Source: Wallemia ichthyophaga EXF-994 | Lineage: Eukaryota > Fungi > Basidiomycota | Length of the DNA stretch: 32,000 nucleotides | Assembly (NCBI RefSeq): GCF_000400465.1 | Contig: NW_008806280.1 | Span: forward strand, 150,001 to 182,000 | Direction of reading: 5' to 3' | Shown: positions 1 to 32,000 of the stretch, piece after piece | How the letters are laid out: the number at the start of each line of letters is the position of its first letter | How positions within the stretch are numbered: position 1 is the first letter of the stretch | Notes under the pieces: model-generated | The model's input: only the letters and a program-made list of their open reading frames with translations | Told to the model about the DNA's origin: nothing | Databases searched by the model: none | Made by a program: the position numbers and the translations under genes

Positions 1-3000
1 TAACGCCTTCTTAGCTTTCTTGGCCGCTCTAGCTTCCTTGTTGTTACGTTTGCGCTTTCCGCTGACTTCTTCCTCCTCCTCTGGTTCACTACCGTCCTCC
101 TCATCCTCATCTGCGCCAGGAACCTCCATGTCCTCATCAATAGACAACAGGTCATCCTCTTCGTCATCGAGACCACCAACACCTCCTTCGTTGTCCTCAT
201 CATCCTTGTCCTCGTTATCCTCACCATCCTCATCATCCTCATCGGATTCTGAATCTGCTTTAGCTGCTTTGTCTTCCTCACCTTCAGCTTCGGCATCACT
301 GTCCTCCAACATGGCAGGATCGACGTGGTCTTCATCACTCTCTTCGAGGTCGTCATTCTCCTGTCCTGGCATCGTAGCTTGCATAGCCTAAAGAGTGGTT
401 AGAATTTACCATAAAACCAATTCAGACGATGCGCACCTTCCAGATCTCATCCTCGTCGAACTCTTCCTTATCATCAGATGCAGCATCGTTATCGCCATCC
501 TCCTTCTCATCCTTCTGCTCATCCTCATCATCGAGATTGACATCTTGACCTTGGTCAGTATCATCGTCACTCTCGCCCACACCTTCATCGTCAGAAGCCT
601 TCTTGCGCTTATCCCTCTTAGATGCTTTATCTTCCAACCTCTTGTTACGCTGATTGAAGAATTTATGGAAGAAAAGCTGATCAGGAGCTACATTTGCCTC
701 CTTCTTCCTCATAAACTCGTTGCTGTTCATCATCAACTCTCTAGTAGCACCCTTGACATTAGAGACAGTTTGTGATCGGTCAGACGCAGCAATAGGTTGC
801 ATGAGCGATGCACCCTTTGGCTTGATGTCTTTCTTTGGATTCTTGTAGACGAATCTGTCGAGGAAATGCATGAGTGTGTTGAGGTTGAGATCCGATGAAG
901 TTTTCACCACTTCTCCATTCAGTAGCTGCTTAGCCTGAATAGATACAGAGGGGTGATAGTGCTTTGTGAATGGTATCAACTCCCACAGACAACTGTGCTG
1001 AGCATTGCTATATTGAGGATCGCGCTTGAACTTGTCGTAAGACGTCGAAGCTACTCCACCACTCTCATTCTCTTCCTCCTCATCCAACATCGCTCTCAAT
1101 GAGGGATGGCTAGCGAATATGCCGTTGAGATGGTAGAATGCACCGCAAATGAATGAAGGTGATTGTCCGAGTAGCATTTGCAATATACGCTTCACAAACG
1201 CTGCTACTCGGGCATTCGATGGATCTCTCTTCATAGCCGAGAACAACAAGTTGAGGTACATGGACTGCTTTGACGAGCCTCCCAGTCTTGGATCCAGCAG
1301 CGACTCATACAATGCACGGTAAAATCTGTCTGAGACTGTGTCCTTTATAATCGTTATTTGGTAGATTAGTTGTAATGCTTGAATAGCTATGTTGAAGGTA
1401 CCAGTGTGGGTGATTCTAAACAGAGTATTCATGTAATTATCGAAACTGAATTTGTCAGTACTGCGAATGTAAAGTCATTGGACTCACATTTTTTCATCAA
1501 TATCAGCGTATGGCATGGCACGGTGTACGCCGGCCAAAATACCGGCAACCATCTTAGACTTTTTCTCCTCAAGAGCCTCAGGATCATCTTCGACATCTTC
1601 CTTCTTGTCTTTCTTAACATTCTTACCTTGGTTTTTCTTACCCTTCTTAGCATTCTTAGCATCCTCCTTGGATTTCTTCACCAATGTTTCCTCCTCCCTG
1701 AGGAAATCTTTGAAGCAGTTAAAGTATATTTCTATCAGTTTGTTTGCAACGCCAGTGTCAGCCTTTGTGAACATGATCTGATTTAATGTAATAATCGCGT
1801 AGTACTTGGCAGAGTCTGACATGTTTGGACGGAAGATGAGATCACCGACTTCGCGACTGATAATGCCTTTCATTGCAGGGTGAGCTTGCAAGACAACAAG
1901 CAGCTGATTAGAAGCTTTTGATGCTACTTGACGAGAAGGATCACCCTATCCTTGATTTAGTTTTGTTATTGAGAAAAAGAAAATACCTACCAACTTGTTT
2001 ACTAGTAGTCTAAGCAGATTATGCTCCTGCTCTGGCTTGTTTTTCAAAAGCTGGAAGATGAGCATGACAGCTTGCTGCCTTACAAAGACGAGATTGTCAT
2101 GAGTGATCGACTGAAGTATGTCAGCATACTATAAGCCCCAAAGAAAGCTCAACTCACCTCAAGTAGCTGCAAAACCTCAAAGAAATATCCCTTGAACCAA
2201 TTTTCAAAGGCCCAGAAAGTGAGATGCTTATCGGTTGCACCCTGATGGGTGAGGTTGGGCTGATCGGCGATATAAACCAGCTTTCTGTTAGAAGGTAGAC
2301 CGTGTGGACCAGCCAACCAATCAACTAGGGCCTTCATTGCCCTGAGTGCCTCTTCACGCTTAGGTTTTGCAGCCATATTCTTGAGAGATTCGAGACTGGA
2401 AATGTTATGGATAGGCGACTCAGCAACCAAGAGGGCGAGTGCGGAGACTCTATCATTAAGAGTACCAGACTTAAGCATCTGATCCAAGAATTTCTTATCA
2501 GAAGCAGAGACGGCTGAGCTTGAAGAGGCGATCTTTGGTAGATCTTCGAGTAGCTTCTGTGCGTGTGATATCTGCCCATCAGAAGTCAACGATTTGCTAG
2601 TGTTAGCCTTGGATTTTGAGAGTTGAGGGAGAGGCTGAAGGAACCATTGAGGAATTTGGACGAACGGACCGTTTGGATCGATTTCACTGAGCGGGTCTGC
2701 GTCTGCGTCTTGCTCAAATTGATTATCACCTTCTTGACTAGAATCTTCTTGCTCGCTGTCGTCGTGATTTTCATCATCGCTAGCAGAAGCAGCCTTCACG
2801 TCAGTCTCGCTACCGTTGGCATCGACATGATCATCGTTATCGTCATCTTCCTCTTCCTCTTCCTGAGGCTTAGCAGAGTTGAAGTCGAGAGATTTGTATA
2901 AATCCTTCAAATCTTTCAATAAAGCTGGGTCATTCTGCTCGCCGCTATTAAACACGTGCTCGTCATCACTGTCGACGCCTTGGAACAGCTTCAAATCGTC

Positions 3001-3165
3001 TTCATCGCCGCCGAGAGCGAGAACTTCCTTCTTGAGGTCGTTGTGGGGAGCATGTTGAGGATGTTGTGGCTGCTGCTGCTGCAATTTACCACGCTTATCC
3101 TGCGTGCTCTTCTTATCCCCCTTCTTATTCCCGTTTCCTTTCTGTTTGAATTTATTAGGCGCCAT
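1..3165 (-). CDS. MAK21: Ribosome biogenesis protein MAK21/NOC1 (CEBPZ family); 3' end truncated by window edge
   Basis: ATG at 3165 (MAPNKFKQK). Introns 2111-2157, 1946-1990, 1446-1487 and 388-436 join the ORF fragments in frame. Motifs SGTLNDRVSAL, KPEQEHNLLRLLVNKLGD, CBF-domain DRFYRALYESLLDPRL and NTLMHFLDRFVYKNPKK, then an acidic C-terminal tract. Confidence 0.93.
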
Positions 3166-3217
3166 AGATGGTCGAACGAGATGAAGAGATTGTTGATTCG
3201 AAACGGTCAAGACAAAA

Positions 3218-4197
3218 ATGCCGAAAGCCGAAGCGGGATCATCGAAAGCAGTTGGAAATGCCATGAAGGCTAAAGGTGAGTTGTGATTGTATAGCCACCG
3301 CCAACTCTCATGCTCACGAATCCCAGGCCTCGGGAGATTAAGATGGTATTGTCAAGTATGTGAGAAGCAGTGCAGAGACGAGAACGGCTACAAGTGCCAC
3401 ACGCAATCTGAGAGTCACCTGAGAGCGATGCTTCACGTCGGCGAGAATGCAGGCAAGTTTATATCCGACGCTTCCCAACAATTCCAGCGTGAATTCGTTA
3501 TTCTTCTTTCAAGAAGGTGAGTTTGAGCGTGTTATCTGGAATGCAGCGATTGTAACCAACACGCAACAGACACGGCACTAATCGCGTTGCTGTCAACACC
3601 GTTTACCAGGAGTTCATCGCCGATAAGCACCACCTCCACATGAACGCCACTCGCTGGGTAACGCTGACGGAATTCACAAAGTACCTTGGCAGAGCTGGTA
3701 TTGTTCGTGTCGATGAAACTGAACAGGGTTTGTACGTCAGCTGGATCGATAACTCCCCTCAAGCTCTCGCACGCCAGGAGGCAAGTCTTAAGAAGGACAG
3801 ACAGCATATGGATGATGAGCAGCGTGAGCGTAAGATGATTGCTGAGCAAATCGAAAGAGCAAAGCTTCAAGGTGACGGTGTTCCTAAAGAGCATAAACCT
3901 AGTGTCCTCAACAAGGGTGACGCTCCTATTAAACTCTCTTTGAATTCAAACTCATCTGGTCAGAGTAGTGCTCCTAAGATTTCACTCAAGCCGACTGCTG
4001 CTGCTGCACCCGCATCCACGCAGAAACCAGCTAACGTCTTCAAAGCTGCTAAACAATCTAAAGCAACACCCGTTACACAGACTCCACACCAAACCAAACC
4101 AAAGTCGGCTATGGAGTCGCTCATGATTGGTAACGAGGAACGCAAGAAGCGTCTAGCTGAGCGTGAGCAAGGCCAGAATAAGAAGGTGAAGCTTTAG
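3218..4197 (+). CDS. KIN17: KIN17/RTS2-like zinc-finger protein (about 291 aa, short fungal form)
   Basis: MPKAEAGSSKAVGNAMKAK|GLGRLRWYCQVCEKQCRDENGYKCHTQSESH (C2H2 finger). Introns 3276-3326 and 3517-3569. Winged-helix HMNATRWVTLTEF and YVSWIDNSP motifs. Confidence 0.93.
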
Positions 4198-4262
4198 CGT
4201 GTCACCGCGTCATCACCTCAACTCCACACTGTACTTTTCTATCAATGTAATAATATATGCAT

Positions 4263-4310
4263 ATACGGTTGAATGTCTAGAATACAGTTGAATGTTATGC
4301 AAATACGGTC
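4263..4310. repeat. Degenerate ~20-bp tandem repeat (ATACrGTtGAATGT core), about 2.5 copies
   Basis: Units start at 4263, 4282 and 4303, in the gap between the convergent KIN17 and GCV2 genes. Confidence 0.5.
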
Positions 4311-4432
4311 GTTAGGTGTTGAACAATGGCAATGACTTGATGAGAGTGATTGAAACATAGAATAACCAGGGAGTGAAAATCATGAAACTGTTGAGGTTCA
4401 TAGTCTGTAAGCTGCCTTGCGAGCTATACCAT

Positions 4433-7400
4433 CTACTCCGCCATTTCCTCTACACTTGGACAGCTACAGGTAAGGTTACGATCACCATATGCTATCACAC
4501 TATCAGTAAACTACCATCACGCCCATAAATTCACTCACCATCATCCACTCTCCCCACAGAAGGCCAGAACTTGTTATTGGCGAGGTAAGCGAGAGGATAA
4601 ACGGCCTTTTGGCGTGAGTATGGTCGTGTAGCAGCCCACTTGTCATCTGACCAAGCGAGAGATGAGAGAGTATGAGGGGCATTCTTGATAACGTTAAGCA
4701 CGCGATCCGCTTTTCCATTTGCCACCTCATCAGCCTCCCCCTTGATATGAATGAGTGCATCAATAAACCTATCGAGCGTCTCCTTGTTTTCTGACTCAGT
4801 AGGCTCTATTAGCATAGCAGATGTGATTGGCCAGGAACAGGTTGGTGGATGAACGCCAAAGTCCTGTGAAGAGGTGGAAAGGGTCAGTAAGTGTCATTAC
4901 ATCCATACGCATCACAAACTCACCTGCAACCGCTTGGCGAAATCCATCACCTTTAATCCACTTTCTTCGAAATTAGCCAAATCTAAAAGCAGCTCATGCG
5001 CCACAGCCCCTTTTGAGTTAACGAAACGGACATTGAAATGCCCTTCTAGCCTTTTCTTGATATAGTTGGCATTGAGGAGGGCAATTTTAGACGACTCAGT
5101 GAGGCCACTCCCGCCCAGCATTTTAATATACGCCCAGCTGATGGTGAGGATGCTAGCGCTGCCTTGCGCAGCAGCACTGACAGGTGTGAGTGACGAATCT
5201 GTACCGTGCGGCGAGAGAGGATGACCAGGTAAAAATGGTACGAGATGTTCAGCAACGCATATAGGTCCTACACCCGGTCCACCACCACCATGTGGAATCG
5301 AAAACGTTTTGTGCAAATTCAAGTGACAAACATCTCCACCACAGGTGTATGGGTTAGTCAAACCAACTTGTGCATTCAGATTGGCTCCATCGAGATAAAC
5401 TTGCCCTCCCTTATCGTGGACTAGCTTGCATGCCTCTTGCACACCTTCCTCGAATACTCCAAATGTTGATGGATAGGTGACCATGAAAGCTGCGAGATTC
5501 TCACTGTATTCTTCACACTTTCCGCGCAGGTCTTCCATATCTAACCGTCCATCCTTGAGCGTCTTGATTGGGACTACTTTCATCCCTGCCATCACCGCCG
5601 AGGCGGGATTTGTGCCGTGAGCTGAGAGAGGAATGAGACATATGTTTCGTTTTCCGCCATCCCCTTTGCTTTCATGATACGCTTTGATTACTGACAGGCC
5701 TGCGAATTCACCCTGCGCACCACTGTTTGGTTGCAGCGATGTCGCACTAAACCCTGTGATAGCAGCCAAGTCATCCTCCAATTCCCTTATCATCTTAGCA
5801 TACCCTTGAGCTTGGTCTATTGGCACGAACGGGTGAACACTCGACCACTCAGGCTGGGTGAATGGAATCATTGAGCTTGTTGAATTCAACTTCATAGTGC
5901 AGCTACCAAGTGGAATCATGTTGTGAACAAGCGAAAGATCCTTGCCCTGTAGGTAGTAGATATACCTCAAAAGCTCAGTCTCTGATTGATACCTGTTGAA
6001 AGTCTCGTGTTGGAGATAGGATGATTGTCTCTGAAGTTTTTCATCTGCAGCTACTTGCAGTGTAGGCAGAGTGTGACGGGTGAGGTTAAGATCGAGCGCA
6101 ATTTCCTCCAAAGCTTGCGGACGTGTGAGGTCTTTAGCAGCTTGGGATGCTTCTATGCCGCGGGCTGTTCTGGCCTGGGAGAAAACATCCAATAGCGTAA
6201 GTATGTCCTTCTCGGTGACACTCTCATCGAGCGTGATCCCGACTGTGTGGTCGTCCACGCGACGCAAGTTTATGCCATTCGCTATAGCGGCAGCGTGCGT
6301 CGACTCAGCTGATGCGACATGAACAGTGAGCGTATCGAAGTAACTGTCTCGATTCTTGACCGTGAATCCCTCTTTTTCGATACCCAGCTTAAGCACTTTT
6401 GTGAGAGCGTGAACTTTGGCTGCTATCTGACGCAAGCCCTGGGGACCATGATAAACAGCATACATAGCAGCCATGTTTGCAAGCAATGCCTGTGCTGTGC
6501 AGATGTTCGAAGTAGCTTTATCGCGTCTGATGTGCTGCTCTCTCGTTTGAAGAGCAAGTCTATAGGCTATTTTGCCGTCGGAATCTTTTGATACACCAAT
6601 CAACCTTCCTGGCATCCTACGCTTGAGGGCGTCTGAGCAGGCGAAGAATGCTGCATGAGGACCACCCTGGTTGGAAATGTTAGAAGATTTTCGACGACGG
6701 TAATGTAAACCTCACGTATCCCAATGGAACACCGAATCTAGCAGAGTTGCCAACGCAGATATCAGCACCAAACTCGCCTGGTGGCTTGAGCAGAGTGAGA
6801 GCCAAGAGATCAGTTGCGCAGACAGCAAGACCACTAAGGCTGTGAACTTGGCTGATTAGGTTGGAGTAGTCTTGGATGGCGCCGTCAATATTTGGCTGAA
6901 CACGGTGTCAGAAGAGCAATGAAAAAGAGTATCGACACTCACATACTGGAACAAAGCACCAACAAGGTCAGAACGTATATTGTCCTTCTGTAAAAGATCA
7001 TTAATGTCGCCGTGGACAACGTTGATACCAAGACCACGAGCGCGAGTGTGAAGAACAGCGAGAGTCTGAGGCAAGACACCAGAATCGACGATGAAAGTGC
7101 GCTTGCTACCTTTTGCGGTACCGAAAGCAATAACCATAGCCTCTGCAGCAGCAGTAGCCTCATCGAGCAAAGAAGCATTAGCGATGTCCATTCCGGTGAG
7201 AGAAGACACCATAGTCTGGTAATTAAGCAAGGACTCGAGTCTGCCCTGAGAAATTTCAGGCTGATAGGGCGTATAGCTGGTATACCAAGCAGGATTTTCA
7301 GTGATGTTGCGGAGAATGATTGGTGGAGTGACAGCGTTGTGATAGCCCATGCCTATGTACGATTTAAAGAGTTTGTTCTGGCTGCCGAGCTGCTTGGCGC

Positions 7401-7731
7401 GAGCAAGAAGCTCCGATTCGGAGAGTGGGGGAATGGAAGAGTCGTTGATGGAGTCGTGGATGCGTATATTCGCAGGCACAGCGTCATTGATGAAGTGGTC
7501 AAATGACGTGTAGCCGAGTGAATCGAGCATTTGGTCGACATGGGCAGAGCGTGGGCCAACGTGGCGGCGGGTGAAGGAGTCAAGTGGAGCGAATATGCTG
7601 TTCGCCGTGGTTGGTGGCGCGTCAGCCACCTCGAAAGTAGCCAATGAGCGTAGGCATTGGCTGGTCGTGCTTGTGCGGCATCTGAGAGATCTGAGAGACC
7701 TAAGAGACGTGAGAGCCCCAGATCTTAACAT
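4433..7731 (-). CDS. GCV2: Glycine decarboxylase (glycine cleavage system P protein), mitochondrial, about 1031 aa
   Basis: Arg/Ser/Leu-rich presequence. Motifs WYTSYTPYQPEISQGRLE, NASLLDEATAAAEA, IRRDKATSNICTAQALLAN, PLGSCTMKLN, QPNSGAQGE, PLP-site HLNLHKTF and C-terminal YGDRNLTCSC. Introns 6896-6942, 6667-6715, 4864-4923 and 4492-4538 keep the frame. Confidence 0.97.
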
Positions 7732-8114
7732 TTTGAATTGAATTTAGCTGATATTTGGGCGTTTCAGACAAGATGATAAAACCAATTAACCAAATTAACC
7801 AACGGGATCCCGGAAATACTGATAAAACTGATCGATAGACACATGCTCATCTCGCTTAGACTGCGGCAGCTATACTGGCTGGCTCAGCTGGTGTAATCAA
7901 TTGAGCTGTAAATTCCAGTCACGCGGCTTATCTGGATACCCTGTTAGCCCTGGATGCCCCATCACAGCGATCCATGTAAGCGTGTTGATTGAAATATAAA
8001 AATATAAAAACATCAGCGCTATCATGTGTTTTCGTATGCCATTTTCTATCGGACACGACCGGAGACTTGTTAGACTGGAAACACGTCATCTCTCTCACCT
8101 CTTACACTCGCAAA

Positions 8115-9061
8115 ATGGCAGAAGAAGTGAAGGACGCAAAAGCAGCGACTAAATCATCATTGAAATCGTTTCTCTCTGGTGGATTTGGTGGTTCAATGGC
8201 TGTCCTCGTTGGACACCCGTTCGATCTCACCAAAGTGCGATTGCAGACAGCCGAAACGGGCGTCTACAACGGCGCAATTGACGTAGTGAAGCAGTCCATA
8301 GCCAAAGATGGCGCTAGAGGTTTGTACAAGGGCGTTCTTCCACCGCTCGTTGGCGTTACCCCCATTTTCGCACTTAGCTTCTGGTCTTATGATCTCGGCA
8401 AGAAAATTGTCTTTGGTTGCAGATCAGAACAGGCTAATAGGGAGAAGGGCACCTCTCTTTCTACGTCTGAACTCGCTTTCGCCGGCTTCTTTAGTGCTGT
8501 TCCTACAACGCTGATTACATCACCCGTCGAACGCGTCAAAGTGCTCCAGCAGACTGAGTCGAAGAAGGCTGGGATGGGTAGTGTCATCAGTAGAATGTAT
8601 AAAGAGGGTGGATTGAAGAGCGTCTACAGAGGCACGGGCGCTACTTTGGCTAGAGATGGTCCTGGCTCCATTGCTTACTTTGTCAGTTACGAGCAGATCA
8701 AGAAAATGCTTACCCCAGCCGACTCAACCGGTGAACTCAACCTCGGCGCTGTTCTCACTGCAGGTGGTTTGGCTGGCGTTACTATGTGGTCATTCGCTAT
8801 ACCGCCTGATGTTATCAAGTCACGCATCCAATCTGCTCCTGAAGGTGTGTACAAGGGTTTTGTAGATTGCGCTGTGAAGACTGTCAAGGCTGATGGCATG
8901 GGTGCATTGTTTAAGGGTTTCGGACCTGCAATGGCTAGAGCATTCCCAGCCAACGCAGCCACCTTTGTGAGTTGAATAACAGCATTAACGATAAAGCTTC
9001 TCACATATATTCACAGCTCGGCGTCGAAATATCAGCAAAAGCACTCGAAAAAGTGTTGTAG
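8115..9061 (+). CDS. CRC1: Mitochondrial carnitine/acylcarnitine carrier (SLC25A20-like), about 298 aa
   Basis: Three carrier repeats (PFDLTKVRLQ, PVERVKVLQQ, PPDVIKSRIQ). CACT-type GVTPIFA, RDGPGS and RAFPANAA motifs. Intron 8967-9016; last exon LGVEISAKALEKVL*. Confidence 0.9.
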
Positions 9062-9130
9062 AGGAGGATGACGAGTCTTGTAATTTCAACGCGATTCATG
9101 AATGATAAAGTATGGAAATTGAAAAAACGT

Positions 9131-9932
9131 TTAAAGGTCAGCGTCATCCTCATCTGGGAGTGGAGCAGCAGCTGCTTGTTCTAATTCTTGTTTGTATTGA
9201 GCCATCAGAGAAGGATCGACCGCAGCTTCTGGAGGAGCAAGAGCAGGAGCAGCAACGAACTCGAGACTTTGGTTACCAGCGAGCTTCCTAGCCAACCACA
9301 AGAAAGGCTTTTCAAAGTTGTAGTTTGACTTTGCGGAAATTTCAAAGTACTGGAGGTTCTTCTTCCTGTGGAAGGTGACAGCACCGGTCTTGACCTTGCG
9401 CTCCTTGACATCGACCTTGTTACCGCAGAGGACGATCGGAATGTTCTCACAGACTCTCTCCAAGTCTCTGTGCCAGTTTGGAACGTTCTTGTAGGTAATT
9501 CTAGAGGTAACATCGAACATGATGATACCGCATTGGCCTTGGATGTAATAGCCATCACGCAATCCACCAAACTTCTCTTGACCGGCCGTATCCCAGACGT
9601 TGAAGCAAATTCTACCAAAGTTTGTATCAAAGGAGAGTGGGTGGACCTCTACACCAAGCGTGGCAATGTACTTCTTCTCGAATTCTATGACGCATTATTT
9701 AAACGTGGATTCACCGCCATTACGATATCAAACTCACCACCAGTCATGTGACGTCTAACAAAGGTTGTCTACGCGTCACGTTAGTTGATTGTACGCTGGC
9801 TTGGACCATTTCTCACTTTACCAGTACCACCGTCACCGACTGGATACACGTTAGTTGAGTAGCCCACGCCGCGCACGCTCACTCACCGAGAACGAGCTTG
9901 AATGTTGGAGGTGCTGCTGCTTCTGCTGACAT
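9131..9932 (-). CDS. GSP1: Ran GTPase, 217 aa
   Basis: Exons 9932-9887, 9839-9817, 9768-9738 and 9684-9131 give [44 protein letters not shown] and the acidic DEDDADL tail. Confidence 0.97.
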
Positions 9933-9981
9933 CTGCAATTCCTGTTAATTTCTTCTTTTTTGTGTTTCTGCGTCTCCTCAC
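9933..9981 (-). other. Probable 5'-UTR intron of the Ran gene, ending immediately before the ATG
   Basis: Donor GTGAGG at 9981, TTAAC branch-like site, acceptor GCAG at 9933. Its 49-nt length matches the other introns in the window. Confidence 0.6.
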
Positions 9982-10210
9982 CTTTACTAGTCGTGGTGAA
10001 AAGCGAGTTTTGAGCGAGTTTTCTGTCTTGGGAAAATATAAAAAAAATTTATAAGTCGTGTGTTTAGGGGTGCTGTGTGTGAGTACACAATTGTAAATCC
10101 CTTCCTCCCTTTTCTGCGTTTAAATCAAGAGAAAACATGCATTGGTTATTATTATCTATCAATGTAAAGTAGGCGAAAGTGTATTGTCCGTTTCATATGA
10201 GAAGAAATCG

Positions 10211-11029
10211 TTACTTGGCTGATTGCTTGCGCCCTGCGACGTGCCCTACCGACACCGGTCTTCCAGCCACCCACGACGCCCTGCCGCCTTCTGAGGGCGA
10301 TTGGAACGCTGATTTGAAGCTCGACTGTCTCGAGTTGACCGACGACGACCGGACTGACGGCGCTTTTGGCGTCGACCCGTGTATCGATGTCGCTGCGCCT
10401 TCCGCAACTGTGACGCACACAAGCGGGAACGCTCCCTCTCTGAAGGACGATCCTAGGATCTGGCCAGCAGCCCATGCATCGTCGTAGATCCGCGTCACTC
10501 TGATTGTCTGGTCAGGCATTATTGTCAGCTCATCTGGGAGCGCTGCGTTGTAAGGATAGAGAACGAATACGTTTGATCTGCAATTCCGTTAATCTGAGCT
10601 CTCGTTTTCAATGTCGCCGCCTCACCCGGGATAAATGAATGTGTCCTGCGATTGGTTGGTGTCTTTGTAGCTGTCCATCAGGTTCGGCTGGCTTTCTTCT
10701 GCGGCTCCCCCGCTAGAAGTCTGTACAGACTGCTGGATCGAGTTCCTGAAGTTGTCGTCGGCGTTTGAGCCCGGCTTCTCCAAACCGTGGTCGTAGTGGT
10801 GGTCGTGATCGTGATCGTGGTCGTTGCTCAGCGGCTGCGGAGGTGGCTGGCCGTAGTTGTTGCCATTCTCCGCGCTGTTGATCTTCTCAATGTTGTTCGA
10901 CCTCGTCTTCTCCACTGCGTTGCTGCGTTTCTTCAGAAGGTACAGCAGCACAAATATAATGGCTATCAAAACTACTCCAACGACTACTCCTACTACGACG
11001 CCTGCAATGGCTCCTCCTGATAATCCCAT
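10211..11029 (-). CDS. Single-pass membrane protein with C-terminal-half SH3 domain (about 256 aa), Fus1-like architecture, unknown function
   Basis: Exon 1 (11029-10626) encodes the TM helix LSGGAIAGVVVGVVVGVVLIAIIFVLLYLL followed by KKR. Intron 10578-10625 (48 nt, GTGAGG/TTAAC/GCAG) joins in frame to VFVLYPYNAALPDELTIMPDQTIRVTRIYDDAWAAGQ...GAFPLVCV, an SH3 pattern. Confidence 0.8.
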
Positions 11030-11179
11030 TCTGCGTTTCGAATATGACGGTTACTTGTTATGATCTGTTTGCGACGGCCTGTGCGTGGTAAGTCTTAACG
11101 AACGAATATTTTTAGTGAGTGGGTGGAGGTGGAACAATTATCGGTGACTTGTACCGCTTTATAGCCGCTTTGATAGTCT

Positions 11180-11542
11180 ATGGTATTGTGGATGCTCTAT
11201 TCTTTCCCATAGTCGTCCTCCTGCACGTCGGCAACGCAGGTCAAATTTTTCTGCACAGACGGCTATTGCGAGAATACATTGTTGGTGCTCCTGAATGAAT
11301 GGCTCTATGCGTCGCTCCTCTTCTCTCTCCTCTACGTCCTCTCATTTCCGCTGAAACTCGCTTCGGGGGCTATTCCCGGCGAACCACACACATTATTCAT
11401 CGGCCAGGGCATTATGTTAGGGTGGTCATTCGCCGCCCTAATTGCCCGCCGTAACCCATGCGCTCGCACGGATCATCAAAGTTGTTTCACCATCCAAGCT
11501 GTCACTCGGCATTGTGGAGGTGCGTTCGATCTACAGCGATAA
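11180..11542 (+). CDS. Candidate small orphan membrane protein; 3' structure uncertain (may extend to 11666)
   Basis: ATG at 11180 plus a 57-nt GT-AG intron (11183-11239, containing an in-frame stop) gives MVKFFCTDGYCENTLLVLLNEWLYASLLFSLLYVLSFPLKL...IGQGIMLGWSFAALIAR, with two hydrophobic segments. Further intron-like elements at 11451-11498 and 11520-11573. No family recognised. Confidence 0.35.
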
Positions 11543-11709
11543 GGATCGCAGGCTTTGTAGTGCTACGTTTCAGCTCGTGCGTAATCTCATGTACCTCTAC
11601 GATCACTTCTCTCTAATCATGGGAATCAATTTTTTGACATCTTCTAATCACACAATGCGTAACTGATTATACATCTGTTTATGATTCTATACAATACATT
11701 AAATTTGCT

Positions 11710-13085
11710 CTATTTCAATGCACGCGGTTTTTCTAAACGACTCTTAAGCTTTCGAGAGTGGTGGAGTGCCTTCCTGGGCAGTGTCTTAATAGCCTTGACT
11801 AAGCCCAGTGGATCGTGAATATTCGACAGCGAGGCCATGAATGCCATAACTATGCTGATCCCGACAAGCACATCAATGCCGAAATCCTCAACGATGAACG
11901 ACACAGCGAGCGGTCCGACGATGACGCCTGTGGTGGACGTCGCCAACGCGAGCGACACAGTAGTCTCGATAAACGGCGGGTTGATATCACGCGACATATT
12001 GCCCCACATATTGGGCATTGTCGGAGCGAGTGTTGCGCCTATGAATGCGTTGAGAACGCTCACTGGCGCTATACCGCGCACTTTATCAATCGATACGAGG
12101 AAAATGCACGTCAGCCAGAGTAACATTAGGTTCGAGCGCTTGTACCCCACTCTGCAATACAAATGCGAGAAGCATAGCATGCTCACCGTCGCACCGGAGC
12201 GGTACACCGCTAGCTCGAATGCACCAATGGAAAGTATTTTGAAGTGCAGATCCTTTACTTCCTTAACATACGTCGACATCCAATGCGCCCACCTTTTTGA
12301 ATCGATTAGCGCCGCGTCTCCAAGCAGAGCTCTACTCACGTTTCGGTGATGAGCTGACTCAGTGTGAGTGAGAGTATCCTCTTCCATAGCTTCTTGTCTG
12401 CCACCACATCCCTCCACTTCTGCTTTAACGGCAGCACGTCTCCTTTACTCCCTGCAAGGATGAAATTTCTAAAGACAAAGAACTGGACAATACCCAGAAA
12501 TCCAAAATACGCAAGGAATATCCAGAAGAAATGCTTCCATGTTGTGAAATGCTGTATCAGACGTAGCAGAAATGGTGCCGTAGTCTGGCCGACGGAACCA
12601 AAACCGTAGATAACGCCGATCATCGCGCTTTCCCTGCACTGCATCAGCACCGATATAGCCATACTCCTGCCCATTGCAATCCCGATGCCGAGAGTAGCCA
12701 TACCAAAGACGAAGACCTGCATCGGTGGGCCGAGTGCGAGCGAGAAGGCGCCGATGCCAATGATGAATGACGAGAAGAGCGTAGTGACTCTGACGCTAAG
12801 ATATTGCGACATGAGGCAGCCAATTAGAGGACCAAGAACGGATCCTGCGCCGTACAAACGAACTGAGATAATCAGATAATTGCTCTTGATCTTATCGTTG
12901 ATATCGAGCGATGATGTTAGCGTGTCGACAAAGGAGTCACTACACCCAAAGCCTACAAACAGCAGCAAGACGACTCCGTATATTAGCCACTTGTCTACCG
13001 CTTTCATCGATTTGGTGAAGAGTTTGCCGAATATCCATACTCGTCTGATAGCGCCATCGCCTTTGGAATGCTTTGAATTCGCCAA
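11710..13085 (-). CDS. Major facilitator superfamily transporter, about 442 aa, divergent (FucP/Bsc6-like by resemblance only)
   Basis: Two hydrophobic ORFs are joined in frame by intron 12293-12339 (47 nt). There are about 11-12 hydrophobic segments with MFS-like spacing (GSVLGPLIGCLMSQYLSVR; YGFGSVGQTTAPFL). Confidence 0.75.
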
Positions 13086-13448
13086 GTCATCGATTCTAGA
13101 TCCACTCTTGATCTAAGACGTAATTCATTGCTTTTACTCGATCTTTTTTATTACATTTTCGATCAAATAGAATACTTGTCGTCGAAGCGGTATTCGTCCG
13201 GCATTCGAGCGCCGTGGAAGTGAGCGTATTGAGGTCGATGTGCAAGGAGAGAAGATCGGATTGTTCGGAGCGGCTTGGAGCACGCGGAACATTGCCAAAT
13301 ATTATTCTCACAAGCACGTTATACCCTGCGGAGTCCACTATTCATTTGTACCTAAGTATCATTTGACTTAAGGGTGCATTCTCTTGCATGACCACGTGAA
13401 TGTTCTTGGTACTTAAATAGTGGGCTTATTTACCTTTCATCCTCAACA

Positions 13449-16386
13449 ATGAAGCTCAAACTCGCAACAGCCGCGTTTGTCTCAGCCGCGGTGGCACTTA
13501 CTCCACTATCGTCTGAAGACTACACAAGTAAAATTAAAGACTGTCCCGGATATGCGGTCGACAGTGCTCAAACTGAACATACTACAAACGGTCTCAAGGC
13601 GCACCTCCAGCTGGCCGGTGACGCATGCAACGCTTTTGGTGAAGATGTACAGAACCTCACCTTAGAGGCGACATATGAGACTAAAGAGCGTCTACACGTC
13701 AAGATATACGATCAGGTGAGAATGGTTTCTGACACGACGGCGAATACCAATCTAACATCTGAGACAGGAAGAGAAACATTTCCAAGTCCCTGAAGATATC
13801 TTTGAGCGTCCTCAATTTGAGGAAAATGAGGCGCTGAAGAACAGCTCTGATTTGCAGTTCGACTACACAGAAGCACCATTCGCTTTCTGGATCACTAGGA
13901 GATCTAACGGCCAAGTATTGTTCGATACACGCTTATCAGAAATTCCATCCTACAGCGAACCTTTCGACGCAAATGATACATCGGCAAGCGTCTCGGTGAT
14001 GCCTAACCACAATCTTATCTTCGAGCCACAATACATACAACTGTCATCGGCACTCCCTCAACAGGCCAACATTTATGGTCTTGGTGAGGCTGTGACACCA
14101 CACTACCGTCGCAACAGCTCCTACACCCGCCAAACCAACTGGTCAAACGACGAGGGCACACCTAGGAACACCAACATTTATGGAAGTCATCCATTCTACA
14201 TTGAAAATAGAGTGAAAGATGGCAAGTCTTTCAATCACGGTGTATTACTACTCTCTTCGAATGGTCTTGAGACCTGGCTTAGGGATGGAGTATTTCAACA
14301 GAGAATCATTGGCGGTGTTTTAGATTACTACTTCCTTTCAGGTGGTGAAGGTGAAAACAAACCAGCAGACGTTATTCGCAACTACTCTGAAGTTGTAGGC
14401 AAGCCATATCTCCCACCATACTGGACATTAGGATTTCACATGACGCGTTGGGGATACGAGAATGACAGCGACTTTGAATCAATCTTGAACGATATGCGCG
14501 ATGCAGGGATCCCGCAAGAGTCAGCATTCATGGATATTGACTTCATGCTCGCTTACCGTGATTGGACAGTCGATCAAAATCGATTCAGCAGACTGAGAGA
14601 GATTGTCGACAAATTGCACGAGCGTGGTCAGAAATTCGTACCGATCCACGACAACGCTATTCCTATCACGAGAAACGAGTCAGATGCATATGATTTCTAC
14701 ACAAGCGGCCACGAGCAGGATGTCTTTATTAAGAACCAGAATGGCACTGAGTACATTGGACAAGTTTGGCCAGGTGAGTTGCAATTTTTTCGTACAGACA
14801 AAGCTAATGTTGGTTGAGGTTACACTGTTTTCCCTGATCCATATGCCGAAAATGCTACCAAATGGTGGACAGAGTCGTTCCAGAAGTTCCACGATGAAAT
14901 TCCTTTCGACTCTATCTGGCTTGATATGACAGAGCCTGCATCTTTCAACTCTGGGTCTCTCAATGGGATGGGTCCTCTCGCTCAATACCAACCTTCGGAA
15001 GTCACGTCGTGGCCAGAGGGTTATAATAACACTATAAGTGGAAACAGCGGAAATATTACTATCGATGGGGATCTCACATACAAGCAACAATCACAGCAAT
15101 CACCATCGCGTCGCCAGATGCTCAGTAGACGGATGGGAACGCTTGAAACGGTGGATAATGATCTGGAGAAGCTCACGTTCCCACCCTACCAAATCCACCT
15201 TGGAACGCCGGAAGAGTTTTTCACGTTGGGACACGATACGGTATCTGCTAATGCAACGCACGAGAATGGGTTTGACGAGTATGATGTGCACAACCTGAAC
15301 GGTCATATGGTGGCGAAGATGACACGTGATGCACTCGATACTATCTACGGGGGGAACAGATCGATGATTATAGCGAGAAGCAACTTTGTTGGAATGGGTA
15401 CCTTCTCGCAGCACTGGCTTGGAGATAATTACTCAACGTGGATGTCTATGCGCGACTCAATCAAAGGATTGTTCCAGTTCAGTGCTTTCCAGATGCCATT
15501 TGTGGGTGCAGACGCGTGTGGATTCGGCGGCAACACGGACGAAGAGCTGTGCACGAGATGGATGATGCTCGCATCGTTAACGCCGTTCTACAGGAACCAC
15601 AATACACATGGCGCGATACCGCAGGAGCCATATAGATGGGACTCTACAGCGAATGCTACAAAGACTGCAATCAACACGCGCTACCAATTACTACCATATA
15701 TGTACAGCACCTTGTACAAACAGTCAGTCGATGGAACGCCAGTGATGAGACCGCTTTTCTATGAATTCCCAACTCACTCTGAGCTACTCGATTGGGATGA
15801 TCAATTCTTGGTCGGCGATCATCTTCTCGTGTCGCCAGCGCTCTTCCCTAACGTTACACAAGTCGACGCTTACTTCCCGGGAGATGAACCATATTACGAC
15901 TGGTACAGCCACCAGAAAGTGAATGTAACTGATGAGCACTCTTCAGTTACACTCGATGCTGGTTTGACTGATCTCAATGTACACTTGCGCGGAGGCGCTT
16001 TCATGCTGTTGCATAGCGAGCCTGGAATGACCGTCACGGAAACTACAGAGACGCCATTCAACGCATTGGTCACACTGAGCAAGGACAAGAAAGCGGAAGG
16101 ACAGTACTACTTTGACGACGGATTCAGTCAATTCAACGAGACAGTCACATGTGTCATGTTCAATGTGAGTGCAGAGGGAATGCAATCGCGCGTCGAGATG
16201 AACAACTACGATATCGGTCAGCCACTGAACAGGGTGGATATTATAGGCTGGGATGGAGAGCCACCAAAGAGCGTGATGAATGGGGATGCTCAAGTGGAGT
16301 TCAATTACGATGCTGATAGTCAAACACTCTCACTTCACAGCTTGAATCACATGCTGAACGAGTCGATGGACATTACTTTCGATTAA
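13449..16386 (+). CDS. Secreted GH31 alpha-glucosidase, about 946 aa
   Basis: Signal peptide MKLKLATAAFVSAAVA. Motifs CPGY, NIYGSHPFY, IIGGVLDYYF, PPYWTLGFH, GQVWPGYTVFPD, nucleophile WLDMTEP, acid/base HWLGDN, PFVGADACGF and FYRNHN. Introns 13716-13767 and 14774-14818. Confidence 0.95.
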
Positions 16387-16704
16387 TCTTCTCAATGCGA
16401 TTGATTAGATGATTTGATGACTAACGTGTATAAAAGGATATGAATGCAATGCCTTAACCTGTGATTTGATTAATGACGTGTGCTTGATAGTGTCATTGTG
16501 CGATTATGCGCTGATTGCAGGAGATAGTGCGTTAATGAGATTTCGATGAGGCTGCGCACATATAGAAAGAAAGCCACAGTACGTGTACACATGTCATGCA
16601 TGCCATATCGATGTAATATTACAATTGCTAAAATTTTCATGCGTCCGAATAAGAAACAGAGAGAAGAGCGATGAAATGATAAGACCCAAGAAACAAGAGC
16701 TCAT

Positions 16705-16943
16705 TTAAACGAGATAACTCTCCAAGACAGTTGCAGATTTGCCTAATGGGTGTTAGATGGGTGTTGAAGAAATCAAGGAATCAGAAACTCACGACGTTGC
16801 AAGTGCTCCCTTGGAGTACGCTCAACTGGCTGTGGATTGAGTTGCAATTTGCTTTGTGCGGCTGTGTCGGTTGCGGATGGCCTGCGGTGGGCGATAGGTG
16901 ATTGTGGAGAAGCGGTGGAGAGGGATTGAGCTGCCAATGTCAT
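16705..16943 (-). CDS. Candidate spliced 62-aa microprotein (not in ORF track)
   Basis: AAAATG start at 16943. Canonical 50-nt intron 16743-16792 (GTGAGT, CTAAC branch, TAG). Spliced product MTLAAQSLSTASPQSPIAHRRPSATDTAAQSKLQLNPQPVERTPREHLQRRKSATVLESYLV*. Confidence 0.6.
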
Positions 16944-17176
16944 TTTAGATGAAGAAGAAGTATCAAGGAAGATATGCGCCCCTTAAATCCACCGGCATGC
17001 GTGGCTCGATTTGAGACTAGAAGCGAGGCTAGGCCAGCTGAGATTATGAGGCGGAGACAGGTGATCTAGCGGTAATTAAAACAACTGTGTAAATATGATT
17101 ATTTTACAGGATAATTTATTTAATTATCATTTTGGCGTGCATCGTGCATCTCCACGCTTAGTTCAATACATCCACT

Positions 17177-18759
17177 ATGTCGAGCAGCAGCGGCAATAGC
17201 TCCATCGTCGCTGTACATTACCGAGTTGGCAAGAAAATAGGAGAAGGCAGCTTTGGTGTGATATTTGAGGGTGAGTCGATTGATTGGTTTAGTTGGTTGA
17301 TTCACTGACGTGGTTTCATAGGCACAAACCTCCTTAACTCACAGACTGTGGCTATTAAATTCGTGCGTTTATTAGGAATTTTGAAGCAACCGCTAATAAC
17401 CAATAGGAACCACGTAAATCAGATGCACCACAACTCCGCGATGAATACAGATCCTACAAAATACTCGCAAATTCACCGGGAATCCCTCAAGTCTACTACT
17501 TTGGTCAAGAAGGCTTGCACAATATCCTTGTCATCGACTTACTTGGCCCTTCGCTTGAAGATTTATTCGATATGTGTAGCAGGAAATTTAGCATAAAAAC
17601 GGTCGTAATGACAGCCAAGCAAATGATTTCTAGAGTTCAATCCATTCATGAGCGTAACCTCATCTATCGTGATATTAAACCTGATAATTTTCTCATTGGT
17701 CGTCCGAATACCAAGAATGGCTCCACTGTTCATGTTATTGACTTTGGTATGGCCAAGCAATACAGAGATCCAAAGACTAAGCAGCACATTCCTTATAGAG
17801 AGAGAAAATCCCTTTCTGGCACTGCTAGGTACATGTCCATCAATACTCACTTGGGTAGAGAACAATCTAGACGCGACGACTTGGAATCATTGGGTCATGT
17901 CTTCATGTATTTCCTTCGTGGTGGACTTCCTTGGCAAGGCTTGAAAGCTGCTACCAATAAGCAGAAGTATGAGAAGATTGGTGAAAAGAAGCAACTCACT
18001 CCCATCAAAGAGCTCTGTGAGGGCTACCCGGAGGAGTTTGGCATCTACCTTAACTATGTTAGGAAACTTGGATTCGAAGAAACCCCCGATTATGATTTCT
18101 TGAGAGATTTGTTCACTAAAGTGTTGAAGAACTCTGGTCAAGTTGAAGACGGTGTCTACGATTGGATGTTGATTAATAACGGAAAGGGTTGGGAAGCTGC
18201 TCAATCATCTGCACACCGTGATCATCATCACAGACATCGTGAGAGAGAAAGAGAGAGAGCAGACTATAGAAGATCTCAAGCCGCTGCTGCTGCTGCTGCT
18301 GCTGCAGGTGGAAATGGACAAAGTGGTAACACAGCAGGTGGCGTTTTACCACCATCTCCCGCTTTAGTCAGACATGGATCGAAACGTGGTCGCAATACAG
18401 GGAATTTGAACACGTCGTCACAGATGCTCACACCGGCATCACCCGCTAATGGTCAGCAACCACCGAATTCACGCAGACAGTCACAGCAAAACCAAATGAA
18501 TAATCAACATCCATACGCCTCCACTACAGGTGCTGTTATGTCTCCTTCAGATGCTGGTGACGGAAATGCAGGATCTCCTTCGCCTGGAAGAGAAGGTAAT
18601 CGCGGGAAAGGATATTTTAACAATCAACAAGAAAATCAAGGTATATCAAATCAAAATGTTGATCAAGCTGGTGGAATCAATCAAACTAACTCACAGGACA
18701 AGTCTAAGAAAGGTTCAAGTAATAAATTAATGGACATACTAACTTGCCGTTGTATATGA
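17177..18759 (+). CDS. Casein kinase I, Yck/Cki (CK1-gamma-like) type, about 495 aa
   Basis: [47 protein letters not shown] and [10 protein letters not shown] motifs. Introns 17271-17321 and 17363-17406. Disordered tail ends LTCRCI. Confidence 0.96.
18241..18303 (+). repeat. Coding microsatellites in the CK1 tail: (GA)n encoding Arg-Glu repeats and (GCT)7 within a poly-Ala9 tract
   Basis: GA repeat at 18241-18259; GCT x7 at 18283-18303. Confidence 0.85.
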
Positions 18760-18992
18760 GGTGATAGAAAAGAAGAGAACAAGATACCAAAGTCGATATA
18801 GTAAAATTCAAAGATTGAAAAATTTCACTTAGGCTCCCTTTCCACTAATCATCACTTTCATACCCCGTGAAGCTTAAATAGCAAAGCTGAGATGGCACAG
18901 CTGAATTGGCACATGAATCAATAAGAAGAATAACTGAATAAAACACTCATTTCGCTTAATATTTACACTCTTTTAATACATTGTTTAGTTTA

Positions 18993-19766
18993 CTATGAAG
19001 ATGGTTTTTCAAATTGCTCCCATTTTGATGCGGGGAATATGTGTTTGTTGTTGTGATACCAGGTGCGTTGTACAACCTTAGCGGGTGAGTCAGCGTCTGT
19101 AAAATTAAACAGCTCGCCTTGTTTTGAACGTGTTTGATTTACTTGAAAGTCGTAGAAAGAGTAATGCGGGGGTAAAATGAGGTCGTTCTTTATAAGCATA
19201 AGGTTATCCACATGATTTGACCTTAGTTGAGTGAAATTCTGTCTAGATTTGTCTAAAAATCGAGTGAAAGTGTCGCCTTTGTTGCAAGTAAGGGATGAAG
19301 GATGACTAGTACCATCAAAGAAAGCGAAATGAATTGTCAACTCCTCAGATTTAATCTGTTCCTGCTTTTCAAGGAACTCAATACGAAGAATTTCACGCTG
19401 AGAAGTCTCACTGATGTCTCTATCCCTATCAGGTAAGAAGGAAGTGTCTACCTGAGGATTTTTAGACAATTTCTTGATATTTAGATTGCCATGGCGTATA
19501 TCATCGCCATGATGAATATCATCACCATCCTCAACATCACCATCGGCGAAGGACAACTTGGATGAGGATTTTTTAGTTTTAGATTTCTTTTTGGGGCGTG
19601 CAGCATGTGAGGAAGTACCAGCAGCGTCTCTCGCAGCCTGCTCTTCAATTTGCTTACGTTTGAGTTTGAAGTCATCGAGGTGAACCAAACCTATGGTATT
19701 CTTCTTTAAGGATTCCTCAACGGATTCCTTATTTTCCGCCCTTTTTGTTGAAAATTCCTTTGACAT
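18993..19766 (-). CDS. XAP5: FAM50/XAP5 family nuclear protein, 257 aa
   Basis: Single ORF with TIGLVHLDDFK, LSFAD, KLSKNPQVDTSFLPDRDR, FAFFDGTSH, LMLIKNDLILP and KVVQRTWYHNNKHIFPASKW. Confidence 0.9.
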   Translation of the reverse strand: MSKEFSTKRAENKESVEESLKKNTIGLVHLDDFKLKRKQIEEQAARDAAGTSSHAARPKKKSKTKKSSSKLSFADGDVEDGDDIHHGDDIRHGNLNIKKLSKNPQVDTSFLPDRDRDISETSQREILRIEFLEKQEQIKSEELTIHFAFFDGTSHPSSLTCNKGDTFTRFLDKSRQNFTQLRSNHVDNLMLIKNDLILPPHYSFYDFQVNQTRSKQGELFNFTDADSPAKVVQRTWYHNNKHIFPASKWEQFEKPSS

Positions 19767-19828
19767 TTACGTGTGTTCTCTCTTCGCAGTGAATGCTCAA
19801 GCGCACAGCGAGGAATTTGTGGCATAAA

Positions 19829-22170
19829 ATGGAAACAACGAATACGTGGAATATACCAATGAAGGCGACTCAAGAGCCCGTGCTACACGTCTATAATTCA
19901 CTCAGTCGATCCAAAGTGGGTGGTGTGGTGTACAACCACTAAATACTCAAGTTACACAGGTCCCTTTCATTCCTACGCACGGTAGATCCGTCACTTGGTA
20001 TAACTGCGGTCCGACCGTTTACGATTCTTCCCATATGGGCCACGCTCGCAACTACCTCACTCAGGACATCATACGCAGAATCCTACGCGACTATTTCAGC
20101 TACGACGTTAAATTTGTCATGAACATTACAGACGTCGATGATAAGATCATCTTGAAAGCCAGGCACAGCTATTTGTTCAACAAGTACAAGCAAGACAATG
20201 GCGTGGCTAACGATACCGTCAAACGCGATTTAGTTGCTTCATTTGAGGCATTCGTTGAGAAAGTGAAACCATCATTTAGTTCTATACCACCAAATTCATC
20301 CTCCCCCCAAGAATACGCGGCGGCTGTTATCGATCACTCTCACTCTCTCCTTCCTTCTTGGCTTGAACACGAACCTAAGGCGGGAATGTACGTGCAAACT
20401 CTCAAGGACTCCCTCGAAGCACTCCAGACACTCTCACTCGACAAGGCTTACGATATTCTCTCTCCATACCTCGACAAGCACCACGGAGAGAGTGTAACCG
20501 ATCCTGCTATTTTCAGATCCTTAGCTGCTTACTGGGAGGCTGCTTTCTTCAAAGACATGGCCGCACTTAATGTCGAAAAACCTGATACACTCACCCGAGT
20601 GAGCGAGTATGTGCCTGAAATCATCCACTTTGTCGAGAAGATTATCAGTAATGGATACGCATATGCCGTTGAAGATGGGAGTGTGTATTTCGATACGAAA
20701 GCATTCGACCATTCTAAGTCGCGCAAAGGGTTTGAGCACGTGTACGCCAAATTACAGCCATGGTCGAAAGGTAGCAAGGAGTTGATCGACGAGGGTGAAG
20801 GGAGTCTAAGTAGTGGGGGAACGGGAAAGAAGGGCAATTCAGATTTCGCGCTATGGAAGGCGTCTAAACCGGGTGAGCCATCGTGGCAGTCTCCTTGGGG
20901 CGCAGGCAGACCAGGATGGCACATCGAGTGCAGTGTTATGGCGTCCGAAGTTCTCGGTCATAACATAGACATACATTCAGGCGGTGTAGATCTGAAATTT
21001 CCTCACCATGACAACGAAATTGCCCAGAGCGAGGCGTGTCATGACTGTCCAGCGTGGATTAACTACTTCCTTCACACAGGCCACCTTCACATCGAAGGGC
21101 AGAAGATGTCCAAATCTTTGAAAAACTTCATCACCATCGACGACGCTCTCGCTAGGTACTCACCCAGACAGCTGCGCCTAGCGTTTATGCTGCAGCTGTG
21201 GAACACGCCGATGGACTTCAAGGAGAGTGCGATGGCGGAAGTGCGCAACTACGAGAGCATGCTGAGCAACTACTTCAGCAATATCCGCGCACTGCTGCGC
21301 GACAGGCGCGATAGAGAGGTAGGAGAAACTGAGAGAGAGTTGGAGTGGGACGGCAGACACCACTACGATGCGCGCGAAAAGGAGCTGGATGGGAAGCTGA
21401 CGGCGGCGAAAGAAGGAGTGCGCGTAGCGCTTTGCGACAGCTTCAATACGCCTTCCGCACTGCAGGTCATGGGCAGTCTGGTGAGTGACGCTAATGTTTA
21501 CATGGCGCAACAGCGCGCGGCGAACACGGTCATGAATGTAGATGTACTAGAGAATATAGCCAAGTACGTCACGCGTATGCTGTCGATATATGGCGTCATA
21601 CCCACATCGCAGCTGCTCGAGATCGGCTGGGCTGATGCGCAGGGCGAGCAGAACAGGAGCAGAGAGGAGGACGTCATGCCTTACGTTAAGGCCCTGTCCT
21701 CTTTCAGAGACAGCGTCCGTCAGATCAGCATCGAAAATAAGGATGATGGCCTCGCGCAGATTCTTAGACTCTGCGATCGCATGCGCGATGAGGACTGCGT
21801 CGATCTCGGCATCGCACTTGATGACCAAAACAGCGGTAAGGCACTCGCTAAGCTGGTCAACCCCGATGAGCTACGCGCGGCAAGGTCCGAGAAAGAACGC
21901 CAAATAACCGCTAAAGCTGAGAGATCGAGGTTGGTAAAAGAACAGGCTGAGCTGAAGCGCGTCGAGAAACTCAAGAAGAGCAGCATCAACCCGGCGGAAA
22001 TGTTCAAGGGGCTGCAGGAGTATTCGAAGCTCGATCAAGATGGGATACCTACCCACGACAGCCACGGTGAAGAGTTATCTAAGAAACGCCGCAAGAATGT
22101 CATCAAAGAATACGAAATACAGGCTAAGGCGTATAGAGAATACTTAGACGCTGGTAGTCCTTCCGTCTGA
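19829..22170 (+). CDS. CARS1: Cytosolic cysteinyl-tRNA synthetase, about 765 aa
   Basis: Exon 1 19829-19915, intron 19916-19959. Motifs WYNCGPTVYDSSHMGHARNY, DFALWK, GRPGWHIECS, DIHSGGVDLKFPHHDNE and KMSKS. Confidence 0.97.
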
Positions 22171-22272
22171 AGATGAGTGAAGAAGTTTTAAGAAGATATT
22201 CATAATGCATGTATATTATAGTTGCTGTGACTCCTCTTATGCTCCGCGTGCTCTCAGTCCACCACCACCAAA

Positions 22273-22623
22273 ATGGCGTCACTGAGAAATAATTTAGGCG
22301 TGCTGAATAAAATATTACGGGTTGATAATATAACAGTGCAAGAACGGATATCACTACTGTCACTCAAAGTTGGTCTTGTGGGCGATAGAGAGAAGATGGA
22401 GATACATGTGGAATTATCACAGCTATACAGCTCACTCAATCAGCTAGAATTGGCTTATGTGGAATTAGATCAGGCAGGCGTGGCTGTACAAAACGACAAA
22501 GCGAAAGTAATACAGATACTTGGTATGAAAGTTGATATCGAGCATAGGAGACAGAGGTTGAACAGGGCACAGCAGCTGCTCAACCAGATCGAGAAGCTGG
22601 AGAAGCTGGAGAAGTTGGAGTAG
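22273..22623 (+). CDS. Orphan 116-aa helical protein, possibly TPR-like
   Basis: Good start context (CAAAATGG). The intact ORF fills the gap between CARS1 and the next gene and has an amphipathic helical pattern. No family recognised. Confidence 0.55.
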   Translation: MASLRNNLGVLNKILRVDNITVQERISLLSLKVGLVGDREKMEIHVELSQLYSSLNQLELAYVELDQAGVAVQNDKAKVIQILGMKVDIEHRRQRLNRAQQLLNQIEKLEKLEKLE

Positions 22624-22635
22624 CTCGAGTAGCTG
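22591..22635 (+). repeat. 9-bp tandem repeat, 5 degenerate units (GAGAAGCTG)
   Basis: gagaagctg gagaagctg gagaagttg gagtagctc gagtagctg; spans the stop codon of the orphan ORF. Confidence 0.85.
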
Positions 22636-22645
22636 TAAACTCCAA

Positions 22646-24023
22646 TCAAATGGCATTCCTAATCGATTCAGCGACCGGGGAGAGTGGTTGACTGGTAAAA
22701 TTTTGTTGGTAGGCTTGTTGATGGTGGTGTGGTTGGTGTTGTGGTTGATATTGTTGCTGGTGTTGTTGCTGGTGATTTTGCTGCTGCTGCCCACTCTGCC
22801 CACTCGTTACACTCGGATCAAGCGTAATTAACTCATCTTTAATCGCCTGTCTTGCAATCTCGTTGAGGTCTTTGGTCAGTGTCATGAGAATTTTCTTCAG
22901 TTTACCCTCAGCCTTCCAAATTAGATCGAGTGAGTGTATTGGGAGATCTGACTTGAGTGTAGATGTGCTGTTATTGCGTTTAATGCTCTGCGGATGAGTA
23001 TCTGAGAAAGACATGGACATTGACATGGACATGGGTGCTGTGAGGCTGTTGTGCTGAGATGTTTGCGCAGAAGCCTGACTTTGCAGTGATGCTGATGATG
23101 GCTGTGTTGATAGTTGGGGGAGTTGAGGTGGAGGCGATGAGGCTGTATTCGTTGGTGATAGACTGAATGTGTTTGCTGTGTTAGGACCATGACTATGACT
23201 ATTCACCGTCGATAATGGCGATAGTGGACTTGACATTGCAGGACTTGTTGAGTAGGGATTGCTGCTATTGTTCACCACATTCGACCCTAGTGTTGAAGAT
23301 ATTTTGCAATAGATCTGTACCAAGATATCACACAGTGAGTAAATGACTTCAAAGTAAGACAGCTGGAAGGGTATATTAGGGTTAGTGAGGTATGTAATAT
23401 CAGAGGTATCGCTATTTGCTGTTGGACGTTTAGAGTGCTTTGTCTTGAACAAATTTTTGATCTTTGGTTTATAATTGTCATCGTCTAGATTATCATATTC
23501 AGAGAGAGTAGCTGCGAGACTCTTGATAAAGTCAGCTGGCTGGTTGTTATCAAGGTGGTAGCTGAGTGAGAGGCCAAGAACGAGAAATTTGTGTGTTCTG
23601 TGGATGTATTTAAGAAATGTAACCTAATAAAAAGATAAACGCACCTCTTTGACATTTTGTAGTCGTCCAAAGATGGTTCTAGGTCTGATCTAGAGAGTAA
23701 TACCGTATTAAACCAGTGTAAACGGCTGTATAAGCTATTAAACCAAGAGCACTTCATCTAGCACACCAAACTTACCCCTCATACGCCATTCTCATCAGCT
23801 TAAACGACTTGATACGCTTAACCATCGTATCATTGAGCAAATCAATGCCATCTGCATCTGAGGAACTGATAGCGATATTCTCCACTGGATCGCTGTTCTG
23901 CCTGGAGCGAGAAGAAGATGCGGATGTGCCGAGTGTAGATAGCAAATTGGATGCAGAAGACTTTCTCCGGATACCTTCACGTCTGCTAATTGGAGTTGAG
24001 TCGTTGTGAAAGAGTGTTTCCAT
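22646..24023 (-). CDS. Conserved fungal protein of unknown function, about 426 aa
   Basis: Introns 23726-23775 and 23598-23644 join the frames into MRMAYEGRLHWFNTVLLSR...THKFLVLGLSL...PNIPFQLSYFEVIYSLCDILVQIY...KLKKILMTLTKDLNEIARQAIKDEL. From memory these blocks resemble uncharacterised fungal proteins; no search was run. Confidence 0.8.
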
Positions 24024-24138
24024 TATTTAGAGATTTTATGATTTTACTTGAAATTAAAAGAGTTGCTTGAAATTTACTAGAGTTGGTTTGAATTAATAGA
24101 GTTTAGCCGTTGGTGGTCTTGGTCGATGAGTAATTCCC

Positions 24139-25319
24139 ATGACGGAGTTTTCGAGTAAATGGAGTGAGCTATCGAATCAGTTGAAGGAGTTAGACGGTGT
24201 ATTTGGCTGTGAGTGGAGTTTTATGCTACAGACACAGCACCTCACCTCACTCACCCAGCACCTACAGCACACGCCAATTCACCGACGACAAGCTACCTAA
24301 ATGAATCTGAAATGGATATATTTGGCTCATTCCCTCTTTCATCCATCAACGATGATGATGATGCGCTTAAAGTGGTTAATTGCACTGAATGTGCGAGACC
24401 AGTCCAGAAGTCTGCGTTACAAGTACATTTGATTAACTGTGCTCAAATGAAACAAATATCGCAGCAAAACACAGCTATAAACACAACTACGAAGAGATCT
24501 AAAATTAAGAAGGAAGATACACCAACTCGGACACCTACACCTTCTGCAGAGAGCACACACAGCACAAACAACAGAAAGAGAAGACTGAGTGATGTCTCAC
24601 AGCAATCCACAACTTTGTCCGCATCCCCTCAAAAGAAGAGTCGCAAATTAGACGTCGATAAGCCGAAGAATAAGGCAGCCAACAACAAAGACAAAGAGAA
24701 GGACAAGGAGAAAGAGAAAGGCAAGAAGGACAAGGATGAGGGGCCAATAGACTTAGACAGTCAATGTGGCGTGATCAACGCCAAAGGTACGCCTTGTTCA
24801 CGTAGCTTGACTTGCAAAACCCACCCTATGGGCGCTAAAAGGGCGGTTGAGGGGCGTACTAAGCCATATGACGTGCTTACGTATGAGTTTGAACTAAAGC
24901 GTAAACCTGAATTGGCTGAGAAGCCATTACCCAAGGCTGTCACGCAGTTTGAGGCGGATAGGGCGGCGAATGGGAGGAAGAAAACTGGACAATCGGAGCA
25001 CACAGCGCAAACAACCACGTCCGCTCACGCTCCTATTACGCCCACAATCACACCTCGCTTACAACCACCTCACCCACCACCTATGCCTCCCAAACCAACA
25101 ATAGTGGAGAAGCCAGTTGGCGTTACATCGTGGGATGATTTCAGCAAATATGATGAACCGTTGCTGCCCGCTTCAGGAATTGAGCTCGAGTTGGAAGTCA
25201 CCAAGATACGCGCTGCCACGACTAGCCACCGCGCGCGTCCACTCGCAGCACCTGCTAATAGAATGGCGGGACTGGTGAAGAAAAGAGCGACACTCGGAAG
25301 ATGTCTGATGAAATGTTGA
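24139..25319 (+). CDS. SGF73: SAGA deubiquitination-module subunit Sgf73/ataxin-7, about 376 aa
   Basis: Exon 1 24139-24208, intron 24209-24258. N-terminal Zn finger CTEC...HLINC and SCA7 domain DLDSQCGVIN...PCSRSLTCKTHPMGAKRAVEGRTKPYD. Confidence 0.9.
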
Positions 25320-25378
25320 AATAGAAAATATTTAAAACAGTGTACTTTTACTTGTAATCTAACGTCATCTACCACCTA

Positions 25379-25822
25379 ATGCAGCAAAAGAGGCATAAGA
25401 ATGACGATGGAGAGGAATTGAGGCCGCAGAAGCGTAAAAGGGAGGGAATGCTAGAAAGATCGCTTTCTAATTTGCAGTTGGAGAATGTTGGAGAGAATGA
25501 GAACAAGGATATTGAAATGACAAAATCCGGGAGCTATGAGGCGGATAAGAATAGAATAGTAGTCTACGATATTGATGAATATCAAAGTGACAATGAGGGC
25601 GTGGGTGATGATAATCATGCTGATAATCAACCCAAATACAAGCTACCGAAGCTTTTATCCAATACTCACGATATTATGTACAAAAGCATGTGGCAGCAGA
25701 GAAAACAAGGGGAAGGAGAGAAGCAACTTGTTTTGTATAAGCCATTGCACATACCCACGCAAGGCACGCAAGAGACGCAAGGGACTGCGACTGATACAGA
25801 TGCAGTGGCCATGGAACAATGA
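25379..25822 (+). CDS. Small, mostly disordered hypothetical protein, 147 aa
   Basis: Intact ATG ORF with NLS-like RPQKRKRE, an RIVVYDIDEY block and a C-terminal QLVLYKPL motif. Confidence 0.7.
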   Translation: MQQKRHKNDDGEELRPQKRKREGMLERSLSNLQLENVGENENKDIEMTKSGSYEADKNRIVVYDIDEYQSDNEGVGDDNHADNQPKYKLPKLLSNTHDIMYKSMWQQRKQGEGEKQLVLYKPLHIPTQGTQETQGTATDTDAVAMEQ

Positions 25823-25862
25823 GTATCTGAGTATCTGAATATATTCAAATGCATCTATATAT

Positions 25863-26756
25863 TTACCTGCTCATATCAAAATTCCTAATATCACAAACTT
25901 TACCAAATGTGTCTAGCTCTTGACGGAGAATATCCGTGATTTGTTTACGTGTTTCAATTTCATCGCCTTGTCCATTTCTAAGACTATTTAGGAGAGGATC
26001 TACCGTGTACTGAATAGGATCGCCCACATCCACCGTAATATCAGCGTTGAATGACGGAATAGCCGTATAAGGTCTACCATCGACAAACACGTCATTGAAC
26101 CCGGTGAGATGTATAGGGAGGATGGTGGGTGTATGCTCTGTGAGCGTGAGTACTCTACCCACGCCCCACCTGAATGGCCGCAGCGGTGAGGGTGTTATGT
26201 GTGGATTGAAATTGGGTGGAGGAACGTTAATCCTGCCTTCGGGGAACATGGACACCTGGTGAAACTCAATCAAGATATGCAACAGAGGCAGTCTATCCAC
26301 CCACCCACTTGGCTTCATCGAGCAACTGGGCCGCATGAGACACGGCAGATTGATCCACACCACTCCCTCTATACGTTTCAAGCACCTGTCCAGCTTGGAA
26401 GAAGGTCCGGAAGAGAGCATTGGTGAATATTACATCGGACGCGCCTAAAGTCCACCGCCTCCATTTCGGTTTGACGAGTGTGGATAGTGGAAGTATAGCT
26501 GGCCATAGTGGATCTTCTCCGCTGTCAAGTAGTTATTAGAGGCAATTAGGAGCACACTTGGCACCCACACTGCTCTGTGATTCGTTATCGTCAATACACC
26601 GCGATCACTCGATAGCGCTGCGTTGAGCTTGTCTGCCCCTCGCACACGCAGCGATCTAGTGCCATAGCGGTAGAAGAGCTTGGCTAGGCTGCTCACTGTG
26701 AGCATTATTGGGAGTGTTAGTCTGCTGCTCGGTGGTTTTGTTGCGTATTTCATCAT
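25863..26756 (-). CDS. TAZ1: Tafazzin-like phospholipid transacylase, about 265 aa, with degenerate motifs
   Basis: Introns 26522-26568 and 26256-26304 give [58 protein letters not shown] and ILPIHLTGF. Confidence 0.88.
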
Positions 26757-26788
26757 TCTATACGACGTCTTCCTTGTTCAGGACAAGC

Positions 26789-27865
26789 ATGGCTACACAC
26801 ACGCAGACTGAAAATAGACAGCCTACGTCTATCATATTGCTGGGAATGGCTGGCAGTGGCAAATCCACCGTTCTCCAACGCCTCAACAGCTACCTTCACG
26901 CACAGAACGATGCACCATACGTAATAAACCTTGATCCAGCAGTGCGAGAACTTAACTACTCGGCGAATATCGATATAAGAGATACAGTAGACTACTCTAA
27001 AGTTATGAAGCAGTATAATTTGGGTCCCAATGGCGGTATCATCACGTCACTCAATCTATTCACAACAAAGTTTGATCAGGTGCTGGGATTGATAGAGAAG
27101 CGTAAAAACAGCGTCAACAACATTCTCATTGATACGCCTGGTCAGATTGAAATATTTACCTGGTCTGCATCCGGTGCGATAATCACAGACGCTATAGCTT
27201 CAGAGGTGCCGACGGTGATTGGGTTTGTTGTGGACACCCCACGCACAATGGCGCCAGCGACTTTCATGTCTAACATGCTTTACGCTTGTTCAATTCTTTA
27301 CAAAACTCGCCTTCCACTGCTTCTGATATTCAACAAGACAGATGTACAGGATTGCTCGTTTGCGAATGAGTGGATGACTGACTTTGAGTCATTCCAGGCT
27401 GCGTTGAGCAGTAGGAGCGCTACCTCCACCCACGCCTCCACCAACCAGAACGAAGAACCTAGCTATATGAACTCGCTGATGAACTCGATGAGCTTGGTGT
27501 TGGAAGAGTTTTACGCTAATATTCGATCTGTTGGCGTCAGCGCTATGACGGGAGATGGTATGCCTGAATTCTTTGACGCTGTGGACAAGTGCAGAGGTGA
27601 TTACTACAGCGACTATAAACCAGAACTCGACAGATTGCGCAAGGAGAGAGAGGAGAAGAGCGAGGCTAGCAAGCAGGATAGCATAGATAGGCTGATGAAA
27701 GATATGAAGACGGGTGGTGAGGAAGAGCAACCCATCGAATCTGATGCCAGTGAGGAAGAAGGCGAAACGTTAGATGCACAGGATATGAAAGAGAGAAGGG
27801 GTATGAATGCTACAGCTAACGACGTAGCTAATGATGATGGTACAAGCTGGCCTACAAACCGATAA
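26789..27865 (+). CDS. NPA3: GPN-loop GTPase 1 (Npa3/XAB1), 358 aa
   Basis: GMAGSGKS P-loop, INLDPAV, LGPNGGI loop, [21 protein letters not shown] and FNKTD. True start probably ATG 26789. Confidence 0.95.
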
Positions 27866-28292
27866 TTGAAATGCATTTGCTATTTATTCTCGATATCCCT
27901 CTCACGTCAGCTGCGATTAGCCTATTGATATTGTACGATTGCGTGGTGTAGATTGAGTGCGCAATATCCAACTTGTCGTTGTCGACAAGATATTGCAATA
28001 ATTGGGGCAATTTAACTATCTGCTCTAGCAACACGGATTGCTTCAAATTGGTGGTGTCCTCAACATTCCCAATCAGTGCTAGTCGATCGCGTAAAGAGCT
28101 GGTAATTGGACTGAGCTCCTCTAAAGACGTCTTCATCACGGTCATATTATCAGAGGACTGTATCAGCTCGTAGTGATGATCGAAAATGAGCTGCTGGCGG
28201 GAATTCTCGAGCTGACGAATTGATTTATTAAGGCTATTCGATAGGCTGATGAGATCTTTTAAATTTAATTCTGACTTGTCGTTCACGGACAT
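27852..28292 (-). CDS. VPS51: Short Vps51-like GARP subunit, about 146 aa
   Basis: [44 protein letters not shown] resembles the Vps51/Vps67 N-terminal coiled-coil (L..LVYxNYxxLI pattern). Start taken at ATG 28292. Confidence 0.7.
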
Positions 28293-28324
28293 TTGGAGGT
28301 TTCCTGTATCAAACAAGGACAACC

Positions 28325-28766
28325 ATGGTGTGTATTTACATTGAATATTCAGTGGATTCATTAAAATTCTTATTCTTATCAACAGCTCCCACTCACTCTA
28401 CTCAACGCTGCACAGAATAAGCCACTGCTGGTTGAGTTGAAATCAGGCGAAACTTTCAACGGCCATTTGATAGCCTGTGACAACTACATGAATCTCACAC
28501 TCAAGCAAGTCTTTCAAACCAGTCCAGATGGCGATGTTTTCTACAAAATTCCTGAGTGTTACATACGCGGTAATACCATCAAGTACATTAGAGTGGCCGA
28601 CGAGCTCCTTGATCAGATAAAGGCGACACAGGACAGGGACAGAGAGCAGTTCAAGAGTCAGAGAGGTTCCAACGACAGAAGCGATAGAGGTAGGGGTAGA
28701 GGCGGTAGAGGCGGTAGAGGCAGAGGCAGAGCTAGAGGTAGAGGATCACATAACAATAACCAGTAA
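28325..28766 (+). CDS. LSM4: U6 snRNA-associated Sm-like protein Lsm4, 127 aa
   Basis: ATG followed by intron 28328-28385, then [28 protein letters not shown]...DNYMNLTL...[13 protein letters not shown] and an RG-rich tail. Confidence 0.95.
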
Positions 28767-28791
28767 CAGCACTAACAAAGTCATTTATATT

Positions 28792-29628
28792 CTACCCTAC
28801 CATACTCTTCTTGCGCCCACGAAGCCTGACATCATGTAACTTGATATTCACCTTGTTCCACTCGGCATCACCTACTCTGCGTGCATAGCTGTTGAGCAGC
28901 GTTGTGTACTCTGCTTCAAACGCCGGGTGTGTGCTTCCAAACGCCCTCTCGAGAACATAGAGATCAACAGCCCTATCTTCTGCGCTGGTGTAGTGCGTGA
29001 TAGGTTTGAGGGATGACAATCCAAAGTCTATGATATACACAGCATTCGGATGGTGTTTAAGGATGAGGTTCGATGTGCTATTCATGTGCATTAGCTGGTT
29101 ACTTAATTGTTCAAACCACCCACGTTAAATCACCGTGTATAATCCCCGACAGATGCAATACAGCTATCTGTTCACCGACAAGCTGCATAAGCGTGTCTCT
29201 GTCAATACCTACACTCTTCATATCCAGTCTCATCCCGTCATCAGCTTTCACTTGGCCTTCGGCTTTACTCCCCAGCCACTCCCGCACACTGTATCCATCC
29301 AGCCACTCCATAGCCACCATTCCATCACGACTATCTGTGAACACCACTCGCGGCACCTGCACACCCAGCGATTCTGCTCTGTTCAGCGCCTTCACCTCCG
29401 ATTGTATCCTTTGCTTATTTAAACTTCTATCCAGTGTCGCATGTCGGTATTTCTTCGGGAAGCGCCACTTGAGTATCATTGAACGCTCCTGCGATTGGCT
29501 CAAATACACCCTCTGCCGAACTGCTTAGATTGTCGCTCTATTTATACACTCCAACTAACCGCCTCCGCTCCTTGCTTTATCAGCTGCGATTCGCCCCGAA
29601 GCTCCTCGCTCGTCCTCGTATTCGCCAT
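28792..29628 (-). CDS. BUD32: KEOPS complex kinase Bud32/PRPK, about 247 aa
   Basis: LIKQGAEA|RVY, ILKWRFPKKYRH, IHGDLT|TSNLIL, IDFGL, EDRAVDLYVLERAF and VRLRGRKKSMVG*. Introns 29513-29559 and 29078-29123. Confidence 0.95.
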
Positions 29629-31073
29629 CACCGTTTCTATCAAGGAGTATATTAGTCGAGAGTTATTCCTCACGCTGATAAACTACACGCGAATATACTC
29701 TTTATCTGTCTCAAATATCCTTGTGATAGTGTTCTGCAACCTTCTACACTCGCATGGCCAATTGTGGCATGACGCAGGGTATGTGTATCGATTATAGGGC
29801 AAGCCCTGAGTTACAAAAGCCATTGAAAACCATTGCCTCCTCAAAACATCTTTATGATTGCTTGGATCTTTAGATGTCCATCACATTACGATACTATTCC
29901 TTGAGATGCTAGGATTAATCTCAGCGACCGTTTTATAGGGTTTTGTCAGCCCAGCTGTTTTGTCGTGGCTTTAAACCTAAGCACAGCAAACGCTCCCAAA
30001 CTTGTGTGTTGCACAAATAATAAATCAACACTGATTCACAGTACTCACTACTATACTCTTTTTGAGGCCATGGTAAAGAAGCAAATGTGTTGAATGGAGC
30101 GTGTTTATTTGACTGGAAAATTTTCAAGTTTCACCATGACCGTTCCACGTGGTCCACATGTTTGTGTCACCAAACATACATACTATCTTCAGCTCTGCAG
30201 CTCTAACTAATTTTCAATTACTCTTTCAACCCCATTATTTTAAACTTTGAAATGCACCTTGTCTACCCAAACCCCCGATTTCACAGTTTTGATGACCCCC
30301 ACTTCTCTATAGCTAGTTCTCTTCTTCAAATTATAAAGTGAGGCGAAATCGCAATAACAGTTCCCTTGTGCCATGTTCGAGTCCTGTAGACGCCACGCAT
30401 GTAAACCGTTTGTCGCAGATATTGAGCCGAATAACTGATATTTTTAGGTATTTGTAGTATCCAAAATGCATAATGCTTTGGATTCATCTATTAAGCGCGT
30501 TAAATCCTCTGTATCTATCATACAGGTGCTTCAGAGTGATTTCGGACCATTGCTTCCGACCAGCGTGTAGGGCGCAAGTCGGAGCTCCAGGGATCTAACT
30601 CTGACAAAATCATACTCATCTAATCCAGAGCAACCAAGGAACCTCTTTTATTTGGAGATCGTCAAAAGTCGTAAATCACCATCTAAGATGGTGGATATTG
30701 AGCGTAGGGTTGAGATGAGGACTTACTTGAAATGCTGAAATTGTCATACTAATGATGGTCTTGCTAGACTGTTCAAATTGGCAATAAATGGTATCCTTGC
30801 GTTCACCTTCTCACTTTATTGGCTATTTGTAGGTTGAGCTGAGCATATTCAATGAAATGGATAGAGCTGCACTATCTATAAAATTCTAAAGAGCTGTAGC
30901 ACACATTCAAACCCGTCTGCTATCCTTTGAAATCGGTGATTTAAGTCGCAGATAAAGTATTTCCGCATCACAAAGAGGGCAGAGTTGTTGAAATGAGTTC
31001 ATACATTTGAAGATAACTCGTTAAAGCAAATAAACATGAGACATTAAAAAACTGGTTAGACAGTACATGTAAG

Positions 31074-32000
31074 TCACACATATCTTCTCCCTTCTTGCAG
31101 CTTGCTAATGATGGTGGGATGTTCATATTTCCAATATGATCCATCTGGGTAAGTATATTTTTCGATCGATTCCTGATGCATTTCGATGCTATTGTGGGAA
31201 TGTGAGACTAGCAATGGGAATCCAAAACAACCCACCTATATCCACAACTTTTGTCCAGAGGTGCATTATATCTGCCATGTGAATTGACGCTTACCGGATA
31301 CTTGAAGTGTTCGTGTAGATGGTCGACCCACTCGACAACGTTGCGATCGAATGTGGGTGCTATGGAAATGAAATCGATCATGGACAAGTGAACAACGTAT
31401 TCACACAACCCGACACCACCAGCATGAGGACATACTTGAGAGTATTGAGTGTTAGTGAAGTGCGAGATTGAGGCTGAAACGATTTTGCCTACCTGGTACA
31501 CCGAACTTGGCAGCCAACAGCATCACTGCTAGGCATTCATTAACTCCAGCGAGACGACATGCATCTATTTGGAGAACATCTATAGCTCCTGCTTGAAGAA
31601 GCTGCTTGAATAGAACCCTGTTTGCGCAGTGTTCTCCAGTAGCTACTCCGATTCCGATATCTTTCAACCCTTTGCGTATTCTAGCATGACCCAAGACATC
31701 ATCAGGCATTGTGGGTTCTTCAATGAACCATGGTTTACATTGCTCGAGTTTCTTGACGTACGCTATAGCCTCTTCGACATCCCAAACTTGGTTTGCATCA
31801 ATCATTAAGACGTTGCCTGTGAATCAACGTGAGCAGGATAGACCAATTGCTTCTCAACTCACCAGTGGGACCTGCATTCTTCCCTTCAATAGTCTTAGCG
31901 TGTACCCGCTTATCCTTGTTCTGATACTGAGGATCGTCGATGATATCTCTGATCACCTTGGCTCGAGCCAAGTCATCATCCACTGAAACGCCGACTTTAA
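31074..32000 (-). CDS. Enolase-superfamily acid-sugar dehydratase (ENOSF1/L-fuconate or L-galactonate dehydratase-like); 5' end beyond window
   Basis: [66 protein letters not shown] and [10 protein letters not shown]. Introns 31817-31862, 31435-31492 and 31189-31235. Stop TGA at 31076-31074. Confidence 0.93.

Follow-up and report, generated by a model that had tools for sequence, protein, structure and literature searches.

Results

The DNA analysed here, referred to as the window, is a stretch of 32,000 nt from the halophilic basidiomycete Wallemia ichthyophaga EXF-994 (scaffold KE007230.1:150001-182000), and all positions are counted from its first letter. Between positions 18993 and 29628 an ORF map, splice-aware gene models and direct reading of the junctions identify 11 distinct protein-coding genes within 10,636 nt, which we number G1 to G11. 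The gaps between successive CDSs are, in order, 62, 102, 22, 115, 59, 40, 32, -14, 32 and 25 nt, the positive ones adding up to 489 nt. Every one of these values agrees exactly with the initial annotation, which had described 11 genes in 10.6 kb with about 489 nt of intergenic DNA, and the tight 11-gene run is confirmed as real. The block consists of 91.3 % CDS, 4.1 % intron and 4.6 % spacer, and the spacers are AT-richer than the block as a whole (36 % versus 46 % GC). According to the splice models, nine introns of 44-58 nt with canonical GT..AG borders are present in six to seven of the 11 genes, in keeping with the earlier description of an intron-bearing eukaryote. The orientation of the genes along the block is - + + - + + - + - + -, so that the strand flips at eight of the ten junctions, giving four head-to-head, four tail-to-tail (-14 to 40 nt) and two same-strand (102 and 59 nt) arrangements.

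The first gene, G1 (18993-19766, minus strand), is a single exon coding for a 257 aa XAP5-domain protein (Pfam XAP5, E=9e-35); an identical protein is annotated in W. ichthyophaga, and three other Wallemia species conserve the sequence from residue 1 onwards. It diverges from G2 (19829-22170, plus strand), the cysteinyl-tRNA synthetase (CysRS) gene (Pfam tRNA-synt_1e, E=4e-110), for which a unique splice model with a 44 nt intron (19916-19959, plus strand) starts at the ATG at 19829 and yields 765 aa. Translation from a second, conserved ATG in the same frame at 19793 would lengthen the protein to 777 aa; the resulting basic N-terminal extension of 12 aa is in frame in four species, and the 777 aa model is annotated in one strain. 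The spacer between the two genes (19767-19828) is 62 nt long and shrinks to 26 nt if the ATG at 19793 is the start; it contains the motif CAGTG(A/T)ATGCT, which is conserved in four species and includes this upstream ATG.

On the same strand as CysRS follows G3 (22273-22623, plus strand), a single-exon gene for a protein of 116 aa with homologues confined to Wallemia, which shows 70-83 % amino-acid identity from residue 1 in three species and a coding pattern of substitutions. G4 (22646-24023, minus strand; introns 23726-23775 and 23598-23644) encodes a Ser/Gln-rich protein with no assigned function; its splice model matches the annotated 426 aa product and aligns over the full length in three species, and a Pfam search gave no match. 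G5 (24139-25319, plus strand) encodes an SCA7/Sgf73-type SAGA subunit of about 376 aa (Pfam SCA7, E=4e-28) with a single intron near 24209-24258, the acceptor of which is uncertain; the first exon is conserved, and three species share the C-terminus ...RCLMK together with the stop. The G4-G5 head-to-head spacer (24024-24138; 115 nt, 31 % GC) is enlarged in W. ichthyophaga by a 19 nt tandem repeat in 2.9 copies (24047-24103); its counterparts in the three further species measure 44-46 nt. G6 (25379-25822, plus strand), a second single-exon gene for a Wallemia-only protein (147 aa), aligns from Met1 in three species and also shows a coding pattern; its homologues, 143-156 aa long, occur as separate ORFs.

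G7 (25863-26756, minus strand; introns 26522-26568 and 26256-26304) is annotated as tafazzin/PF01553, and the splice model yields a tafazzin-family acyltransferase of 265 aa. An internal ATG at 26705 would give 248 aa and widen the gap to the next gene to 83 nt; however, the 17 aa N-terminal extension MKYxKPPxSxLTLPI is conserved as protein across four species, and therefore the spacer (26757-26788) stands at 32 nt from ATG to ATG. It measures 33 nt in W. mellicola, 33 nt in a third Wallemia species (L015) and 30 nt in W. hederae. On its other side lies G8 (26789-27865, plus strand), a single exon in W. ichthyophaga, which codes for the 358 aa GPN-loop GTPase 1, GPN1 (Npa3/XAB1; Pfam ATP_bind_1, E=1e-74), a protein with thousands of orthologues. 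Its stop codon TAA (27863-27865) lies inside G9 (27852-28292, minus strand; stop TAG 27852-27854), a single-exon gene for a 146 aa protein with the Vps51/GARP N-terminal domain (Pfam VPS51_Exo84_N, E=4e-11), which shows a coding pattern and has a W. mellicola counterpart annotated as a 147 aa gene. The two CDSs thus overlap tail-to-tail on opposite strands by 14 nt (27852-27865); the corresponding value is -11 nt in W. mellicola, +16 nt in L015 and +15 nt in W. hederae.

Vps51 is separated by 32 nt (28293-28324; 25, 45 and 30 nt in the other species) from G10 (28325-28766, plus strand), which was read directly from the sequence and encodes the 127 aa LSM4 (Pfam LSM). The LSM4 start, ACAAC(C/G)ATGGT, is conserved; exon 1 is the ATG alone, followed by the intron 28328-28385, and this ATG/GT arrangement is kept in four species. 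The last gene, G11 (28792-29628, minus strand; introns 29513-29559 and 29078-29123; Pfam RIO1/Kdo), encodes a Bud32/KEOPS kinase, and its unique splice model is identical to the annotated 247 aa BUD32. Apart from the GPN1/Vps51 junction, the convergent gaps are 22-40 nt in W. ichthyophaga and 4, 26 and 9 nt in W. mellicola. In three of the four convergent gaps the stop codon is immediately followed by an AT-rich hexamer, for example TATATA or AATATA. Over the first 200 nt after the stop, five genes of the block lack any hexamer resembling AATAAA or TATATA.

Public annotations list 8-9 models here as against the 11 genes found. The reference annotation, with eight models, fuses GPN1 with LSM4 and SCA7 with G6 and lacks Vps51, which is annotated in no NCBI W. 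ichthyophaga assembly; G3 is missing from most strain annotations. We rejected the SCA7-G6 fusion, as its 110 nt intron (25275 to 25384) deletes the conserved C-terminus and the donor is absent in W. mellicola, and the GPN1-LSM4 fusion, which joins two unrelated conserved proteins across an opposite-strand gene. The eight reference models and the frequent omission of G3 would fit the idea that the density is an artefact of annotation or ORF calling, with about eight real genes and with G3, G6 and G9 being spurious or exons of their neighbours. However, in three other species each of these genes is preserved from Met1 through to its stop and is far more conserved at codon positions 1 and 2 than at position 3, and G9 carries its Vps51 domain and has an annotation of its own in W. 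mellicola. The artefact explanation is already contradicted by these findings, and we consider it extremely improbable.

All 11 CDSs were recovered by tblastn in W. mellicola, W. hederae and L015, and throughout the block codon positions 1 and 2 are far more conserved between species than position 3. Among nine W. ichthyophaga sequences, polymorphism amounts to 0.8 % at first, 0.4 % at second and 2.3 % at third codon positions, and is equal in spacers and introns (1.8 % each). Mis-called gene ends would have undone the initial annotation, but the ends hold: all four species keep the start and stop positions. Gene order is identical and the spacers are tiny in the four species, between which four-fold degenerate sites are near saturation; W. 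mellicola, W. hederae and L015 all keep the head-to-head pairings, and the same-strand pairings CysRS-G3 and SCA7-G6 occur in all four. The gene models, their spacings and the conservation of both across the genus are the demonstrated part of the explanation that we propose below. Large insertions and synteny breaks are located outside the block or at its single loose junction, as would be expected if interleaved units were hard to separate; in L015, 969 nt of non-coding DNA precede G3. Outside the genus, the head-to-head pairing of GPN1 is absent from Mixia, Coprinopsis and Cryptococcus and is thus a genus-level feature only; as the block is not syntenic beyond Wallemia, its tight linkage is not ancient.

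At four-fold degenerate sites, conservation within the initial 20 codons (0.36) does not exceed that of gene interiors (0.37). Over the terminal 70 codons there is a weak excess for one pair of species (0.47 versus 0.37, roughly p=0.02) and none in the comparison with W. mellicola. With the excess absent or weak, there is no clear regulatory footprint embedded in the CDSs, in a comparison to which saturation leaves little power.

The W. ichthyophaga genome has been published as "unusually compact", with 9.6 Mb, 514 genes/Mb, 73.6 % CDS and introns of 61 nt on average at 2.41 per gene (Zajc et al., 2013, PMC3849046), and compaction in W. sebi/mellicola is credited there to Padamsee et al. (2012). 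From Table 1 of PMC3849046 we calculate a genome-wide mean inter-CDS spacer of approximately 373 nt, about eight times that of the block. Gaps within the block have a median of 36 and a mean of 47.5 nt, as compared with 278 and 372 nt for the 11 flanking gaps (Mann-Whitney p=0.0027), and five of 18 gaps outside the block are 115 nt or shorter. Assuming independence, a run of ten such gaps is expected approximately 0.01 times per genome, a rough guide only, given local heterogeneity. Since the genome is already known to be unusually compact, the block is an extreme local case in the dense tail of that property.

Discussion

In this study, we examined a block of short, mostly housekeeping and functionally unrelated genes: XAP5, CysRS, Sgf73, tafazzin, GPN1, Vps51, LSM4, Bud32 and three proteins of unassigned function share no common pathway. 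We consider it probable that this is an ordinary but extreme stretch in which each gene has its own RNA polymerase II transcription and the transcription units interpenetrate. The four head-to-head spacers, of 26-115 nt, would work as promoter regions in both directions, and the upstream promoter DNA of each gene would reach into the first codons of its partner, because the 26-33 nt between some of the ATGs cannot hold two Pol II initiation complexes. The four tail-to-tail pairs would end inside each other, producing mRNAs with complementary 3' ends; for GPN1 and Vps51 this follows from the 14 nt overlap of their CDSs, if both are expressed. At the two same-strand junctions the downstream promoter would overlap the 3' end of the upstream gene, possibly with some read-through. 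Where transcripts start and end in the block we infer from its geometry, on which grounds neighbouring transcripts almost certainly overlap. No RNA-derived contigs carrying genes of the block were found in the Logan collection, and no published UTR mapping for Wallemia was found in the literature. Three observations count against our reading: four-fold degenerate sites show no clear regulatory footprint, spacers vary within the species as much as introns do, and synteny of the block ends at the genus.

The yeasts Saccharomyces cerevisiae and Schizosaccharomyces pombe have bidirectional promoters and convergent, 3'-overlapping gene pairs that are independent Pol II units and need no special machinery, and their head-to-head units share one nucleosome-free region. 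Head-to-head spacers in yeast typically measure a few hundred nt, as against 26-115 nt between ATGs in the block. Defined by divergent start codons less than 1 kb apart, four bidirectional gene pairs are present here (26/62, 115, 32 and 32 nt).

The initial annotation had placed promoters and terminators within neighbouring CDSs, with overlapping UTRs, and the 14 nt CDS overlap and the ATGs 26-33 nt apart speak for this, although at the 5' ends short UTRs are a live alternative. According to that alternative, transcripts do not overlap, UTRs are a few to approximately 30 nt long and only promoter-bound proteins extend over the neighbouring CDSs. The 5' UTRs of intracellular-stage Encephalitozoon cuniculi are reportedly among the shortest known, overlapping transcripts being limited to spores; the tafazzin-GPN1 spacer is held at 30-33 nt in four species, as if a minimum leader length were maintained, and the AT-rich hexamers just after the stop in three of the four convergent gaps would fit short UTRs as well. 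For GPN1/Vps51, however, it is impossible, as the CDSs themselves overlap, and the 22-40 nt convergent gaps (4, 26 and 9 nt in W. mellicola) would need to accommodate two full 3' UTRs and their processing signals, with five of the 11 genes lacking a recognizable hexamer. We therefore regard uniformly short UTRs as unlikely.

Multi-gene transcripts had also been suggested, but the strand flips leave at most the two same-strand junctions eligible. CysRS-G3 and SCA7-G6 could be expressed largely through bicistronic or read-through transcripts, as in mushroom-forming basidiomycetes, where long reads from Agaricomycetes revealed polycistronic read-through affecting as many as 8 % of the genes transcribed (Gordon et al., 2015, PMC4503453). 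The tandem gaps are merely 102 and 59 nt, and in both cases a small Wallemia-only protein is encoded directly behind a larger gene in a pairing kept in four species. Like the block, the Agaricomycetes cases concern close neighbours on one strand in basidiomycetes, which may be transcribed together as well as singly. However, the co-transcribed Agaricomycetes genes are also transcribed independently and conservation of the pairs declines outside that class (PMC4503453), the explanation covers only two of the ten junctions, and in L015 G3 must manage with its own promoter because of the 969 nt of non-coding DNA in front of it. A predominantly bicistronic expression of these genes seems to us very unlikely.

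With its 91 % coding content, gaps in the range of tens of nt and a single pair of overlapping CDSs the block resembles a bacterial operon. It differs in that these CDSs meet tail-to-tail, not stop to start on one strand, and in that the genes contain spliceosomal introns; it is not an operon, because the strand alternates at eight of ten junctions, placing the genes on two strands rather than behind one promoter, and because the products are unrelated.

In microsporidian and nucleomorph genomes, transcripts start in upstream or end in downstream genes, according to the account of Williams et al. (2005) and Corradi et al. (2008) given in PMC3629993. The block shares with them spacers too short for a promoter plus 5' UTR or for two 3' UTRs (-14 to 115 nt here), but those genomes belong to parasites that are obligately intracellular or to remnants of endosymbionts, are compacted throughout and have few introns or none, whereas Wallemia is free-living, intron-rich and moderately compact on average, and transcript overlap in the block is deduced from spacing. 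Compaction of microsporidian degree together with intron scarcity is not seen genome-wide in W. ichthyophaga (mean spacer ~373 nt, 2.41 introns per gene). That Wallemia independently reached microsporidian-style interleaved transcription, with core promoters in neighbouring CDSs, head-to-head leaders of approximately 30 nt and pervasive antisense 3' overlaps, appears quite unlikely; if true, it would require tolerance of dsRNA or its dedicated avoidance, and gene order would be locked genus-wide.

Nothing points to the unusual gene-expression system that had been envisaged for the block. The genome had already been published as unusually compact, and a compact genome with interleaved units is a known phenomenon. 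The organism and the property are those described by Zajc et al. (2013), but PMC3849046 gives genome-wide averages, and spacer lengths, overlapping CDSs and UTR architecture are absent there. What the block adds is a view of the packing limit in a free-living, intron-containing fungus, with ATGs 26-33 nt apart stably across the genus and, as part of the same extreme, tail-to-tail overlapping CDSs, which we likewise regard as stable across the genus. Wallemia thus lends itself, as a non-parasitic model, to questions on the function of RNA polymerase II promoters and terminators within coding sequence. The density has also misled automatic annotation, leaving two fused models and one missing gene within 10.6 kb of the reference, and a similar bias is therefore likely elsewhere in the gene counts and orthology tables of Wallemia.

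Results

The window is KE007230.1:150001-182000 of the EXF-994 reference assembly GCA_000400465.1, and single-exon proteins encoded in the block are identical to W. ichthyophaga proteins. The block (18993-29628; 10,636 nt) was parsed with a six-frame ORF map, Pfam scans, a splice-aware GT..AG search and direct reading of the junctions. Its 11 coding sequences (CDSs), numbered G1 to G11, are in order XAP5 (G1; 18993-19766, minus strand), cysteinyl-tRNA synthetase (G2, CysRS; 19829-22170, plus, one 44-nt intron), a 116-aa protein (G3; 22273-22623, plus), a 426-aa Ser/Gln-rich protein (G4; 22646-24023, minus, two introns), SCA7/Sgf73 (G5; 24139-25319, plus, one intron), a 147-aa protein (G6; 25379-25822, plus), a tafazzin-family acyltransferase (G7; 25863-26756, minus, two introns), GPN1/Npa3 (G8; 26789-27865, plus), a Vps51 N-terminal-domain protein (G9; 27852-28292, minus), LSM4 (G10; 28325-28766, plus) and Bud32 (G11; 28792-29628, minus, two introns). 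CDSs make up 91.3 % of the block, introns 4.1 % and spacers 4.6 %. The stop codons of GPN1 (TAA, 27863-27865) and Vps51 (TAG on the minus strand, 27852-27854), read in the sequence, place the two genes in a true tail-to-tail CDS overlap of 14 nt. Judged by the Pfam assignments, the 11 products share no common pathway: they comprise the chromatin/clock factor XAP5, a tRNA synthetase, a SAGA subunit, a cardiolipin remodelling enzyme, the RNA polymerase II assembly GTPase GPN1, the GARP subunit Vps51, the Sm-like protein LSM4, the KEOPS kinase Bud32 and three proteins of unknown function. Two of these three, G3 and G6, have homologues in Wallemia only, and neither matches a Pfam family at the curated cut-off, with two weak TPR/ARM-type matches for G3 and none at all for G6.

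This parse recovered every one of the 11 CDSs claimed in the initial annotation, with identical gaps (62, 102, 22, 115, 59, 40, 32, -14, 32 and 25 nt), the positive values of which sum to 489 nt. Whether the gene ends had been mis-called was tested against the orthologous loci of W. mellicola (L004), W. hederae (L019) and a further Wallemia sp. assembled in Logan (L015); start methionines and stop codons align across the species, and the ends hold. All 11 proteins are present in the three other species, in unchanged order and orientation. Every block gene is far more conserved at codon positions 1 and 2 than at position 3, the identities to L015 at positions 1, 2 and 3 being 0.83, 0.91 and 0.67 for G3, 0.72, 0.74 and 0.46 for G6 and 0.81, 0.90 and 0.45 for Vps51; the third-position value of G3 compares with about 0.50 in the other ten genes. 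Among nine W. ichthyophaga sequences, polymorphism at the three positions is 0.8, 0.4 and 2.3 %. Two start codons required closer attention. The 17-residue N-terminal extension of tafazzin is conserved as a peptide in all four species, which rules out the shorter start and leaves the 32-nt spacer to GPN1 standing. CysRS has an upstream in-frame ATG at 19793, kept in the four Wallemia species, which adds a basic 12-residue extension (19793-19828; MLKRTARNLWHK in W. ichthyophaga and MLKCTLSKFTKK, MLNRSVRHLWNK and MLKSTIRQLWNK in the other three). If it is used, the spacer to XAP5 is 26 rather than 62 nt, so that the block is, if anything, denser than was originally stated. From its sequence, this arrangement probably lets a single gene supply a mitochondrial isoform and, alternatively, a cytosolic one.

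Eight models cover the block in the reference annotation, as against the 11 CDSs found here, and where public annotations of the block differ from the 11-gene parse they are wrong. One reference model (26789-28766; 471 aa) fuses GPN1 with LSM4 and so spans the opposite-strand Vps51 gene, which is annotated in none of the NCBI W. ichthyophaga assemblies; this gene (27852-28292) carries the Pfam Vps51 domain, and in W. mellicola it is annotated on its own. A second model (24139-25822; 507 aa) fuses SCA7 with G6. We reject this fusion: it needs a 110-nt intron (25275-25384) of about twice the local size, this intron would remove a C terminus that is conserved to the stop codon in the three other species, and its donor is absent in W. 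mellicola. The W. hederae annotation, too, contains a fusion, of Bud32 with the gene after it.

Spacing is given below in the order W. ichthyophaga, L015, W. hederae and W. mellicola. The head-to-head spacers measure 62, 74, 73 and 59 nt between XAP5 and the main ATG of CysRS (26, 38, 37 and 23 nt to its upstream ATG), 115, 46, 45 and 44 nt between G4 and SCA7, 32, 33, 30 and 33 nt between tafazzin and GPN1, and 32, 45, 30 and 25 nt between Vps51 and LSM4. The tail-to-tail spacers are 22, -17, 73 and 4 nt between G3 and G4, 40, 27, 37 and 26 nt between G6 and tafazzin, -14, 16, 15 and -11 nt between GPN1 and Vps51, and 25, 11, 46 and 9 nt between LSM4 and Bud32. At the two same-strand junctions, SCA7 is followed by G6 after 59, 76, 97 and 54 nt, and CysRS by G3 after 102, 969, 72 and 61 nt. 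Four-fold degenerate sites are near saturation across species (identities of 0.39 and 0.34) and the layout is kept, which argues that the arrangement is old within the genus and stable. It is not ancient beyond it: we looked for microsynteny around GPN1, and its neighbours are entirely different in Mixia, Coprinopsis and Cryptococcus. Insertions and rearrangements fall outside the block or in its single loose junction, where 969 nt of ORF-free, non-coding sequence separate CysRS from G3 in L015 (L015 positions 4376-5344), as compared with 61-102 nt in the other species. The synteny of W. mellicola stops right after Bud32, and three left-side W. ichthyophaga genes are missing there. The gene-free 1447-nt spacer that follows Bud32 (29629-31075) is specific to W. 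ichthyophaga; it contains no gene, tRNA or Rfam match and resembles none of the orthologous loci from the three other species, the L015 counterpart being only about 180 nt long. L015 itself (Logan SRR25399871 contig 3884) is nearer to W. ichthyophaga than W. hederae is, according to G3 and GPN1 identity, and seems to derive from a Wallemia species distinct from the named genomes compared.

The rest of the window has a gene density typical of the genome, with roughly ten genes in the first 19 kb (Mak21/CBF, KIN17, glycine dehydrogenase, a mitochondrial carrier, a Ras/Arf GTPase, an SH3 protein, an MFS transporter, a GH31 glycosidase, a 62-aa gene and casein kinase I). A 567-aa ORF at 4912-6615 had no match in one look-up, and no tRNA genes or Rfam matches were found across the whole window. 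In the W. ichthyophaga annotation, the spacers to one side of the block measure 233, 233, 318, 441, 680, 278 and 69 nt and those to the other side 1446, 332, 56 and 6 nt (median of both sides 278 nt), and their mean of 372 nt agrees with the genome-wide mean inter-CDS spacer of about 373 nt that we derived from published figures [(9.625-7.083-0.719) Mb/4884]. The in-block median is 36 nt (Mann-Whitney P=0.0027 against the W. ichthyophaga flanks and P=0.0007 with the W. mellicola flanks included). Spacers of 115 nt or less account for 5 of 18 outside the block, and, on the assumption of independence, the expected number of runs of ten is about 0.01 per genome. Tiny spacers (6, 55, 56, 57 and 69 nt) do exist outside the block, and for this reason, together with likely local heterogeneity, we treat the block as part of a dense tail rather than as a singular object.

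Discussion

The halophilic W. ichthyophaga belongs to the basidiomycete class Wallemiomycetes, and its genome has been described as 'unusually compact', with 4884 genes in 9.625 Mb (514 genes per Mb), a CDS share of 73.59 %, introns totalling 0.719 Mb with a mean length of 61 nt, and a repeat content of 1.67 % (PMC3849046). Compactness is thus already published for this genome, of which the block is a dense extreme, and the finding is therefore classed as already known in kind and in organism. The suggestion that the block represents an unusual gene-expression system is without evidence. Its spacing is that of compact genomes with overlapping transcription; however, the packing is not genome-wide and intron-poor as in that kind. 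It shows neither of the two defining features of an operon, and it does have those of conserved head-to-head gene pairs, within the genus Wallemia. Yeasts have interleaved transcription units in a milder form. For microsporidia and nucleomorphs the mechanism is documented (Williams et al., 2005; Corradi et al., 2008, both as cited in PMC3629993), whereas here we infer it. The RNA-seq analysis in the genome paper did not address UTRs or overlap (PMC3849046), and no transcript-end mapping for Wallemia is apparent in the literature.

What can be said about expression comes from the geometry. The strand changes at eight of the ten junctions, which excludes an operon-like unit. Of the interpretation first offered, the promoter and overlap argument is sound, but multi-gene transcripts can account for no more than a minor part. 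Given their overlapping reading frames, GPN1 and Vps51 must give mRNAs that are complementary along a minimum of 14 nt as well as through the 3' UTRs of both. Between the stop codons of the other convergent pairs lie 22-40 nt (4-26 nt in W. mellicola), leaving no room for two ordinary fungal 3' UTRs, so that, given what is generally known of 3'-end formation, antisense overlap at the 3' ends is very likely here too. The main rival is that UTRs are very short and non-overlapping, each mRNA fitting between its neighbours, for which there is a reported precedent in intracellular E. cuniculi (PMC3629993). This cannot apply to GPN1/Vps51 and is strained for the remaining convergent pairs; at the 5' ends it is a possible reading.

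Two RNA polymerase II initiation complexes do not fit between head-to-head ATGs 26-33 nt apart, and upstream promoter DNA would therefore consist of the neighbour's first codons. From general knowledge of this polymerase, either the leaders of the head-to-head genes are 30 nt or shorter, or start sites lie within the neighbour's CDS. LSM4 has a first exon consisting of the ATG alone, followed by a 58-nt intron (28325-28385), a layout of ATG followed directly by GT that is kept in the four species, and the rest of its 5' exon would have to be drawn from either the 32-nt spacer or the coding sequence of Vps51. At the tandem junctions, on the same general grounds, terminator and promoter would share 59-102 nt. 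Read-through transcripts have been seen by long reads in Agaricomycetes (PMC4503453), and by analogy such transcripts are possible at the two tandem junctions. In L015, 969 nt of non-coding DNA precede G3, which is thus evidently expressible alone. Taken as a whole, we consider it fairly likely that the block consists of independent yet interleaved RNA polymerase II units, forming the densest end of a genome known to be compact. Short constitutive genes in need of little regulatory DNA may have been packed together, and such packing, once made, would be hard to undo.

Traces of these arrangements were looked for in transcripts and in sequence constraint. Exact look-ups of spliced LSM4, tafazzin, Bud32, G4 and G5 returned only NCBI models or genomic Logan exon-sized ORFs. 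Four-fold identity showed no footprint of embedded signals at 5' ends (0.36 in the first 20 codons as against 0.37 in gene interiors), a comparison of low power near saturation. The last 70 codons gave a weak excess against L015 (0.47 as against 0.37, roughly P=0.02) and none against W. mellicola, both at low power. Within the species, spacers and introns are equally polymorphic, with 9 variable sites in 489 nt of spacer, too few for power.

Casein kinase I and G4 each have a long low-complexity tail, Gln/Asn/Gly/Ala-rich at 17515-18759 in the former and Ser/Gln/His-rich at 22646-23452 in the latter, and the GCT and 12-nt coding repeats reported by Tandem Repeats Finder fall within these tails. 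At GPN1 codons 246/247 (about 27524-27529), an intron of 46 nt in W. mellicola and 41 nt in L015 is precisely missing in W. ichthyophaga, where it looks to have been lost. The spacer between G4 and SCA7 is enlarged in W. ichthyophaga (115 nt as against 44-46 nt elsewhere) by 2.9 copies of the 19-nt unit CTTGAAATTAATAGAGTTG (24047-24103), within which strains differ by a 2-nt indel (24098-24099); as a sequence, this unit could be a repeated binding site.
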